Source: an uncultured delta proteobacterium (lineage in GTDB: Bacteria; Desulfobacterota; Binatia; Binatales; Binataceae). From it: a DNA stretch of 64,000 nt. Below are positions 1 to 64,000 of this stretch, in pieces; positions within the stretch are counted from its first letter, which is position 1; each line of letters begins with the position of its first letter. The position numbers were made by a program, and so were the translations under genes. Under the pieces are notes generated by a model. The model searched no databases. It was not told where the DNA came from and saw only the letters and a list, made by a program, of their open reading frames with translations. Location: the NCBI GenBank assembly GCA_963756005.1, contig CAVWMC010000001.1, positions 198,872-262,871 of the forward strand. Direction: 5' to 3'.

Positions 1-1
1 G

Positions 2-601
2 CTGTACGACTATTTGATATCGGGCAACGGCTACAAAGTTCGGCTTCTGCTGACGCAGCTTGCGATTCCGTTCAAGCGAATCGAGCTCAACATCACGAAG
101 GGCGAAACGCGTACGCCGGAGTTTCTGCGCAAATTTCCCAACGGCAGAATCCCCGCCGTCGAACTGGACGATGGCAAACTGCTGTTCGAGTCGAACGCGA
201 TCATCACGTACTTCGCCGAAGGCACGCCGCTGATGCCGGCCGATCGTTTCCAACGCGCGCAGGTTCTTCAGTGGCTCTTTTTCGAGCAGTACAGCCACGA
301 ACCGTACATCGCGAGCGTACGCTACCTGGTGATGCATCCGGAGGTCGCGGACCCTCGCCGCCCTATCGTGGACACGATGATGCGTCCGCGCGGATATGAC
401 GCGCTCGGCGTGATGGAAGGGCAACTGAAGTCGCGCGAATGGTTCGTTGGCGAGCGCTACTCGATCGCCGACATCGCGCTTTACGCCTACACGCACGTCG
501 CCGGCGAAGGCGGCTTCTCTTTGACCGGTTATCCCGCGATTCGCGCGTGGCTCGAACGTGTGAAGTCGCAGCCCCGGTACATTCCGATCACGCAGAGTTG
601 A
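2..601 (+). CDS. Glutathione S-transferase family protein (5' end truncated by window edge)
   Basis: Frame open from position 2 (LYDYLISGNGYKVRLLL); GST N-domain motifs PNGRIP and ESNAI; C-domain YSIADIALY. Confidence 0.9.
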   Translation: MYDYLISGNGYKVRLLLTQLAIPFKRIELNITKGETRTPEFLRKFPNGRIPAVELDDGKLLFESNAIITYFAEGTPLMPADRFQRAQVLQWLFFEQYSHEPYIASVRYLVMHPEVADPRRPIVDTMMRPRGYDALGVMEGQLKSREWFVGERYSIADIALYAYTHVAGEGGFSLTGYPAIRAWLERVKSQPRYIPITQS

Positions 602-603
602 GT

Positions 604-1203
604 TCATCGGCGCAGGCCCATCGCGTCGAGCTTGCGAATCACCCACTCGATTCGATCCTCGCCCCAGAACGGTTCGCCGTCCACGATAAAGGTCGGCACG
701 CCGAAAATCTTGTCGCGATCGGCCTCGGCGAAGCATGCAGCCAGGTCGGCGCGCGCGTCGGTGTCGGCATAGCGAAGAAATTCGGCGGGATCGAGACCGA
801 CTTCAGCAACGATCGCTGAGATTGCGTCGCGGCTCTCGACATCGAGTTCCTGTTTCCAGAATCGGTCGAACACGCGATCGGAGTAGGGCCGGAATTTTTG
901 ATTCTTCGCGGCGTAGAGGCCGCCGTAGAACGCGAGGCGCGCGCTGAAAATCTTTTTCGGGGGATAAATGACGAGTCCGCGCTCCTTCGAGATTCGCCGC
1001 GCGTCGATATACAGGTACCGAACTTTGCGCCGGTCGGCGTCCTCGCGATCGAGCGGGCCGTAAACCTTCCTGATGTTCACGCCATAGGGAATGAAGCGGA
1101 CGCGCACGTTGTGGGATTGTTCGAGTTCGCGGGCCGGCTGCATCGCGAGATACGAGTAGGGACTCGTGTAGGCGAAGTACAACTTGATTTCGTGAATCGT
1201 CAC
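604..1203 (-). CDS. 2-hydroxychromene-2-carboxylate isomerase / DsbA-like (GST kappa family) protein
   Basis: YFAYTSPYSYL and FGVPTFIVDGEPFWGEDR motifs; GTG start at 1203 overlaps the glcF TGA (GTGA), shorter than the ORF track. Confidence 0.85.
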   Translation of the reverse strand: MTIHEIKLYFAYTSPYSYLAMQPARELEQSHNVRVRFIPYGVNIRKVYGPLDREDADRRKVRYLYIDARRISKERGLVIYPPKKIFSARLAFYGGLYAAKNQKFRPYSDRVFDRFWKQELDVESRDAISAIVAEVGLDPAEFLRYADTDARADLAACFAEADRDKIFGVPTFIVDGEPFWGEDRIEWVIRKLDAMGLRR

Positions 1204-2477
1204 TGCGACGCTATCGCGAGAAAGTCGGCGAGGTGGACGACCTTGATTTTCGATTGGCGGCGGCGAAGTTCCGCGGCGATTTGAAACTCGCATCCGGGAT
1301 TCGCGAGCACGACGTAGTCAGCGCCGGTCGCAACGATATTGTCGGCTTTGCGGCGCGCCAGCTCGCGCGCCATCGCGGGCTCGGTCAAATTGTAAGAGCC
1401 GGCCGAACCGCAGCAGAGATCAGATTCCGTCATCTCGACCATCGTCACGCCCGGAATTGACGCGAGCAATTTGCGCGGCGCCTCGCGCACGCCGAGCCCA
1501 TGTGCGAGGTGACAGGCGTCGTGATAGGTGACGATAGATCGGAATTCGCGCTTCGGCTTCAACGGCGCGTCGAGCAGGATGGAACTGAGGTCACGGACTC
1601 TCGCGGAAACCGCGCGCGCATCCGCCGCGAATTCAGGATCGTCTTTGAGCAAGTCGCCGTATTCGGCGATTGCCACCGAACATCCCGACGCGGCCGAGAC
1701 GATCGCATCGGCGCCGGAGTTCTTCAGCGCGCGAACGTTGGCGCGGGCGAAATCGAGGGCTCGAGATGCGTTGCCTGAATGCAGATCGAGTGCCCCGCAG
1801 CATGAGGTCGGTTCGAGCCGAACGACTCGATAGCCGGCGGCGGCGAGCAGACGCTCACTGTTCAGATTTTCCGAACTCGCGAGCACTTGCGCGACGCATC
1901 CGTGATGCACGACGACCGTCGGTGCGTTCGCTTGCGGCGAATTGGTTGCTCCATTTGCGAGTGGGCGCGATCCGGATTCAAGCGGTGGAAGAAGATCCAG
2001 CCAATCGCGAATCGTGTGCGGCATGACGGCTCTGAGAGCGGGTCTCAGGCCAAGGCGATCGACCAGCTTCAACGGCGCGAGCAGCGTCTGGAGACGATTT
2101 GGATATGGGAAAATTGCGCTCAGCGCGCGCCGTTTGATTCGATCGGCAAGCCCTCGACGATGATTGCGCTCGACGAATGAACGCGCACCTTCAATCAGGC
2201 GGCCGTAGTGGACGCCGGACGGGCAGGCCGTCTCGCATCCGCGGCAGCCGAGGCACAAATCGAGATGGCGCGCGGCGTCGTCGTCGAGCTCGATGCGTCC
2301 TTCGGCGAGCGATTTCATCAGGTAGATCCGGCCGCGCGGCGAGTCCATTTCGCTGCGCGTCACCACGTAAGTTGGACACGCTTCGGCGCAGAGTCCGCAA
2401 TGAACGCAATCGAACAGCAGCTCGTAGTCGCAGACGTCGCGAACCGGTTTCGATGGCGAGAGCGCGGACGCGGCCAT
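1200..2477 (-). CDS. glcF: Glycolate oxidase iron-sulfur subunit
   Basis: CVHCGLCAEACPTY and CLGCRGCETACPSG 4Fe-4S motifs plus two CCG domains (CCGA, CCGSAG); follows glcD/glcE. Confidence 0.93.
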   Translation of the reverse strand: MAASALSPSKPVRDVCDYELLFDCVHCGLCAEACPTYVVTRSEMDSPRGRIYLMKSLAEGRIELDDDAARHLDLCLGCRGCETACPSGVHYGRLIEGARSFVERNHRRGLADRIKRRALSAIFPYPNRLQTLLAPLKLVDRLGLRPALRAVMPHTIRDWLDLLPPLESGSRPLANGATNSPQANAPTVVVHHGCVAQVLASSENLNSERLLAAAGYRVVRLEPTSCCGALDLHSGNASRALDFARANVRALKNSGADAIVSAASGCSVAIAEYGDLLKDDPEFAADARAVSARVRDLSSILLDAPLKPKREFRSIVTYHDACHLAHGLGVREAPRKLLASIPGVTMVEMTESDLCCGSAGSYNLTEPAMARELARRKADNIVATGADYVVLANPGCEFQIAAELRRRQSKIKVVHLADFLAIASQ

Positions 2478-3743
2478 TCAGATTCCCCCGACGAAGCATC
2501 CGGGGTTGAAGATCCCGGCAGGATCGAAGGCCGCCTTGAGCCGGCGCATAAGCGCGAGCGCGCCGACGTTGGGAGTGTCGAAGAATTCGAGTGAATCGCG
2601 AACAGCGGGCGCGGCGGCGAGCAAGCGAAGATTGCCGCGCGCCGAGTGGGCGGCCTCGCGCCATCGTGCAACCGTTTGGCTCGCGGTTTCGGCGGATGAT
2701 TCGCCGACGAGGAACATCTGCGCGACGCCGGAACCCGCGTGCGCGCGAAATTCAGCACCGCAGGCTTCCACCGCGCGCGCGAGATTCGCGGGTGGCACCG
2801 CCATTTGCGCGGACAGCCCGGCCGAATGAAAATCGAGATCGCGCAACTGTTCGTATCTGCGCATGGCCGCGTCGCGGTCGAGGATTTCGCCGCGCGCACC
2901 GAGCAGATCGCGAATCCGCTCAGCCTGGTAGCCAATTTCGAGCGCACTTCCGGAAAAACCGGCTAGAAGCAGAAATCGTTCGGTAAAATCGAAACGCATT
3001 GCGAGAGCCGGACTTAGTATATCGAGATTACTCAGTGGCAACGCATCATTGACTATGTGCGCGGCGGCGAACGCATCCGCCGCGCGCGCATAGGGTATGA
3101 GCGCGAGGCAGTATTCCGGTGGAATCGGACGCACTTTGAATGTCGCCTCAGTTACTATTCCCAGCGTGCCGAACGAGCCGCCCATCACTTTCATCAAATC
3201 ATAGCCCGCGACGTTTTTGACCACGCGGCCGCCGCCGTGAACAAGGTTGCCGCCGTGGCCGACGAAGCGAACGCCAATCAGCAGGTCGCGCGAAGTACCC
3301 TCTGAGAGGCGCAGCGGGCCGCAGTGCGACGCACCAATCAACGAGCCGAGAGTCGTTATCGCGGGGTCGCATGGATCGAGCGGAAGCCGCTGGCCTGAAG
3401 GCGCCATCGCTTCGTTCAGCGCGCCGACAGTGATTCCCGACTCCGCGACAACTGTCATGTCGTCGGGTTCGTAGGCGATTATCCGGGCCCGTCGCGCCAT
3501 CGAGATACCAAGTGCGACCGGCGACCGCCGGATCCCCGCGAGCGAGCGCGACGCGCCGATGGGTGCCAGCGCAATTCGATCGGCTTCGCACAGGCGGACG
3601 ATTTCACAGATTTCTTCGACCGACGCGGGCTCGACGATCGCATCGGCGGCGCGCGCCTCGCGACTGGTTGGCGTGCGAACATGGCCGGCGCCGACGATCG
3701 ACTCGAGACGGTTCGCAAGATTTGAAGGTGGAGTGGCAGCCAC
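2478..3743 (-). CDS. glcE: Glycolate oxidase FAD-binding subunit GlcE
   Basis: GGRVVKNVAGYDLMK and GSFGTLG motifs, C-terminal FDPAGIFNPG; lies between glcD and glcF. Confidence 0.9.
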   Translation of the reverse strand: MAATPPSNLANRLESIVGAGHVRTPTSREARAADAIVEPASVEEICEIVRLCEADRIALAPIGASRSLAGIRRSPVALGISMARRARIIAYEPDDMTVVAESGITVGALNEAMAPSGQRLPLDPCDPAITTLGSLIGASHCGPLRLSEGTSRDLLIGVRFVGHGGNLVHGGGRVVKNVAGYDLMKVMGGSFGTLGIVTEATFKVRPIPPEYCLALIPYARAADAFAAAHIVNDALPLSNLDILSPALAMRFDFTERFLLLAGFSGSALEIGYQAERIRDLLGARGEILDRDAAMRRYEQLRDLDFHSAGLSAQMAVPPANLARAVEACGAEFRAHAGSGVAQMFLVGESSAETASQTVARWREAAHSARGNLRLLAAAPAVRDSLEFFDTPNVGALALMRRLKAAFDPAGIFNPGCFVGGI

Positions 3744-3749
3744 GATCTT

Positions 3750-5183
3750 TTAAATCGGTACCTGGCGCCGCGGGGTGGCGACCTCGACGCATGCGCCGGG
3801 CTGCGGGATGACTTTGCCGGGATTCGATCGCTCGAATGGATCGAACACGTGACGCAATTCCGTCATGACGCGAAGATCGTCGGGCGAGAACATCAGCGGC
3901 ATTTCGCCGATTTTCTCGACGCCGATTCCGTGTTCGCCGGTCAGGCTGCCGCCCATCTCGATGCAGGCTTTGAGGATCTCGCGGCCCGCGTCGATCGCGC
4001 GGCGGACCTGGCCGGGCTCGCGCTCGTCGTAGAGAACGATCGGATGTAAATTGCCGTCGCCGGCGTGGAACACGTTGCCGATGCGCAAGTCGTAGCGGCG
4101 GCTGACGTCGGCGATCACGCGCAGAATCCGTGGCAGGCAGGTTCGCGGCACCACGCCGTCCTGAGTCGCGTAGTTCGGTGCGAGCCTCCCGACGGCCCCG
4201 AAAGCCCGTTTGCGCGCTTTCCACAACAGCGCGCGTTCCGCTTCGTCGCGCGCGAGCCTTACGCTCGACGCGCCGGCCGCGCTCACCGTCTTCGTCACCT
4301 CATCTGCATAGGCTGTCAGTCCCGCCTCGAGACCTTCGAGCTCGATGATCAGCACTGCCCCCGCATCGAGCGGCAGCCCCACATGAAACGCGGCTTCGAC
4401 CGCGCGAATGATGAGCTGGTCCATCATTTCAAGCGCGGCCGGCACAATTCCCGACGCGATTATCATCGACACGGCGTGCGTCGCGGTGTCGGCGTCGGGA
4501 AAAGTGGCGAGCAGCGTGCGATGGTTCTCTGGCTCGCGCATCAACTTGAGCGTTGCGCGCGTGACGATTCCGGTGGTGCCCTCAGCACCGACCACGGCGC
4601 CGACCAAATCGTAGCCGCATCGTTCTTCGGTCGAGTCGCCGAGCTCGACGACCTCGCCGTCAGGCAACACCAGCTCGAGTGCGAGCACGTGATTGGTGGT
4701 CACGCCGTATTTCAAGGTATGCGGACCGCCGGAGTTCTCGGCAATGTTGCCGCCGATCGTGCACGCCACCTGCGACGACGGGTCGGGCGCGTAGAAATAT
4801 CCGTTCGACTTGACGGCGTTGGTGACGTGCAGATTGACGACGCCGCTCTCGGCGACGACGCGCCGATTGTCGAGATCGATTTCGACGATCCGATTCATTT
4901 TCGACGTGCAGATCATCGCCGGCGCGTTCAAGGGAAGGCATCCGCCGGAAAGACCGGTGCCGGCGCCGCGCGGAACGAAGGCAACGCCGCCGCGATCGAG
5001 CGCGGTCAACACGGCGCTCAACTGCGCGGTCGTACGCGGCAGCATCAGCACGTCGGGGACGCTCTTCTCGACGGTCCATCCGTCGCACTCGTAAACTTTC
5101 AACTCGGTCGCGCGCGAGACGATCCCGTCGGCCCCGAGAATTTCGCGCAGCTGTTCGAGCAGTTTGCGATCGATGGCGTTCAT
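3750..5183 (-). CDS. glcD: Glycolate oxidase subunit GlcD (FAD-linked oxidase)
   Basis: PRGAGTGLSGG, APDPSSQ, ENSGGPHTLKYG, HAGDGNLHP and GEHGIGVEK motifs. Confidence 0.93.
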   Translation of the reverse strand: MNAIDRKLLEQLREILGADGIVSRATELKVYECDGWTVEKSVPDVLMLPRTTAQLSAVLTALDRGGVAFVPRGAGTGLSGGCLPLNAPAMICTSKMNRIVEIDLDNRRVVAESGVVNLHVTNAVKSNGYFYAPDPSSQVACTIGGNIAENSGGPHTLKYGVTTNHVLALELVLPDGEVVELGDSTEERCGYDLVGAVVGAEGTTGIVTRATLKLMREPENHRTLLATFPDADTATHAVSMIIASGIVPAALEMMDQLIIRAVEAAFHVGLPLDAGAVLIIELEGLEAGLTAYADEVTKTVSAAGASSVRLARDEAERALLWKARKRAFGAVGRLAPNYATQDGVVPRTCLPRILRVIADVSRRYDLRIGNVFHAGDGNLHPIVLYDEREPGQVRRAIDAGREILKACIEMGGSLTGEHGIGVEKIGEMPLMFSPDDLRVMTELRHVFDPFERSNPGKVIPQPGACVEVATPRRQVPI

Positions 5184-5317
5184 TAGTATTGCGACGGCGC
5201 GTTCAACCTCCGCAGCACTCTACCACGGCGGAATGCTTTTGCGTTTGATCCTTGGCCGTCATAATAGCAAGGTTCGATTTCAGCAACTGCGGCGATCGAT
5301 TGGAAGGAGAAACAAAG

Positions 5318-6539
5318 GTGGCGGAATCATTTCCAGAATTGAGGCCGGCGGCGCGGATACTGCTCGGCCCGGGACCGTCCAACGTCAATCCGCGCGTGAT
5401 GAAGGCGATGGCGTCGCCAGTCGTCGGGCATCTCGATCCCGATTTCCTCAAGGTGATGGAGAATATCAAGCAGCTCCTGCGCCTCGTGTTCCGCACGAAA
5501 AACGAGATCACGTTTCCGGTCTCCGGCACCGGTTCGGCTGGGATGGAAACCGTGATCGCGAATCTCGTCGAAGACGGCGACGAGGTCGTGGTCGGCGTCA
5601 ACGGCGCGTTCGGCGCGCGGCTGGCGGAGGTTGCGTCGCGACAAGGCGCGAAAGTTCACAAGGTCGAGGCGGAATGGGGAACGATCGTCGAGCCTGGCCA
5701 AAGTAGCGGCGGCGTTGAAGGCGGCGAAAAATCCCAAACTGGTCGCAGTCGTCCACGCCGAAACTTCGACCGGGATACATCAGCCGATCGAGGAGATCGC
5801 CGAGCTGGCGCATCGGCACGGCGCGATGATCGCGATCGACGCGGTGACGTCGCTCGCGTGTGTGCCGGTCGAAATTGACAAGTGGAACATCGACGCCTGC
5901 TACAGCTGCACGCAGAAGGGTCTCGGCGCGCCGCCGGGCCTGTCGCCGGTGACGTTCAGCGAGCGCGCGATGGAGTCGGTGCGCAAACGCAAGACGAAGT
6001 GCCGCTCATGGTACTTCGACGTCGCCCTGATCGAACAGTACTGGGGCCCCGACCGGCTGTACCATCACACGGCGCCGATCACGATGAACTATGCGCTCTA
6101 CGAGGCGCTGCGGATCGTCGTCGAGGAAGGGCTCGAAGCACGATGGCGTCGGCATCGCGTCAACGCGGCCGCGTTCCAGGCTGGAGTGCGCGCGATGGGT
6201 CTGCAGCTCGCGGCGCAGGAAGGATACCGGCTGCCGCAACTCACGACGATCGCGGTTCCGGCGAACATCGACGACGTGAAAGTTCGAGCGGAACTGCTGC
6301 GGCTATTCAATATCGAAATCGCGGCGGGTCTGGGACCGCTCAAGGGCAAAATCTGGCGCATCGGTCTGATGGGCGAAGGTTCGCGGCGCGAAAACGTGAT
6401 GCTCGCGCTCAACGCGCTCGAAGAAATTCTCGGTTCGATGGGATTCGAGATCGCGCGAGGCCGTGCGCTGACCGCCGCCGACAATTCTTACAGTGCGGAG
6501 GGAACCGGCGCGGGCGAGCCACCGGCGGAAGCGTCATGA
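5318..6539 (+). pseudogene. Alanine/serine-glyoxylate aminotransferase (class V PLP) interrupted by a +1 frameshift near 5696 (pseudogene or sequencing error)
   Basis: N-half LLGPGPSNV...GTGSAGME in one frame; VHAETSTG and SCTQKGLGAPPGL in another. Removing one G at 5696 joins EWGTIVEP to AKVAAALK. GTG start 5318 follows SD GGAAGGAG. Confidence 0.88.
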
Positions 6540-7144
6540 AGATGTACGACTTCACGCTCGCGCCAAGCCCGCGGCGAGTGCGGATCTTCCTCGCGGAGAA
6601 GGGAATCAGCGTCGAGCTGGTGCAAGTCGATATCATGCGCAACGCCAATCGCACACCGGAGTTCTACCGGAAGAACCCGCTCGGCTCATTGCCGATTCTC
6701 GAGCTCGACGACGGCAGTTGTCTCTCGGAAAGCGTCGCGATCTGCCGCTACTTCGAGGAAATTCAGCCGGAGCCGCGGCTGTTCGGCGTCGGCGCGCGCG
6801 AGCAGGCGATCGTCGAGATGTGGAATCGGAGAATCGAGCTCGAAATCTTCGCGCCGGTGGGACAAGTATGGTCGCATCTGAGCAAAGTCGCGGAAGGACG
6901 TGGGCGTCGAATTCCGGCGTTCGGCGAAATTCAAAAGCACGCGGCGCTCGATCGCATCGCATGGCTCGATTCGGAGCTCAAGAGTCGAGAATTCATCGCG
7001 GGTGACAGGTACTCGATCGCCGATATCACGACGTTGTGCATGATCGACTTCGCGCGCACCGTGGATATCCGGATTCAGCCGGATCAGGCGAACCTGACGC
7101 GATGGTATGCCAACGTATCCTCGCGGCCGAGCGCGAACGCGTAG
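6536..7144 (+). CDS. Glutathione S-transferase family protein
   Basis: MKMYDFTLAPSPRRVRIFLAEKG, NPLGSLP, ESVAICRY and YSIADIT motifs; ATGA overlap with the upstream aminotransferase. Confidence 0.92.
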   Translation: MKMYDFTLAPSPRRVRIFLAEKGISVELVQVDIMRNANRTPEFYRKNPLGSLPILELDDGSCLSESVAICRYFEEIQPEPRLFGVGAREQAIVEMWNRRIELEIFAPVGQVWSHLSKVAEGRGRRIPAFGEIQKHAALDRIAWLDSELKSREFIAGDRYSIADITTLCMIDFARTVDIRIQPDQANLTRWYANVSSRPSANA

Positions 7145-7177
7145 TCACTGACTATTCGCAAATAGTCACTCGATTAG

Positions 7178-9724
<2,547 letters not shown>

Positions 9725-9763
9725 TTAATCCGGGCTCCCCCGAGTTACATACAGAAATTCGGA

Positions 9764-10003
9764 CTAGTCGCATTGTTGCCCCAGCGCCGCCCACTCCTGG
9801 ATTTTCCGCAGCAGCTTGTCGCGATGAAATTCGCGGCGGTGAGGCAGCAGATCGTATGCGAAGGAATCCTCAGGATGCGCGATGCCGGCGAGGTCGAGCG
9901 CGATGCCCAGGTTCTGCTCCGCGTCGCGCGCGTCGCGCTCACAAACGGCGCAGTTGGTCGCCATGATCCGAATTTCTTCGTGCAACGACTCCCTCGATGA
10001 CAT
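9764..10003 (-). CDS. Small hypothetical protein (79 aa, CxxC) between gyrB and gyrA
   Basis: MSSRESLHEEIRIMATNCAVCERD...LGQQCD; GC-rich third codon positions like the neighbours; co-oriented and fills the gyrB-gyrA gap. Confidence 0.6.
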   Translation of the reverse strand: MSSRESLHEEIRIMATNCAVCERDARDAEQNLGIALDLAGIAHPEDSFAYDLLPHRREFHRDKLLRKIQEWAALGQQCD

Positions 10004-10047
10004 GCGATGCGTTTGGCCCGCCGCCGGGGCATCCAAAGTTGCCGTCG

Positions 10048-12591
<2,544 letters not shown>

Positions 12592-12781
12592 TCAAACGAT
12601 ATTTGAATTCTCTGCCTGTTGACAGAAAAGAAGCGGATCAGCGGGCATTTTCTGTCGTCTCTACCCGACGATCAGCGAGCCTTTAATTAAAAGCTCACCG
12701 TACGCCTAACAGAACATCATTCTGCGAGATTCGATGCCCACAGGTCCGTGCTGAAAACGGTTCGGAATCTCACCTGTTTTT

Positions 12782-13471
12782 TCACTCGCAGGCGCGCTCG
12801 ATTCCGTCGAAAAATTGCCACCACATTTCGAGCGATCGCTCGACCGCGGCCCATACTTTCGCGCGCTCGACTTCGCTCATCGGCGTATGACTTAGAATGT
12901 TGTCGCCGACGTCGCTGTGATCGCGATCAGCGATTTCATGCACGTCGAAAAATGCGACCTGCTCCCGCGAAAGTCCGTAGTTCTTTTCGAGCGCGCGCGC
13001 GAACGGCGCGAAGTTGCCCGGCACCTGGCCCTCCGCCGCCAGATTGATTGCGCCGATTCCCTCGGCGAACGAGCGGTCCTTGGTCGAAAGCTCGAACCAA
13101 TCGATCAGCGCCGCCGTCGAGGGCAGCGCCTTGCCGTGAATCATATCGTCGCGGCTGAGCCCCAGTCCGAGTCCAAGCCGGATGAACAATTCCGGATGCG
13201 GCGCGCTGCCGGAAATCTTGCCGGTCTCCTCCTCGTACAGGCTCTCGGCGAGCTTGACCCGCTCGTCGGCGTTGACGCATCGCGAATGCAGCGCGCTCAG
13301 CGCCCGCGGAAACTCGCGCACCTGCAAAAAGAACTGCGTCGCGAAGGCGCACATTCCGGTCTGCGAAACTTTGCCCTCGGCAATTCGATGCCAAATCGGA
13401 TGACGCCCGAAAGAGCGCCGCTCTTTGACCATCGCGAAGATCTCGCGCACGAATCCGTCATTCGCAGCCAT
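12782..13471 (-). CDS. TenA/PqqC/CADD-like heme-oxygenase-like diiron protein
   Basis: CADD-like motifs FPRALSALHSRC, EEETG...H, AAEGQ, and HxxxDxxH (VHEIADRDH). Confidence 0.8.
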   Translation of the reverse strand: MAANDGFVREIFAMVKERRSFGRHPIWHRIAEGKVSQTGMCAFATQFFLQVREFPRALSALHSRCVNADERVKLAESLYEEETGKISGSAPHPELFIRLGLGLGLSRDDMIHGKALPSTAALIDWFELSTKDRSFAEGIGAINLAAEGQVPGNFAPFARALEKNYGLSREQVAFFDVHEIADRDHSDVGDNILSHTPMSEVERAKVWAAVERSLEMWWQFFDGIERACE

Positions 13472-13536
13472 GGCTAAACCTCATACCCGCGAATGTACGA
13501 AAGCGCGCCCGCAATGTGAAGCGAATCGAATCGAAT

Positions 13537-13788
13537 GCGGGGCTACGCGCCCCGCGCCCGCGGCAGGGGTGACCCCTGCACCCACTGTTCGGTAAGGGAA
13601 TATGCGGGCTGACGCCCGGTTAGGAAGCTTTGGGCGTGAGGACGCGAAGCGACCTCGTGCCCGTAGTCGCGCACAAAGCTCGACGTTCCTGCCATAAAAC
13701 TTCTAACAGGGACGGAGTCCCGCATCTTCTCTCTTATCACTGGGTGCAGGGGTCACCCCTGCCGAGGGTGCGGGGCGAGCAGCCCCGC
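13537..13788. repeat. REP-like/REPIN-like element: 48-bp inverted arms (44/48 identical) around a ~150-nt self-complementary core
   Basis: Arms 13537-13584 and 13741-13788 are reverse complements; each holds two small hairpins (GCGGGGC..GCCCCGC and GCAGGGG-TGA-CCCCTGC). Confidence 0.85.
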
Positions 13789-13791
13789 GTC

Positions 13792-15582
13792 TCAATCGAC
13801 GTGTTGCAAATCGGTCAGCATCTCCTGCGGCCCGATGTATCCGACTTTGCGCTGCGCCACTTTGCCGGCCGAGTCGATTAGCATGGTCGTCGGCACGCCC
13901 TGGATTTCGTACTTGCTGGTCAGCTCCGCGGTCTTTTTGTCCTGCGCGGTGAGGTTCGCCTTCATCCGCACGAAGCGCTTCGCCTCGGTGACCACGGACG
14001 GATCGATAAAGGTCGAATGCTCCATTTCGCGGCACGGAATACACCAATCGGCGCTGAAGTCGATCAGCACCGGCTTGCGCGCTTCGGTGGCTGACGCGAG
14101 CGCTTTGGCGTTGAACGGCTCGAAGCGAAGTTTCTCCGGCGCCTGCCGCGGATAGAGCATGAAGGCGAGCGCCGCCACCGCGACCACGCCGATCGCCGAC
14201 CGCATCAACAGGAACGGACGCCAGCTACGACCCTCGCGCGAAATGAAGCCGAGGTAAATTCCAACGCCGGCCGCGTAGTACGGCAGGATTCGCGTCATCA
14301 GGTTGTTCGGCACCACCGGATCGAGAAAGTAGAGCGCGAGTCCGACCAGCACGAAGCCGAACAGATGCTCGACCCACGCCAGCCACTCGCCCGATCGCGG
14401 CAGGCGCCGAATATGCCCTGCCGCCATCGCGAGCCCGATGTATGGCACGCCAAGCCCCAGTGCCAGCGTGAAGAACAGCGCGAAACCAAAAAATGGGCTC
14501 CCGCTTTTCTCGACCATCAGCAGCAGACCGAGCACGATCGGCCCGATGCAAGGCGCCGCGACGACGCCCATGCCGAGGCCCATCAGAAATGCGCCCGCGT
14601 AGCCGGGATGCGCCGCGCCCGCGCGCTGCAGCATCCACTGAGGCGGCTGCAAAACGAACAGGCCGAAGCTCGACGCCGCCAGGGCCAGGAGCACCGTTGC
14701 CAGGGCGACGAGCACGAATGGATTTTGCATCGCGGCGCCGAACAGCCCGCCCGACATCGCGACCGCTACTCCCACCGACGAGAACATCAGCGCGATGCCG
14801 AGCACGAAAACCATCGCGAGGTACATCACGCGGCGATGAGTGCCGCCCTGGTTGCCGAAGTAGGCGATCGTCACGCCGATCAGCGGATAGACGCAGGGCG
14901 TCAGATTCAGCGCGAGGCCGCCGAGAAACACCGCGAGGAAGCCGAGCAGCCATCCGTGATTGAGAAAGATATGCTCGATGGCGCCGCCCGCGTCATCGCC
15001 GCCGCCGACTCCACGGCCCTTCGCGCCGCCCGCGGCAACGCCCTCGATCGCGCCCGCGGCCGCTCCTGGAGCCGCCAACGCGACTGTCGTGCTGACGGAT
15101 GCGGGCCGCAGACATTCGTTGTTGTTACAGCCCTGGTAGTCGATCGTGACCTTGAGTTCATCGCCCGGCTTCGGCGCGAAGTCGGCAGCCGCCTTGAGCG
15201 GCACCTCAAACTTGAGATCGCCGCCGAACACCGCAATCTTGTCGCCACCGGCCGCAGGATCGAGCGTTATCGTTTCCGCCGGCGGATACTTGATTGCGCC
15301 CGGCGTCACGCTGACCGGCCCGCTGACCTCGAGCTTGGTCGGAATGTAATCTTCGCTGAACGGCTTGTCCGAATTGATATGCCAATCCGGAATAACGGCG
15401 GCGGCGACTTTGAGCGTGCTCGAACCGCCGGCCTTCAGCGGAGGATCGATCGTCGCGGAATTGATTATTACAAGGTCATTCGCCTTGACGGCATGCGCCG
15501 CAGGCACCGCAAGCAAAGTTACGGCAAGGAACGCTCCAGCCAGTATTGTGCCGCGCAAAAGCGATCGGAAATTGCCCGTCAT
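13792..15582 (-). CDS. dsbD: Thiol:disulfide interchange protein DsbD
   Basis: Signal peptide, N-domain QGCNNNECLRP, TM cysteines LTPCVYP and AAPCIGP, C-terminal thioredoxin WCIPC. Confidence 0.9.
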   Translation of the reverse strand: MTGNFRSLLRGTILAGAFLAVTLLAVPAAHAVKANDLVIINSATIDPPLKAGGSSTLKVAAAVIPDWHINSDKPFSEDYIPTKLEVSGPVSVTPGAIKYPPAETITLDPAAGGDKIAVFGGDLKFEVPLKAAADFAPKPGDELKVTIDYQGCNNNECLRPASVSTTVALAAPGAAAGAIEGVAAGGAKGRGVGGGDDAGGAIEHIFLNHGWLLGFLAVFLGGLALNLTPCVYPLIGVTIAYFGNQGGTHRRVMYLAMVFVLGIALMFSSVGVAVAMSGGLFGAAMQNPFVLVALATVLLALAASSFGLFVLQPPQWMLQRAGAAHPGYAGAFLMGLGMGVVAAPCIGPIVLGLLLMVEKSGSPFFGFALFFTLALGLGVPYIGLAMAAGHIRRLPRSGEWLAWVEHLFGFVLVGLALYFLDPVVPNNLMTRILPYYAAGVGIYLGFISREGRSWRPFLLMRSAIGVVAVAALAFMLYPRQAPEKLRFEPFNAKALASATEARKPVLIDFSADWCIPCREMEHSTFIDPSVVTEAKRFVRMKANLTAQDKKTAELTSKYEIQGVPTTMLIDSAGKVAQRKVGYIGPQEMLTDLQHVD

Positions 15583-15638
15583 TGCTTTCCTGAGAAAAAA
15601 CTATGCGCATGCGGCCGCGGTTGCTGAACAGTGTACAT

Positions 15639-16811
15639 CTATTTGGCGGCGCCTGCGTGCTTGCCGTTGGTCGAAAGCGGGACCGATCCCACGATTTCCA
15701 GTCCGTAGCCCGGCAGATTCGCCAGCCGCGGCGTCGCGTCCGACATGATGATCATCTTGCGCACGCCAACATCGCGCAGAATCTGTGCGCCGATTCCGTA
15801 ATCGCGGAAATCAGCTTCCGGCTGGTTGGCCCGCGTAGTCGCGCGCTTCGCCGAGCGCCCATTGTCGAAATCCGCCGCCAGCGCATTCGACTCGCGCTTG
15901 AGATACAGCAGCACGCCCTCACCCGCCGCCGAAATTCGTTCCATCGCGGACCGCAGCAGGTTGCGCGTGTTGCGCACCGAGTAGCCGAACACGTCGCCGG
16001 GCAAATACTCGCGATGCGCCCGCACCAGGATCGGCTTTTTCGGATCGACCTTGCCCATCACCAGCACCAGGTGCTCGGTATAATCGACCAGGTTGCGATA
16101 AACGATCGCGCTGAATTCGCCGTACGCCGTCGGCAGCTTCGCTTCCGCGATTCGCTGCACCATCGTCTCGTTGCGCAGCCGATACTCGATAATGTCCGCG
16201 ACCGTGACAATCTTGAGCCCGTGCACTTTTGCGAACTCGACCAGGTCGTCGCGCCGCGCCATCGTGCCGTCATCCTTCAGAATCTCGCAGATGACGCCGG
16301 CCGGCTTCAGTCCCGCCAGGCGCGCCAGATCGACCGCGCCCTCGGTCTGCCCCGTGCGCACCAGTACGCCGCCGTCGCGTGCGCGCAGCGGATAGACGTA
16401 GCCGGGCGTGATGAACTCACTACCGCTGGCGTCCTCGCGCACTGCCTGCAGAATCGTCGTCGATCGATCCTGCGCCGAGATTCCCGAGCCCGACGCCCGC
16501 CGCGCGGTGATCGCCGTCGTGAACGCGGTGCCGAGCGGCGCCTGGTTATCGCCAATCATCATGCTGAGGCCCAGCCGGTCGATCCGCTCCGCCGACATCG
16601 GCAGGCAAATCAGCCCGCGCCCGAACTTGGCCATGAAGTTGACGGCCTCGGGCGTCGCCTTCTCGGCCGCCATGCACAAATCGCCCTCGTTCTCGCGCTG
16701 CTCGTCATCCATCAGGATGATCATATGTCCGCGACGAGTTTCCTCGAGCGCTTCCTCGATCGAAATGAACGGCGCGCGCGCCTTCTTGCGGGGACTTATC
16801 TCACCAAACAT
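15639..16811 (-). CDS. ribB: RibBA/RibBX-like protein (DHBP synthase domain plus degenerate GTP cyclohydrolase II-like domain)
   Basis: RENEGDL, GLICLP and ISAQDR motifs; the C-domain keeps RDYGIGAQIL but has no Zn-binding cysteines. Confidence 0.85.
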   Translation of the reverse strand: MFGEISPRKKARAPFISIEEALEETRRGHMIILMDDEQRENEGDLCMAAEKATPEAVNFMAKFGRGLICLPMSAERIDRLGLSMMIGDNQAPLGTAFTTAITARRASGSGISAQDRSTTILQAVREDASGSEFITPGYVYPLRARDGGVLVRTGQTEGAVDLARLAGLKPAGVICEILKDDGTMARRDDLVEFAKVHGLKIVTVADIIEYRLRNETMVQRIAEAKLPTAYGEFSAIVYRNLVDYTEHLVLVMGKVDPKKPILVRAHREYLPGDVFGYSVRNTRNLLRSAMERISAAGEGVLLYLKRESNALAADFDNGRSAKRATTRANQPEADFRDYGIGAQILRDVGVRKMIIMSDATPRLANLPGYGLEIVGSVPLSTNGKHAGAAK

Positions 16812-16896
16812 TCTGCGGCTCTCGCTAAACTCTTACTCAACTATATACCGTCAGCCAAGCATTCCCGAAGGTCGGCGCGATGCTATCTTGGGCGAG

Positions 16897-17655
16897 GTGG
16901 CGGCGGAAATTAATACGGCGGTCCTGCTGGGGGCTGGGCGCGGCAAACGTCTGGGCGATTTGACGGCAAACACGCCGAAACCGATCCTCGACATCGCAGG
17001 CGCGCCGCTGATTTCGCACATCGTTGACGCGCTGACCGGCGCCGGACTGGCGCGTTTTATCGTGGTGACAGGCTACCTGTCCGCGCAAATCGAAAAATGG
17101 GCGAAAACCTACGAGCGCGAAAATCCGGGCGTCGGAATTATCACCGTCAGGCAGCCGGAACTGAACGGAACCGGCGGCGCGATGCTCGCGGCGAAGACTC
17201 ATCTCGCCGGCCACGCGCGCTTTGTCTTCGGATGGGGCGACATCCTGATGGACCGCGCCAACTATCCGCGCTTCATCCATCACGCGCGGATCGACGAGTA
17301 CGATTTGATGCTCGCAGTGAATCGCGTGAAGGATCCGTTTCGCGGCGCGGCGGTTTACGTGACCCCGCACATGATAGTTGAACGGCTCGATGAAAAACCG
17401 GCGCCCGGAACCGCGCAGACCGAATGGAACAACGCCGGGCTCTTCGCCACCGGCCAGATAATTTTCGACTACCTCGCGCGGCTGACGCCGTCCGTGCGCG
17501 GTGAGCTCGAGCTGCCCGCCGCAATCGCGCAAATGATCGCCGACGGCCGCGTCGTCCGCGCGGTTGATATGCGCGGATTCTGGAGCGACGTCGGCACGCC
17601 CGAAGATCTCGAGGCGGCGCGCGCATGGTTCAAGCCCAAAAGGAAGCGGCGATGA
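16897..17655 (+). CDS. Sugar-phosphate nucleotidyltransferase (NTP_transferase family)
   Basis: VLLGAGRGKRLGDLTANTPKP signature, QPELNGTG, WSDVGTPEDL; GTG start chosen at 16897. Confidence 0.88.
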   Translation: MAAEINTAVLLGAGRGKRLGDLTANTPKPILDIAGAPLISHIVDALTGAGLARFIVVTGYLSAQIEKWAKTYERENPGVGIITVRQPELNGTGGAMLAAKTHLAGHARFVFGWGDILMDRANYPRFIHHARIDEYDLMLAVNRVKDPFRGAAVYVTPHMIVERLDEKPAPGTAQTEWNNAGLFATGQIIFDYLARLTPSVRGELELPAAIAQMIADGRVVRAVDMRGFWSDVGTPEDLEAARAWFKPKRKRR

Positions 17656-19034
17656 ATCTGCCCGACGGATGGGACGCCGAAGAGTTGGCGCGCGCGAAAC
17701 TGCTCGGCGCGAAGATTCCAACCAGCGCGAACGCGCAAATCTTCGCGGCGCGCGCGCCCGGGCGCGTCAATCTGATCGGCGAGCACACCGACTACAGCGG
17801 CCTGCCCGTGCTGCCGGTCGCGATCGATCGATCAACGATTGTTATTGCCGCCGGCAATGACACCGGTGAAGTCGAGTTGGCGAACGCCGACCCGGCGTGG
17901 CCTGCGCGTCGTTTCGAAATCGAACGTCATATAGCGCCTTATGAAACCGGCGATTGGGCGAACTACGTAAAGGCTGCGATTCAGGGCGTGCTTGATCAAT
18001 TCTCTGCGCGCAGCAACTGGCGCGGCGCTTCGATGGTTGTCGGCAGCACAGTGCCTCCCGCCGCGGGGCTTTCGTCATCGAGCGCGCTCACCGTCGCTAC
18101 CGCGATGGCCTTCATGGCGGTAAACCAACTCGAACTGGATCCGCTGGAAACCGCGGCGATGGTTGCGCGCAGCGAACGCTACGTCGGAACGCACGGCGGT
18201 GGGATGGATCAGGCAGTCTCGATTCTCGGCCGCCGCGACCACGCGCTGTTCATCGAGTTCGACCCGCTGCGCGTGCGCGCGATTAAGATGCCGGCGAACG
18301 CGGCGCTGGTCGTCGCAGATAGCAGGCAAATCGCGGACAAGTCGGGAACGGTGCGAGCGGAATACAATCGGCGCGTCGTCGAATGCTCGCTGGCGGCGCG
18401 GATTCTCGGGCATGCGCTCAAGCTCGACGGCGTCAGAATCCTGGGCGACCTCGTTCGCGCACTGCCGCATCGGAACGCGGCGGACCTTGTTGAAACACTC
18501 GCGGCGGCGGCGCCGGCCCGGCTCAACGCGAATCTTAAAGAGGCGGCGAGTATTCTCGGCGTCGCGCAATCGTCGCTCGACGCGGAGCTGCTCGGCCACG
18601 GATCGACTCGAATCGTGCTGGATTCAAGCCGCCCACTGGAAATTCTAAAGCGCGCGCGTCACGTCCTGAGCGAGACCAATCGCGTGATTCGCGCGGCGGA
18701 CGCGCTCGAAGCGGGTCATCTCGACGAGATGGGCGCGCTGATGAACGCGTCGCATCAGAGTCTCGCCGGCGACTTCGAGTGCAGCACGGCGCGCCTCGAC
18801 GCGCTCGTGGAATGTGCGCGGCGCGGCGGCGCGCTCGGCGCACGGCTGACGGGCGCGGGCTTCGGCGGTTCGATCGTCGCGCTATGCGACGTGACCAGGG
18901 CGGAGGCGGTGATCGAATCGATCGATCGCGGCTACTACGCGCAGCAGCATCCGGGCGCGCCGCCGGAACCCTGGCGCGCCGTGTTCCATTCCGGCGCGGG
19001 CGCGAGCGTGCTCGATTTGAGTGCTACCGCTTGA
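17652..19034 (+). CDS. galK: GHMP sugar kinase, galactokinase / N-acetylgalactosamine kinase-like
   Basis: APGRVNLIGEHTDY, PPAAGLSSSSA, ERYVGTHGGGMDQ and GARLTGAGFGG motifs; ATGA overlap with the nucleotidyltransferase. Confidence 0.9.
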   Translation: MNLPDGWDAEELARAKLLGAKIPTSANAQIFAARAPGRVNLIGEHTDYSGLPVLPVAIDRSTIVIAAGNDTGEVELANADPAWPARRFEIERHIAPYETGDWANYVKAAIQGVLDQFSARSNWRGASMVVGSTVPPAAGLSSSSALTVATAMAFMAVNQLELDPLETAAMVARSERYVGTHGGGMDQAVSILGRRDHALFIEFDPLRVRAIKMPANAALVVADSRQIADKSGTVRAEYNRRVVECSLAARILGHALKLDGVRILGDLVRALPHRNAADLVETLAAAAPARLNANLKEAASILGVAQSSLDAELLGHGSTRIVLDSSRPLEILKRARHVLSETNRVIRAADALEAGHLDEMGALMNASHQSLAGDFECSTARLDALVECARRGGALGARLTGAGFGGSIVALCDVTRAEAVIESIDRGYYAQQHPGAPPEPWRAVFHSGAGASVLDLSATA

Positions 19035-20959
19035 TCCGCAGGATGCGAGCGGAGTGCGGCGGCAGCTCGATCGTATCGAAGATTTCGATTTTCTCGTCCA
19101 ACGCGAGGTCGAGCGCAACGATTTCGCCCGCACCCAGATTTAGATCCGACCTTTGCACGCGTGCCGACGAGTCGCCGCGATTCAGAATCATCGCGATCGC
19201 GCCGCCGTCTTGAGTTTCAGTGATCAGTCCGCGAACGTCGCCGTTGGTCATCAGATTCAGCGCCAGCACCGGCTCGCGCGCCGCGTTGGAATCGATCTCC
19301 TCGGCGATTTGCGCGGCTGCACGAAACAGTTTTCCCGCTTCGGCGTCGAGCAGGCTCATGTCGTCGGAAATCAACAGCATCCCGCCGCTGCCGACGATCG
19401 TGGCGGCCAATGCGGCGCGTTCGTCGGCGGTGAGTTTGGTTTTGCGCGCCCGCAGCATCAGGCAGTCGGGATCGTTGAGCCACAGTCGCCGATGCATGAA
19501 GCTGCGCGCGATGATCGCGTCGAGCGCATAAACCGTTGACGGGTCGCCCGCCCCGGAAGCCGTCGATCCCCAGAACGGCGATACGTCGGGCCCGATGCGC
19601 ATCCCGTCCACGACGCCGACCGCCTGCCCCAGCGGGCATCCACAGCCGAGGATGAACGCGTCGTCGCCGGCGCCCTCGCGAATCGCCTCGAGGCCCTGCC
19701 GCAGCGTTTCGCCGCGCGTAAGATTTTGATCGTGACGCTTACCGGGCGCGGCTGCGGCGTAGAGAAAATCGAGTTTCAGATACGAGTAGCCGAAGTCGCG
19801 CGTGAGTTTCGCGAACAGCTGCCGCAGGTGCGCGCGAAACGCCGGGTTGCTCGGGTCGAGCGCGTACGCGAACTTGTCGTCGCTTCCGGTCCAGTTCGGA
19901 TTGTAGCCGGCGCGAACCGGCTCGCCGCTTTCCGCGTGCATGATGAACCAATCCGGATGATGCGCCATCAGGCGCGAGTCGCGCGCGGCGAGAAATGGCG
20001 CAGTCCAGATGCCGGCCTTGAATCCCGCCGCGCGAATTTCGCCGGCAATTTTCTTCAGCCCGCTCGGAAACTTGGAATTGGTGATATCCCAATCGCCGAG
20101 CGCCGCCTGGAAACCGTCGTCGATCTGAACTACGTCGAGCGGAAACTCGGAGCGCATCGCCTCGAGCGACTTGAGATTGGCGCGGATCGCGTCTTCTGTG
20201 ATCGCGTGAAAGTAGTGGTACCAGGAACACCATCCGCGCTGAAACGGCGCGCTCACGCGCGCGTTCATCCAGCGGCCGGCGGCGTCGGCCCATCGCGCGG
20301 CGAGGCGCGCCGCGGATTCATCTGCGGTGGCGATCAACAGTGGATCAAGTTCGCGATGCGCGCCCGGCGCCAGGGTTACGTCGTCAAGGATCGCACGTGC
20401 GGTTATTTTCTCGGGACTCGCAACTGTGAGAGTCGAAAGCGACGCGGTGGCGCCGATGAATCCAGCCAGCACACGCTCCGTGACATTGTTGCTTTCGACG
20501 ATTGTGAAAAGCTCGGAGGTCTGAGCCTCCGGAAAATTCTGGCGGGCGAGTCGTCTCGCTCTGATGATTGACGCGCGTGATGAAATTGGCAGTGTCGCGC
20601 GGATGGGTTTGCGACGCGCTTACATCGTGTCCCCCCGACGCGCTCCACGACTGGTAGCCATGCTTGAAGAATCGCGCCGGTGCCGACGCCGCGAAGCCGG
20701 TCGCGACGTCGAAGATCGCGGAAGTGAGTCGAACCGCGTCGGCGCCGCGATTGGCGACGGTCGCACGCACGATGGTACCGCCGATCGCTTTTTCCAGATG
20801 CGTGGAGAGCGTGACGCCGTCGCGGCCGGCGCTGGGCTCATCCGCGGCCAGAGCAAGCGCGCGCGCATCTCCCGCAGCGTCGAGGAAGCGCAGTTCGATT
20901 CGCGAGACCAGTGCGTTTGCCACGCCGGTGAGGTTTGCAAACACGCGCCATCGCGGCAA
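19024..20959 (-). pseudogene. GH36 alpha-galactosidase-like glycosidase with a +1 frameshift in the A4 run at 20533-20536 (pseudogene or sequencing error)
   Basis: GWCSWYHYF, QIDDGFQ, GIWTAPF, YLKLDF and MRIGPDV motifs resemble Thermotoga GalA; N-terminal KHGYQSWS is in another frame; deleting one base joins PPEF to PEAQTSELFT. Start uncertain. Confidence 0.87.
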
Positions 20960-20991
20960 GGTACTCGATTGATTAAATCGCCTCTGGCAAA

Positions 20992-22347
20992 GTGGGGGAG
21001 TTCGCCAGCTCGGGAGGGCAAATCATCGATACCGTTCCGGAGATAGAAGCCGCCGAGCTTGACGAGGCGGGCGGCGACGTTCCCGCGCAGGATAACTGGA
21101 GCGGCAGGCTCGCCGCGTTCCGCGCGCTGCGGCATCGCAACTTCAGGCTGTTCTTCGTCGGCCAGCTGATTTCGCTGATCGGCACCTGGATGCAGATGGT
21201 CGCGCAATCGTGGCTGGTGCTGAAGCTCACGAACTCGTCGATGATGCTCGGCATCGTCTCCTTTGCCGGCTTCATGCCGATCGTGCTGGTCGCCTTGTTC
21301 GCCGGTGTGGTGGTCGATCACGTCGATCGGCGGCGCCTGATTATCGGCGCGCAAACACTCTTGATGCTCAGCGCGTTCGTGCTCGCGGCACTGACGTGGG
21401 CCGGCGTCGTCAAGGTCGAATACGTGATCGCGCTCGCCGCGCTCAACGGGCTGGTGAGTTCGTTCGACATGCCGGGGCGGCAGGCGTTCGTGGTCGAGAT
21501 GGTGGGACGCGAAGACCTGCCCAACGCGATCTCGATGAACTCGATGATCTTCAACGGCGCGCGCATGATTGGCCCGGCCATTGCCGGTATGTCGCTCGCA
21601 GTGATTGGAATCGCCGGCTGCTTCCTGCTCAACGGCGTCAGCTATCTGGCCGTCATCTGGAGCCTGCTCGAGATGGAGCTGCCCCGGCGCGAGCGGCGCG
21701 AATTCGGCGCCACCATGATGCTCCAGGTGCGGCTCGGACTCGCCTACGTCTGGCGCCATCGCCCGACGCTGTGGCTGCTGGTGCTGGTCGCGATCAACAT
21801 GGGAATCGGGATGCAATATTCCGTGCTGATTCCGATCTTCGCGCGCGACCTGCTGCACGTCGGTGCGCATGGCTACGGCTTCCTGATGGCGGCGCAGGGG
21901 TTGGGCGCGGTGATCAGCGCGATCGTCATGAACATGCGCTCGACCGCACCCAAAACGCTGCGGCAAAACCTGGTGTTCGGAATCTTCTGCATGGCAATTG
22001 CGACGGCGGGCTTCGGCCTATCGACCTGGATGTCCATCTCGCTGCTCGCGCAGATGTTCATCGGCGTCGGCTTGATGAATCACATGGTGACAACCAACAC
22101 TCTGCTGCAGATGTTCGTAACCGACGAACTGCGCGGCCGCGTCATGAGCATCTATACGCTGTCCTTCATCGGCACCGCGCCGATCGGCAGCCTCGCAGTC
22201 GGCTTCATCGGAGAGCATTTTAGTCCGCGCGCGGCCGTGTTGTTCTGCGCGGTATTCTCGCTGATGTGTGGCTTCATCTTGCTGACCAAGCTGAAGTTGA
22301 TCGCCCATGCACAGGCGGAAATTGAGCAAACTACTGTTAGGGGTTAG
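20992..22347 (+). CDS. MFS transporter (DHA3/DUF894-like)
   Basis: FRALRHRNFRLFFVGQLISLIGTWMQ, about 12 hydrophobic segments, DELRGRVMSIY. Confidence 0.9.
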   Translation: MGEFASSGGQIIDTVPEIEAAELDEAGGDVPAQDNWSGRLAAFRALRHRNFRLFFVGQLISLIGTWMQMVAQSWLVLKLTNSSMMLGIVSFAGFMPIVLVALFAGVVVDHVDRRRLIIGAQTLLMLSAFVLAALTWAGVVKVEYVIALAALNGLVSSFDMPGRQAFVVEMVGREDLPNAISMNSMIFNGARMIGPAIAGMSLAVIGIAGCFLLNGVSYLAVIWSLLEMELPRRERREFGATMMLQVRLGLAYVWRHRPTLWLLVLVAINMGIGMQYSVLIPIFARDLLHVGAHGYGFLMAAQGLGAVISAIVMNMRSTAPKTLRQNLVFGIFCMAIATAGFGLSTWMSISLLAQMFIGVGLMNHMVTTNTLLQMFVTDELRGRVMSIYTLSFIGTAPIGSLAVGFIGEHFSPRAAVLFCAVFSLMCGFILLTKLKLIAHAQAEIEQTTVRG

Positions 22348-22348
22348 G

Positions 22349-23773
22349 TTGCCGAAACACTCTCGAAAAAATCGTGATGCAGATAACGCCGCGCGCGCCG
22401 ACTTGATTCGCGCGCTGCCGCCGATCGACGCGTGCATCCGCGCTGCCGAGTCCAATCCCGCACTGGCCGGCTTCAGCCGCACCTATCTGAAAGTCATGGT
22501 GCAGCGCGCGCAGGCGGAAATCCGCGCCGCGATTCTTGCGGGACGCGACACGCTCCCGCGCGATCGCGACGCGCTGGTCGATGCCGTGGTGATCGCGGCC
22601 GCGCGCGCTGTCGCCGCGGATGAGCCGGTGCTTGCGCCAGTCGTCAATGCCACCGGAGTCGTGCTGCATACGAATCTCGGGCGCGCGCTCCTGGCCGAGT
22701 CCGCGATCGAGGCGGTCGAGATGGCGGCGCGCTCGGCCGTCAACCTTGAATACGATCTCGAAACCGGCGCCCGCGGCGACCGCGACTCGCTCGTCGAGGA
22801 CGAGATTTGCGCGCTCACCGGCGCCGAGGCCGCAACCGTCGTCAACAACAACGCCGCCGCGGTCGTGCTCGCGCTCAACTCGCTCGCTGAAGGGCGCGAG
22901 GTAATAGTATCGCGCGGCGAGATGATCGAAATCGGCGGCTCCTTTCGATTGCCCGACGTGATGTCGAAGAGCGGCGCGATTCTGCGCGAAGTCGGCACCA
23001 CCAACCGGACCCATCCGAACGATTATGCCGGCGCGATCGGTCCGGATACCGCGCTGCTGCTGAAAGTGCATCCCTCAAACTACCGCGTGGTCGGCTTCAC
23101 CAGCGAAGTGACGCTCGAAGACCTGGTGGAAATCGGGCGCGCGCGCGGAATCGACGTGATGGAGGATCTCGGCGCCGGCGCCTTGATCGATCTGACTGAG
23201 TTCGGGATTCCGCGCGAGCCCATCGTGCGCGATCGTATCGCCGCCGGCGCCGCTGTCGTCACGTTCTCGGGCGACAAACTGCTCGGCGGGCCGCAGGCGG
23301 GCGTGATTGTCGGTCGGCGCGCGGCGCTCGATCGGATCAAGCGCAATCCGCTGAAGCGGGCGCTGCGCTGCGACAAGCTGACGCTCGCGGCGCTCTCCGC
23401 AACGATGCGCCTCTACCTGCGCTCGAAAGACCTCGGCTCCGAGCTGCCGACTCTGCGATTCCTCGGTCGCAGCGTCAGTGAGATTGCGTCGATCGCCCCG
23501 CGCGCGCGGGAGATCGTGGCGGAGCGCCTCGGCCCCGGTTTCGTCGTCGAGATCGTCGATACGTCTTCGCAGGTCGGCTCCGGCGCGATGCCGGTCGAGG
23601 AGCTGAAGTCGGTCGCGCTGCGCGTGACCCATCCGGACAAATCCGCCAACGCGATCGCCGCGATGTTCCGGCGCACGCGCATTATCGGCCGCATCGCCGA
23701 CGATTCGTTCATTCTTGATTTGCGCACGATCGACGACCCGGCAGTGTTCGCGGTGAAGCTGGAAACTGGCTAG
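22349..23773 (+). CDS. selA: L-seryl-tRNA(Sec) selenium transferase
   Basis: NATGVVLHTNLGRA, SRGEMIEIGGSFR, EVGTTNRT, KVHPSNY and FSGDKLLGGPQAG; TTG start at 22349 is tentative. Confidence 0.93.
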   Translation: MPKHSRKNRDADNAARADLIRALPPIDACIRAAESNPALAGFSRTYLKVMVQRAQAEIRAAILAGRDTLPRDRDALVDAVVIAAARAVAADEPVLAPVVNATGVVLHTNLGRALLAESAIEAVEMAARSAVNLEYDLETGARGDRDSLVEDEICALTGAEAATVVNNNAAAVVLALNSLAEGREVIVSRGEMIEIGGSFRLPDVMSKSGAILREVGTTNRTHPNDYAGAIGPDTALLLKVHPSNYRVVGFTSEVTLEDLVEIGRARGIDVMEDLGAGALIDLTEFGIPREPIVRDRIAAGAAVVTFSGDKLLGGPQAGVIVGRRAALDRIKRNPLKRALRCDKLTLAALSATMRLYLRSKDLGSELPTLRFLGRSVSEIASIAPRAREIVAERLGPGFVVEIVDTSSQVGSGAMPVEELKSVALRVTHPDKSANAIAAMFRRTRIIGRIADDSFILDLRTIDDPAVFAVKLETG

Positions 23774-23813
23774 ACAGTATTGTTAAACCTCGCGCGCAGG
23801 AGCGTTGCCCCAA

Positions 23814-24731
23814 ATGAAATTCGGAACATTTCTCTACCAGACCTCGCCCAACAGTATCGCCGCGGTCGCCCGCAAAGCCGAAGAGTGCGGTTTCGAATCG
23901 CTGTGGATTCCCGAGCACATCATCCTGCCGGTCACCTACCGCTCACCCTATCCGTATTCCTCGAGCGGCAGGATGGGCGCGCCGCCCGAGACGCCGCTGC
24001 ACGATCCCCTGCTCGCGCTGGCGTACGTTGCCGGCGTGACGACGAAGATTCGGCTGGCCACGGGAGTTTTCGTGCTGCCGATTCGCAACGCCTTCACCAC
24101 CGCCAAGGCCGTCGCCAGCCTCGACGTGCTCTCCGGCGGGCGTTTCATTTTCGGCGTCGGCATCGGCTGGCTCGAAGAGGAGTTCGACGGCGTCGGCATG
24201 AACTTCAAGGATCGCGCGCTGCGCACCCGCGAATATCTCGCCCTGATGAAGGAGCTGTGGACCAAGGACGCGCCGGAATATCACGGCAAGACGATTAGCG
24301 TCGAAGGCTTCAAGTTCATGCCCAAGCCCGCGCAAAAACCGCATCCACCGATCGTCTTCGGCGGCAATACCGAACCGTCCCTCAAGCGCGCGGCGAAGCT
24401 CGGCGACGGCTGGTATGGAATCGCGGAAGGCAACGACGAGATCGCGGCGACGATCAAGCGCCTGCGCGAGCATGAGCGTACGGCCGAGCGGACGACGCCG
24501 CTGGAAATCACCGTGAGCAGGCTGCGCGAGCAGTTGAAGCCCGGCGATATCGAAAAATTTGCCTCGATGGGGGTATCGCGAATAATAATCGGGCCGGCCG
24601 CAACCACGCGCGATCAGCTCGCGGCGATGGAAAAATTTGGCGCCGAAGTGATCGTCGAGGAACTAATCGGCGTATCGCATTTCGCGCCGATTTCATCGAA
24701 ACTTGCGCCTGAGGATTTCTTAACACCATGA
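23814..24731 (+). CDS. LLM-class (luciferase-like, putative F420-dependent) oxidoreductase
   Basis: GFESLWIPEHI, AKAVASLDVLSGGRFIFGVGIGW and PKPAQKPHPPI motifs. Confidence 0.88.
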   Translation: MKFGTFLYQTSPNSIAAVARKAEECGFESLWIPEHIILPVTYRSPYPYSSSGRMGAPPETPLHDPLLALAYVAGVTTKIRLATGVFVLPIRNAFTTAKAVASLDVLSGGRFIFGVGIGWLEEEFDGVGMNFKDRALRTREYLALMKELWTKDAPEYHGKTISVEGFKFMPKPAQKPHPPIVFGGNTEPSLKRAAKLGDGWYGIAEGNDEIAATIKRLREHERTAERTTPLEITVSRLREQLKPGDIEKFASMGVSRIIIGPAATTRDQLAAMEKFGAEVIVEELIGVSHFAPISSKLAPEDFLTP

Positions 24732-26230
24732 AAAGGTGCCCCCGCTGCGAAAAAACCTACCCCGACTCGGAAACCTTCTGCGAAGCTGACGGCACCGCGC
24801 TGGTTCAGGCCGGCCCGGCCTTCGCCGAAGGCGCGCGCGGCGACGAGGGCGCACAAGTCGAGTGTCCAGTATGCGGCGGCAAAGCTCAGCCCGGCGAACT
24901 GATCTGCAATTTTTGCGGCGCCCGCCTCGGCGTGGAAGCGGCACCCGAAATGTACACGCCACCGCCGCCGCGGACGCCAACCTCGAGCAATCCCAGCGCC
25001 GTCCGGCGCGATCCGTCGCCGTCGATGCGAATGACGGGGCAGATGCCGCCGGACGACGGCGACAAGGAAGGCCGCGGGATGTTCGGCATCGTTGGCTACC
25101 TGCTCGCCGCGATCATCGCGCTCGGCGGCGGCGCCTGGCTCGCGCTTCATCTGAGCAAGGGCGCGCAAGAGCCGGTCGCGAACGCGTCGCCGTCGGCGGT
25201 CGCCTCGGTAGCCGCGCCCGCGCCGACCGGACCAATGGTGGCGTTGGCCAATGCGATACCGGTGCAGGTCACCGGAGAATCGGCGTCGGCGCCCGAGCGC
25301 AACCAGGATACGGCGCAGAAATTTTTCAACGATAACAAGGGCCCATTGCTCGACAGTTATACTCGCGCGCTGGCCGGCGACAGCTCGATGCGCGACGCCA
25401 TGATCGTGCGTGTCAGGGTGCTGCCCAACGGCGGCGTGAGCAACGCCGAAGTCCGCACTTCGACCAATCCCAATCCCGCGTTCGACGCGGAAGTGGCGAA
25501 AGATGTCTCGGCCTGGAATTATGCGCCCTTCAGCGGCAGCGAGGTCGAGATCGATTACCCGATAATTTTCACCAACGATCCGGCCTCCAGGGACGGGCTC
25601 GAGACGCAACTCAAGACCAACCTGGCCGGCCTGAGTGCGGGCGAGCCGCCGGAATATACCAGCTCGTTGCCGTCGCCGGCCGCGTCGGCAGAGGCGAACG
25701 CGCCGTCGCCGGCCGCCGTCGAAACCCCAATCGCGGCGGTCGCACCGCCGCCTGCGCTCGCGCCGCCGCCCCGCAAGCATCATGTCGCGCCGCGCCCGCC
25801 CAAGCCGCCGACGCTTACCTTGCAGCAGCGCGTGCTGCAGGTGCTGTCATCGAATCCGCGGACGCGCCGAGTGAACTGCTATACCAGCGGCAGCACGGTG
25901 ACGATTTTCGGCAAGGTCTTCGACAATGACGCCAAGCTGTACGCCGAAAAAATCGTGCGCCAGGTCCCCGGCGTCGGCAACGTGATCGATTCGCTGCAGA
26001 CCGACACCGCCGATTGGGCCGCCCGCCAGGCTGCGATCGCCTCGCAGCTCTATGCCGCCGGCCTGAACAGCGTGACCGTCAAGGTGATCGGCCACGACGC
26101 GTATCTTAACGGCACGGTCAAGACCGACGCGCAGAAGCAGCAGGCGGTGACGATTACCGAAAACGCGTCGCCGGTGCATGTGGCGGGAAATTTGATCAGA
26201 GTGGTTCCCGGGAACATGTTCGGATTCTGA
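24728..26230 (+). CDS. Membrane-anchored protein: zinc ribbons, TM helix, TonB-C/AgmX-like domain, Pro-rich linker, two BON domains
   Basis: CPRC..FCEADG and CPVCG..CNFCG; hydrophobic segment; VRVLPNGGVSNAEV..IDYPIIF; VTIFGKV and AYLNGTV BON-like repeats. Confidence 0.7.
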   Translation: MKRCPRCEKTYPDSETFCEADGTALVQAGPAFAEGARGDEGAQVECPVCGGKAQPGELICNFCGARLGVEAAPEMYTPPPPRTPTSSNPSAVRRDPSPSMRMTGQMPPDDGDKEGRGMFGIVGYLLAAIIALGGGAWLALHLSKGAQEPVANASPSAVASVAAPAPTGPMVALANAIPVQVTGESASAPERNQDTAQKFFNDNKGPLLDSYTRALAGDSSMRDAMIVRVRVLPNGGVSNAEVRTSTNPNPAFDAEVAKDVSAWNYAPFSGSEVEIDYPIIFTNDPASRDGLETQLKTNLAGLSAGEPPEYTSSLPSPAASAEANAPSPAAVETPIAAVAPPPALAPPPRKHHVAPRPPKPPTLTLQQRVLQVLSSNPRTRRVNCYTSGSTVTIFGKVFDNDAKLYAEKIVRQVPGVGNVIDSLQTDTADWAARQAAIASQLYAAGLNSVTVKVIGHDAYLNGTVKTDAQKQQAVTITENASPVHVAGNLIRVVPGNMFGF

Positions 26231-26365
26231 TTGGCGGCAGCGGATAAAACTGGCCGGAGTGATTAATCCCGCAGCCTGTGTTACTATTGACACGGTTCGA
26301 GCCGAACGCTTATATGGCGGAAAGAGCGCGGGATACGCCGCTCCATCAGGAGGACTCAATTTTCC

Positions 26366-26698
26366 ATGGCTGACGCAGTACCTACTACCCCTAAAGAAAT
26401 CTTCGCGGCGATGCCCAGTCGCTTCAACAAGGACGCGGCGAAGGGTTTGAACGCGACCTACCAGTTCGACCTTTCCGGCGACAACGGCGGCAAGTGGAAC
26501 GTCGTGATCAACAACGAGACCTGCACCGTCAACGAAGGTCCGGCCGCTTCGCCCAGCATCACGATCTCGATGACCGCGCAGGACTACGTCGATATGACGA
26601 CCGGCAAGCTCAACGGCCAGGTCGCCTTCATGAGCGGCAAACTGCGAATCGCCGGCGACATGGGCCTCGCGCTCCGCATGCAGAGCCTGTTTGCCTAA
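26366..26698 (+). CDS. SCP2 sterol-binding domain protein
   Basis: YQFDLSGDNGGKW, AFMSGKLRIAGDMGLALRM; SD AGGAGG upstream. Confidence 0.92.
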   Translation: MADAVPTTPKEIFAAMPSRFNKDAAKGLNATYQFDLSGDNGGKWNVVINNETCTVNEGPAASPSITISMTAQDYVDMTTGKLNGQVAFMSGKLRIAGDMGLALRMQSLFA

Positions 26699-26728
26699 CC
26701 ATTGAATCGAACTCAACCATGACTTGAA

Positions 26729-26759
26729 CGCCGGTCGGGCGAAACAAACCCGGCCGGCG
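26729..26759 (+). terminator. GC-rich hairpin downstream of the SCP2 gene
   Basis: Stem CGCCGGTCGGG / CCCGGCCGGCG (one G-U); no clear U-tract. Confidence 0.4.
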
Positions 26760-26999
26760 GAAAATCCGCCTGAAAGAATCCCACAGACAAATCATCTCAA
26801 GCCGAAACGCGCCGATAAATTTCAAATTCGGTACGCAGTCAAGTCACAATCTTATCCACTGATTTAAAGATCCCAAGGCAGCCCGAACGCGAGCGCCAAA
26901 TACTGTTACTACATCGATTTCGAAAATTAATATTCTGTTTTCACCAACAGTCCTAAGGATAAGGAGGACAAATCCACGTCACAGGAAGAGAGAACCCAA

Positions 27000-27287
27000 A
27001 TGAGTTCCGCGGACTTCGAGGGCGACCTCGACAAGCCTAGCGGAGAAGCGGCCGGCGACGGCCAGGACAACGATTCGCTGGCCTCGAAACTGTCGAAGGA
27101 GCTCAGCAACTGGCGGCGCTCGCGCACCTCGTCGCGGCCACGGAATTCTGACGGACCGATCCAGAGCTTCTCGTCAGACCCGGCCCGTACGATCAAGGTT
27201 CGCGGTCATGAGACTTTGGTCGTTCGCAAGCCCAAGCTCGCCGGCAAGCCCACCAAGAATACGAATCACACATCAAATAATCAGTAA
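27000..27287 (+). CDS. Hypothetical protein (95 aa, hydrophilic)
   Basis: ATG after a purine-rich SD-like stretch; GC-rich third positions; no family recognised. Confidence 0.55.
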   Translation: MSSADFEGDLDKPSGEAAGDGQDNDSLASKLSKELSNWRRSRTSSRPRNSDGPIQSFSSDPARTIKVRGHETLVVRKPKLAGKPTKNTNHTSNNQ

Positions 27288-27331
27288 TAACGCTCGTCGT
27301 CCGCGGATGTGGTGGTGGTGGTGTTGAGGAG

Positions 27332-28582
27332 TTAGGAGCGGAAGATTTCGACCGGCATCTCTCGCGATGCTTGCCGGGCCGGATATACGGTCGCCAGCAG
27401 GCACAGTAGCATCGAGGCTAGCGCCACCGCGGCGAAGTTCGACGGCGCGACGGCGATCGGCAGCGTCGAGATGCCGTAAATCTCACGCGGGATGTGTATG
27501 AACTGGTAGTGCGCCAGCGCGAAGCATCCGGCCGCGCCGAGAATCAATCCGGCCGCCGTTCCCGCCGCCCCGACGATCAGTCCCTTGAGCACGAAAATCA
27601 GCCGCACGTCGCGCCGCGTCGCTCCCATCGCGATCAGCACCGCGATGTCCTTGCGCTTCTCCATCACTACCATGATCAACGTCGCCACGAGGTTGAACGC
27701 GGCGACGCCGATCAGCATCACCAGCACCAGCGCATAGACGCGCTTGAGCAACGCGAAGCCCGCCGCCGCCGACTCGTTAAATTGGATCCAGTTCTGCACC
27801 CGATATGGACTCGGGAACATCTGGGTCAACGCGTCAGTGACCGCGTCGGTCTGATCGAGGTTGACCAGATGGATATCGACGCCGTCAACCTTGGCGCTGC
27901 GGCCGAAGAAATCCTGCGCGTTGGTCAGATTCATGAAGACCATGTTGGTGTCGATGAAGTTCATCCCCGAATCGAAGATCGCGCCGACCACGAATTGCCC
28001 GCTCTTCGTCGAGAGCGATCCGTCCGGCGAAACAATCGGCGCGACTATCCGAATCGTGTCGCCGCGCTTGGCCTTGAGTTTCTTCGCGAGGCTCACTCCG
28101 ATCGCGAGGCCGCCGGTGGTGACCGCGGGCCCCGCGGCGCCGGCCGGAATCGTGTAGCTGCGCGCGAGATCGTCGAGGCCGCCCGCCGTCATGTAGCGGC
28201 CCCATTGCGTGCGCACGACCGGATTGTTCGGCTCCACCCCGCGCACCACGACGCCGCCGATTCCCCGTCCCGAACTCAGCATCGCCTGCCCGATGATGTA
28301 CGCCTCCGCACCGTTGACGCCGGGCACTGTCGCAACTTTCTTCTCGATGTCGCCGTAATTTTCGATCGATCCTCGCGAATTGAGTATCTGGACTTGCGGG
28401 CTCAGGTTGAGCACACGCTCCTTGATGCTCTGCTCGAAACCGCCCATCACCGACAGCGTCATCGTCAGCGCCGCGACGCCGATCATCACGCCAACTGCGG
28501 TAAAGATCGTCGTGATCGAGATGAATGCGTCTTTGCGGCGGGCGCGCAGATAGCGGAGCGCAATTTTGAGTTCGTATCGCAC
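27332..28582 (-). CDS. LolC/LolE-family (FtsX-like) ABC transporter permease
   Basis: YELKIALRYLRARRK, SVMGGF, MVVMEKRKDIAVL, YGISTLP and YPARQAS motifs. Confidence 0.9.
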   Translation of the reverse strand: MRYELKIALRYLRARRKDAFISITTIFTAVGVMIGVAALTMTLSVMGGFEQSIKERVLNLSPQVQILNSRGSIENYGDIEKKVATVPGVNGAEAYIIGQAMLSSGRGIGGVVVRGVEPNNPVVRTQWGRYMTAGGLDDLARSYTIPAGAAGPAVTTGGLAIGVSLAKKLKAKRGDTIRIVAPIVSPDGSLSTKSGQFVVGAIFDSGMNFIDTNMVFMNLTNAQDFFGRSAKVDGVDIHLVNLDQTDAVTDALTQMFPSPYRVQNWIQFNESAAAGFALLKRVYALVLVMLIGVAAFNLVATLIMVVMEKRKDIAVLIAMGATRRDVRLIFVLKGLIVGAAGTAAGLILGAAGCFALAHYQFIHIPREIYGISTLPIAVAPSNFAAVALASMLLCLLATVYPARQASREMPVEIFRS

Positions 28583-28600
28583 GATGACCGCGAGCGAAAC

Positions 28601-29818
28601 TCAGAATATCACGTTCTCTTTCTTTAGCTGCTCGATCTCGTCGGCGCTCAGCGACAGCATCTTGCCGAAGACTTCGTCGTTATCCTGGCCGAGTATCGGC
28701 GCCGCTCCTCGCAGCGTGCCCGGCGTACGGCTCATGCGATGCTCGAGTCCCTCGTACGGCGACGCGCCCATCTCCTTGTGCTCGAGCCAATGCCAGAAGC
28801 CGAACGCTTCGAGGTTGTCGTCCTGGTGAATATCGACGCAGTTCTGGACCGGATACGCGGCAACTCCAGCCGCCTGCAACTTCACGGTGAGCTCGTGCGC
28901 GTTATGCGCGCGCGTCAGCGAATTGACGAACTCATCGATTGCGCCGGCATTCTCGATTCGTGCAGCCGCACTCGCGAAGCGCGGGTCGCTGGATTCTGCC
29001 GCGATCGCTTTGAGCAGCGCGCGCCACTGCTCGTCATTCGCGACGGCGATCGCGATCCAGCGCTCGTTGCCGTCCTCGTCGGCGCATCGGTACGCCCCGT
29101 GCGGCGCGTAACGCGCCGACGCGTTGCCTTGCGGACCAAGCACGCGTCCAGTCGCGTGATAGTCGATCAACGCCGGCGCGAGATTCTGCATCGCCGCCTC
29201 GTACTGCGCCATGTCGATGTACTGGCCCTTGCCGGTGCGGCGCCGATAGTCGAGCGCGGCGAGCAGCGCGAACGCGGAAAAGCGCGGCGCGATGAAATCG
29301 GTGTACGCGCCATACGGCGGCGTGCACGAGCCGGGGCCGTAACCCGAGATGTAGTAAAAGCCCGACAGCGCCGCCATCAACTGCCCGAAGCCCGGATACA
29401 GCGCGTTCGGCCCGGTCTGTCCCTGCATGCAGGTCGAGAGCATGATCAGGTCCGGCCGCAGCTCGCGCAGATTTTCGTAATCCATGCCCCAGTTGCGCAT
29501 CGCCTTGGGCGTGAAACTCTCGACGATGATATCGGCCCACGGCACCAGTCGTTTCGCGAGTTCGCGCGCTTTGGGCTTGCCCAGGTCGAGCGTGATTCCC
29601 TTCTTCGACGTGTTGTAGCTGGCGAAAAATTGGCTGCGGTTGATTCCCGGCATCGCGTCCTTCCACGGCGGTCCGATGCGCAGCACATCCGGATGCGAGG
29701 CCGACTCGACGCGAATCACCTCGGCGCCGTTGTCGGCGAAATACTTGGTCGTGATCGGGCCGACGCCGACCCAGGCGAAGTCGAGAACGTGAACTCCTTC
29801 CAATGCGAAACTGCTCAT
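28601..29818 (-). CDS. Class III CoA-transferase (CaiB/BaiF family), Asp-containing subunit
   Basis: GAEVIRVES, NTSKKGITLDL, DIIVESFTP and AYTDFIAP motifs. Confidence 0.9.
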   Translation of the reverse strand: MSSFALEGVHVLDFAWVGVGPITTKYFADNGAEVIRVESASHPDVLRIGPPWKDAMPGINRSQFFASYNTSKKGITLDLGKPKARELAKRLVPWADIIVESFTPKAMRNWGMDYENLRELRPDLIMLSTCMQGQTGPNALYPGFGQLMAALSGFYYISGYGPGSCTPPYGAYTDFIAPRFSAFALLAALDYRRRTGKGQYIDMAQYEAAMQNLAPALIDYHATGRVLGPQGNASARYAPHGAYRCADEDGNERWIAIAVANDEQWRALLKAIAAESSDPRFASAAARIENAGAIDEFVNSLTRAHNAHELTVKLQAAGVAAYPVQNCVDIHQDDNLEAFGFWHWLEHKEMGASPYEGLEHRMSRTPGTLRGAAPILGQDNDEVFGKMLSLSADEIEQLKKENVIF

Positions 29819-29833
29819 CTCGAATTCTCCCGG

Positions 29834-31093
29834 TTAAATCGAACCCGCCGCGCGTAGTTTGGTCAGCCGCTCGGGCGCGAGGCCAAGCAGGCCGCGGTAG
29901 ATCTCGTCGCTATGCTCGCCGACTCGCGGCGCACGCGTGCTCGAGCCGATCGGCGTCACCGACATTTTCGCGAACGGCCCGGGGAACGTCAGCGTGCGCC
30001 CAATAGTGTCGTGCGGCACCTGCGTCCAGAAGTCGCGTGCCTTGAGCTGTTCGTCCGCCGCGATATCGGCGGACGTCGCCACCGGCGCGAGAAAAATTCT
30101 CCGCTTCAATCCCTGCGCGTAAATCTCGTGCTTGGTCATCGTCAGCAGGAAGCGCTGGATCGTGGTTTCGAGATCGTCGATCTGATCGCGATCTTCTTTG
30201 GTCATCTGCATGAACATCCCGGGAACCCACGAAATCCAATCCTTGGTGCGCATCCATTCGGACCCAAATCCCTTCTCCCGCATCCACTCGATCAGCGCTT
30301 TGGTCGAGTTGCCGAACGTCGTGCCGCCGGTGATCAGGATCGAGATGTGCCCGTCCTTGCATTCGTAAACCATCTTGCGCCGCGCATCGGCCGAACCGAC
30401 GAAAATTCCGGTGCGCGAAAGATGATTGCCGTGCAGAAACGGCATCGCCTGCTCGTTCATCAGCGTCCACACGATGCAGGCCTGCATGTTGACGACGATG
30501 CGCTGGCCGATCCCGTCGATTTGCCGCGGGTAATGCGCGAGCATCATCGCGACCGCCGCCTCGCCACCGGCGTGCAATCCCGCTTGCGGCAGACTCATCT
30601 GAAGCGGCGGCCTGCCCTCCTCGCCCATCAGGTACATCATGCCGCCGGCCGCCCACGAGATGATGTCGGCCCAGTTGTAATCTTTGCCCGGACCGGTGTC
30701 GCCGAACGGCGTGATCGACGCATAGATCAGCCGCGGATTTTTCTTCGCGATCGCGTCGTAGCCGAGTCCGATCGAATCGAGATAGCCGAGCGGATACGAC
30801 TCGACGAGAAAATCGGACTTCGCCGCGAGCTCGGCCACGAGCGCGCGCCCGTCAGTATCGCCAAGATTCGCCGTCACCGATTTCTTTCCCGCATGATAGG
30901 CGATCGAGTAAAGGCAGTGCTCGGCGTCAGCTTTATCTTCCAGATACGGCGGGATGCGCCGCGTCGAGCATCCGCCGATTGGCTCGACCTTGATAACTTC
31001 GGCGCCGAGATCGGCGAACATCTTGCCGCACAACGCGCCTTTCTCGTCGGTCAAATCGAGCAGGCGCAATCCTTTGAGCAACTCTGATGGCAT
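29834..31093 (-). CDS. Class III CoA-transferase (CaiB/BaiF family), second subunit
   Basis: ADLGAEVIKVEPIGG, AGKKSVTANL, NPRLIYASITPFGDTGP and APRVGEH motifs. Confidence 0.88.
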   Translation of the reverse strand: MPSELLKGLRLLDLTDEKGALCGKMFADLGAEVIKVEPIGGCSTRRIPPYLEDKADAEHCLYSIAYHAGKKSVTANLGDTDGRALVAELAAKSDFLVESYPLGYLDSIGLGYDAIAKKNPRLIYASITPFGDTGPGKDYNWADIISWAAGGMMYLMGEEGRPPLQMSLPQAGLHAGGEAAVAMMLAHYPRQIDGIGQRIVVNMQACIVWTLMNEQAMPFLHGNHLSRTGIFVGSADARRKMVYECKDGHISILITGGTTFGNSTKALIEWMREKGFGSEWMRTKDWISWVPGMFMQMTKEDRDQIDDLETTIQRFLLTMTKHEIYAQGLKRRIFLAPVATSADIAADEQLKARDFWTQVPHDTIGRTLTFPGPFAKMSVTPIGSSTRAPRVGEHSDEIYRGLLGLAPERLTKLRAAGSI

Positions 31094-31439
31094 CGGTGAA
31101 TGAACCTCGAATCCACGCGGCTGAATCTCGGAATTTTATATCCTACCTCACCAAAGATGTAACGGCGTGCGTAGCTTGGGCACTCGGTCGCGGGGCAGGA
31201 GAGTGCGGTTTCATACCACCTGTTGTGGTTTTGGACAGACTCTCTACCATCGGTAGCTTCGTTCCGTCAAAAGTTGTTTTTACACGAGGCGGTCGCCGCC
31301 CGGTTTCGGATACGAGATCGGCGAGCGAGCGGCATCCTGACTGATTGTCCATAACGTTCGTTGTACCATTGAAAATCGGTCGGCATCAGGCTGAACAGTT
31401 CAGCCCTGAACTCGCGGGGGGGGCAAAACAGAGTGCGGG

Positions 31440-32255
31440 CTACTTTTGTTGGCGGGCGTGGCGGGCGGCGCCGATCGCGGTAGCAAAGTCGGCATGCTCG
31501 GGAATCAGGAAGCGGCGGCCGAACGGGAAACTGAGGCGCTTCATCTCCTGCATGAAGCGGAACAGCCGCGACAGCTTGCCCGTCAGCACGATATTTTCCT
31601 GCCCGCATGCGCGCGCGCTCGCGAGTGCGAGCACGCCGATCGATTCCGTGATCATGTTCATTATGGCGAGCGCCTTGTCCTCGGGCGTCGCGTCGGCGCT
31701 GATTTTGCCGAAGTTCGCCGCCGTGGTGCCGGGCGGCAGGTCGCCGATCGAGCCGCCCGCGATGTCGCGGACGCTCAGATCGATCCGCCGCAGGTCGCCC
31801 TTGCGCGCGAGCTTCTCGAGCCGCTCGATCGTCGAGATGCCGAGCATGTGCTTGGCGAGTCCGAGCAGCGTGCCGCCGCCGACGCCGGTGCCGCTGAAAT
31901 GCGCGATCTTGTCGCCATTGACGGACACAATCGCGGTGCCGGTGCCGAGCGAGACCACCATCGCGCTCTCGAGGCCGGCGAGCGAGGTGCCGCCGATCCC
32001 GATCGCGGTGAATTCGTTGACCTTGAGGACCGGCCGGCCGAGCAGGGATTTCGTGAGCACGCGCGATCCCGCGCCGGTGGCGGCGACGCATTCGACGTCT
32101 TCGAGCTTGATGCCGAAATCGGCGACGAGTTTGCCGAGCGCGCCTGCGGCCGCCGCGACCGGGTCGTTAGCCTCGATAGTTACGACGTGGACACCGCCAT
32201 TTTCGAGGATGACGGCGTCGGTGGTCGATCCGCCGATATCGATGCCAACGATCAT
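31440..32255 (-). CDS. Type II pantothenate kinase (fumble/CoaW-like, ASKHA fold)
   Basis: GIDIGGSTT, ATGAG, VNEFTAIGIGG, SLGTGT, GTGVGGGTLLGL, KGDLRRIDLSVRDI and AANFGK motifs. Confidence 0.8.
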   Translation of the reverse strand: MIVGIDIGGSTTDAVILENGGVHVVTIEANDPVAAAAGALGKLVADFGIKLEDVECVAATGAGSRVLTKSLLGRPVLKVNEFTAIGIGGTSLAGLESAMVVSLGTGTAIVSVNGDKIAHFSGTGVGGGTLLGLAKHMLGISTIERLEKLARKGDLRRIDLSVRDIAGGSIGDLPPGTTAANFGKISADATPEDKALAIMNMITESIGVLALASARACGQENIVLTGKLSRLFRFMQEMKRLSFPFGRRFLIPEHADFATAIGAARHARQQK

Positions 32256-32459
32256 AAGGTGGTGCCGGCTCCTGTCCAGCCCGTCATGAAGCTAGATCAG
32301 CCAATGCCACCTGCGCAACGACACGGCGAGAGGGGTCGCATGCGCCGCAGCACCCGCACCTACCGGCCGCGATGCGTCCGGCCGCCTCTCCCGTGAAATA
32401 ACGGGCGAGGTATTAAGAGCGGCCTTAGCGGAGGTTGGGGGCTGTGATACTTATTGAAA

Positions 32460-33824
32460 ATGGCACGGCGCAAGGCTGATTCTTCGCAGAGTCTGTTTCC
32501 TCCGCGCACGCCGCTCAGCCAGCCGCTGGCGGATCGGATGCGGCCGCGCACGCTCGACGAAATTGTCGGCCAGGAGCATCTGCTGGCGCCGGGAAAGTTT
32601 CTCAGCCAGATGGTCGCGGCGCACGTGCTGCATTCGATGATCCTGTGGGGACCGCCGGGCACCGGCAAAACTACGCTGGCGATCGTGCTGGCGGAGCAAT
32701 CGGGCGCGGTGTTCCGCAAACTTGCCGCGGTGACCTCGGGCGTTGCCGACTTGCGCGACGCGGTCGAGGCGGCGCGCCACGATCTCGAGGCCGGCAAGCG
32801 CACCGTGGTCTTCATCGACGAGATCCATCGATGGAACCGCGCGCAACAGGACGCCTTTCTGCCGCACGTCGAGAGCGGGCTGATCACGCTGATCGGCGCG
32901 ACCACCGAGAATCCGTCGTTCGAGGTTATCTCGGCGCTGCTCTCGCGGATGCGCCTGCTCGTGTTGCAGCCTCTCTCAGAAGAGAACGTCGCAACTCTGG
33001 TGCATCGCGCACTCGCCGACAAGGAGCGCGGCCTCGGCGAGATGGGACTAAAGCTGGGTGTCGGTGCGATCGACGAGATCGTTCGCTACGCCGGCGGCGA
33101 CGCGCGCCGCGCACTCGGCACGCTCGAGATTGCGGCGGAGTTCGCGCAGAACGCGGGCGCGACAATAATCACGCCCGAACACATTCGCGAGTCGGCGCAG
33201 CAGAAAGCTCTGCTCTACGATCGCGCCGGCGAGGAGCACTACAACGTCATCTCGGCCTTCATCAAGAGCATGCGCGGCAGCGATCCCGACGCCGCGATTT
33301 ACTGGATGATGCGGATGGTCGAGGCGGGCGAAGATCCGCTCTTCATCGCGCGCCGGATGGTGATCTTCGCGTCGGAAGACGTCGGCAACGCCGACCCGCG
33401 GGCGCTGCAAGTCGCGATTGCGGTCAAGGAAGCGGTGGACTTCGTCGGGATGCCGGAAGGCGTCATTCCACTCGCGCAGGGCGTGACGTATTTGGCCAGC
33501 GCGCCGAAATCCAACGCGTCTTATCTCGCGATGCGCGCGGCGGCCGAAGACGCTAAAACCCTTGGCGCGCTGGCCGTTCCGCTACACTTGCGCAACGCGC
33601 CGACGCCGATGATGAAAGGCCTCGGCTACGGCAAAAACTACCGCTATCCGCACGATTTCGAGGGCGCGCTGGTCGCGCAGAATTATCTGCCCGATGAACT
33701 CGGCGAGAAGAAGTACTATGAGCCGTCAGAGCGCGGCTACGAAATCAGGATTCGCGAATTCCTCGCCCGCGCGCGCGAGGCGCGCAGCACCACGTCGCGG
33801 CGCAAACCGAGCGGCAAAGATTGA
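32460..33824 (+). CDS. rarA: Replication-associated recombination protein A (MgsA/RarA AAA+ ATPase)
   Basis: PLADRMRP, Walker A GPPGTGKT, FIDEIHR, GATTENP, ISAFIKSMRGSD and ASEDVGNADP. Confidence 0.95.
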   Translation: MARRKADSSQSLFPPRTPLSQPLADRMRPRTLDEIVGQEHLLAPGKFLSQMVAAHVLHSMILWGPPGTGKTTLAIVLAEQSGAVFRKLAAVTSGVADLRDAVEAARHDLEAGKRTVVFIDEIHRWNRAQQDAFLPHVESGLITLIGATTENPSFEVISALLSRMRLLVLQPLSEENVATLVHRALADKERGLGEMGLKLGVGAIDEIVRYAGGDARRALGTLEIAAEFAQNAGATIITPEHIRESAQQKALLYDRAGEEHYNVISAFIKSMRGSDPDAAIYWMMRMVEAGEDPLFIARRMVIFASEDVGNADPRALQVAIAVKEAVDFVGMPEGVIPLAQGVTYLASAPKSNASYLAMRAAAEDAKTLGALAVPLHLRNAPTPMMKGLGYGKNYRYPHDFEGALVAQNYLPDELGEKKYYEPSERGYEIRIREFLARAREARSTTSRRKPSGKD

Positions 33825-33825
33825 C

Positions 33826-33860
33826 GACAGCTTCGCGCACGCGAAGCCGGTTCCGGTCTC
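33826..33860. repeat. 35-bp dispersed palindromic repeat, copy 1
   Basis: GACAGCTTCGCGCACGCGAAGCCGGTTCCGGTCTC, identical to 54060-54094. Confidence 0.9.
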
Positions 33861-33887
33861 TGAAATCGCGCAGCGCTCCTTAAAAGC

Positions 33888-33924
33888 GAACCGCGGGAAC
33901 GGATCGACTCCGTCCCCGCGGTTC
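33888..33924 (-). terminator. Probable intrinsic terminator between convergent rarA and HU
   Basis: Stem GAACCGCGGG / CCCGCGGTTC with inner ACGGA/TCCGT; followed by GCTTTT on the minus strand. Confidence 0.6.
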
Positions 33925-33943
33925 ACAAAATTCAGCCGACTGA

Positions 33944-34228
33944 TTACTTCGTGCCGAGAACCGAGTCCTTCAACGCCTTGGCGGCGGTGAAGCGAAGCCG
34001 GGTGCGCGCAGGAATCTTGATCTCCTGACCAGTCGCCGGATTGCGACCCATCCGCGCCTTGGTCTTGCGCTTGCGGAAGATGCCGAGGCCGGCCAGCCGC
34101 AGCGATCCTTCCTTCTTCAGTTCGCGGACCACCAGCGCGTTGAGCTCCTCGAGCACGGTCTTGCCCTGCTTCTTGGTGAGTCCCAGCTTTTCAGCCATGT
34201 AGGCTGCTACCTGCGATTGCGTCATCAT
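33944..34228 (-). CDS. hup: HU family DNA-binding protein
   Basis: LAGLGIF and RKTKARMGRNPATGQEIKIPA signature. Confidence 0.95.
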   Translation of the reverse strand: MMTQSQVAAYMAEKLGLTKKQGKTVLEELNALVVRELKKEGSLRLAGLGIFRKRKTKARMGRNPATGQEIKIPARTRLRFTAAKALKDSVLGTK

Positions 34229-34421
34229 CCTCCTCCTTGCGTTGCGGGTTGCGGGCTTTCAGTGAGGGTGAACGAGTGGCGCGGGAATTTCAAGTGCGGG
34301 CGGCCTCGAAATCGCGATTTTTTCTAGGGTTCGTGATGGTTTTTGCACAGGCTCGTCGCCTTTCCATTGAGCCCCAAGGGGTTTGCGCCGATGAAATCGC
34401 GCGGCCTGCACGATCATCCCG

Positions 34422-35153
34422 TCAGTAGCGGACTTCGACGAGGTACAGTCCGCCCGGCGGCGCGTTGGCGGGCGCCGCTCCACGATCGCATCCGGCGAGA
34501 ATAGTGGCGATTTGATCACGCGTCAGCTTGCCGCGCCCCACGTCGATCATCGCCGCGACCATCGCGCGCACCATGTGCCGCAGGAAGCTGTTGGCCTCGA
34601 CGCGGTACACAAGTACATCATCCGCGCGCGTCCACTCGCTCGAAATCACGCGCCGAATCGTCGTCCTCACTTCCGTGCCGAGCGAGCGGAACGCGGCGAA
34701 ATCGTGATCGCCGACAAAGATTTGCGCGGCGCGGTTCATCGCCGCGAGATCGAGCCGGTCGCGCACGAGCCAGCTGTAGCGATAGTCGAAAGCCGAGGCG
34801 ACCTGGCGATTCAACACGCGATATTCGTAAACGCGCGAGCGCGCCGCGCGGCGCGGATCGAAGTCGTCGGGCGCGACTACGATGTCGAGCACCACGATGT
34901 CCGCCGGGAGGATCGAGTTGAGCGCGCGCTGCAATTCGGTGGCGTCGAACGGGCGCGGAATCGAAATCGAAGCGACCTGCCCGCGCGCATGCACGCCCGC
35001 GTCGGTGCGGCCCGAACCGAACACGCGCACCGGCGCCGCGAAAATCCGCTCGAGCGCCGCTTCAATCCTGCCCTGGATCGAATCGTGCCTCGGCTGAAGC
35101 TGCCATCCGGAATAGTTGCGGCCGTCGTACTCGATCGTGAGCTTGAGGACCAT
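34422..35153 (-). CDS. truA: tRNA pseudouridine(38-40) synthase
   Basis: IEYDGRNYSGWQ, GSGRTDAGVHA, FLRHMVR and APPGGLYL; start placed at MVLKLT. Confidence 0.95.
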   Translation of the reverse strand: MVLKLTIEYDGRNYSGWQLQPRHDSIQGRIEAALERIFAAPVRVFGSGRTDAGVHARGQVASISIPRPFDATELQRALNSILPADIVVLDIVVAPDDFDPRRAARSRVYEYRVLNRQVASAFDYRYSWLVRDRLDLAAMNRAAQIFVGDHDFAAFRSLGTEVRTTIRRVISSEWTRADDVLVYRVEANSFLRHMVRAMVAAMIDVGRGKLTRDQIATILAGCDRGAAPANAPPGGLYLVEVRY

Positions 35154-35161
35154 CGCGCGGA

Positions 35162-36148
35162 TCAGGCCAGGGCCGGCGAGCTGAGCGCCAACGTCTCGGC
35201 GATCCAGAGCGCTCCCAGAGCCGCCAGGCGCGTGTTGTCGAAGACGCACCATAGCGACACTGAGTCGGCGCGCGCCTCGACGCTGACCACGATGGCCTCC
35301 TGGCCGACGGCGTCGATCACGCCGAGCGGGTCGCCTTCTTCGGCAATCAGGATGCCGGGCGCGACGCGCAGCTGCTCAACCGGATCTTCGCCGTCGCCCG
35401 AGCGATCGCGCGGCCGCTGGATATCGACGGTCAAGGCCGAACCGTGAAGCACGGGAATTGCCGCGGCCTGCACGGAGAGCGTCGGCGCTTTGCCGAGCAG
35501 CATCGCGACTTGCGCGGCGATTGCGGCCGCGACCGAGCGTTCGTGCTCGCGCATGAAGGCGTTGAACCCGCGCTGGACTTCGTCGTCCTCGAGCTCGAGG
35601 CGCGCACTCAAAAGATCGGTGGTCTGATCAACCGTGGCCGTCAGCATTTCCATGCCGCCGGCGCTGGCGCCAAGCATCGCGGTCGCGGCCACGAATCCAG
35701 CGCGCGTGCCCAGCGCCGTGAGACAGGTGGCGAGCACGTGCGCGGCCGGATGAGGAATCGCGAACACCTTCGATTTGCGCAATTGCGCGAACGACTCGCG
35801 CGATGTGAGTCCCGGCGCGACCATTGGCACGTCGGTGGGCGGGCGATTCGCCGCGCTCAAGTCGATCAGAATCGGACCGGGCTGTGCGGCAATGATTTCG
35901 GCCGCACGCGCCGACGGAATCGCAAGGAACGCGAAGTCGAAGTCGTGAAGCTCGGCCGGATTCTCGAGCGCATCGACCAGCCGCTCCTCGCCGCCGGCGT
36001 CAACCGTCTGCATCGCGCCCGCTTCGGTCGTGAATAGTTTCAGCTCACTGAGCTGGAAGCCGCGCGCGGCGATCAGTTCGATTAGCTGGTTGCCGACCGC
36101 GCCGGTGGCGCCGACAACCGCCACTCTCGGCTCGCGGGTGATACTCAT
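35162..36148 (-). CDS. Aspartate-semialdehyde dehydrogenase-like protein (Usg-like, catalytic Cys absent)
   Basis: AVVGATGAVG Rossmann motif and WCVFDNTR C-terminus, but AIPHPAAH where Asd has NPNC; upstream of truA as in usg-truA. Confidence 0.8.
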   Translation of the reverse strand: MSITREPRVAVVGATGAVGNQLIELIAARGFQLSELKLFTTEAGAMQTVDAGGEERLVDALENPAELHDFDFAFLAIPSARAAEIIAAQPGPILIDLSAANRPPTDVPMVAPGLTSRESFAQLRKSKVFAIPHPAAHVLATCLTALGTRAGFVAATAMLGASAGGMEMLTATVDQTTDLLSARLELEDDEVQRGFNAFMREHERSVAAAIAAQVAMLLGKAPTLSVQAAAIPVLHGSALTVDIQRPRDRSGDGEDPVEQLRVAPGILIAEEGDPLGVIDAVGQEAIVVSVEARADSVSLWCVFDNTRLAALGALWIAETLALSSPALA

Positions 36149-37260
36149 TCGTTCTCGCTTTCGGAACTCTCGAGCTTTTCGCGCACCAGCCGGCCCATCG
36201 CCTTGCATCCGATGATCTGCGTGCCGGTGCCGCCGTGCAGATCACGAGTGCGATAGCCGTCACGCACGACGGAATCGACCGCCTGCGAAATCAACTCGGC
36301 TTCCGATCGCATTCCGAGCGAATGTTCGAGCAGCATCGCGGCCGACAGGATTGCGGCAAGCGGATTGGCCTCGTCGCGGCCCGCAATGTCCGGCGCGCTG
36401 CCGTGAATCGGCTCGTACAGTCCGACCCGGAAGCCGGCGCTGTTGAGCTCCTCGCCGAGCGACGCCGACGGCAACAGTCCCATCGATCCCGCGAGCACCG
36501 AAGCTTCGTCGGTCAGGATGTCGCCGAACATGTTCTCGGTGACGATCACGTCGAAGTCCTTGGGGCGGCGTATCAGATGCATCGCCATCGAATCGACCAG
36601 CTGATTCTCGAACGCGACGTCCTTGTACTGCGCGCTCAACTCAGTTGCGATCTCGCGCCACAAGCGAGACGTCGAGATGACGTTGGCCTTGTCGACCGAC
36701 GTCAGTTTCTTGCGGCGATCGCGCGCCAGCTCGAAACCAAACTTGAGCACGCGAACAATCTCGGCTTCGGTGTAGAAGCAGGTATCGACCGCCTCGCGTC
36801 CTTCTTTCGTGGTGCGCTTTTCGCTCGGCTTGCCGTAGTAGATGCCGCCGGTCAGCTCGCGAATGACAACCATATCGACGCCGGCGACCAATTCGGGCTT
36901 GAGCGGCGACGCTGCGATCAGCTCCTTCACTGTTTTGACCGGACGCACGTTGGCGAACAATCCCAGCGCTTTGCGCAGTCCAAGCAAACCCTGCTCGGGA
37001 CGCTTCTCCGCGTTAGGCTTGTCCCATTTCGGTCCGCCGACGGCGCCGAGCAGAATCGCGTCGCTGTCCTGCGCGTGCTTGAGCACTTCATCGGGCAGCG
37101 GCGTGCCGGCGGTGTCGAGCGCGTGCCCGCCGATCAGGCCTTCCTTGAACTCGAGATCGACCGCCGATCGGCGCGCGATGATCTTGAGCACCTGCAGAGC
37201 TTCGCCGACGACCTCGGGGCCGATGCCGTCACCTTTCAAAACTAGAATTTTATAGGCCAT
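36145..37260 (-). CDS. leuB: 3-isopropylmalate dehydrogenase
   Basis: GDGIGPEV, LLGAVGGPKW, RELTGGIY, NMFGDILTDEA and EPIHGSAPDIAG. Confidence 0.97.
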   Translation of the reverse strand: MAYKILVLKGDGIGPEVVGEALQVLKIIARRSAVDLEFKEGLIGGHALDTAGTPLPDEVLKHAQDSDAILLGAVGGPKWDKPNAEKRPEQGLLGLRKALGLFANVRPVKTVKELIAASPLKPELVAGVDMVVIRELTGGIYYGKPSEKRTTKEGREAVDTCFYTEAEIVRVLKFGFELARDRRKKLTSVDKANVISTSRLWREIATELSAQYKDVAFENQLVDSMAMHLIRRPKDFDVIVTENMFGDILTDEASVLAGSMGLLPSASLGEELNSAGFRVGLYEPIHGSAPDIAGRDEANPLAAILSAAMLLEHSLGMRSEAELISQAVDSVVRDGYRTRDLHGGTGTQIIGCKAMGRLVREKLESSESENE

Positions 37261-37507
37261 GCGAAAGCGTTGAACGCCGGGACGTGAATGATCGGGAGAG
37301 CCGTCGGACAGTCTCGACCCGTCAGTGTATAGCCTCGAAACTCAGGATAGCCGGTTGGCGCGACGGCGCTGTAGCAAACCTCGCCACAATGGCAGGAGTC
37401 GCGGAAGGCCGCATCTCGCGCGGGATGAAGAGCGAATTCAAGTTCAAACTCAAGCTCTCAAAGCACTAGCCCAAGAATCATGTTGCGGCAAGCCCCGTTG
37501 CCGCGGC

Positions 37508-39085
37508 TCAGCGGACGTCGCTGGTCGGCTTGAGCGGCGCATGCTTGCGCGCCTTGAGCCGGTTGAGCGCGTTGACCAGCGCCAGCGCACTCGCCATGAC
37601 GATATCGCTATGCGCGCCCTGGCCGGCGACGGTCACGCCGTTTTCGCGAATCATGCAGCTGACTTCGCCGAGCGCGTCGGTGCCGCCGGTGATCGCCTTG
37701 ACCGCGTAACGTTCGAGCGCCGGATTGATTTCCGCGATTTTGTAGATCGCCTTGTAGCACGCATCCACCATTCCGTCGCCTCCGCCCTCGGCCGTGTGTT
37801 CTTTTCCATCAACGCGCAGAGTGACTTCCGCGTGCGGCGTGCTTTTGCTCGACGAGCCGACCTTCAAATCGACCAGCTCGAAATGATCGACCGTCCGGCG
37901 CGCGCTTTCGGTGACGAGCGCCAGGATGTCGTCGTCGTACACGATTTTCTTTTTGTCACAGAGCGCCTTGAACTCGGCGAACGCCTTGTTGACGTCAACG
38001 TCCTCGATATCGACGCCGAGTTCCTTGAGCCGGTTGGTGAACGCGTGACGCCCCGAATGCTTGCCCAGCACCAGCTTGTTTGACGGGATGCCGATGTCCT
38101 CGGGCTTCATGATCTCGTACGTCAGCTTGTACTTCAGCACGCCGTCCTGATGGATCCCGGCTTCATGCGCGAACGCATTGTCGCCGACGATCGGCTTGTT
38201 GGCCGGCACCGATTGCCCGATCACCTGCGACAACAGGCGCGAAGCCGGATAGATCTGCTGGGTCTTCACGCGCGACTGCACGCCCATCAGGTCGCGGCGC
38301 GTCTTCATCGCCATCACGACTTCTTCCATCGAGCAGTTGCCCGCGCGCTCCCCGATGCCGTTGATAGTGCATTCGATCTGACGCGCACCGTTGCGCACCG
38401 CCGCCAGCGAATTCGCCACGGCCAGCCCGAGATCGTTATGACAGTGCGCGCTCCAAATGACCTTGTCGGCGCCGGGAACCTTCTCGCGCATGTACGCGAA
38501 CATCCGGCCGAATTCTTCGGGGATCGCGTGGCCGGTGGTGTCGGGCAGATTGATCACGGTGGCGCCGGCGCGAATCACCTCGCTGCAAACATCGACCATG
38601 TAATCCCAGTCGGAACGCGACGCGTCTTCGCACGAGAACTCGATGTAGTCGAGATGCTTCTTGGCGCGCGTGACGGCCCACGTCGCGGCGTCGAGCACGT
38701 CCTCGCGGTTCATGTTGAGCTTGTACTTGAGATGAATCTCGGAGGTCGCGATGAAAATATGAATCCCCGGATGCGCCGCCTTATCGACCGCACGCAGCGC
38801 CGCATCGACGTCCGGCTCGCCCGTGCGCGACAGGCTCAGCACCACAGGCTCGGTGACTGCCTGTGCGACGCGAGTTATCGATTCGAAGTCGCCGGGCGAA
38901 GAAACCGCGAAGCCAGCCTCGATGATGTCGACGTTGAGCCGCTCGAGTTGCCGCGCGAGCGAGATCTTCTCCTCGACGTTCATCGTGCAGCCGGGCGACT
39001 GCTCGCCGTCGCGCAGCGTGGTGTCGAAGATCCGGACGTAATCCGTGTCGTCGTGCGAAGCCGTGTTCGCGTGTGCCATCGTCAT
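37508..39085 (-). CDS. leuA: 2-isopropylmalate synthase
   Basis: FDTTLRDGEQSPG, HCHNDLGLA, GIGERAGN and HEAGIHQDG; C-terminal regulatory domain. Confidence 0.97.
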   Translation of the reverse strand: MTMAHANTASHDDTDYVRIFDTTLRDGEQSPGCTMNVEEKISLARQLERLNVDIIEAGFAVSSPGDFESITRVAQAVTEPVVLSLSRTGEPDVDAALRAVDKAAHPGIHIFIATSEIHLKYKLNMNREDVLDAATWAVTRAKKHLDYIEFSCEDASRSDWDYMVDVCSEVIRAGATVINLPDTTGHAIPEEFGRMFAYMREKVPGADKVIWSAHCHNDLGLAVANSLAAVRNGARQIECTINGIGERAGNCSMEEVVMAMKTRRDLMGVQSRVKTQQIYPASRLLSQVIGQSVPANKPIVGDNAFAHEAGIHQDGVLKYKLTYEIMKPEDIGIPSNKLVLGKHSGRHAFTNRLKELGVDIEDVDVNKAFAEFKALCDKKKIVYDDDILALVTESARRTVDHFELVDLKVGSSSKSTPHAEVTLRVDGKEHTAEGGGDGMVDACYKAIYKIAEINPALERYAVKAITGGTDALGEVSCMIRENGVTVAGQGAHSDIVMASALALVNALNRLKARKHAPLKPTSDVR

Positions 39086-39142
39086 TCCTCCCGCATCATT
39101 GCCGCGGGATCAGCTGCCGATCGTTCGCCATGGGCGGAAAGT

Positions 39143-39191
39143 AGAAAAGAAAACGCCCCGGGCGGCTTCGATCGGCCCACTGCCCGGGGCG
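39143..39191 (-). terminator. Attenuator terminator of the leuA leader
   Basis: Minus strand CGCCCCGGGC...GCCCGGGGCG stem followed by TTTTCTTTTC, between the leader peptide and the leuA start. Confidence 0.8.
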
Positions 39192-39214
39192 TGTGTCTCA
39201 GTTTAATCAGGCCG

Positions 39215-39298
39215 TTAAACCTGTCCGGACGCGCGCCTGGCGTGGGCCCTTGTAAGGGCCAGGCTAAGCAGCAGCTCCGGTAGCAGGTTGGAAAACAT
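39215..39298 (-). CDS. leuL: Leucine-rich leader peptide (27 aa) of the leuA attenuator
   Basis: MFSNLLPELLLSLALTRAHARRASGQV: 7 Leu among codons 5-15, including CTG-CTA and CTG-CTG-CTT; not in the ORF track. Confidence 0.78.
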   Translation of the reverse strand: MFSNLLPELLLSLALTRAHARRASGQV

Positions 39299-39329
39299 CG
39301 TGTACGGATTCTAAGCGTCGGTGGAGAGG

Positions 39330-40268
39330 TCAGTCAAGCGGCCTCAGTGTTGGACTGGCGGATACTCGCGCAGACTGCGAGTGACGCGGGCGGGAATCGG
39401 ATTCACGCGCTTTCCCATTGGCGTCGTGCGACTTGTCGGCCGCGGCGACCGGGCGCAGCACTGAGACCTTGGCGCTCAGGCGTTCGCCGCGAATCATCAG
39501 CCATGGACCCGAGAGGACGTAGGCGCTCGAGAGCAGGAAGGCGGTCAGTTGCGGCATCGCGAACAGCATCGCGGCGGCGACCATCATGATGATCACGAGT
39601 TCGACCTGCGCGCGCTTTTCGAGCTTGATGGTTTTGAAGCTGGGATAGGGAACGCGCGAGATCATCAGGCCGCCGAGCGCGAGCGTGATCGGCACCATGA
39701 TCGCGCAAAGGGTTCGCGGCGAATCGAGTTCGAAGTAGCTGTAGGCGAGGACCATCCCGGCCATCATCGCGGCCGCTCCGGGCACCGGCAGGCCGACGAA
39801 GCGGCTCTTGTCGGCGGTCGCGGTCTGCACGTTGAAGCGCGCCAGGCGCAGCGCTGCGCAAATCACGAAAAGTCCGGTGACGCCGATTCCGAACGAGCCG
39901 ATTGGCTTCAGCGCCCACGAGTACGCCAGCATCGCGGGCGCGACGCCGAACGCGACCACGTCGGACAGGCTGTCGTACTCGACGCCGAACTGGCTCGAGG
40001 TGCGCGAGGCGCGCGCGACGCGGCCGTCGAGTCCGTCGCAGACGAACGCGATCACGATCATCACGGCGCCGACCTCGAAGTGCCCGCTGACCGACGCGAC
40101 CATCGAGTAGAAGCCCGACAGCAAGCCGATCGACGTGATCGTCGCGGGCAGCAAATAAACGCCGCGCCGCAGCGGGCCGTCCGCTTTGGCCGCCGGCTCG
40201 CCGCCCTGATCCGAGTAGAGAGTCATCCGCAAGCGCGCGTCACGCGAGCGGCGGGAGTTGCGGCTCAT
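39330..40268 (-). CDS. pssA: CDP-diacylglycerol--serine O-phosphatidyltransferase
   Basis: CDGLDGRVAR..FGVEYDSLSDVVAFGVAP, LRLARFN and FVGLPVP; ATGA overlap with psd. Confidence 0.93.
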   Translation of the reverse strand: MSRNSRRSRDARLRMTLYSDQGGEPAAKADGPLRRGVYLLPATITSIGLLSGFYSMVASVSGHFEVGAVMIVIAFVCDGLDGRVARASRTSSQFGVEYDSLSDVVAFGVAPAMLAYSWALKPIGSFGIGVTGLFVICAALRLARFNVQTATADKSRFVGLPVPGAAAMMAGMVLAYSYFELDSPRTLCAIMVPITLALGGLMISRVPYPSFKTIKLEKRAQVELVIIMMVAAAMLFAMPQLTAFLLSSAYVLSGPWLMIRGERLSAKVSVLRPVAAADKSHDANGKARESDSRPRHSQSARVSASPTLRPLD

Positions 40269-40963
40269 TGCTCGATTGCTCCGATGATTGATTCTCCGGC
40301 GCGCACGCGATCCCCGAGCGACACCGTGACGCGGTATTCCGGCGGAAAAAAGTGATCGACGCGGCTTCCAAACATAATCAGGCCGATCCGCTGACCTGCC
40401 TGTATTCTATCACGCGCCCGAAGCCGGCAAACAATCCGCCGGGCGAGGTAGCCGGCCACCTGCATCATGCCGAACATGCGGCCCGCCGCGTCGGTCATCG
40501 CGATCAGATTTCGCTCGTTGCGCTCGCTGGCGTCGTCGCGAAACGCCGCGCGAAACTCGCCCGCCGTGTGTTCGACCATCGTGACTTCGCCGGCGACCGG
40601 CGCGCGATTGACGTGGACGTTGAGCGGCGACATGAACACCGACACGCGACGGCATGGCTTGCCCGTCGAGCCGGGAAAAGAAACGTCGGAGATGTCGGTG
40701 ACTTTGCCGTCGGCGCCGGAGATGACGACATTTTCGGTGCGCGCCGGGAAGCGTTCAGGATCGCGAAAGAAAAGCGCGACCGGAATTGCGAGGATTACTA
40801 TGATCGCGCCGATCGAGTTGAGGCCAAGCGCAATCAGGATGATTCCGAATAGCGCCAAGCCGAGCGACATCGCAACGCCTTCCGTCGCGATTCCGATCGT
40901 GCTCGCGATACGCGCAAGGACCGCGCCCGGCGCCGCGCGCCCGCTATCGGTTTCGCCCGCCAC
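40265..40963 (-). CDS. psd: Phosphatidylserine decarboxylase
   Basis: FFRDPER, SGADGKV, FMSPLNVHVNRAP, ERNERN and MFGSRVD (cleavage-site Ser). Confidence 0.93.
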   Translation of the reverse strand: MAGETDSGRAAPGAVLARIASTIGIATEGVAMSLGLALFGIILIALGLNSIGAIIVILAIPVALFFRDPERFPARTENVVISGADGKVTDISDVSFPGSTGKPCRRVSVFMSPLNVHVNRAPVAGEVTMVEHTAGEFRAAFRDDASERNERNLIAMTDAAGRMFGMMQVAGYLARRIVCRLRARDRIQAGQRIGLIMFGSRVDHFFPPEYRVTVSLGDRVRAGESIIGAIEQ

Positions 40964-40969
40964 GCGCGT

Positions 40970-41986
40970 CTAGTTCTTCGACTTATCGACCAGCCGGTCG
41001 CTCGCGAGCCACGGCATGAACGCGCGCAGCTTGCGCCCGACCTCTTCGACCGGGTGCTGCGCCGCTTCCTTGCGCAGTTCGCGGAAACGCGGCAGCCCGG
41101 CCTTGTAGTCGCCGATCCATTCGTTGGCGAACTTGCCCGACTGGATGTCCGCGAGGATTTGTTTCATCGCCGCGCGCGAATCCTTGCCTATTACCTTGGT
41201 CCCGCGCGTCATGTCGCCGTACTCGGCGGTGTTGCTGATCGAGTAGCGCATGTTCGAGATACCGCCCTCGTAGATCAGATCGACGATCAGCTTAACTTCG
41301 TGCAGCGTCTCGAAGTACGCCATCTCGGGCGCGTAGCCGGCTTCGACCAGCGTCTCGTAGCCGGCACGAATCAGCTCGGTCAGTCCGCCGCACAGCACCG
41401 ATTGCTCGCCGAACAGGTCGGTCTCGGTCTCCTCTCTGAATGACGTCTCGATGATCGCCGCGCGGCCGCCGCCGATCGCGCTGCCGTACGCGAGCCCGAC
41501 TTTGGCGGTGTCTTTCGACGGATCCTGCTCGACCGCGAGCAGGCACGGCACGCCGCGGCCCTTGGTGTATTCGGAGCGCACGAGATGACCGGGGCCCTTG
41601 GGCGCGATCATGAAGACGTTGACGTCGGCCGGCGGCTTGATGAATTTGAAATGGATATTGAAGCCGTGGCCGAAGGCCAGGTATTTGCCCTTGGTGAGAT
41701 GCGGCGCGATTTCGGCTTCGTAAATCTCCGCGCCCATCTCGTCCGGCACCAGCATCATGATCACGTCGGCGCGCTTGGCGGCCTCGGCGGTATCGAACAC
41801 GGGCAGGCCCTGCTTGGCGGCCTTTTCGCGCGACGTGGACTTCGCGCCGAGCCCGACGCATACGTCCATCCCGCTGTCGCGCAAGTTGAGCGCATGCGCA
41901 TGGCCCTGGCTTCCAAAGCCAATGACCGCGATTTTTTTGCCCTTGAGCGCGGACAGGTCCGCGTCGCGGTCGTAGTAAACCTTCAT
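40970..41986 (-). CDS. ilvC: Ketol-acid reductoisomerase
   Basis: [36 protein letters not shown] and SNTAEYG. Confidence 0.97.
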
Positions 41987-42020
41987 TTCGATGTTCTCCC
42001 GAATTTTTCCGCTGTCTGAC

Positions 42021-42551
42021 TTATTCAGCTTCGCGCGCCCGCCGGCTCTGATGATTGTCGTGGTTGAGCTGGACCGATCGCGCCATCGCGACCTTGCCCG
42101 ACCGCACCACTTCCTTGATTCCGAGCGGCCGCACGATCGCGATGAACTTCTTGATCTTTTCGGAGTCGCCGGTCAGCTCGACGGTGATTGCGCGCGGGCC
42201 GATATCAATCACGTGGCCGCGAAACGCCGTGACGATCGAGTCGAGCTCCGAGCGCGTGCGCTCATCGACGGAGACCTTGACGATCACCATCTCGCGATCG
42301 ATCGTCTCGACGTCCTTGAAGTCGGTAATCTTGATCACCGACACCAGCTTGTTGAGCTGCTTGTTGATTTGCTCGACGATCTGATCGTCGCCGGTGGTGA
42401 CCAGCACGATGCGCGAGACCGTCGGATCGAGCGGATCCTCGTTGACGGTCAGGGACTCGATGTTGAAGCCGCGGCCCGAAAACAGTCCGGCCACGCGTGC
42501 GAGCACGCCGAATTCGTTTTCAACCAGAACCGATATCGTATGACTTGTCAT
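42021..42551 (-). CDS. ilvN: Acetolactate synthase small (regulatory) subunit
   Basis: [40 protein letters not shown]-like segment and ELTGD. Confidence 0.93.
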
Positions 42552-42589
42552 GCGGTGGAGTGCGCGCGCTCATGGCCGGACCCTTGGCG

Positions 42590-42820
42590 TCAGCGAGCCT
42601 CTTGTTGATAGCGGCCGAGAATCGCCATCATGCGGTCTTTCGAGGCCAGCTTGAGCTTCTGGATGCGCTTTTCTTCGATTTCCTCTTCAGTGGTCAGATA
42701 ATGTTTGTGTCTAAAGACTTCGAGTTTTTGTTTGAGCTCTTGATGCTCCGTGTAGAGGGCCCGCAGGTCCTCGTCGTGGGTCAGATGCTGCCGAATGAGT
42801 TCTTCTTCTCGATGCTCCAT
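42590..42820 (-). CDS. DUF465/YdcH-like small coiled-coil protein
   Basis: EHQELKQKL...IQKLKLASKDRM pattern. Confidence 0.7.
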   Translation of the reverse strand: MEHREEELIRQHLTHDEDLRALYTEHQELKQKLEVFRHKHYLTTEEEIEEKRIQKLKLASKDRMMAILGRYQQEAR

Positions 42821-43602
42821 ACGCCCTCCGTACCTGTGCCTGCCGGATTTTTCGATGTGGGCTTGAACGTAGCCTCCGGCGTCCTGATGTATAGCGGCTC
42901 AATCGAAGCCGCTCGATCCGTTTCACCACGGGCAAACCGCGCCCCGCCCAGCGCCGCGACGCAGACTCCGCGCAAATCGAGCATCCCTGTATCGAAACCC
43001 GCCACCCAATGCCCTCGCGATTTCACAAGGGCCGCCGCATCCTTCGCTCTTTCGTCACCGACAAACATTACGTCCTCGGTGATGCGCGATGCCAGGTGTT
43101 CCAGCGCGATTACCAATTCCTCTGACAGTTTTTCTAGCCCATCGGCCACGACCCGGTAAAGAGCCGCGTAAACTTCGCCTTTGCGGGCATCCACAACCAC
43201 GCAGACCAGCCGTCCTTCATCGGTATTGTGGCGCTCGAGCGCGGATAATGCCATCGCGTCAAAACTCGGGATTCCGACGAGCGCGCATCCCGACGCCATC
43301 GCGATTCCCTTCGCATAGCTGAGCCCGATCCGCAGTCCGGTGAACGAGCCGGGGCCGGTGCCGACCGCGATTGCGCCGACATCGTGAATCGACAGTCCCG
43401 CCGCGCCAACCAGCTCGTCGATGGCGCTCGGCAATGCGGCGCCGTGCGACGTGGCCGAACGCTCGAGCGACGCGGCGACTTTGCCGCGTGCGATCAACGC
43501 GAGGCTGGCGATTGATGTGGAGGTATCGAGTCCCAGGACCGGGCGCGTTCCGGCCGCTTGTTCGAGCAGCCGATTAACCCTGCACAATACGCGAGATGTC
43601 AT
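42781..43602 (-). CDS. tsaB: tRNA threonylcarbamoyladenosine biosynthesis protein TsaB (start uncertain)
   Basis: LGLDTST, GTGPGSFTGLRIG, DARKGEVY and EPLYIR. Confidence 0.92.
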   Translation of the reverse strand: MTSRVLCRVNRLLEQAAGTRPVLGLDTSTSIASLALIARGKVAASLERSATSHGAALPSAIDELVGAAGLSIHDVGAIAVGTGPGSFTGLRIGLSYAKGIAMASGCALVGIPSFDAMALSALERHNTDEGRLVCVVVDARKGEVYAALYRVVADGLEKLSEELVIALEHLASRITEDVMFVGDERAKDAAALVKSRGHWVAGFDTGMLDLRGVCVAALGGARFARGETDRAASIEPLYIRTPEATFKPTSKNPAGTGTEGVWSIEKKNSFGSI

Positions 43603-44926
43603 TGAAGATCACAAACGCCATCAGCGCCACGAGCAAAAACAATCCGACCTGGAGCATCGCTTCGCGGTAGCGAAGTTCGAGCGGCTTGCCCTTGATGCCC
43701 TCGAAGACGAAGAACAGCAGGTGCCCGCCGTCGAGCAGCGGCACCGGCAACAGATTTATGATGCCGAGCTCGAGACTCAGCATCACGGTGAACATCGCGA
43801 GGTTCGCGAAGCCGCGATGCGCTTCCTGGCCGGCCATTTGAGCTATCATGATCGGACCGCCGAGGGCCTCGCGCACCGGCGTGCTGCCGGTGAAGATGCT
43901 CGCGATTCCGACCACCATCTGCACCGTCATCTCGACCGAAGTCTCGCCCGCCTCTTCGACCGCGCCGAGCGGACCGAACCGCTTCATAACTTCGTCACCG
44001 CTCGGCTGCACGCCGATTACCCAGGTGGTGGCGTTGGTGCCGTAGATGGTCTTTTGATCGAGCCGGGTCGGCTTGATCACGATCGTGCTTTGTGTGGATT
44101 TGCCGTTCTGCTGACGGTCGATATCCAGTTTGACGGGGGAGCCGTCGCCCGCCTTTACGGTCTTGGAGAAATCGGCCCAGGTTTCCATCGCCTGCCCGTT
44201 GACCGAGAGGATGCGGTCGCCGGTGAGAAGTCCGGCCTTCGCCGCCGGGAGATCTTTCGTCGTCTTGCCGATGACCGGCAGCAGGGTTGGCACGCCGTAC
44301 ATGAAAACGAAGGTGAGCAGCAGCGGCGCGAAAATAATGTTGGACAGGGGTCCGGCCAGCACGATCAGCACGCGCTTGCCGAGCGACTGAGTCGGGAACG
44401 CGCGGCTGCAGTACGCTTCGACCAGCACCGTCGGAGGATTCTCCGCCAGCGCTTTGATCGCATCGTCAACCTTGGGCTGACTGCGCAGTTCACCTAGAAG
44501 CAGCGCCTCGTCGGGTTTCAGATCGCGGCCAAGAACTGTTTGCGCAACGCCGGCGCCGGCAGCGCTCAAACGCCCGGACAGCGTGCGGATATGGTCGTCG
44601 AAGTCGGCGCCGGCCAGGACCGCGCCATGCTCGCGCGCGGCGCCGATCAGGTCGAGGCCAATTTCGTGAAGATACAACTTGATTTCGTCGGGCGTGGGTT
44701 TCTCGCCGACTTCATCGCCCAGCATTCGGACGTAGCCGCCGAATGGAGTGGCGCCGAGCGAGTACTCGGTTTCGCCGCGCCGGAACCCGAGAACCTTTGG
44801 CGGATAGCCGACCGAGAATCGCAGCACGCGCACCCCGACTTTCTTCGCCATCGCAAAATGTCCCGCTTCGTGCACGACTACGAGGACGGCGAAAACGAGT
44901 GCTGCGTATAGAATGGATGCAATCAT
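43574..44926 (-). CDS. rseP: RIP metalloprotease RseP (site-2 protease) with a large insertion
   Basis: VHEAGH, GGYVRMLG, AGPLSN, one PDZ domain, LGGPIMI and NLLPVPLLDGGH. Confidence 0.94.
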   Translation of the reverse strand: MIASILYAALVFAVLVVVHEAGHFAMAKKVGVRVLRFSVGYPPKVLGFRRGETEYSLGATPFGGYVRMLGDEVGEKPTPDEIKLYLHEIGLDLIGAAREHGAVLAGADFDDHIRTLSGRLSAAGAGVAQTVLGRDLKPDEALLLGELRSQPKVDDAIKALAENPPTVLVEAYCSRAFPTQSLGKRVLIVLAGPLSNIIFAPLLLTFVFMYGVPTLLPVIGKTTKDLPAAKAGLLTGDRILSVNGQAMETWADFSKTVKAGDGSPVKLDIDRQQNGKSTQSTIVIKPTRLDQKTIYGTNATTWVIGVQPSGDEVMKRFGPLGAVEEAGETSVEMTVQMVVGIASIFTGSTPVREALGGPIMIAQMAGQEAHRGFANLAMFTVMLSLELGIINLLPVPLLDGGHLLFFVFEGIKGKPLELRYREAMLQVGLFLLVALMAFVIFNDISRIVQG

Positions 44927-44992
44927 TTAGTTTGCCCGCGCGGTCCGTTACGGAAAGATCCCGAGCGCGAAAATGCGGCTCTCAAAGCCGCA

Positions 44993-45787
44993 TCATCGGA
45001 ACCAATAGTAGGCGAAAAAGAGCGCGAAGACCAGTGAACATGTGCGGTCGAGCAGGCCGCCGTGACCCGGAAAGATCCAGCCTGAGTCCTTGACACCCGC
45101 CGCGCGCTTCAATGCCGACCCGGCCAGGTCGCCAAGCTGCGCAAGGATGGAAATCATAGCCGCAAATAGCAGGATTTTGCCCATGTCCCACGTCCCGCCG
45201 ATCATCTTAAACAGCAGCCAGGCGCCCACCACGGTCACGATCAGGCCGCCGACGGCGCCCTCGACGGTTTTGTGCGGACTCAGGCTCGGCGCCAGTTTGG
45301 TGCGGCCGAGGTAGCGGCCGGTGAAATACGCGCCGCTGTCGCTTGCTACTGCCAGTAGGATTACCAGCAGCAGCAGGTGGATGCCGTCGGGGCTGTTGCG
45401 CAGCAGCGCGAAGAACGGGAACAGCACGCCAACGTACGCCGCGCCGATGAAGACCAGTCGCGGGCCCCGCAGTCCTTCACCGCCGCCATTGAGTTCGACC
45501 CTCAGCGCCAGCCCGAGCATCATCAGGATCACGAGCGTCGGCACCACCCATCCGATCCATCCCGCGTCGCCGCCGTAGAGCAGTCCGAGTAGCGGCACGC
45601 CGCCGACTGCCGCAAACAGCGGCAGCGCGACCCAATGCAGCGCACCGGTCATCGCGGCGACTTCGTAAAGTCCCCAGATGCCGGCGATCGCGTTGACAAT
45701 CGTGAAGAGCCAGGCCGGCGCGAAAAGAACCAGCGCTCCAACCGCGGGCAGCAGGACCGCCGCCGTCAGAATCCTAGTTTTGAGCAC
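44993..45787 (-). CDS. cdsA: Phosphatidate cytidylyltransferase
   Basis: SDSGAYFTG, SPHKTVEG, GDLAGSALKR and KDSGWIFPGHGGLLDR. Confidence 0.94.
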   Translation of the reverse strand: MLKTRILTAAVLLPAVGALVLFAPAWLFTIVNAIAGIWGLYEVAAMTGALHWVALPLFAAVGGVPLLGLLYGGDAGWIGWVVPTLVILMMLGLALRVELNGGGEGLRGPRLVFIGAAYVGVLFPFFALLRNSPDGIHLLLLVILLAVASDSGAYFTGRYLGRTKLAPSLSPHKTVEGAVGGLIVTVVGAWLLFKMIGGTWDMGKILLFAAMISILAQLGDLAGSALKRAAGVKDSGWIFPGHGGLLDRTCSLVFALFFAYYWFR

Positions 45788-46577
45788 GCAGGCGGGTGTC
45801 GGAGCCGTTGGTGACGGCGCCGAAGCGGCGCTCGCGAAGCTGGAAGGCGGCGATCGCGCTCAGGAACTCGCGCTCGCGGAAATCGGGCCACAGCGTGTCG
45901 GTGAAATAGAGTTCGGTGTAGGCGAGCTGAAACAGGAAAAAATTGGAGACGCGCAATTCGCCCGAAGTTCGAATCAGCAGGTCGGGATCGGGCAGTCCGG
46001 TGGTGGTGAGTTCGCGCGCCACAAGTTGCTCGTCGATTTGATCGGGCGTAAGCGCGCCGTCGGCCACCGCGCGCGCGATCGATCGCGCCGCATTGACGAT
46101 GTCCTGGCGGCCGCCGTACGACAGCGCCAGCGCCACCGTCATCCCGCGATTGTCGCGCGTCGCCGCGACCGTCTCCGCCAGCGCCTCGCGCACCCGCGGC
46201 GGCAGCCGCTCGGTGTCTCCCAGAGCCAACACGCGGATGTCGCGTTTCATCAGGCGCTTGGTCTCGGTGATCAAGTAGCGATGGAACAGGCCCATCAGGA
46301 AGCTGACCTCGGTGGTCGGGCGGCCCCAGTTCTCGCTCGAAAATGCGTACAGCGTGAGGTAGGGGATGCCGAGTTCGCGCGCCGCATCGACCACCGCGCG
46401 CACCGAATCCTTGCCGCGGCGATGGCCCTCGTGACGCGACAGCCCGCGCCGGCTCGCCCAGCGGCCGTTGCCGTCCATCACGATTGCCACGTGACGCGGC
46501 ATCCGCGACGGATCCAAAGACAGGTTCGGGAAATCGTTTAGGGGTAGTGAGATGGCCACTTGAGGTTCAGTCTTCAC
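45774..46577 (-). CDS. uppS: Undecaprenyl diphosphate synthase (isoprenyl transferase)
   Basis: HVAIVMDGNGRWA, YAFSSENWGRP, LSYGGR and IRTSGELRVSNF. Confidence 0.96.
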   Translation of the reverse strand: MKTEPQVAISLPLNDFPNLSLDPSRMPRHVAIVMDGNGRWASRRGLSRHEGHRRGKDSVRAVVDAARELGIPYLTLYAFSSENWGRPTTEVSFLMGLFHRYLITETKRLMKRDIRVLALGDTERLPPRVREALAETVAATRDNRGMTVALALSYGGRQDIVNAARSIARAVADGALTPDQIDEQLVARELTTTGLPDPDLLIRTSGELRVSNFFLFQLAYTELYFTDTLWPDFREREFLSAIAAFQLRERRFGAVTNGSDTRLRAQN

Positions 46578-46616
46578 CTAAGTTCGCGCGCCGTTTGGAC
46601 ATGATGACGGGCGAGC

Positions 46617-47180
46617 TCAGACCTCCATGATTTCCGCTTCTTTGGCGGTCAGCACTTTGTCGATTTTTTCGATGAACTCGGTCGTGAAGGTCTGCACCTT
46701 GGCCTCGCCCGCGCGCATCTCGTCCTCGGTCGCCTGCTTTTCCTTGTGCAGTTCCTTGAGCATGTCGTTGGCGTCGCGGCGATGGTTGCGGACGCCGACG
46801 CGGAATTCCTCGCCTATTTTGCGCACGTGCTTGACCAGGTCCTTGCGCCGCTCCTCGGTCAGCTCGGGAATCGGAATGCGAATGATCTTGCCGTCGTTCA
46901 TCGGGGTCAAGCCGAGATCGGAAGTCTGAATCGCCTTTTCGATGTCGTGCATCGCGCCCTTGTCGTACGGCGTGATCACTATCAGGCGCGGCTCCGGCGC
47001 CGACAGACCCGCCAGTTGCCGCAGCGGCGTCTTCGCGCCGTAATAATTCACCTGGAGATTTTCGACCAACGCGGTTGACGCACGGCCGGTGCGGACGCGG
47101 CCGAGCTCGTGGCGAAAGGCCTCGACAGTCTTGTCCATTTCCTTGCGCGCGTCTTCGATTGTGTCCGTAAGCATGCTCAC
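46617..47180 (-). CDS. frr: Ribosome recycling factor
   Basis: [27 protein letters not shown] and VRNHRR; start 47180 (GTG) or 47174 (ATG). Confidence 0.96.
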
Positions 47181-47927
47181 GGTGCGCTCTCCACCCGGGT
47201 CCCGATTTGCTCGCCCATCACGGCCCTTCTTATATTACCCGCTTTGCGCAAATTGAACACGATGATCGGCAGATCGATTATCCATGCACATCGAGATCGC
47301 TGTCGAGTCCATCACCTTCAGGTTCTTCTGCAGCACCTCGATATAAGTGAGCCGGTCGAAGCGCTTGGCCCCCGGCTCGCGCACCGGATCGCGATCGTAA
47401 ACTCCGTCCACCGTATGGCTCGCCTTGAGGATTACCTCGGCGCCGATTTCCATCGCGCGCAGACTCGCCGCCGTGTCGGTGGTGAAGTAGGGATTGCCGG
47501 TGCCGGCCGCGAATATAATGACGCGGCCCTTTTCCAGATGGCGCACGGCGCGGCGGCGAATGTACGGCTCGCACAGCGCCTGCATCTCGATCGCCGACAG
47601 CACTCGCGTGACGACGCCGACGTGCTCGAGCGCGTTTTGCAGCGCGAGCGAGTTGATCACCGTCGCCAGCATGCCCATCTGGTCGGCGGTCGAGCGATCC
47701 ATCCCGCGCGCCTCGTAGTCGCTGCCACGGATAAAATTGCCGGCGCCGATTACCAGCGCCAGCTGAACGCCGAGCGCCGCAACTTCCTTGATTTCGAGCG
47801 CGATCTCGGCCAGCGCGTCGAGATCGAGTCCCGAGCCTTGCGCGGGCGCGAGCGCCTCGCCGGATAATTTCAGCAGAATACGGCTGAAGCGCGGCTTGCC
47901 GTTCGGCGCACTTTGAACCTCAGCCAT
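47177..47927 (-). CDS. pyrH: Uridylate kinase with an apparent +1 frameshift at 47273-47276 (probably a sequencing error)
   Basis: [27 protein letters not shown] and MDSTA; deleting one base restores [27 protein letters not shown] ending in a stop that overlaps frr. Confidence 0.93.
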
Positions 47928-47987
47928 TTCTCGAAGCTCCCGTCGATGTCCCCGTCGAAGCCCCGTCCCCAGTTGAATCCGCGCGCG

Positions 47988-48608
47988 TCAGGCCGCCTCG
48001 GTGGACTTGCCGTCGAGCGCCTCGCCCATCTGGTAGCGGGCGAACCGGCGCACCTCGATCTTCTCACGCATCTGGATGGCGGCCTCGCCAATCAGATCAT
48101 TGACCGTCTTGTTCGGATCGCGCGCGTAAGCCTGCTCGAGCAGGCATGCTTCCTTGTAAAATTTCTCGATCTTGCCATCGACAATCTTCGCCACCACCGC
48201 CGGCGGCTTGCCCTCGGCCTGCGACGCGTAGATCTGGCGCTCCTGCTCGAGCACGGCGGGCGACAGATCCTCGCGCTTCACGACGCGCGGATTGAGCGCC
48301 GCGACCTGCAACGCCAGTTCCTTCACCAGCGCCTGGAACGCCTCCGACTTGGCGCAGAAATCGGTCTCGCAATTAACTTCGATCAGCACGCCAATCTTGC
48401 CGCCCGCATGAATATACGAACCGACCGCACCTTCCGATGCGACCCGGCCGGCGCGGCCCGCCGCCGCGGCGATGCCCTTCTCGCGCAGCCAGACGACGCC
48501 CTTTTCGAGGTCGCCGTCGGTCTCCGCCAGCGCCCGCTTGCAATCCATAATGCCGGCGCCGGTCTTCTCGCGCAGTTCCTGAACCAGCTTCGCAGTTAAT
48601 ATCATCAC
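47988..48608 (-). CDS. tsf: Translation elongation factor Ts (short form)
   Basis: LREKTGAGIMDCKRAL, EGAVGSY, EVNCETDF and LLEQ motifs. Confidence 0.97.
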   Translation of the reverse strand: MMILTAKLVQELREKTGAGIMDCKRALAETDGDLEKGVVWLREKGIAAAAGRAGRVASEGAVGSYIHAGGKIGVLIEVNCETDFCAKSEAFQALVKELALQVAALNPRVVKREDLSPAVLEQERQIYASQAEGKPPAVVAKIVDGKIEKFYKEACLLEQAYARDPNKTVNDLIGEAAIQMREKIEVRRFARYQMGEALDGKSTEAA

Positions 48609-48706
48609 AATTCCTGGGTTGAGCTAGTATTCTTGGCCGGTCGCTCTACTGCAAGCGACCGGCTCATCGACCGGCTCCGTTTCGGACTTGAATTTCGAGT
48701 CGTCGG

Positions 48707-49489
48707 CTAAACCGCGCTTGGCGAATCGGGCGCCGATGCTCCCGTATCTGCCGACGCGCCGGCATCCGAGCGAATATCCTGCTGCCCCTTGGCGCGCTCC
48801 TCGGCAATCTGCTTGCCTTCGAGAATCGCGTCCGCCACGGCGGCCGTGAACAGCTTGATCGCGCGAATCGCGTCGTCGTTGCCGGGGATTCGATACGCGA
48901 TCAGGTCGGGGTCGCAGTTGGTATCGACCACCGCCGCAACCGGGATGCCGAGGCGGTTCGCTTCCGCGACCGCGATGTCTTCCTTCTTGGTGTCGATCAC
49001 CCACAGCGCGTCCGGCAGCTTGCGCATATTCTTGATGCCGGCCAGCGTCGCCATCAGCTTTTCATGGTCACGGCCGTTGTCGCTCATCTCTTTCTTGGTG
49101 AGCGCCTTGATCATCTCGGGATCGGCCATCGTCTCTTCGAGCTTGCGCAGCCGGTCGATCGACGCGCGGATAGTCTGGAAGTTCGTCAGCATCCCGCCAA
49201 GCCAGCGGTTGTTGACGTAGTACATGCCGCAGCGCTCGGCCTCTTCCTTGACGATGTCCTGGGCCTGCTTCTTGGTGCCGACGAACAGCATCGTGCCGCC
49301 CGCCGCCGCGAGGTCGCGCGCGAAATCGAAGGTCGCGCGGAACATCTTCACGGTCTGCTGAAGATCGATGATGTAAATACCGTTGCGGGCGCCGAAGATG
49401 TATTGCTTCATCTTCGGGTTCCAGCGGCTGGTCTGATGGCCGAAATGAACGCCGGCCTCCAGAAGCTGCTTCATACTGATTTCAGTCAT
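48707..49489 (-). CDS. rpsB: 30S ribosomal protein S2
   Basis: [20 protein letters not shown] and [16 protein letters not shown]. Confidence 0.98.
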
Positions 49490-49628
49490 AGAATTTAGTC
49501 CTTGCCTCTTGGCCCCAAGGGTGGGGTAATCTGTAAGTATTAGCAGGATGGGGGATTGTAGGAAAGTGTGAAGGGCGCTCTACTGGTTCCGAGGCGATGG
49601 CCCTGAGGTTCAAGGCGAGAGCCACCCA

Positions 49629-49973
49629 CTATGGCGCGAATGTAGGTTTTCGACCTTCCAAGCGGAGATCATCACTCGCGACGCATCTATCTAAGGTCGC
49701 CCATAGCCCCTTTCTCGATTCTGCCGGGATCTCAGCGAACTGTTTGGCCGTGAGTTTCCGCGTGTCAATCTTGGGAGCGACTTCTCTGTCGCTTGCGAGC
49801 CTCGCATTACAGCGCGCAGCAGTATCGAACACGTCGGCGACCAGCCATTTCTTTAGCGGCGCATTTAGATCAGGTCGCGGCGTTTCGTGAATTGGAGGAT
49901 TTGCAGGGAGTAGCGGCGGAATCATCAGATACCAGCTTACGAGCGCGAGCGCGGTAGCGTGGCGGGACTTCAC
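49629..49973 (-). CDS. Small putatively secreted hypothetical protein (114 aa), paralog A
   Basis: N-terminal hydrophobic ALALVSWYLMIPP, FDTAARC and C-terminal CVASDDLRL. Confidence 0.7.
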   Translation of the reverse strand: MKSRHATALALVSWYLMIPPLLPANPPIHETPRPDLNAPLKKWLVADVFDTAARCNARLASDREVAPKIDTRKLTAKQFAEIPAESRKGLWATLDRCVASDDLRLEGRKPTFAP

Positions 49974-49980
49974 GCGCGAG

Positions 49981-50317
49981 TCACTCCGACTTTCTGGCCG
50001 CTTTCAGCCGGATATCGTCGCTGGCGACGCAGGCGGCGTTAACTGCGCGCGCTTTTCCCAACGCGGCGTCGTGTTTTCTGGAGGCGCTTGAGCCTGCCGG
50101 TCTTGTCGAGCGTGATCGGGTCCTGCTCGCTGTTCTGAATGTTCGTCAGCGCATTCTCGCAATTGTCCTCGGTGTCGTAGCTGACGACCGCAATCCAGTG
50201 CGAGATCGGCGTGTCGGAATCGACATCGTGGGGAATTTTGGCCGAGTCGGGCGGTATCATCAGTAACCATCCCACGACTGCAAGCGCTGCGAGGTGGAGG
50301 CTATTCCGGTGGCGCAT
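49981..50317 (-). pseudogene. Small putatively secreted hypothetical protein, paralog B, with a +1 frameshift in the T4 run at 50074-50077
   Basis: ALAVVGWLLMIPP and YDTEDNC; deleting one base gives ...KHDAALGKARAVNAACVASDDIRLKAARKSE*, matching paralog A. Confidence 0.7.
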
Positions 50318-50373
50318 CGGGGATTAGTTATACGCCTCTCGAGAGAAAAAATCATGGAGGGCTGTGGCGCCAG

Positions 50374-50399
50374 GGCGGGCACGGCGGCCCGCCCCACTA
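50374..50399. repeat. REP copy 1 (GTGG-type hairpin)
   Basis: GGCGGGCACGGCGGCCCGCCCCACTA; exact reverse complement at 50444-50469, exact direct copy at 50980-51005. Confidence 0.9.
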
Positions 50400-50443
50400 T
50401 AGGAAAACAGGACACCCAATCCAGTGGACCAGGCCGCCGCAAA

Positions 50444-50502
50444 TAGTGGGGCGGGCCGCCGTGCCCGCCATCGTCGCGCGGGCGTCCGCGCCCGCGCCTA
50501 CC
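50444..50502. repeat. 59-bp composite REP arm on one side of the RAYT gene
   Basis: Inverted repeat of 50947-51005 (56/59 identical); holds a GTGG-type and a GTAG-type hairpin. Confidence 0.9.
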
Positions 50503-50945
50503 TAATCTCTCGGCCAAACCCAGCGATACTCTTTAAGCTCAGGCCACCGAGCAAACGGATTCCCCAGTATATAGTCGAATTTTTGTCCCAGCTCTTTTTC
50601 ATCGCGGACAATTCGGTCGAAGTACTCGTCCTGCCAGACTCGCCCGCGCCGTCCGTGCCGACGCTGCATCGCATGCGCGGTGAACGACTTCCACGAATGA
50701 ATGATCTTCTCGAGAGGCTCGTCGTCCAAGGTTCGCAGCAGGACGTGCACATGGTCGTTCATGATCACGTAGGCATACAGCTCGTAGCGCTGTTCGTGCC
50801 GATGATGCAGTTCCGCCGCGATCAAATCGCGCTCCGACGGGGACAGTTCTTTGGCTGCGGCGAGCCGCCACGTCACGAAATAGATCGTGTCTCGATCGCG
50901 GTAGTGTGGCAGGCGTCTTCGGTAGAAGTGAGATGAGTCATTCAT
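50502..50945 (-). mobile_element. REP-associated tyrosine transposase (RAYT, Y1 HUH family)
   Basis: YFVTWRL, HUH motif MNDHVHVLL, KSFTA, WQDEYFDRIVR, catalytic YILGNP; bracketed by REP arms. Confidence 0.9.
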
Positions 50946-50946
50946 T

Positions 50947-51005
50947 GGTAAGCGCGGGCGCGGACGGCCGCGCGTCGATGGCGGGCACGGCGGCCCGCCC
51001 CACTA
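50947..51005. repeat. 59-bp composite REP arm on the other side of the RAYT gene
   Basis: GGTAAGCGCGGGCGCGGACGGCCGCGCGTCGATGGCGGGCACGGCGGCCCGCCCCACTA; inverted relative to 50444-50502. Confidence 0.9.
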
Positions 51006-51026
51006 CATCACTCATCACTCAATGAG

Positions 51027-51052
51027 GGCAGGCATGGCGGTCTGCCCCACTA
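51027..51052. repeat. Divergent REP copy 4
   Basis: GGCAGGCATGGCGGTCTGCCCCACTA: 4 differences from copy 1, including a compensatory G-C to A-T stem change. Confidence 0.8.
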
Positions 51053-51089
51053 ATGGCGGAGGCCCGCACCAGACACCAGCGAGCGCAAC

Positions 51090-52481
51090 TTACGCGTTCA
51101 TCGATTCCAGGAATTCTTCGTTGGTCTTGGTCTTGTCCATCTTGTCGATTAGGAATTCCATCGCTTCGACCGCGTTCAGCTGCGTCAGCAGCTTGCGCAG
51201 AATCCACACGCGGTTGAGCGTCGCACGCGGCAGCAGCAGCTCTTCCTTGCGCGTGGTCGAGCGCTGGATATCGATGGTCGGGAAGATGCGCTTCTCGAGC
51301 AGGCGCCGGTCGAGCGCGATCTGCTGATTGCCGGTGCCCTTGAACTCTTCGAAAATAACTTCGTCCATGCGGCTGCCGGTATCGACCAGCGCCGTCGCGA
51401 TAATCGTCAGGCTGCCGCCGTCTTCGGTGTTGCGCGCGGCGCCGAAAAATTTCTTGGGCTTATGCAGCGCGTTGGAATCGACGCCGCCCGACAGGATCTT
51501 GCCCGACGGCGGCACCACCGTGTTGTACGCGCGCGCGAGCCGCGTGATCGAATCGAGCAGGATCACGACGTCGCGCCCATGCTCGACCAGCCGCCGCGCC
51601 TTCTCGATTACCATCTCGGCCACCTGCACGTGACGGGTGGCGGGCTCGTCGAAGGTCGAGCTCACGACCTCGCCCTGCACCGAGCGCAGCATATCGGTGA
51701 CTTCCTCGGGCCGCTCATCGACCAGCAGCACGATCAGCACGATCTCCGGATGGTTATGCGCGATTGCCTTGGCCATCGCCTGCAGCATCATGGTCTTGCC
51801 GGTGAACGGCGCCGCGACGATAAGACCGCGCTGGCCCTTGCCGATAGGCGCGACCAAATCGATGATGCGGGTGGTCAGATCTTCGTGATTGTATTCGAGC
51901 TTGATCCGTTCCTCGGGATAGAGCGGGGTCAGGTTGTCGAACAGGATCTTGTCGCGCGCCTTTTCGGGATCCTCGTAGTTGATCGATTCAACCTTGAGCA
52001 GCGCGAAATAGCGCTCGCCTTCCTTCGGCGGCCGAATCAGGCCGGAAACCACGTCGCCGGTGCGCAAGTTGAACTTGCGAATCTGACTCGGCGAAATATA
52101 AATGTCGTCGGGACCGGGCAGGTAGTTGTAGTCGGGCGCGCGCAGGAAGCCGAAGCCGTCCGGCAGGATTTCCAGCACGCCCTCGCCGAGGATCGATCCG
52201 TTCTTGGCCGCCTGCGCCTGCAGGACGTTGAACGTCATCTCCTGCTTGCGCATGTTGGTCGCGCCTTCGACGTTGAAGTCGCGCGCGATCTGCGCCAGCT
52301 CGGTAATCTTCGCGCGCTTGAGCGACTTGAGGTTGAGCACCCCGTCTTCGCTGAACACCGGCGCCGGCGGCGGAAGATTCGGATTGCTGTCGAGATTTAC
52401 TTGCCGCGGTGTGCCGTTGGTCGAACGCGGATCGTCGAAGCGACCCTCCTCGCTCTTCGCAACGTGTCTGCCCTTGCCCAT
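51090..52481 (-). CDS. rho: Transcription termination factor Rho
   Basis: [49 protein letters not shown] and EEFKGTGN; start placed at MGKGRH after SD GGGGAAGG. Confidence 0.97.
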
Positions 52482-52779
52482 ATGCCTTCCCCGCAACCTG
52501 GACTCCATCAACTTAATGCTGCCAATAGCCGCCGCTTGCGCGACGCATATCGCAGGTTATGAACGTTTGTTCCAATGGCCTCCACAACTGGAGATGCCAT
52601 CATAGACTTTTGAATGTTCAAGCGGCCGGGATTCGGAACAACTAACGCCTTGAGTTCAAGTTCGGAATTACGGACCGCAGGGAAACGGGATTTATTTCAC
52701 CACCCAGCCCGTCTCAGCGTCCTCAGTGCGGAAGCTCAAGTAAAACGCTACCTGCGCGATGCCGCGAAGTCAACGGGGC

Positions 52780-53205
52780 TCACGCGCGGCGCGCCCAAGG
52801 ATCGACCAACTCGATCCGGAGATCCTGGAAATGGCGAACATTACGGGTAGCGAGCGTCGCCCGCCTGGCGGCAACGATGCCCGCGATTTCGACGTCGCGG
52901 AAGTCAACCGACTTTCCGGCTGCACGCCGCTCCGCCGCGCGACCCGCCGCTTCATCGGCCGCCTCGTCGTCGAAGGCGAGGATTCGTCCCTGGAAATCTT
53001 CGTCGAGCGCGCGCCGGAATGCGTCCTCGAGCTGCCGGCGGCGCCGTCCGGGCGCGATCAACTCCAGGCCGAAGCGGATCTCGAAAACCGTCACCGCCGT
53101 GGTCCAGACCGATTCCGCCGGCTGGAGGTCGAGCCACTCGACGACCGCCGATTCGGGCTCGCGTCGCATCAGCGCCGACAGAACGTTGGTGTCGAGCACA
53201 ATCAC
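52780..53205 (-). CDS. vapC: PIN-domain toxin (VapC/FitB)
   Basis: MIVLDTNVLS, EIRFG, DVEIAGI and LATRNVRHF; GTGA overlap with the antitoxin. Confidence 0.93.
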   Translation of the reverse strand: MIVLDTNVLSALMRREPESAVVEWLDLQPAESVWTTAVTVFEIRFGLELIAPGRRRRQLEDAFRRALDEDFQGRILAFDDEAADEAAGRAAERRAAGKSVDFRDVEIAGIVAARRATLATRNVRHFQDLRIELVDPWARRA

Positions 53206-53450
53206 TTCTTGAAGACTGCCGGCCGCGGCTTATGCCCGCGAAGTTCGGCGACGTCCGCTTGAAGACCGATAGCGGCGAAGCGGCTGCGCAGACGGCTGCC
53301 CAAGGCCTTCGCGGTGCGGCTTTCGAGCTTCACCGCGTTGCGAAGAATATCGCGCGCTTCCTCCTCCATGCTGCGGCCGTGACGCCGTGCCCGCCGTTGC
53401 AGCCCGGATTTTACACTCTCCTCGAGATTTCTGATCACCAGTTGCGCCAT
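53202..53450 (-). CDS. FitA-like ribbon-helix-helix antitoxin
   Basis: MAQLVIRNLEESVKSGLQRRARRHGRSMEEEARDIL. Confidence 0.9.
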   Translation of the reverse strand: MAQLVIRNLEESVKSGLQRRARRHGRSMEEEARDILRNAVKLESRTAKALGSRLRSRFAAIGLQADVAELRGHKPRPAVFKK

Positions 53451-53468
53451 CGGCTTCCGTCGGCTCAT

Positions 53469-53484
53469 TGATATCATGATATCA
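53469..53484. promoter_or_regulatory. Perfect 16-bp palindrome, candidate FitAB operator
   Basis: TGATATCATGATATCA, 18 bp upstream of the antitoxin ATG. Confidence 0.7.
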
Positions 53485-53549
53485 CTTGCCGCGCCGGGCT
53501 TCAATCGATCGCGGGATCGCGTTTTGCGGGGCGGTCGCACGATCCGCCG

Positions 53550-53882
53550 CTAAACCTTTCCCCAGAACGCGAATACTACCGCGCCCAGGATGCAGACGAA
53601 CGATCCGACGTAGTTCCAGCGCGGCGCTTCGCCCAAATAAAGAAAAGCGAAGACCGCGAATACTATCAGCGTCACGATCTCCTGGATGATCTTGAGCTGG
53701 TAGGCGGTGAATTCGCCGTAGCCGATCCGGTTGGCCGGCACCTGGAAGCAATATTCAAAAAACGCGATCAGCCAGCTCACGACGATCACCTCGATTAGCG
53801 GCCGATCGCGAAAACGCAGATGGCCGTACCACGCAATCGTCATGAAGGTGTTCGAGCAGAAGAGCAATGCGACGGTTAGCAT
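53550..53882 (-). CDS. DMT family small membrane protein (DUF486-like)
   Basis: SNTFMTIAWYGHL, SWLIAFFEYCFQVPANRIG and QLKIIQE. Confidence 0.88.
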   Translation of the reverse strand: MLTVALLFCSNTFMTIAWYGHLRFRDRPLIEVIVVSWLIAFFEYCFQVPANRIGYGEFTAYQLKIIQEIVTLIVFAVFAFLYLGEAPRWNYVGSFVCILGAVVFAFWGKV

Positions 53883-54059
53883 GGCGCTATTCTTAGCGAA
53901 CCGCCGACGCGCGTCCAAGTTAGGAAGTCATCTCGATCATCCTCGACCAACCGAGCAGCGCGAAGCGCCCGCGCGTCATCCTGCCGAAGCGAGCATCGCG
54001 AGCGCATTGTTTGTCATCACTGACGACGGGAGCGTTAGCGACGGGAGGAACGGATCTCG

Positions 54060-54094
54060 GACAGCTTCGCGCACGCGAAGCCGGTTCCGGTCTC
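54060..54094. repeat. 35-bp dispersed palindromic repeat, copy 2
   Basis: Identical to 33826-33860. Confidence 0.9.
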
Positions 54095-54140
54095 CGAGTT
54101 CGCGCGATACGCGCGCTCCACTAAGGGGATGAAGCTCCCT

Positions 54141-55148
54141 TCACTTCAACTCGATCCAACTCCGCAACTCTCCCGCATCGAATGGAAGCTTCTTTGTCGC
54201 CAGAAATTCCTCAAAATCGACCGGCAGCGGCGCGATGAACTCGAGCTGCTCGCCGGCTCGCGGATGTGTCAGCGAAAGCGCCAAAGCGTGCAGGGCCTGT
54301 CGATGAAAAAATCCAGCGCCACTCCCCTTGCCGCCATACAAAGGATCGCCGAGACACGGATGCCCAATCGACGCGAGATGCACGCGAATCTGATGCATCC
54401 GGCCGGTGTCGGGTTTCACCCGCACCAATGACGTTCCCATTTCGTCGGCATCCGCGGGATCGAATCGCGCGATCACCGTGATATGGCTGACCGCGTCGCG
54501 CGGCGCATTCGATCGCACCGACATCCGCTTGCGCTCAATCGGATGCCGGCCGACGGGCCGCTCGATCGTCAGCCGCTCGCGCGCGACTTTGCCCTTGACT
54601 ATTGCGAGGTAGGTTTTGCTGACGCTGCGATCCTTGAACTGCCGCGAAAGCGCCGTGCGCGCAAACGGCGTCCGCGCCACCACCATCACGCCCGACGTGT
54701 CCTTGTCGAGGCGATGCACGATTCCCGGCCGCAGCACGCCGTCGGGCTCGGCCATAGCGGCCATTTCGGGAAAGCGCGCGAGCAGCGCATCCACCAGCGT
54801 GCCGTTGGGATGCCCGGGCGCGGGATGCACCGTCATGCCGGCGGGCTTGTTCACGACGATTATTTCGTCGTCGTCGAAAATCACCGAAATCTCCGGCGCG
54901 TCGCCTTCCTTGTAAATCGAAGGATCATTCAGCGCGCCCGCGGGAATCGCGGCGACCTCGATGCGATCGCCGGTGCGCACTCCACTCGACGCGCGCGCGG
55001 CCGCGCCGTTGACCGTCACCAGTCCCGCCTTAATCATCCGCGCCACCTGCGATCGCGAGTACTCCGGCGCCAGCCGCATCGACACGAACACGTCGAGCCG
55101 CATCCGATCGTGCTCGGCGCCCGCGCTGATTGTCGCCGGAAGAATCAC
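54141..55148 (-). CDS. rluD: RluA/RluD family pseudouridine synthase with an S4 domain
   Basis: RLDVF..SRSQV, VNKPAGMTVHP, HRLDKDTSG, HQIRVH and RQALHA. Confidence 0.93.
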   Translation of the reverse strand: MILPATISAGAEHDRMRLDVFVSMRLAPEYSRSQVARMIKAGLVTVNGAAARASSGVRTGDRIEVAAIPAGALNDPSIYKEGDAPEISVIFDDDEIIVVNKPAGMTVHPAPGHPNGTLVDALLARFPEMAAMAEPDGVLRPGIVHRLDKDTSGVMVVARTPFARTALSRQFKDRSVSKTYLAIVKGKVARERLTIERPVGRHPIERKRMSVRSNAPRDAVSHITVIARFDPADADEMGTSLVRVKPDTGRMHQIRVHLASIGHPCLGDPLYGGKGSGAGFFHRQALHALALSLTHPRAGEQLEFIAPLPVDFEEFLATKKLPFDAGELRSWIELK

Positions 55149-55177
55149 GTGCGTGATTTACCGCATCGACGCGGAAA

Positions 55178-55408
55178 TCACATGGTCCCGGGCGAAGGTA
55201 ACGGCGGCGGCCCCGGCGGCACATTGGTCTGCGCCGGCGGAGCGCCCGCGTCAGGCGGACAGTTCTCGCTGGTGCTGGTCGCCGTCACGACGCCATAGGT
55301 CGTCTTCTGACAACCGGCCGCCGTCGAATCAGGCTGCGAATAAAACCAGCACCCAGCCAGCGCCATCGAAAACAGCGCAACGATTATCGTCGAAAGAATC
55401 GCTTTCAT
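55178..55408 (-). CDS. Small putative lipoprotein (76 aa, Pro-rich tail)
   Basis: Hydrophobic signal ending in lipobox LAGC; begins 9 nt after the leuD stop. Confidence 0.65.
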   Translation of the reverse strand: MKAILSTIIVALFSMALAGCWFYSQPDSTAAGCQKTTYGVVTATSTSENCPPDAGAPPAQTNVPPGPPPLPSPGTM

Positions 55409-55417
55409 GCGAACATC

Positions 55418-56023
55418 TTACTCGAAGCGATGCGGTAGTGGATGCGCCTTTTCGTACGCGACGATTCGATCCTCGTGCGCGAGCGTCAGCGCGATGTCGT
55501 CGAGGCCTTCGAGCAGGCATTTCTTGTCGAACGGCTCGATCTCGAAATGCGCCGTCCAGCCAAAATCGTCGGACACCGTCTGTTTTTCGAGATCGATCGA
55601 CAGCCGATACGCCTCGTAGTCGCCGGCCGCGCGAAAAATATGATCGACCTCTTCAGCCTTCAGCGTGACCGGCAGAAAGCCGTTCTTCAGACAGTTGTTG
55701 TGAAATATATCGGCGAACTCCGGCGCGATCGCCGCACGAAAGCCCGCGTCGTCGAGCGCCCACACCGCATGCTCGCGCGAACTGCCGCAGCCGAAATTGT
55801 TGCGCGCCACCAGAATCGACGCGCCCTGGTAGCGCGGCTTGTTCAGCACGAAATCCTGGTTCTCGCTGCCGTCCGGATTGCGCCGCCAGTCGATGAAGAG
55901 GCCCGCCTTGAGCCCGGTCCGCACGACTGCCTTTAGAAACTGTTTCGGTATGATCTGATCGGTATCGACGTTGGCCCGATCGAGTGGCGCCACCATCCCG
56001 GTAAAATTCTTGAACTTCTGCAT
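55418..56023 (-). CDS. leuD: 3-isopropylmalate dehydratase small subunit
   Basis: [32 protein letters not shown] and LLEGLDDI. Confidence 0.96.
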
Positions 56024-56032
56024 TGCTATCTC

Positions 56033-57442
56033 CTACCGACTTGCCCACTCGCGCACATCGACGAAATGCCCCGCAATCGCCGCCGCCGCCGCCATCGCCG
56101 GACTCACCAGATGCGTGCGCCCGCCTTTGCCTTGGCGCCCCTCGAAGTTGCGATTCGACGTGCTGGCGCATCGTTCGCCCGGCTGCAGAACGTCGGGATT
56201 CATCGCCAGGCACATGCTGCATCCCGACTCGCGCCACTCGAAGCCGGCTTCCGTGAAAATTTTGTCGAGCCCGATACTTTCCGCCTCGGCCTTTACTTCC
56301 TGCGATCCCGGCACCACCATCGCATGCACCGTCGGCGCGACTTTATGCCCCTTGACGATTCCCGCCGCCGTCTTGAGATCGCTCAGTCGCGAGTTGGTGC
56401 ACGATCCTATGAACACGCGGTCGATCCTGATGTCCTCGATTTTCGTCCCCGGCCGCAGCGCCATATAAGTGAGCGCGCGCTCGACCGTCTCGCGCTGCTC
56501 CTTGTCGCCAATTTCGGCCGGATTCGGCACGCTCCCGCGCACGTCGGTGACCATGCCGGGATTCGTGCCCCAGGTCACCTGCGGTGCGAACGTCGCCGCG
56601 TCGAACACCACGCTGCGATCGAACTTCGCGCCGTCGTCGCTGCGGAAATGCAGCCATCGCGCCGACAGCGCGTCGAATTCCTTGCCCGCCGGGATATACC
56701 GGCGCCCGCGCAGATACTCGACGGTGGTCTCGTCCGCCGCGACCATCCCGGCCCGCGCGCCGCCTTCGATCGACATGTTGCAAACCGTCATCCGCTCTTC
56801 CATCGAGAGCGCCTCGACCGCCGCGCCGCGATACTCGATCACGTGGCCGGTCGCGCCGTTGGTCTTGATTCGGCCGATGATGCCGAGGATCAAATCCTTC
56901 GCGCCGACTCCGATGCCGAGTTTGCCATCGACCCGAATCTCAAACGTCTGCGGCCGCTCTTCCCACAGGCACTGCGTCGCCAGCACGTGCTCGACTTCGC
57001 TGGTACCGATTCCGAACGCGAGCGCGCCGAACGCGCCGTGCGTCGCGGTATGACTGTCGCCGCAAACGATCGTCATCCCCGGCTGCGTGAGCCCCAGCTC
57101 GGGCCCGATGACGTGTACGATTCCCTGCTCGCGCGATCCGATATCGAACAGCCGCAGTCCAAATTCCGCGCAGTTGCGCCGCAGCGTTTCTATTTGCAGC
57201 TTCGATTCGGGGTCGGTGATCGGCTTGCTGCGATCGGTCGTCGGCACGTTGTGATCCTGGGTGGCGTAGGTGCGATGCGGCGCGCGAACCGTGCGCCCCG
57301 CGTGGCGCAAACCTTCAAACGCCTGCGGCGAGGTCACTTCGTGAATCAGGTGCAAGTCGATATAGAGCAGGGACGGCTCATGCTGTTTTTCGCGGACGAC
57401 ATGATCTTCCCAGATTTTCTCGAACAGGGTTTTTGCGGCCAT
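56033..57442 (-). CDS. leuC: 3-isopropylmalate dehydratase large subunit
   Basis: [37 protein letters not shown] and [12 protein letters not shown]; start placed at MAAKTL. Confidence 0.97.
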
Positions 57443-57503
57443 AATGCGTCTCAACTCCCGCCACATCGGCGGCGTAACGATTTTATTGCCAGACTTCGAT
57501 TGC

Positions 57504-57980
57504 TCAAACCGCCGCCGCCCGCCGCCCATTCTTGCCGCGCGAGTAACGCTCGATTCGCTCCGACAGCTTGCTCGCGAACGCGCTGAACGAGGCCAGCTCG
57601 TCGCGCGAAAATCCCGTCCAAATCGCCTCGATCGCCGCCTGCCGCGCCGCCCGCAGCTCCGCCAGCGTCCGCGTCCCCTTGGCGGTCAGCTTGTAACTCC
57701 GATTCCGGCGATCGTCGCGGCCGATCGCCGCCGAGACCAGCCCCGCGTCGAGCAACTGCCGCAGAATCTTCGAGACCGCCGCCGCCGAGCTGTCGCGGCT
57801 GCGCGCGAACATCGACGGAATAAAATGTTCGGTCGAGATTTCCTCGAGCACGCGCCACTGCTCGATCGTGATACCGGCGTCGCGCGCCAGCACCTCGCGC
57901 CGCCGCTCGAAAATCTCCGCCAGCGCCGTCATCGCCTCGATCGCGCGAAAGATCGGATCACGCCTTCCAACTGCTTGCAT
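57504..57980 (-). CDS. MarR family transcriptional regulator
   Basis: [23 protein letters not shown] and [14 protein letters not shown]. Confidence 0.88.
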
Positions 57981-57990
57981 CAGGCAAGAT

Positions 57991-58006
57991 ATTAACTATA
58001 GTTAAT
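57991..58006. promoter_or_regulatory. Perfect 16-bp AT-rich palindrome, candidate MarR operator
   Basis: ATTAACTATAGTTAAT, 10 bp upstream of the marR ATG. Confidence 0.7.
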
Positions 58007-58116
58007 CAATCTTTGCAAGCCACCGGATTTCGATCAAAGCCGAACGGCACAACTGTGATACACGCGATCGTGCCCCTGAGAGCAAAGTAGCGCGCTGCGC
58101 GCAACTTTGCGCTTCA

Positions 58117-58143
58117 CACTGGGTGCAGGGGTCACCCCTGCCG
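58117..58143. repeat. Solo copy of the 13537-13788 arm hairpin
   Basis: CACTGGGTGCAGGGGTCACCCCTGCCG, identical to 13738-13764. Confidence 0.88.
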
Positions 58144-58161
58144 CTCGCCGCGCAGGCGATC

Positions 58162-59412
58162 TTACTTGATTCGCCGCGTCGGCGCGGCGCGTTCCGCTTT
58201 TGCCAACCCGCGCGTGACGGCTTCGTCGCCGAATTTCTTCGCGACCGAATCCAGCGCGCGATTCAGCCGGTCGCGCTTGCGCTCCTCCAGCGGCGCCGAT
58301 TCGAACAGCCCGAGCTGCGAATTATCTGCGCGCTCCAGTTGATGCACCTGCACGCCGGCCAGGCGAATCTTCTCCTTGCCGCCGACCTTCGACAGCAAAT
58401 TCGTCGCGACGCGCGAGATTTCCGGCCCGTCGTTGGTCGTGCCGTCCAGTGAGAAACTGCGCGTGATCAGTGGATAGCGTCCGCCGCCGAGTGGACGCGC
58501 GAGTTTCAGTTTGAGCGTCACAGTGCGAGCGCGTACACCGTCGGCGCGCAGGCGTCGCGCAATCGCGTCGCCATGCGCAATCAGCACGCGGCGCAATTCA
58601 ATCGAGCCGAGCGCGAGGTCGTGCGCGAAAGTGTTTTCCTCGCCATACGACTTGCGCTGCCAATCGGCGATCACCGGCCGCGAGTCGCGGCCCGACGCCA
58701 GTTCATGCAGATGCGGCCCCATCGTGCCGAACATGCTCTTCAACTCGGCCGGGTCGCGCCGCGCGAGGTCGCCAACCGTCTTGATGTTGCAATCGTGCAT
58801 CCGCGCGAGCGTAACGCGTCCGACGCCCCAGAGCCGTTCGACCGGCAGCGGGGTCAGGAATTCGTGCAATTTCTCCGGCGCCACCGAGAGCAGTCCGTCG
58901 GGCTTCGACATGTCGCTCAAAATCTTCGCCGCCATCTTGGTCGAGGCGACGCCGACCGACACGACCAGTCCGATTTCCTCGAGCACGCGGCGTTTGAGAT
59001 CGCGCGCCGCGTCCATCGGCGGGCCCAGCAGACGCTCGGTGCCGGTCAGATCGATAAACGCCTCGTCGAGCGAGAGCGGTTCGACGATTGGACTGAAACT
59101 CTCGAACACGCGCATCACGACGCGCGAAATTTCGACGTAGCGATTCATCCGGCCGGGCACGAAAATCCCTTGCGGACAAAGTTTGCGCGCCTGCCCGGTC
59201 GGCATCGCGGATCGCACGCCGAACTTGCGCGCCTCGTACGACGCTGAGGTGACGACGCCGCGCGCGCTGCGTCCGCCGACGATTACCGGCAGCCCGCGCA
59301 AGTCGGGATTGTCGAGGATTTCGACCGACGCGTAAAACGCGTCCATGTCGGCGTGCGCGATCACGCGCGGCCAATGCGCGGCGCTACCGCTGCTGGACGC
59401 GTCGAGACTCAT
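58162..59412 (-). CDS. dinB: DNA polymerase IV
   Basis: HADMDAFYASVE, SYEARKFGVRSAM, SLDEAF, AKILSDMSKPDG and LWGVG. Confidence 0.96.
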   Translation of the reverse strand: MSLDASSSGSAAHWPRVIAHADMDAFYASVEILDNPDLRGLPVIVGGRSARGVVTSASYEARKFGVRSAMPTGQARKLCPQGIFVPGRMNRYVEISRVVMRVFESFSPIVEPLSLDEAFIDLTGTERLLGPPMDAARDLKRRVLEEIGLVVSVGVASTKMAAKILSDMSKPDGLLSVAPEKLHEFLTPLPVERLWGVGRVTLARMHDCNIKTVGDLARRDPAELKSMFGTMGPHLHELASGRDSRPVIADWQRKSYGEENTFAHDLALGSIELRRVLIAHGDAIARRLRADGVRARTVTLKLKLARPLGGGRYPLITRSFSLDGTTNDGPEISRVATNLLSKVGGKEKIRLAGVQVHQLERADNSQLGLFESAPLEERKRDRLNRALDSVAKKFGDEAVTRGLAKAERAAPTRRIK

Positions 59413-60845
59413 TTCGGCGCCGAGAGTGTCGCGAAGATCGCGTCGGCCGCACTTTCACCGCTGCGGATGCAATCCGGAATTCCGACGCCGCGATACGCCG
59501 CGCCGGCGATCGCGAATGCTGGAATCTCCGCGACCGCGCGCTCGATCTCCGCCACCCGCGCCAAGTGTCCGACTTCGTACTGCGGCATCGAGTTGGGCCA
59601 TCGCCTGACCTCGGTGAATCCGGGCGCCGCGCTGACTCCGAGCAGCGCGCGAAACTCGTCGCGCACCGCGGCGGTCATCTCCTCGTCGCCGAGCCGCATC
59701 ATATCGCGGCTCATCTCACCGCCGACGAACGCGCGCGCCAGGATTGCGCCCGCCGGCGCGCGTCCCTCGAACTTGAAGCTGGAAAAGCTGCCCGCGATTA
59801 TTCGCCGGCCTTCGATGGCCGGCACCACGAAGCCGAACGCGCGCGGCGGCCCGTCGAAGTCGCTCTCGCGATAGGTCAGATTGACCGTCGCCGCCGACGC
59901 GTAGCTGATCGCGCCGAGTAACTTCGCCGCCGACGGCGCAACCCCCGCAACGATTCTCGACGCCGCGTACGCCGGTGCCGCGCAGATAACAGCGTCAGCG
60001 TCAATCGAGTCGCCACTCGCGAGCGCGAGCCGCCACGCGTCACCGCTGCGCGACATCGCGACGACTTCGGCGCCCTTGCGAATCGACGCGCCCAGCCGCG
60101 TCGCGAGTGTCTCGGGCAGCGTCGCCATGCCGTTGCGGAAGCTCTGGAACAGGCTCCAGCGCGCGCCGCTCACGTCGGAAGTTTTCGCCGCACGCGCGTC
60201 CTCCGCCGCGCGCATCCCCTTGACGACACTGCCGTAGCGCCGCTCCATCTCGACAAAACGCGGCATCGTCGCCGCCATGCTGAGGCGCTTCGGATCGGCG
60301 GTGTAGATACCGCCCGCGAGCGCCTGCGCGACGCGGTCGAGCACCTCGCGTCCGAGCCGCCGCGTCACGAACGAATCGAGACTCTCGTCGTCGCTGCTGG
60401 TGCGCGCGGCGACGTACGGTTCGAGCGCGATCCGCAGTTTTCCGATCGGTGAAAAAAGCGGGCTGCGAAAAACCGGACCGAGATGCGCCGGCGCGAGTAG
60501 TGAAAATCCCGCGGGTATTTCGACCAGCCGGCCCGCGCGCACGACGCAGGTCTTGCGATAGATCTCGCGCGTCGGGATCAGCTCAGCGCCGAGTCCAAGC
60601 CGCCGCGCGAGGTCGGCCGCCGCAACTTTTTCGGACAGGAATGAGTCCGCGCCGGTCTCGATTACAAATCCGTCGCGCCGAATCGTCTCGAGCGCCCCGC
60701 CGCATCGCGCGCCGCGCTCGAGCAGTTGCACTGCCAGCGGGAACTCGCGCGCCGCCGCCAGCTCGCACAGCCGATACGCCGTCGCCAGCCCGGTGATTCC
60801 GCCGCCGATAACCGCAACCCGCCTGATTTGTGGGTCGGTGCCCGT
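59409..60845 (-). CDS. hemY: Protoporphyrinogen/coproporphyrinogen oxidase HemY-type; inferred ACG start, no canonical start codon in frame
   Basis: VAVIGGGITGLATA FAD motif lies upstream of the track ORF; ETGADSF, GIYTAD, GFVVP, PQYEVGH and GVGIPDCI. Confidence 0.9.
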   Translation of the reverse strand, partial: TGTDPQIRRVAVIGGGITGLATAYRLCELAAAREFPLAVQLLERGARCGGALETIRRDGFVIETGADSFLSEKVAAADLARRLGLGAELIPTREIYRKTCVVRAGRLVEIPAGFSLLAPAHLGPVFRSPLFSPIGKLRIALEPYVAARTSSDDESLDSFVTRRLGREVLDRVAQALAGGIYTADPKRLSMAATMPRFVEMERRYGSVVKGMRAAEDARAAKTSDVSGARWSLFQSFRNGMATLPETLATRLGASIRKGAEVVAMSRSGDAWRLALASGDSIDADAVICAAPAYAASRIVAGVAPSAAKLLGAISYASAATVNLTYRESDFDGPPRAFGFVVPAIEGRRIIAGSFSSFKFEGRAPAGAILARAFVGGEMSRDMMRLGDEEMTAAVRDEFRALLGVSAAPGFTEVRRWPNSMPQYEVGHLARVAEIERAVAEIPAFAIAGAAYRGVGIPDCIRSGESAADAIFATLSAPK

Positions 60846-60866
60846 GTGAGGTTCTCCCGCGTGCGA

Positions 60867-61790
60867 TCAACGCGAATGCGCCGCGACAATCGACGCCATC
60901 ATCTCGATAAACAGCGGATGGTCGCCGACGGTCGGCGCGCGTTCCATCCTGATTCCCGCCGCGCGCGCGACTTGCGCCGCCTCGATATCGAGATCGTACA
61001 ACACCTCGACGTGATCGCACAAAAAACCGAGCGGCACGACCACCGCGATTTTCGCGTCGAGGCTCCGCAGCGTTTCCTTGATGTCGGGCTCGAGCCATGC
61101 GTCGCGCGGACTCCCGCTCCGGCTTTGATACGCGAACTGCCAGGTGTCGATGCCGAGATCAGCCGCGACAATCCGCGCCGACTGCGTGAGTTGCTCGACG
61201 TAGGGCCCGGCCTGCGCCATCGCGAGCGGAATACTGTGCGCGGTGAAGATCAGCCGCGCGCGCGATCGATCGGGGAACTCCAGCCGCGAGTACGCCTCGC
61301 GCGCGCGCGACGCCACCGCCGTAGTAAACAGCGGATGATCATGCCACGGCTCCGGATACACAACTTCGGGTGCGCCCTCGCCCAGCGCAACGCGCGCGTC
61401 GTTGACGGTAGCCTGGTAGCGCTCGAAGCTCGCCTCGCTGCGATGAGCCGCCATGATGAATCCGAGCACGCGGCGCGCGCCACCGTCGGCAAGATCGCGC
61501 AAAGCGTCGGCCACGTACGGCTGCCAGTTGCGCATCCCGACGGCAACGGGAACGCCGGCTTTCTTTTTCGCGAGCTCCGTGCGCAATGCAGCCGCTTGCC
61601 GCATCGTGAGATCGTTGTAAGGCGAGCGGCCGCCGAGAAGATCGTAATGATGCGCGACTTCCTCGTAGCGCTCGCGCGGAATCGGCCGCCCGCGCAGCAC
61701 GTTGTCCAGAAACGGTCGCACCTCGTCGGCGCGCGTCGGGCCGCCGAATCCGATCATCAGGACGGCGTCGCATTTTGCCTTCGCGGCCAT
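60867..61790 (-). CDS. hemH: Ferrochelatase (possibly coproporphyrin III-specific CpfC-type)
   Basis: GGRSPYN, FTAHSIP, AYQSRSG..WLEPD and GFLCDHVEVLYDLD. Confidence 0.93.
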   Translation of the reverse strand: MAAKAKCDAVLMIGFGGPTRADEVRPFLDNVLRGRPIPRERYEEVAHHYDLLGGRSPYNDLTMRQAAALRTELAKKKAGVPVAVGMRNWQPYVADALRDLADGGARRVLGFIMAAHRSEASFERYQATVNDARVALGEGAPEVVYPEPWHDHPLFTTAVASRAREAYSRLEFPDRSRARLIFTAHSIPLAMAQAGPYVEQLTQSARIVAADLGIDTWQFAYQSRSGSPRDAWLEPDIKETLRSLDAKIAVVVPLGFLCDHVEVLYDLDIEAAQVARAAGIRMERAPTVGDHPLFIEMMASIVAAHSR

Positions 61791-61794
61791 CGCG

Positions 61795-63762
<1,968 letters not shown>

Positions 63763-63848
63763 CGCGAGCGCATCGTCAATCTTGCCGTGCGCGCGGCACC
63801 CCGTCCACACCTGCGCACTGAGTTGACAGCTTTCGCCATCCACATTAT

Positions 63849-63866
63849 TTTCATGATATTGTGAAA
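63849..63866. promoter_or_regulatory. Inverted repeat TTTCA-N8-TGAAA, candidate operator of the adjacent regulator
   Basis: TTTCATGATATTGTGAAA in the AT-rich gap between divergent hemD-hemE and the regulator. Confidence 0.5.
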
Positions 63867-63869
63867 GTT

Positions 63870-64000
63870 ATGAATCGAGACAAGCCGCGCGCCGGATTTA
63901 TCGAGCGCTTCGCGGCGGTGCTGACCGAGTCGGGCTTCCCGCGGATGCCGGCGCGGGTGTTTGCCGCGCTGCTCGCGACCGATTCCGGGCGGCTGACCGC
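63870..64000 (+). CDS. GbsR/MarR-family transcriptional regulator (3' end beyond the window)
   Basis: MNRDKPRAGFIERFAAVLTESGFPRMPARVFAALLATDSGRLT. Confidence 0.8.
   Translation, partial: MNRDKPRAGFIERFAAVLTESGFPRMPARVFAALLATDSGRLT

Follow-up and report, generated by a model that had tools for sequence, protein, structure and literature searches.

REP dimers and BIMEs of Proteobacteria are mosaics of a few motif types, built from GC-rich short palindromes that occur in about 100 or more extragenic copies, mostly at gene 3' ends, and their inverted dimers fold either separately or as one long hairpin. REP dimers whose conserved, structured spacers carry small stem-loops of their own have been documented, as have REP classes without a dedicated, cognate transposase, and the two REP super-families are marked by GTAG or CGTC tags (Di Nocera et al. 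2013, PMC3733652). REPINs comprise two inverted REP-like ends and a spacer, with a hairpin predicted in single-stranded DNA or mRNA; solo hairpins seem to derive from doublets, signs of excision and copying are seen, and 61% of REPs lie in doublets in the defining case (Bertels and Rainey 2011, PMC3116915). The CREE of Neisseria (PMC5039591; PMC2649163) are intergenic elements of 70–150 bp in which terminal inverted repeats enclose a conserved core typical of the family; they can affect neighbouring genes, and their transcripts can form hairpins. They are MITE-like insertions with a TA target duplication, and they create promoters. A further parallel comes from the small, hairpin-associated inversions of plastid non-coding DNA (Kelchner and Wendel 1996, cited in PMC12371153), in which a loop or spacer of typically 4–50 bp between inverted repeats flips homoplasiously, recurring in related lineages with no dedicated recombinase. 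The origin, spread and upkeep of REP/BIME-type repeats are still unsettled, especially for classes without a RAYT.

The element considered here occupies positions 13537–13788 of the window, the whole 64,000-nt stretch of DNA that was analyzed. A sequence-only reading had described it as REP-like inverted arms enclosing a rod-shaped, structured core. The 252-bp "rod" consists of two units of an intergenic hairpin repeat, abundant in the soil bacterium Candidatus Binatus, that are set back to back and joined by a small conserved central hairpin; it is not a unique RNA gene. It is a mosaic repeat of the BIME or REP-dimer kind; taken as a whole, it is probably a non-coding, head-to-head dimer from a hairpin-module family of intergenic repeats in Candidatus Binatus, the counterpart there of REP dimers and BIMEs. 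The family, which is outside the coverage of annotation pipelines and Rfam, belongs to the uncultured soil phylum Binatota, and no paper on repeats stood among the 15 top-listed hits for the phylum names.

The 48-bp inverted arms were confirmed, with 44 of 48 positions agreeing between 13537–13584 and the reverse complement of 13741–13788, and a repeat finder extended them to 62 nt at 84% (13526–13587 and 13738–13799). At 13526–13536 the left arm continues outward in an AT-richer stretch (TCGAATCGAAT) that pairs with 13789–13799, so that the inverted repeat reaches 13526 and 13799; the feet AATCGAAT and ATTCGATT are found next to the D3 hairpin elsewhere too, in solo hairpins as well as in other copies. 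There are two hairpins per arm, as had been noted. On the left, the outer hairpin (module D3', GCGGGGC-TACGC-GCCCCGC, 13537–13555) is nearly invariant in 27 copies, and the inner one (module B', GCAGGGGTGACCCCTGC, 13563–13579), followed by the foot ACCCACT (13580–13586), is invariant in the 27-copy alignment. On the right, the inner hairpin (module B, GCAGGGGTCACCCCTGC, 13746–13762) is a member of the repeat family, and the outer hairpin (module D3, GCGGGGC-GAGCA-GCCCCGC, 13770–13788) ends 3 nt from the dsbD stop codon (13792–13794, minus strand). Both inner hairpins correspond to GCAGGGGTSACCCCTGC.

Between the arms, the core consists of two inverted copies of module M3 and a central hairpin of ~55 nt. 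The left M3' module (ATGCGGGCTGACGCCCGGTTAG, 13602–13623, plus strand) forms the local hairpin GGGC-TGAC-GCCC and is an inverted relative of the M3 module present at ~20 other sites; its GGGCTGACGCCC allele is found in 21 of 27 composites. Central hairpin C (13626–13680, plus strand), with a strongly conserved 5' half, has the stems AGCTTT/AAAGCT and GGGCGTGAGG/CCTCGTGCCC and a CGC-GAA-GCG cap, which was verified at 13643–13651 in the minimum-energy fold and includes GCGAAGC at 13644–13650. The stems AGCTTTG and GGGCGTGAGG have the G at 13632 in common, and CAAAGCT lies at 13674–13680. Next come a variable spacer (13681–13702; the 20-nt bulge of the first description), unpaired in the minimum-energy fold and nearly neutral with a divergence of 0.37, and the right M3 module (CTAACAGGGACGGAGTCCCGCAT, 13703–13725, plus strand), whose local hairpin GGGAC-GGA-GTCCC shows compensatory changes across copies. 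The remaining segment (13726–13745) is a pyrimidine-rich variable spacer (divergence 0.48) plus the foot ACTGGGT (13739–13745), conserved here and kept in the genome-wide copies. All of the core stems listed by the sequence-only reading are present, and the minimum-energy fold yields ATGCGGG/CCCGCAT and GTTAGGA/TTCTAAC in addition to the two stems of module C.

The M3 modules and the arms are genome-wide repeats. Searched with the element, its home genome returned 83 BLAST matches; copy depth per base rises to 124 within the arms and is ~20 across the M3 parts. The 4.7-Mb Candidatus Binatus genome contains ~130 copies (132 matches counted) of the inner hairpin, GCAGGGGT(C/G)ACCCCTGC, which was found at ~40–200 copies in 43 of the 47 genus genomes, always combined with interchangeable hairpin modules and usually just 3' of a stop codon. 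M1, M2 or M3 combines with B and with D1, D2 or D3, with preferred and exceptional partners: a census of the genome (~127 units) gave 24 M1-B-D1, 28 M2-B-D2 and 32 B-D2 arrangements and only 2 double composites, and D3-type hairpins number 25. Each arm of the element is an ordinary unit of the family: read in the sense of the neighbouring gene, the stop codon is followed by the D3, B and M3 hairpins in that order, and the two units face each other across C. The D side pointed toward a gene 3' end in 77 of 120 units, at a median distance of 43–52 nt, and 5 of 125 oriented units fell inside gene calls, the others being intergenic; the gene calls used for these context statistics were rough and covered 75% of the genome. 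The B hairpin has ACTGGGT before it and CG after it; the D3 hairpin has GGGT or GGGC before it and ATNCGAT after it. Neither a GTAG nor a CGTC tag was present at the B or D3 palindromes when these were read from the element, the genome copies and the 27-copy alignment, which sets the Binatus repeat apart from both REP super-families (PMC3733652). It also differs from REP/BIME systems in that its units are three-hairpin cassettes instead of single palindromes, its dimers are rare, and the dimer, with its conserved asymmetric center, is retained in different species of the genus at orthologous positions. The units were also considered as integron attC sites, uptake sequences or operator sites; these identities were dropped, since the units are not arrayed but dispersed, in ~130 copies, after stop codons.

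The strong signal of the element arises because its arms and both halves of its core copy genome-wide repeat modules. A 274-nt stretch folded at −179.6 kcal/mol on the plus strand and −184.9 kcal/mol on the minus strand, compared with about −111 for shuffled sequences (z = −13.3 and −14.5, respectively); chance origin of the element's features is excluded, and folding energy expressed no strand preference, the two strands being equal. The long irregular stem was not borne out as a conserved structure. Covariation of the rod pairs did not exceed that of shuffles (162 of 500 reached the observed value), and the rod pair 78–197 is broken in 10 of 27 copies. Covariation was confined to local hairpins. 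In the right M3 stem, 14 double-change cells were counted versus 4.2 in shuffles (0/500), with one pair appearing as AU in 15 copies, CG in 8 and GC in 3. In the central hairpin, 84% of cells are paired versus 30–57% when the partners are slid, and 5 double-change cells compare with 1.7 in shuffles (2/500), so this structure is modestly supported. The selected structures of the element are its local hairpins, and the 150-nt rod is a by-product of inverted duplication.

As a complete unit of ~260 bp, the composite is confined to the genus, low in copy number and held at a few orthologous intergenic sites. It was found in 25 of 47 genus genomes at 1–5 copies each and, as judged by the central hairpin, in 0 of 118 genomes from the rest of the family. 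It sits at about five orthologous sites, three between convergent genes and two after a stop codon in tandem arrangements, and its 27 full copies align with a mean column identity of 84%. Divergence among orthologues was 0.13 for M3' and 0.09 for the 5' half of C, versus 0.37 for the 3' half of C and 0.30 at 4-fold sites. The M3'-C5' block is about three times more conserved than 4-fold sites, despite there being only 1–5 copies per genome, and a purely passive repeat does not account for this conservation. The conserved 5' half of C contains a GAGGAC motif also present in module M2 and is probably a recognition site for a factor that binds or propagates the family.

Comparison of orthologous sites revealed that the segment between the two B hairpins has been inverted repeatedly. 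The core is found both ways round at three loci, where both 600-bp flanks match in the inverted configuration. At the site between dsbD and the gene for the diiron enzyme, a 34-taxon tree of the flanking genes required at least 5 core inversions and at least 11 losses or gains of the composite among the 34 lineages, and sister pairs with opposite core orientation had support values of 100/99 and 100/100. Whichever way the core is turned, the left and right outer linkers remain distinct and stay with their own flanks, which places the break within the B hairpins or inward of them. The composite also collapses precisely to a single D3 hairpin: species without it retain one D3 hairpin at the dsbD site with the loop in either orientation, as expected from deletion between two D3 copies, and only L196 has no hairpin at the orthologous site. 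Orthologous sites also retain deletion variants from which one or the other M3 module, or the greater part of the core, is missing. The composite is occasionally copied or converted between sites, and one genome shows such copying, its two copies (G034) being 95% identical to each other versus 68–82% to their orthologues. The core tree was poorly resolved; the G034 pair and the "type II" clade are all that was taken from it.

The composite has terminal inverted repeats, as a MITE does (the 62-nt arms at 84%); however, no direct repeat flanks it as a target-site duplication, and its "empty" sites retain one D3 hairpin, as after internal deletion. CREE are true MITE-like insertions that duplicate a TA target and create promoters. 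For the Binatus composite, present at 1–5 copies per genome, neither a target duplication nor a promoter was found. Unlike the plastid inversions, the flipping segment is ~160 bp long, structured and partly conserved, and it lies on a bacterial chromosome at three loci of one repeat family. For the dimer, a mechanism may be proposed in which the hairpins form in single-stranded DNA, in replication or transcription bubbles, or in 3' untranslated RNA. The 24–60-nt inverted arms could drive the flips, by recombination or by template switching, and the palindromic D3 stems could serve as short direct repeats for slippage deletion. The D3 and B hairpins 3' of the dsbD stop codon are predicted to form a 3'-end stem-loop cassette, which would halt read-through and/or exonucleases and insulate the downstream gene with its own promoter. 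No T-run follows any of the hairpins, as an intrinsic terminator would have.

Some features hint at a strand-specific role that lies outside the dimer model. The conserved G-U pair lies on the plus strand of the core whatever the genomic orientation of the core, and cell counts for the central hairpin gave 31 G-U against 4 A-C, an excess that comes largely from a single inherited pair. One reading that would accommodate them regards the composite as a multi-locus invertible or self-copying cassette, in which the conserved 50-nt M3'-C block, with its GAGGAC motif, docks a putative structure-specific recombinase or nuclease of Binatus. Were it true, the flips, precise excisions to a solo hairpin and inter-locus copying would be enzyme-driven and would use a single-stranded, strand-specific substrate, which would explain why the conserved G-U pair follows core orientation, and the element would represent a new REP-like mobility system independent of RAYT. 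We regard this as unlikely.

A structured small RNA gene in the core, whether 6S-like or of a new kind, transcribed in the core's plus direction with the repeat arms as terminators, is quite improbable. The idea draws on the conservation and modest covariation of the central hairpin, on the apparent constraint on the M3'-C5' block, and on the plus-strand G-U pairs, which are real (13636–13658 and 13637–13657 are G-T and T-G). The sense strand deduced from such pairs is weakly upheld by the 31:4 excess and is weakened by its concentration at one inherited pair and by the equal folding of both strands. As for the core itself, the central hairpin withstood comparison and the long rod, lacking covariation, did not. 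A scan of Rfam 15 at a permissive E-value, including 6S, OMEGA/HEARO and retron msr-msd, returned no family at its gathering score; the plant family MIR918 reached 59.9 bits against a cut-off of 268, on both strands, and was set aside as a long-hairpin artefact. No sigma70-like promoter was detected in any of the 27 copies on either strand, by a rule that does detect the promoter of the neighbouring gene. The core occurs in either orientation relative to the flanking genes, the deletion variants persist, and the composite was lost or gained at least 11 times. The two open reading frames starting with ATGCGG are present (31 aa on the plus strand, 60 aa on the minus strand), but they were rejected as genes: their lengths range from 6 to 64 aa, with frame shifts between copies.

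Movement as a REPIN-type, non-autonomous element in single-stranded DNA by the genome's RAYT, an HUH/Y1 transposase, is very unlikely. The inverted doublet layout anticipated by the sequence-only reading was borne out and forms a long hairpin, and the turnover and inter-locus copying indicate some mobility. In DNA, mini-hairpins closed by a GNA loop, GCGAAGC being one, have a particularly high stability. The only PF01797 (Y1 transposase) match of the genome lies in the same window (50502–50945, 147 aa) and has HUH and Tyr motifs. The RAYT gene, however, is flanked by a different REP of the GGCGGGCACGGCGGCCCGCCCCACTA type (26 copies), not by B, D3 or M3. Y1_Tnp and the B unit also do not co-occur across the genus: the former was found in 13 of 47 genomes versus 43 of 47 for the latter, with B-rich genomes (G002, G014, G016, G020 and G038 among others) lacking Y1_Tnp and two genomes (G018 and G005) having Y1_Tnp and no B unit. 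On flank identity and phyletic distribution, mobilization by the RAYT was rejected. Doublets, dominant in the defining REPIN case (PMC3116915), amount to 2 of ~127 B units in the Binatus genome, and the palindromes carry no GTAG or CGTC tag. No transposase could be identified as the element's own; no autonomous parent was found between the same arms in the window's own genome, and no transposase element was seen within ~1.5 kb of the copies at four other composite loci (nine stretches).

A programmed invertible switch, with the core turned over between the B hairpins by a site-specific recombinase so as to alter expression of the neighbours, is more doubtful still. The recurrent inversions themselves and the confinement of breakpoints to the inner arms are what such an inverton would produce. 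Bacteroides has shared invertible promoters, and the Binatus loci resemble these in that one set of inverted repeats and one asymmetric core are common to several of them. The core, however, contains no promoter-like sequence in either orientation, and the downstream gene, encoding a haem-oxygenase-like diiron protein (12782–13471, minus strand), has its own conserved promoter outside the element. This promoter-like site (TTCACA-17-TACATT, 13492–13520, minus strand) is the sole match within 13300–14000, and its sequence is conserved at all orthologous loci with or without the element. Three of the five loci, lying between convergent genes, offer no obvious promoter-switch target. The closest pair with opposite orientations is still ~5% diverged in coding DNA, two contigs from one population (L210 and L212) share one orientation, and no recombinase gene was found beside any inspected composite copy. 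Inversions associated with hairpins also arise passively (PMC12371153). Chance juxtaposition of two ordinary 3'-end units around unrelated sequence is scarcely credible: such units normally follow stop codons and convergent genes are their natural meeting point, but all 27 copies, spread over about five loci of which two are tandem and not convergent, share one center and one left/right arrangement of asymmetric M3 alleles, and the center is conserved well above the neutral level and is not a common independent module in the genome census.

One orthologous site supplies an unusually clear natural series of the dimer both ways round, half-deleted forms, solo hairpins of both polarities and an empty site. 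The series also takes in a single instance of copying between loci and a single ectopic recombination, the latter in L209, where the flank of one locus is joined to the flank of another through one composite. It shows that the long rod of such doublets need not be a selected structure and that, over the time in which species diverge, a spacer is flipped by its inverted arms; both points advise caution against reading such elements as RNA genes or phase switches.

In G000, the 4.7-Mb Candidatus Binatus (Binatota) genome (62% G+C) that carries the window at C1:198872-262871, the element at 13537-13788 lies between two tandem genes on the minus strand. It adjoins the stop codon of a gene for a 596-aa DsbD homologue (13792-15582), and on its other side is the start of a gene for a 229-aa haem-oxygenase-like diiron protein (12782-13471), also termed CADD-like. 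The inverted arms described from the sequence matched at 44 of 48 nt, and a repeat finder extended them to 62 nt at 84%. Folding of 13526-13799 was far stronger than that of shuffles, with z = -13.3 and -14.5 (one value per strand). Every stem listed in the sequence-only reading was present, together with the CGC-GAA-GCG cap and both ORFs beginning with ATGCGG, so the observation itself was confirmed. The element is a real feature of moderate interest that had been partly misread.

A BLAST search of G000 with the element returned 83 matches. Per-base copy depth in G000 was up to 124 in the inner hairpin and its foot, ~23 in the outer hairpin, and ~20 in the core parts flanking the centre, falling to 2 only in 13664-13676. 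The inner hairpin, module B (GCAGGGGT(C/G)ACCCCTGC), occurs 132 times in G000. On one side it is always joined via ACTGGGT to a hairpin module, M1 (GCAAAGT...ACTTTGC), M2 (AAATGGC-GAGGAC-GCCATTT), or M3 (CTAACAGGGACGAAGTCCCGCAT), and on the other to D1, D2 (GTGAAACCC...GGGTTTCAC), or D3 (GCGGGGC-N5-GCCCCGC). The G000 census comprised 24 M1-B-D1, 28 M2-B-D2, and 32 B-D2 units, with mixed forms rarer. By rough gene calls, 77 of 120 units had their D side pointing toward the 3' end of a gene (median ~45 nt), so the usual order is stop codon, D, B, M. Only two double composites were found in G000, the element under study and C8:231051-231213. The element consists of D3'-B'-M3' (primes denote inverted copies) opposite M3-B-D3, with a ~55-nt centre between them; the long irregular stem, or rod, originally proposed (ATGCGGG/CCCGCAT, GTTAGGA/TTCTAAC) is M3' paired with M3. 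Across G000 (e.g., at C1:42730-42808 and C1:22928-23011), M1 is preferentially combined with D1 and M2 with D2; mixed units are a minority. Genome-wide, the M2 stem covaries (AAATGGC/GCCATTT vs AAATGTC/GACATTT) around an invariant GAGGAC loop, and GAGGAC is also found at 13638-13643, in that half of the central hairpin (C) which is conserved.

The centre (13626-13700) was present in 23 of the 47 genus genomes and the M3'-C block in 25, at 1-5 copies each; the block was found in none of 118 genomes from 29 other genera of the family. An alignment of 27 full copies (272 columns, mean identity 84%) revealed a constant architecture with left/right asymmetry: M3' on the left was GGGCTGACGCCC in 21 of the copies, and M3 on the right was GGGACGAAGTCCC, GGCCGTAAGGCC, GGGGCGAAGCCCC, or GGCGCGAAGCGCC. 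Clustering of 600-bp flanks assigned the copies to ~5 orthologous loci: the dsbD site and the site of the second G000 copy, both between tandem genes, and three sites between convergent genes. The composite is shown by these comparisons to be a modular, low-copy, genus-restricted repeat at orthologous sites, and the best-supported reading is a REP-dimer or BIME-like unit of a Binatus hairpin-module repeat family.

Under a local-hairpin model, compensatory changes were concentrated in the right M3 stem, with one pair being AU in 15 copies, CG in 8, and GC in 3. This model gave 14 double-change cells vs 4.2 in shuffles, a value matched by 0 of 500 shuffles. The rod model gave no excess of double changes (3 vs 2.0; 162/500 shuffles), and rod pair 78-197 was disrupted in 10 of 27 copies, namely those in which the right M3 stem had changed and the left had not. 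These data show that selection acts on local hairpins and not on the rod. The central hairpin, including the AGCTTT/AAAGCT extension in the sequence-only reading, was paired in 84% of cells vs 30-57% with slid partners; its covariation was modest (5 vs 1.7 double-change cells; 2/500 shuffles). G-U and A-C cells there stood at 31 to 4, with 23 of the G-U cells coming from one column pair. Among orthologues at the dsbD site, p-distance was 0.30 at 4-fold degenerate sites of the neighbouring gene, 0.08-0.09 in the arms, 0.09 in the 5' half of C, 0.13-0.14 in the M3 modules, 0.37 in the 3' half of C plus the middle, and 0.43-0.48 in the spacers. Constraint or homogenisation is therefore seen in the hairpin modules and in one continuous 50-nt block (M3' and the 5' half of C), and the remainder of the element drifts. 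The conserved M3'-C block, with GAGGAC in common with the M2 loop, is a putative recognition site for some factor.

Comparison of loci showed that the composite has inverted repeatedly, has been lost precisely, and has occasionally been copied between loci. Copies of the dsbD/diiron-enzyme spacer were taken from 30 genomes of the genus and from 10 metagenome contigs, with states read in gene direction. At least 13 lineages had the core in one orientation and at least 8, G000 among these, had it in the opposite one. Further states were one M3 module missing, another middle, D3 and B only, a single D3 hairpin of either loop polarity, and no hairpin at all (L196). The outer linkers (ACCCTCG left, CGCGGGC right) were the same relative to the flanks in both core orientations, so the B hairpins and their feet, together a perfect ~24-nt inverted repeat, mark the limits of the flipped segment. 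Flank comparison identified inverted cores at two further loci. On a tree of flanking coding DNA (34 rows), at least 5 orientation changes and at least 11 presence changes of the composite were required, and strongly supported sister pairs had opposite orientations (L195/L197, 100/99; L199 vs L215, 100/100). A locus with a solo hairpin (L186) and one with the composite (L211) were only ~3% apart in coding DNA. Solo hairpins of both polarities are expected from D3-D3 deletion because the D3 stems are 7-nt direct repeats. At the dsbD locus of G020 (L182:1100-1500), the arms enclose an M2 module and unrelated hairpins, and in G038 (L188) the middle is shortened; the arms are therefore a frame with replaceable content. 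The hairpins would form in single strands, and the inverted arms would cause the core flips; a report on plastid spacers includes hairpin-associated inversions that can be likened to arm-driven flips (PMC12371153).

A sigma70-like promoter, TTCACA-17-TACATT (13520-13492, minus strand), lies just outside the element, upstream of the diiron gene with a very short leader; promoter and leader are kept at all orthologous loci, the promoter with or without the element. This conservation suggests that Binatus promoters follow the standard -35/-10 consensus. As part of a REP-dimer unit, the arm directly past the dsbD stop codon may act as a 3'-end stem-loop cassette, insulating a next gene that has its own promoter.

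A programmed switch built on these inversions is improbable, as is a small RNA gene. The rule that detects TTCACA-17-TACATT found no sigma70-like promoter in the element or in the 27 copies on either strand, and no hairpin of the element is followed by a T-run. Both strands of the window's own copy fold equally well, as RNA and as DNA. Membership of a known family was rejected: Rfam 15 gave only a match on both strands of 13535-13790 to MIR918, which models a plant microRNA precursor (E ~1e-9; 59.9 bits vs 268, far under the gathering score), as would be expected of any long GC-rich hairpin. Because it matches any long GC-rich perfect hairpin, this model can be a trap in permissive Rfam scans. 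The ATGCGG ORFs were also discarded as genes, being 6 to 64 codons long with frame shifts from copy to copy.

Several loci bear on exchange between REP-dimer copies. Two G034 copies at different loci (L157, G034:C10:28528-28584; L173, G034:C4:523644-523691) were 95% identical in the variable part, and their best orthologues were only 68% and 82% identical; judged by these identities, the pair points to recent copying between loci or to gene conversion. L211, at the dsbD site, carries a "type II" core otherwise found at other loci. In contig L209 (WNFJ01439363.1, 250-700), the 3' end of the gene flanking the "g4" locus (...FRWDNGKWFY*) is followed by one composite and then by the dsbD-locus promoter and diiron gene. 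This join suggests ectopic recombination between two composite copies, and with it a chromosomal rearrangement. The coding flanks of L210:693-942 and L212:7158-7407 were identical (0 differences in 1290 nt), and two bases differed in the foot beside the left B hairpin (CACCCAGT vs CGCCCGGT); either the arms may change faster than the flanks, or other copies may convert them.

Mobilisation by a RAYT, the REP-linked Y1/HUH transposase, had been proposed for the element as a REPIN, and G000 does encode one such enzyme. Its single Y1 transposase gene (147 aa; 50502-50945, minus strand) lies within the window, where a REP family encloses it in a compact cassette (50360-51060). This REP family, GGCGGGCACGGCGGCCCGCCCCACTA plus GCGCGGGCGCGGACGCCCGCGC, is a different one and has 26 copies in G000. 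Of the 47 genus genomes, Y1_Tnp was detected in 13 and the B unit, at ~40-200 copies, in 43. Y1_Tnp is missing from several genomes that have >140 B units, and two Y1_Tnp-bearing genomes lack the B unit. Given the different flanking REP and the mismatched phyletic distribution, the defining features of a REPIN/RAYT pair are absent, and the proposal, which did not hold, retains little probability. The CGTC class of REPs likewise has no RAYT link (PMC3733652). At several other sites, copies of the GGCGGGCACGGCGGCCCGCCCCACTA-type REP still carry the initial bases of the 5' flank of the RAYT gene (cattcgtcggtaagc...) and look like copied cassette ends.

Follow-up and report, generated by a model that had tools for sequence, protein, structure and literature searches.

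RibBX proteins have been described in Proteobacteria, for Shewanella and others. In the prozyme heteromers (trypanosomatid deoxyhypusine synthase and AdoMetDC/prozyme), an oligomer with its active site at the interface was duplicated, the paralogues are complementary, and full activity needs the heteromer. In Arabidopsis, RIBA2 and RIBA3 are RibBA paralogues of which one has lost the GTP cyclohydrolase II (GCHII) function and another the essential residues of DHBP synthase (DHBPS) (PMC3509567). The DHBPS site itself is shared between subunits: in Vibrio cholerae, loops 1-3 come from one monomer and loops 4 and 5 from the other, loop 4 comprising residues 103′-111′ with Thr107′ and Thr108′ and loop 5 residues 132′-138′ with His137′ (PMC5228156). 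The catalytically required Mg is coordinated by V. cholerae His154 (PMC9305975), and in a fungal enzyme the histidine equivalent to His137′, His133, hydrogen-bonds the carbonyl of the ligand (PMC12268802). Hereafter, residues that a protein supplies to its own site are called cis, and those in the loops that serve the site of its partner are called trans.

The locus described here lies in a window of 64,000 nucleotides, the whole stretch of DNA that was analysed, from a genome of the Binataceae (Binatia). It encodes a RibBX-like RibBA paralogue, hereafter W, with the following features.

15639..16811, minus strand: W gene, RibBX-like RibBA paralogue, 390 aa (open reading frame and Pfam)
16182..16757, minus strand: DHBP synthase domain of W, aa 19-210 (Pfam DHBP_synthase, 260 bits)
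15678..16154, minus strand: degenerate GTP cyclohydrolase II-like ("X") domain of W, aa 220-378 (Pfam GTP_cyclohydro2, 140 bits)
16398..16400, minus strand: codon TAC of Tyr138 of W, in loop 5, which acts in trans
16347..16349, minus strand: codon CAG of Gln155 of W, at the metal-ligand position
16476..16499, minus strand: loop 4 of W, aa 105-112, RASGSGIS
13792..15582, minus strand: dsbD, which begins 56 bp after the W stop codon

Residue numbers were fixed by the alignment ranges to PDB entries (E. coli 1G57, query 13-215 on chain 11-213; V. cholerae 7UEZ, query 14-214 on chain 13-213), which place W at E. coli + 2 and at V. cholerae + 1. Tyr138 of W corresponds to E. coli His136 and V. cholerae His137, and Gln155 corresponds to E. 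coli His153 and V. cholerae His154. The DHBPS assignment was clear: PF00926 matched with 260 bits against a cut-off of 26.4, and the DHBPS-only NCBIfam model TIGR00506 with 227.3 against 177.45. The full-length RibBA equivalogs of NCBIfam all fell below their cut-offs on W (the best, NF010626, with 425.7 against 513; NF006803 was also below). The closest relatives, with 80-97% identity, are proteins of Candidatus Binatus and Binataceae MAGs that carry the PGAP name DHBP synthase. The strings PGYVYP, RTGQTEG, and RAHREYLPGDVFG, from which a first-pass annotation of the locus had read W as degenerate in both domains, were all found in its translation.

For the cyclohydrolase-like domain, the first-pass annotation had pointed to the absence of zinc-binding cysteines, and this was borne out, since the three RibA ligands are replaced by Tyr269, Arg280, and Thr282 in W. 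Only 25 of the 76 conserved GCHII columns are kept, and the Q-E-G-R-G-I-G segment (substrate loop) is lost or deleted. The X domain of W is dead in 56/56 Binatia genomes, and in the protein studied here it is predicted to be catalytically dead. W thus combines a DHBPS domain with a GCHII-like domain without zinc ligands in a genome that is predicted to encode a functional GCHII elsewhere, which is also the arrangement of proteobacterial RibBX (6MNZ, A. baumannii). However, the RibBX proteins of Pseudomonas and Alteromonas keep GVTTGIS, PGH, and GHTE, whereas W lacks the lid threonines and, in Binataceae, His136. In addition, the GCHII partner of W is a full-length RibBA paralogue with trans loops, not a short RibA as for RibBX. 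W scored 315 bits with Mycobacterium tuberculosis RibBA versus 278 bits with 6MNZ, and the W clade was placed beside same-phylum RibBA in a tree from which proteobacterial RibBX were absent. The grouping of W with RibBA of its own phylum, together with the different trans loops of RibBX, suggests that W probably originated independently of the proteobacterial proteins.

The second sign of degeneration had been the GQTE motif of the DHBPS domain, taken as a defect with the caveat that it may be tolerated in some lineages, and with the admission that its being common in genomes with a single ribB would speak against a loss of function. At the position of the metal ligand His153, W indeed has Gln155. 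The same residue was found in 24/30 same-phylum RibBA proteins, all with an intact, cysteine-bearing RibA domain and all encoded in genomes with one DHBPS-domain match, and, among the 150 nearest clusters at 50% identity, in ~37. Most same-phylum genomes with one RibBA therefore carry GQTE in it, and a Planctomycetales MAG with a single RibBA does so as well, so that the caveat proved right and the defect reading did not. Because Gln is the natural state in single-match genomes, His153 does not strictly define a DHBP synthase, and Gln at the metal-ligand position appears to be ancestral, as well as common, in the phylum of W.

The first-pass annotation had recommended a search of the genome for a canonical ribBA. 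The source genome encodes exactly two DHBPS domains and two GCHII domains, with no third DHBPS domain, and the second pair belongs to a RibBA, hereafter C, that is canonical in its RibA part but degenerate in its DHBPS-like part.

Contig C8, 839.6-840.8 kb: C gene, 403 aa, in the gene order nrdR-ribD-C-nusB

The RibA domain of C has all three cysteines, and PGAP names the protein GTP cyclohydrolase II. Within the genus, C is found next to ribD. Its DHBPS-like domain is without the acidic loop, Cys67, His153/Thr154, and Glu174, but still reads TTGIS..DR and PGH. Among 121 Binataceae C proteins, PGH was present in 121/121 and the TTGIS..DR core was invariant, with loop 1 occurring in 53 variants and Glu174 lost. 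In this respect, C resembles the long RibA represented by NCBIfam NF006456/PRK08815 (a 376-position model), in which a live GCHII domain follows a DHBPS-like domain without an acidic loop; the protein scored on this model was W rather than C, and W gave only a weak match to it (75 bits; cut-off 464). Judged by these residues, W appears to be the only gene of the source genome with a usable DHBPS cis site. In ribD, which lies beside C (locus L105, ~9620-9760), a 1-bp insertion by a (GC)7 run splits the deaminase domain over two frames, and the frame is intact, with 414 aa, in three genomes of the same genus. Either the source assembly is in error at this point or ribD has been inactivated in this strain.

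With regard to the pathway, ribH, ribE, and ribD are present in the source genome, and the retention of ribH and ribE indicates that DHBP is still needed. The rib genes are dispersed, with W and ribH ~65 kb apart on contig C1, ribD-C-nusB on contig C8, and ribE on contig C14; W and C are accordingly unlinked, on different contigs and without a shared operon. No FMN riboswitch was found near W or C with Rfam, nor genome-wide with the FMN model in this 95% complete genome, and a regulatory link between W and C, looked for via riboswitches, was not found. Annotation of the neighbourhood confirmed two earlier statements, namely that no rib gene adjoins W and that W lies upstream of dsbD, which is directly downstream on the same strand. 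dsbD adjoins the W orthologue in 18/55 other Binatia genomes (families f1, f51, f55, and f57), and no functional link between dsbD and W is evident from this partly conserved adjacency.

Several other elements were observed around the gene. Upstream of W, an ORF of 294 aa (16837-17721, minus strand) had no Pfam match; counterparts with 38-72% identity are encoded by four other genomes of the Binataceae. The ORF and a divergent galactokinase-like gene (17625-19034, plus strand) overlap at the start of the latter. Between dsbD and a TenA/haem-oxygenase-like gene, there is a near-perfect hairpin of ~270 nt (13530-13795; MFE -196.6 kcal/mol, z = -12.5), the arms of which belong to a palindromic repeat that is dispersed through the genome (82 matches). 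A match of 13535-13790 to Rfam MIR918 was rejected, as its score of 53 bits is below the gathering score of 268 and it arises from the long hairpin rather than from a plant microRNA.

The residues with which W would build its own site are all present (R39-E40-N41-E42-G43-D44, Cys69, Arg152, Gln155-Thr156-Glu157, and Glu176), and the cis columns vary little or not at all among 120 close homologues (acidic loop, Cys69, Arg152, Thr156, Glu157, and Glu176). The dN/dS of the W DHBPS domain was 0.045-0.08, the lowest of the regions measured; that of the W X domain was 0.12-0.35, indicating moderate purifying selection, and that of the whole C protein was 0.08-0.26. The open frame in all relatives and the low dN/dS rule out a pseudogene. 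The proposal that W has lost both activities could thus be upheld for the RibA part, with its missing zinc ligands and its 25/76 columns, but not for the DHBPS part, with its invariant cis residues and its dN/dS of 0.045-0.08. For the same reasons, namely the conserved cis residues and the lowest dN/dS, it is improbable that W is a fully dead pseudoenzyme or a regulator, as the first-pass annotation had suggested. A dead GCHII domain, a replaced His136, the lack of an adjacent rib gene and of an FMN riboswitch, and the position beside dsbD in four families would all suit such a role. However, the metal- and substrate-binding cis residues would hardly be invariant in 120 homologues of a noncatalytic protein: the N-terminal domain of C, which is a truly noncatalytic copy, loses its cis residues quickly, with 36% retention. 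Moreover, GQTE is normal, and W holds the only usable cis site in a genome that retains lumazine synthase and riboflavin synthase.

The changes that do set W apart are found in its trans loops. His occupies the position of Tyr138 in 143/144 distant homologues, which confirmed that its replacement by Tyr is rare. In the 120 close homologues, column 138 is Tyr in 115, His in 3, and Cys in 2, Tyr being encoded by TAC or TAT and Cys by TGC; Tyr at this column of W-type proteins was seen only in Binataceae. At the columns that are at least 90% conserved in the 144 distant homologues, Binataceae W deviates at five only, 100, 106, 109, 138, and 140, and within the family the states are A/P/S at 100, A/C at 106, S/K at 109, and Y/H/C at 138. 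Compared with the canonical loop 4, x-G-V-T-T-G-I-S, the trans "lid" threonines have become Gly108-Ser109, so that at the trans positions His136 and Thr107/Thr108 W presents Tyr138 and Gly108-Ser109. On the V. cholerae loop assignment, four of the five changes are placed in or beside loops that would serve the site of the partner and not that of W itself. The Planctomycetales MAG, which has one RibBA, reads GVGSGVS (lid Thr-Thr to Gly-Ser), PGHVN, and GQTE there. The change of Thr108 to Ser alone appears to be tolerated, because it is present in the only RibBA of this MAG.

In the literature searched for mutagenesis of His136/His147, nothing specific was found; the residues named in the 2022 JACS mechanism paper are limited to Glu39 and His154. 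The case for a functional role of His136 is built on its conservation, on the inhibitor complex of the fungal enzyme, and on the V. cholerae loop assignment. The first-pass annotation had also considered that PGY might be common where it stands in the only RibB. PGY was never seen in a sole RibB: 7/7 Binataceae genomes examined, six with Tyr and one with Cys, have in addition another RibB-like domain, in which PGH is intact.

Since five near-invariant columns have changed together in one family and the rest of the site has stayed fixed, it is conceivable that Binataceae W was neofunctionalised via remodelled loops 4 and 5, binding some sugar phosphate in place of ribulose 5-phosphate or giving another product. 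We regard this as highly improbable. The genome contains no other DHBPS candidate, the gene neighbourhood of W points to no other pathway, and the changed residues vary within the family, which fits relaxation better than a new specificity.

The distribution of the two copies was analysed across the class. W and C were both found in 56/60 other Binatia genomes sampled, and in the tree the W clade and the C clade were each monophyletic with support 100 and had an identical basal split, indicating that the duplication predates the Binatia radiation and that the copies co-diverged. Two Binatia MAGs, both rated 99-100% complete, deviate in that one has C only and the other W only. Each would be without one riboflavin step under any model, and these absences are therefore probably assembly gaps.

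The retention of conserved residues was scored in 47 genomes of 14 families (f1, f2, f51, f53-f60, f63, and f65). W retained 94% of the cis columns and 76% of the trans columns, whereas C retained 36% of the cis columns and 92% of the trans columns. At single columns of the same 47 genomes, C kept Thr109, Asp115, and His138 in 100% of cases, and W kept Thr109 in 4% and His138 in 85%. Retention of the two halves of the site is thus complementary between W and C, which is the pattern expected of a composite-site heteromer of paralogues. In families f52, f62, and f64 (7 genomes), by contrast, W is fully canonical (trans columns 95%) and the trans loops of C are degenerate (48%), with C reading PGY or PGN in 4/7 genomes. 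This contrast between family groups corresponds to one or two basal splits and is not a replicated correlation. W retains His136 in 13/14 families and, with few exceptions, Gly110 and Asp115. The trans half of W has therefore degenerated only in part, and in most Binatia homodimers of W may still be functional.

From the sequence patterns, phylogenetic distribution, and selection observed for W and C, we infer that the two proteins would form a heterodimer and that W:C would be the catalyst. A heterodimer of W and C with one composite DHBPS site is the reading that we slightly favour. In such a scheme, the Binatia ancestor would have duplicated ribBA, after which the two copies would have degenerated reciprocally. 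In W, the RibA activity would have disappeared, followed later by parts of the trans loops, with His136 giving way to Tyr or Cys in Binataceae, and C would have kept RibA, lost the cis half of its DHBPS-like domain, and retained its trans loops invariantly. In the composite site, W would supply the cis half, that is, the acidic metal/substrate loop, Cys67, Arg150, the metal ligand Gln, Thr154, and Glu174 (E. coli numbering), and C would supply His126 and Thr96/Thr97 in trans to the site of W; the single live GCHII site of the W:C dimer would be on C. If the site is composite in this way, the change of His to Tyr in W would be harmless, and it may represent the last ratchet step that locked W and C together. 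The wider claim, that DHBP synthase is a W:C heterodimer in most Binatia and an obligatory one in Binataceae, with one live GCHII site, stands at about an even chance in our judgement.

In structural modelling, W(12-215) with C(1-203) reached an ipSAE of 0.93 versus 0.00 for the best of three controls; because DHBPS homodimers have already been solved, this pass speaks for likeness and compatible geometry and not for binding or for a preference of heterodimer over homodimer. The ipSAE mark applied is reached by 58/80 solved complexes and by 2/110 mismatched pairs. The model runs agreed in at least 98% of contacts, with a partner pLDDT of at least 90, and placed loops 4 and 5 of C, with residues 96-102 and His126, against Leu67, Glu176, and residues 178-184 of W.

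The changes in loops 4 and 5 could instead mean that W works on its own, as a homodimeric DHBP synthase like RibBX, in which Tyr138, or Cys in some genera, takes over from His136 as hydrogen-bond donor to the substrate carbonyl, the changes at 100, 106, 109, and 140 remodel the site to fit, and C is a GCHII only. We consider this account, the main rival of the heterodimer, possible but rather doubtful. It draws on the strong purifying selection on the W DHBPS domain, the unlinked W and C genes, and the precedent of proteobacterial RibBX, which are presumed homodimers, 6MNZ of A. baumannii being a two-domain DHBPS. The hydrogen bond that fungal His133 donates to the ligand carbonyl (PMC12268802) could also be made by a Tyr hydroxyl; the states His, Tyr, and Cys are all ionisable or hydrogen-bonding and are connected by single-base steps (CAC-TAC-TGC). 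Furthermore, the three close homologues that retain His read PGHVYP, indicating that Phe140 changed to Tyr before or with the change of His138 to Tyr, possibly as compensation. However, a self-sufficient W leaves unexplained why, in 14 families, a cis-dead C would show 100% retention of Thr-Thr, Asp115, and His138, and why the loops of C decay exactly where W is fully canonical. The near-universal His of the distant homologues (143/144) and the PGH and TTGIS kept by all proteobacterial RibBX likewise count against this account. Finally, family f52 shows the same change from His to Tyr in its C domains, which are clearly relaxed, and this suggests that Tyr reflects relaxed selection rather than adaptation.

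The proposed W:C heterodimer can be set against the systems described above. Reciprocal subfunctionalisation of a bifunctional RibBA is common to Arabidopsis and Binatia, although plants also keep a bifunctional RIBA1 (PMC3509567); a division of the DHBPS site, with the cis half in one paralogue and the trans half in the other, has not been reported for Arabidopsis and is proposed here for Binatia. Prozymes differ from W:C in fold, pathway, and domain of life, and the W:C heteromer is put forward from sequence only. In the literature searched, no earlier report of a heteromeric RibBA, or of a DHBPS site split between paralogues, was found.

RibB-like domains that are dead in cis and kept in trans (TTGIS/TSGIS..DR and PGH, with an intact RibA) were also observed in Blastococcus, a Solirubrobacteraceae MAG, and a Lentisphaeria MAG. 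In the latter two, canonical DHBPS copies coexist with the cis-dead, trans-kept copies, and retention of the loops does not in itself prove dependence. A homologue search with the C-like protein of Blastococcus returned only distant RibBA and RibBX proteins and none from Blastococcus, and among four MAGs examined there was no second case of complementary loss, though cis-dead, trans-kept copies were present.

For annotation, the case of W teaches that neither GQTE nor a dead RibA domain implies a dead RibB. If the W:C heterodimer is correct, Binatia would offer a clean bacterial case of an interface-site homodimer split into interdependent paralogues, class-wide and with the intermediate stages extant, and it would be the first such split found in riboflavin biosynthesis within the literature searched. 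The degenerate RibB-like domains that precede RibA in several phyla may persist by donating trans loops, and single-gene rules for riboflavin synthesis in uncultured soil Binatia would miss such a dependence between W and C.

Follow-up and report, generated by a model that had tools for sequence, protein, structure and literature searches.

Three neighboring genes of an uncultured soil bacterium (Binatus, Binataceae) encode a sugar-1-phosphate nucleotidyltransferase (NT), a sugar kinase and a GH36 glycosidase. This raises the question of which sugar passes through these enzymes and how it is converted. The genes lie in a 64,000 nt stretch of DNA (the window), and the locus comprises the following features:

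16812-16896, no strand assigned: divergent intergenic region of 85 nt between ribBA and NT, presumed from position only to be the promoter region of the NT-kinase operon
16897-17655, plus strand: NT, 252 aa, GTG start, PF00483 95.2 bits
17652-19034, plus strand: long-type GHMP anomeric sugar kinase, predicted galactokinase, 460 aa, TIGR00131 280.9 bits
19024-20944, minus strand: predicted GH36 alpha-galactosidase, TmGalA type (Thermotoga), present as two frames in the assembly (19024-20472 and 20384-20959)
20526-20533, minus strand: one-base insertion breaking the GH36 frame
20992-22347, plus strand: MFS_3 transporter, divergent from GH36, PF05977 213 bits

The start codon of the kinase gene and the stop codon of the NT gene overlap in the sequence ATGA. 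The GH36 and kinase genes are convergent, and their stops share 11 nt (19024-19034). Both arrangements had been described in the initial annotation and were found in the sequence as stated. A meaning of the 11 nt overlap itself was rejected, since the spacing varies among relatives. The MFS_3 transporter adjoins GH36 in most relatives and is absent from several; it is a possible accessory importer.

The kinase contains the motifs SERYVGTHGGGMDQ, IEFDPLR, YNRRVVECSLAARIL and KRARHV, and the counterparts in human GALK2 are SERYIGTEGGGMDQ, IEFSPLR and FNIRVMECRLAAKLL. These motifs and the helical insertion, both pointed out before, were present in the sequence, and the insertion has about 80 residues. 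The AF2 model (pLDDT 95.4) showed four short helices in it (264-314), flanked by long helices at 233-255 and 331-353. The insertion comprises 80 residues in the kinase versus 75 in GALK2, and the kinase has the GGMDQ motif. E. coli-type GalKs have CGIMDQ and only 17-31 residues at this site, in agreement with the earlier statement that typical bacterial GalKs lack such an insertion. Among solved structures, human GALK2 was the best match to the kinase, with 233.9 bits over a single full-length stretch, followed by Gal1p (160 bits), GALK1 (142 bits) and prokaryotic GalKs (130-139 bits). GALK2 (PDB 2A2C/2A2D) was also the top-ranked fold match (Foldseek, TM 0.85/0.88) and shares the insertion, GGGMDQ and IEFxPLR with the kinase. 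The identity in the Foldseek comparison was 32-33%. The kinase passed the TIGR00131 gal_kin model (cut-off 226.65), and PF10509, PF00288 and PF08544 each scored above the cut-off.

By alignment the kinase retains R38, E44, H45, D47, D186 and Y238, which correspond to R37, E43, H44, D46, D186 and Y236 of GALK1, the residues for galactose binding and catalysis. Position 238 is Tyr in this kinase and in all NT-linked kinases, and also in Gal1p and GALK1. Phe replaces Tyr236 of GALK1 in all five sampled members of the metazoan GALK2 subclade, including HsGALK2 and Thrips GALK2. We infer that Phe or Tyr at this position may decide between GalNAc and galactose specificity. Together, these features predict that the kinase is a galactokinase, although JGI automated annotation names many of its homologs "N-acetylgalactosamine kinase".

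In a phylogeny of GHMP kinases, as proposed in the initial annotation, the kinase did not group with the ordinary CGIMDQ GalKs and also fell outside the metazoan GALK2 subclade. The Binatus kinases were separate from a clade of 13 eukaryotic sequences (support 98-99). This eukaryotic GALK2/Gal1 clade was one among many and not sister to Binatus. Long GGMDQ kinases accounted for almost all of the 150 top-ranking cluster representatives from bacteria and metagenomes. The description of the kinase as "eukaryote-type" was therefore too strong: the long GGMDQ type, as in human GALK2 and yeast Gal1p, is by sequence widespread in uncultured bacteria. The NT-linked kinases took at least four positions in the poorly resolved tree, and a single clade of such kinases was rejected. 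A profile scan of genome contigs with the kinase alignment was swamped by ordinary GalKs and returned a handful of long-type loci. A full-text literature search yielded no publication describing a bacterial NT-GalK module or long-type GalKs of bacteria, and no biochemistry of the bacterial long-type kinases or of any member of the NT subfamily.

The NT is a single-domain protein without an acetyltransferase domain and carries the N-terminal GxGxR(L/M) motif as GAGRGKRLG. It reached no curated equivalog model of NCBIfam. Its best matches, all below the cut-off, were to UTP/dTTP-type models (Arch_glmU 147, AglF 122, rmlA_long 112); the GTP-type man1P_GTase scored 83, and MurU models were matched weakly. 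Gln86, which is invariant, occupies the alignment position of the base-reading Gln in RffH and ST0452, where GMPPB has Glu, and suggests a U/T-type enzyme. The NT is predicted to be a pyrophosphorylase-type Gal-1-P uridylyl- or thymidylyltransferase. JGI automated annotation names some of its homologs UDP-GlcNAc/UDP-GalNAc diphosphorylase.

The GH36 enzyme had been treated as one open gene, which overlooked a frameshift: one extra base in the minus-strand sequence TCCGGAGG (20533-20526) splits the frame. At this site the sequence of intact relatives is TCC GAG G or CCC GAR G, and all seven intact congener loci that we read have a single ORF there. Full-length homologs have about 630-650 aa, and the start is probably GTG 20944 and not TTG 20959. 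An intact allele of 639 aa (P0409) is identical to the C-terminal piece from the window at 477 of 482 positions (99%). Because this allele exists, the frameshift probably reflects either a mistake in the assembly or a lesion confined to this strain. The contig of a sister strain (L056) lacks the extra base of the window and has a different one, some 30 nt further upstream; programmed frameshifting was rejected on account of this different position and of the intact allele. An intact ortholog (L047:7095-9026) matched TmGalA (1zy9, 5m0x) with 272.6 bits and about 45% identity. The motifs LKLDFL (KxDFL) and MRIGPD (RIGPD) are kept; KxD contains the nucleophile, and RxxxD is the acid/base motif. 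GH36 is thus predicted to be a TmGalA-type alpha-galactosidase.

We searched the genome of the window (95% complete) for further enzymes of galactose metabolism. Neither class I (PF01087) nor class II (TIGR01239) GalT was found, with positive controls, and E. coli GalT as tblastn query gave no match in this genome. GalT was also absent from all 25 sampled genomes of the genus Binatus, and 23 of these have the kinase; besides it, the genome of the window has no other GalK-like gene. GalM was looked for in the genome and not found. A GalU homolog and GalE-like SDRs were present. No GalE exceeded the curated cut-off in the genome, but for two SDRs galE was the best or second-best model (191.9 and 169.6 bits versus a cut-off of 262.3). 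PF01704, the family of UDPGP-type pyrophosphorylases, had no match in the genome, which is a weak absence since the control genomes also gave none.

The synteny survey that had been suggested revealed that the three genes are co-conserved and under purifying selection. Among 80 metagenome loci, 68 had room for the kinase after NT and 67 of these had it there, and GH36 was present in 29 of the 31 with room for it. The metagenome scan with the NT alignment returned Binatia-like loci only, and it documents conservation within the lineage and adds no independent events. The dN/dS values of NT, kinase and GH36 were 0.08-0.29 (NT within the genus 0.12-0.21). NT-kinase pairs also recur independently in other phyla. 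The genes are arranged as KIN-GTGA-NT-ATGA-GH36, a different order, in Anaerolineaceae (Chloroflexota), as KIN-NT in Dehalococcoidia, and as NT-ATGA-KIN adjoining a CUT2 monosaccharide ABC transporter in Armatimonadota; two further lineages have the pair as well. An NT-kinase fusion protein of 658 aa (P0126) was found in two sequencing runs. The module is patchy in Chloroflexota: a survey of 251 genomes for the NT, with 10 candidates scored per genome, recovered the seed genome only.

Taken together, the gene identities, their coupling and conservation and the lack of GalT favor the reading that the three genes form a cytoplasmic module for salvage and utilization of alpha-galactosides that bypasses GalT; from sequence, we give this a probability of roughly 0.6. 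The retaining TmGalA-type GH36 enzyme would free alpha-D-galactose from alpha-galactosides, whether imported or endogenous, and the long-type GHMP kinase would phosphorylate it at C1 to alpha-Gal-1-P. The translationally coupled NT would convert Gal-1-P and an NTP, most likely UTP, to UDP-Gal and PPi. UDP-Gal may enter glycan synthesis directly. Alternatively, a GalE-like SDR may epimerize it and the separate GalU may yield Glc-1-P, as a bacterial version of the Isselbacher route. The sequences show which genes are present, their coupling and conservation and the lack of GalT; which sugar and nucleotide are used and what becomes of the product is inferred. The Leloir-independent order proposed in the initial annotation, from glycoside hydrolysis via sugar-1-P to NDP-sugar, is supported by the absence of GalT from the genome and from 25 of 25 congeners, by the co-conservation of the trio, by the NT-kinase coupling in other phyla and in the fusion protein, and by the position of the kinase apart from ordinary CGIMDQ GalKs. 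Counted against the galactose module were a GalNAc kinase as the best solved relative, the JGI names, the genomes G159 and G160, the sub-cut-off GalE matches, the GH36 frameshift, and an NT dN/dS of about 0.7 between window and sister strain that is based on few sites.

The initial annotation had suggested GalNAc as a possible sugar, and salvage of GalNAc (or GalN) would combine a GH36 alpha-N-acetylgalactosaminidase, a GALK2-like GalNAc 1-kinase and a UDP-GalNAc pyrophosphorylase, mirroring mammalian GALK2/AGX1. GALK2 is indeed the nearest solved structure by sequence and fold, the NT is similar to the N-terminal domain of ST0452, an enzyme with reported activity on GalNAc-1-P, and the JGI names of the pair agree. 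In G159 and G160 the NT-kinase pair occurs alongside classical galK genes and GalT matches (galK and GalT being mutually adjacent in G159), which parallels mammalian GALK1/GALT plus GALK2 and led us to reject the NT as a constant replacement of GalT. However, the kinase is outside the metazoan GALK2 subclade and has the Tyr of Gal1p and GALK1, it is the sole GalK-like kinase of a genome encoding an alpha-galactosidase, and GH36 shares about 45% identity and nearly the same active-site motifs with a true alpha-galactosidase. We consider GalNAc salvage unlikely. The type of the kinase, the TmGalA-like GH36 and the Tyr in place of Phe are the reasons why galactose is favored over GalNAc as the sugar of the module. 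Salvage of L-arabinopyranose or another galacto-configured sugar, with a GH36 beta-L-arabinopyranosidase, an arabinokinase and an NT producing UDP-L-Ara, seems very improbable. Plant arabinokinase is a GalK relative, and the only NCBIfam match of the GH36 piece was to a GH36 beta-L-arabinopyranosidase model, but this match was weak (29.9 bits versus a cut-off of 1100) and the TmGalA match far stronger (272 bits). Moreover, the kinase keeps E44 and H45, whose counterparts in GalKs bind the 6-OH of galactose.

The genes could also be neighbors without a common pathway, with a kinase that is an ordinary GalK and leaves its product to other enzymes, e.g., a promiscuous GalU, and an NT for an unrelated sugar-1-P such as Glc-1-P. 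The sequence does not reveal the specificity of the NT, the vertically inherited synteny in Binatia counts as one event, and many long-type kinases have no NT neighbor. Nevertheless, at least five lineages, in which the gene order differs, have start/stop overlaps between the NT and kinase genes, a natural fusion exists and the genome already has a separate GalU. This explanation appears quite unlikely to us. Decay of the module in this strain, with a real GH36 frameshift and relaxed selection on the NT, has a small though appreciable chance of being correct. The 98.9% identical sister contig has a different GH36 frameshift and a frameshift in NT, dN/dS between window and sister was 0.70 for NT and 0.88 for the N-terminal part of GH36, and the NT of the window has at least five derived amino acid changes. 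The counts are tiny, however (14 changed NT codons), and dN/dS between the two was still 0.14-0.19 for the kinase and the C-terminal part of GH36. The allele P0409, which is 99% identical, is intact and stems from short-read assemblies, and two GH36 indels at different sites 30 nt apart fit errors of long-read assembly.

The proposed galactose module resembles known systems in part. The Isselbacher (pyrophosphorylase) route of plants and trypanosomatids combines a long-type GalK with the UDP-sugar pyrophosphorylase USP. As proposed here, galactose is first phosphorylated by a long-type GHMP kinase, also of the GGMDQ type, and the resulting Gal-1-P is turned into UDP-Gal by an NTP-dependent pyrophosphorylase without GalT. 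In contrast, the NT of the trio is a 252 aa PF00483 protein similar to RmlA, MurU and ST0452 and not a USP of the UDPGP family (PF01704), and the genes are in an operon with an alpha-galactosidase. In Thermotoga maritima galA (TmGalA) clusters with galK and galT, so that a TmGalA-type GH36 lies with a galactokinase there, too. Unlike this cluster and the classical Leloir galETKM genes, the trio belongs to a genome without GalT and GalM, its kinase is of the long type and not CGIMDQ, and GalT is replaced by an NTP-transferase. From human GALK2 the kinase differs, besides its identity and position in the tree, by Tyr238 and by a partner glycosidase that points to galactose. Bacterial salvage pairs of a kinase and a pyrophosphorylase are known for other sugars. 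AmgK/MurU, HddA/HddC and the bifunctional Fkp (fucokinase/GDP-fucose pyrophosphorylase) share the two-step design of a kinase and a PF00483-type transferase, often coupled or fused, but act on other sugars, and AmgK is not a GHMP kinase. A characterized galactose-acting member of such pairs was not found in the literature.

A wider reading goes beyond this locus, and we hold it tentatively, at slightly less than even odds. The NT subfamily may represent a dedicated bacterial pyrophosphorylase-type Gal-1-P uridylyltransferase (EC 2.7.7.10-like) that forms, together with the long GGMDQ galactokinase, an uncharacterized GalT-independent pathway. This pathway would be the sole galactose route in Binataceae, and gene transfer or fusion would account for its scattered presence in Chloroflexota, Armatimonadota and further uncultured groups. 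In that case the long-type family would be mainly bacterial, with the GALK2/Gal1 kinases of eukaryotes as a single branch of it. No principle would be overturned, since salvage by kinase and pyrophosphorylase is a familiar design, and the compact kinase-transferase pair may be of use in one-pot synthesis of UDP-sugars. If confirmed, the finding would correct automated annotations as "GalNAc kinase / UDP-GalNAc diphosphorylase" and would show that kinases of the GALK2/Gal1 type are no peculiarity of eukaryotes. It would also identify the genes behind a bacterial UDP-galactose pyrophosphorylase route and account for the handling of galactose without GalT in an entire lineage of uncultured soil bacteria, the Binataceae.

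The trio of genes under study encodes a sugar-1-phosphate nucleotidyltransferase (NT), a GHMP kinase and a GH36 glycosidase. Homologues of the window proteins come from sources labeled Candidatus Binatus (Binatota), and the G+C content of the window is about 63%. The trio is flanked by housekeeping genes (gyrB, dsbD, ribBA, selA and a gene for a luciferase-like oxidoreductase) and arranged as follows:

15639-16811, ribBA, adjoining the trio
16897-17655, plus strand, NT, 252 aa
17652-19034, plus strand, GHMP kinase, 460 aa, its ATG overlapping the NT stop codon as ATGA
stop at 19024, minus strand, GH36 glycosidase, overlapping the kinase stop (19034) by 11 nt
20992-22347, plus strand, MFS_3 transporter, divergent from GH36

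The ATGA coupling of NT and kinase and the convergence of GH36 with an 11-nt overlap were thus as described in the initial annotation. The neighboring ribBA showed dN/dS values of 0.03-0.07 across the genus, indicating very strong purifying selection. This speaks against a degenerate RibBA, however unusual its active-site residues may be.

All motifs quoted earlier for the kinase are contained in its sequence, and those quoted for human GALK2 could be seen when HMMER aligned the kinase with PDB 2A2C, the GalNAc kinase. This was the best solved relative (233.9 bits, one stretch covering residues 30-453), followed by Gal1p (160), GALK1 (142) and prokaryotic GalKs (130-139). GalKs of the E. coli type show the CGIMDQ motif, and 17-31 of their residues correspond to the 80-residue segment of the kinase, in agreement with the claim that typical bacterial GalK lacks the insertion. 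The predicted helical nature of this insertion was confirmed in an AlphaFold2 model (pLDDT 95.4), in which four short helices (264-314) sit between long flanking helices (233-255 and 331-353). Foldseek with this model retrieved GALK2 first (TM 0.85/0.88), then Gal1p and Gal3p, and then GALK1 (about 0.74). The kinase also passed the curated galactokinase model TIGR00131 (280.9 bits, cut-off 226.65) and is the only GalK-like gene product of its own genome (4.7 Mb, 95% complete).

Among 1.84 billion cluster representatives searched, 2273 clusters matched the kinase at E<=1e-30. Almost all of the best 150 of these were of the GGMDQ type, and an insertion of at least 60 residues was present in 109 of 171 aligned sequences. 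Two maximum-likelihood trees separated the long-type proteins from the CGIMDQ kinases, which included E. coli GalK and human GALK1. The eukaryotic long-type kinases, comprising human GALK2, insect GALK2 (identified by name) and yeast Gal1p, formed one well-supported clade of 13 rows amid many bacterial clades. The Binatus kinases formed a clade apart from it, within an unresolved polytomy. We concluded from the search and the trees that the kinase has a GALK2/Gal1-like architecture and groups apart from ordinary GalK. The term "eukaryote-type" used earlier was overstated, as this architecture is common in uncultured bacteria.

Other domain combinations were seen among the GalK-like kinases. 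Two proteins of a Gemmatimonadota-type kinase clade, P0214 (798 aa, locus L242 on a 3.05-Mb contig) and P0223 (739 aa), are extended N-terminally by about 350-400 residues, which include a MobA-like NTP_transf_3 domain. Much as in Fkp, a nucleotidyltransferase is joined to a kinase here, in a second type of fusion that is unrelated to the NT-kinase fusion described below. In P0248 (528 aa) an N-terminal HTH_3 DNA-binding domain precedes the kinase, which may thus be a kinase-regulator fusion.

The GH36 gene is present and convergent as annotated, but its frame is broken by one base, which had not been reported. Its two parts, N-terminal (frame of 20959) and C-terminal (19024-20472), form a continuous frame only when a single base of the minus-strand sequence TCCGGAGG at 20533-20526 is skipped. 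Full-length homologues have about 630-650 aa, and a single ORF runs across the break site in all seven intact congener orthologues that were read. An intact allele of 639 aa from short-read assemblies (P0409) reads ...RPPEFSEAQTSELF... at this site and is identical to the C-terminal piece of the window in 477 of 482 residues. A sister-strain contig from another metagenome (L056, ENA ERZ25039497 contig_11771), 98.9% identical to the window, lacks the extra base of the window. It carries a different one about 30 nt upstream of this site, as well as a frameshift inside NT (extra T). The intact orthologues, P0409 and the different indel site in L056 make an assembly indel the more likely explanation and a lesion of the strain the less likely one. 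Two different one-base insertions no more than 30 nt apart, together with the extra T in NT, point to indel-prone, probably long-read, assemblies for both window and sister contig. Caution is therefore warranted with other "frameshifts" or absent start codons in this genome.

An intact GH36 orthologue (L047:7095-9026) was used for comparisons instead of the split gene. It matched the Thermotoga maritima alpha-galactosidase TmGalA (1ZY9, 5M0X) with 272.6 bits and about 45% identity over the catalytic domain, with conserved nucleophile (LKLDFL) and acid/base (MRIGPD) motifs. Inspection of the GH36 sequence by eye revealed no obvious signal peptide.

NT consists of a single PF00483 domain. The families that it matched best, with scores that were all below cut-off, were of the UTP/dTTP type (Arch_glmU N-terminal domain, AglF, long RmlA), and GTP-type and MurU models scored lower. 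The invariant Gln86 aligns with the base-reading Gln of RffH/RmlA and ST0452; the position is Glu in GTP-dependent GMPPB. The family matches and this alignment suggest UTP or dTTP as the nucleotide. In the window strain, NT has Gly at residue 12 (16930-16932) of the LAAGxGxR nucleotide-binding motif, where Ala was found in 12 of 12 close relatives and in all four orthologues from other phyla. At least five substitutions in its NT, this one included, are derived.

The kinase was found in 23 of the 25 genus genomes, and the order ribBA, NT-kinase converging with GH36, (MFS), selA was kept in nearly all of them. The dN/dS values of NT, kinase and GH36 (0.08-0.29) show that all three genes are maintained. 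Among 80 metagenome loci with NT, the kinase follows in 67 of the 68 with room for it, and 29 of the 31 with room for GH36 contain that gene; as one inherited arrangement, this synteny counts as a single event. In one Binatia-like locus (L186, metagenome contig Ga0307373_10017009, about 3356-5825), NT directly precedes what is left of the GH36 N-terminus, with MFS next; the kinase and most of GH36 are deleted.

Outside Binatia, the NT-kinase pair recurs independently. Anaerolineaceae have KIN-GTGA-NT-ATGA-GH36 on one strand, in an order different from Binatus (48% identity for NT, 40% for GH36). The arrangement is KIN-NT in Dehalococcoidia, NT-ATGA-KIN in Armatimonadota, NT then KIN in an unclassified MAG, and NT-ATGA-KIN in a further NCBI MAG (NT 50% identical). 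A fusion protein of 658 aa, identical in two sequencing runs, combines an orthologous NT (48% identity) with a long kinase. The distribution is patchy: NT occurred in 1 of 251 sampled Chloroflexota genomes, and many long kinases have no NT neighbor.

The initial annotation had suggested GalNAc as a possible substrate. The closest solved enzyme is indeed a GalNAc kinase, and many kinase homologues and some NT homologues are labeled as GalNAc enzymes by JGI. However, the partner GH36 is closely related to a true alpha-galactosidase, and at the equivalent of GALK1 Tyr236 the kinase has Tyr, as do every NT-linked kinase, Gal1p and 158 of 171 sequences, unlike the Phe of all five sampled members of the metazoan GALK2 subclade. 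This position presumably governs C2 specificity. GalNAc is therefore unlikely. Since the kinase also keeps every residue equivalent to the galactose ligands of GALK1, galactose is favored as the probable sugar. The location of the Armatimonadota NT-kinase pair beside a CUT2-type monosaccharide ABC transporter counts in the same direction. In this region (L091, 11369-16127; G159:C501:1896-3981) the transporter consists of a binding protein, a double ATPase and two permeases.

The own genome yielded neither a GalT of class I or II nor a GalM, and GalT was absent from all 25 genus genomes searched, supporting the proposed Leloir-independent route from glycoside via sugar-1-phosphate to NDP-sugar. 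Weak GalT-family matches occurred in two other Binatia genomes with a long kinase lacking NT. We consider the trio to be a GalT-independent salvage module for alpha-galactosides with a probability of roughly 0.6. The retaining GH36 would release alpha-D-Gal, the anomer needed by the kinase, which fits the absence of a mutarotase. The kinase would form alpha-Gal-1-P, and NT would convert this to UDP-Gal and PPi. UDP-Gal could serve glycan synthesis or, via an epimerase and GalU, yield Glc-1-P. This catabolic return is possible, as the own genome has a GalU homologue (310 bits, cut-off 326.8) and two GalE-like SDRs below cut-off. What the genes encode, their coupling, their conservation and the lack of GalT were established by the sequence analysis; the identities of sugar and nucleotide and where the product goes are inferred.

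The Armatimonadota and unclassified genomes harbor classical galK genes and GalT matches besides the NT-kinase pair, in Armatimonadota adjacent to each other and away from the pair. The pair is thus not a universal substitute for GalT, and in these genomes it may have a different sugar substrate or a role in anabolic salvage. This coexistence is the main reason for our limited confidence in the salvage module.

In its logic the proposed pathway matches the Isselbacher route known from plants and trypanosomatids, with a transferase from a different family. AmgK/MurU, HddA/HddC and Fkp share the pairing of kinase and transferase and differ in the sugar, and the galA-galK-galT cluster of Thermotoga shares the clustering of glycosidase and kinase, GalT being replaced in the trio. 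No description of an NT-kinase-GH36 module was found in the searchable literature. The trio would follow the known kinase plus pyrophosphorylase logic, of which its NT-kinase-GH36 combination would be a new variant.
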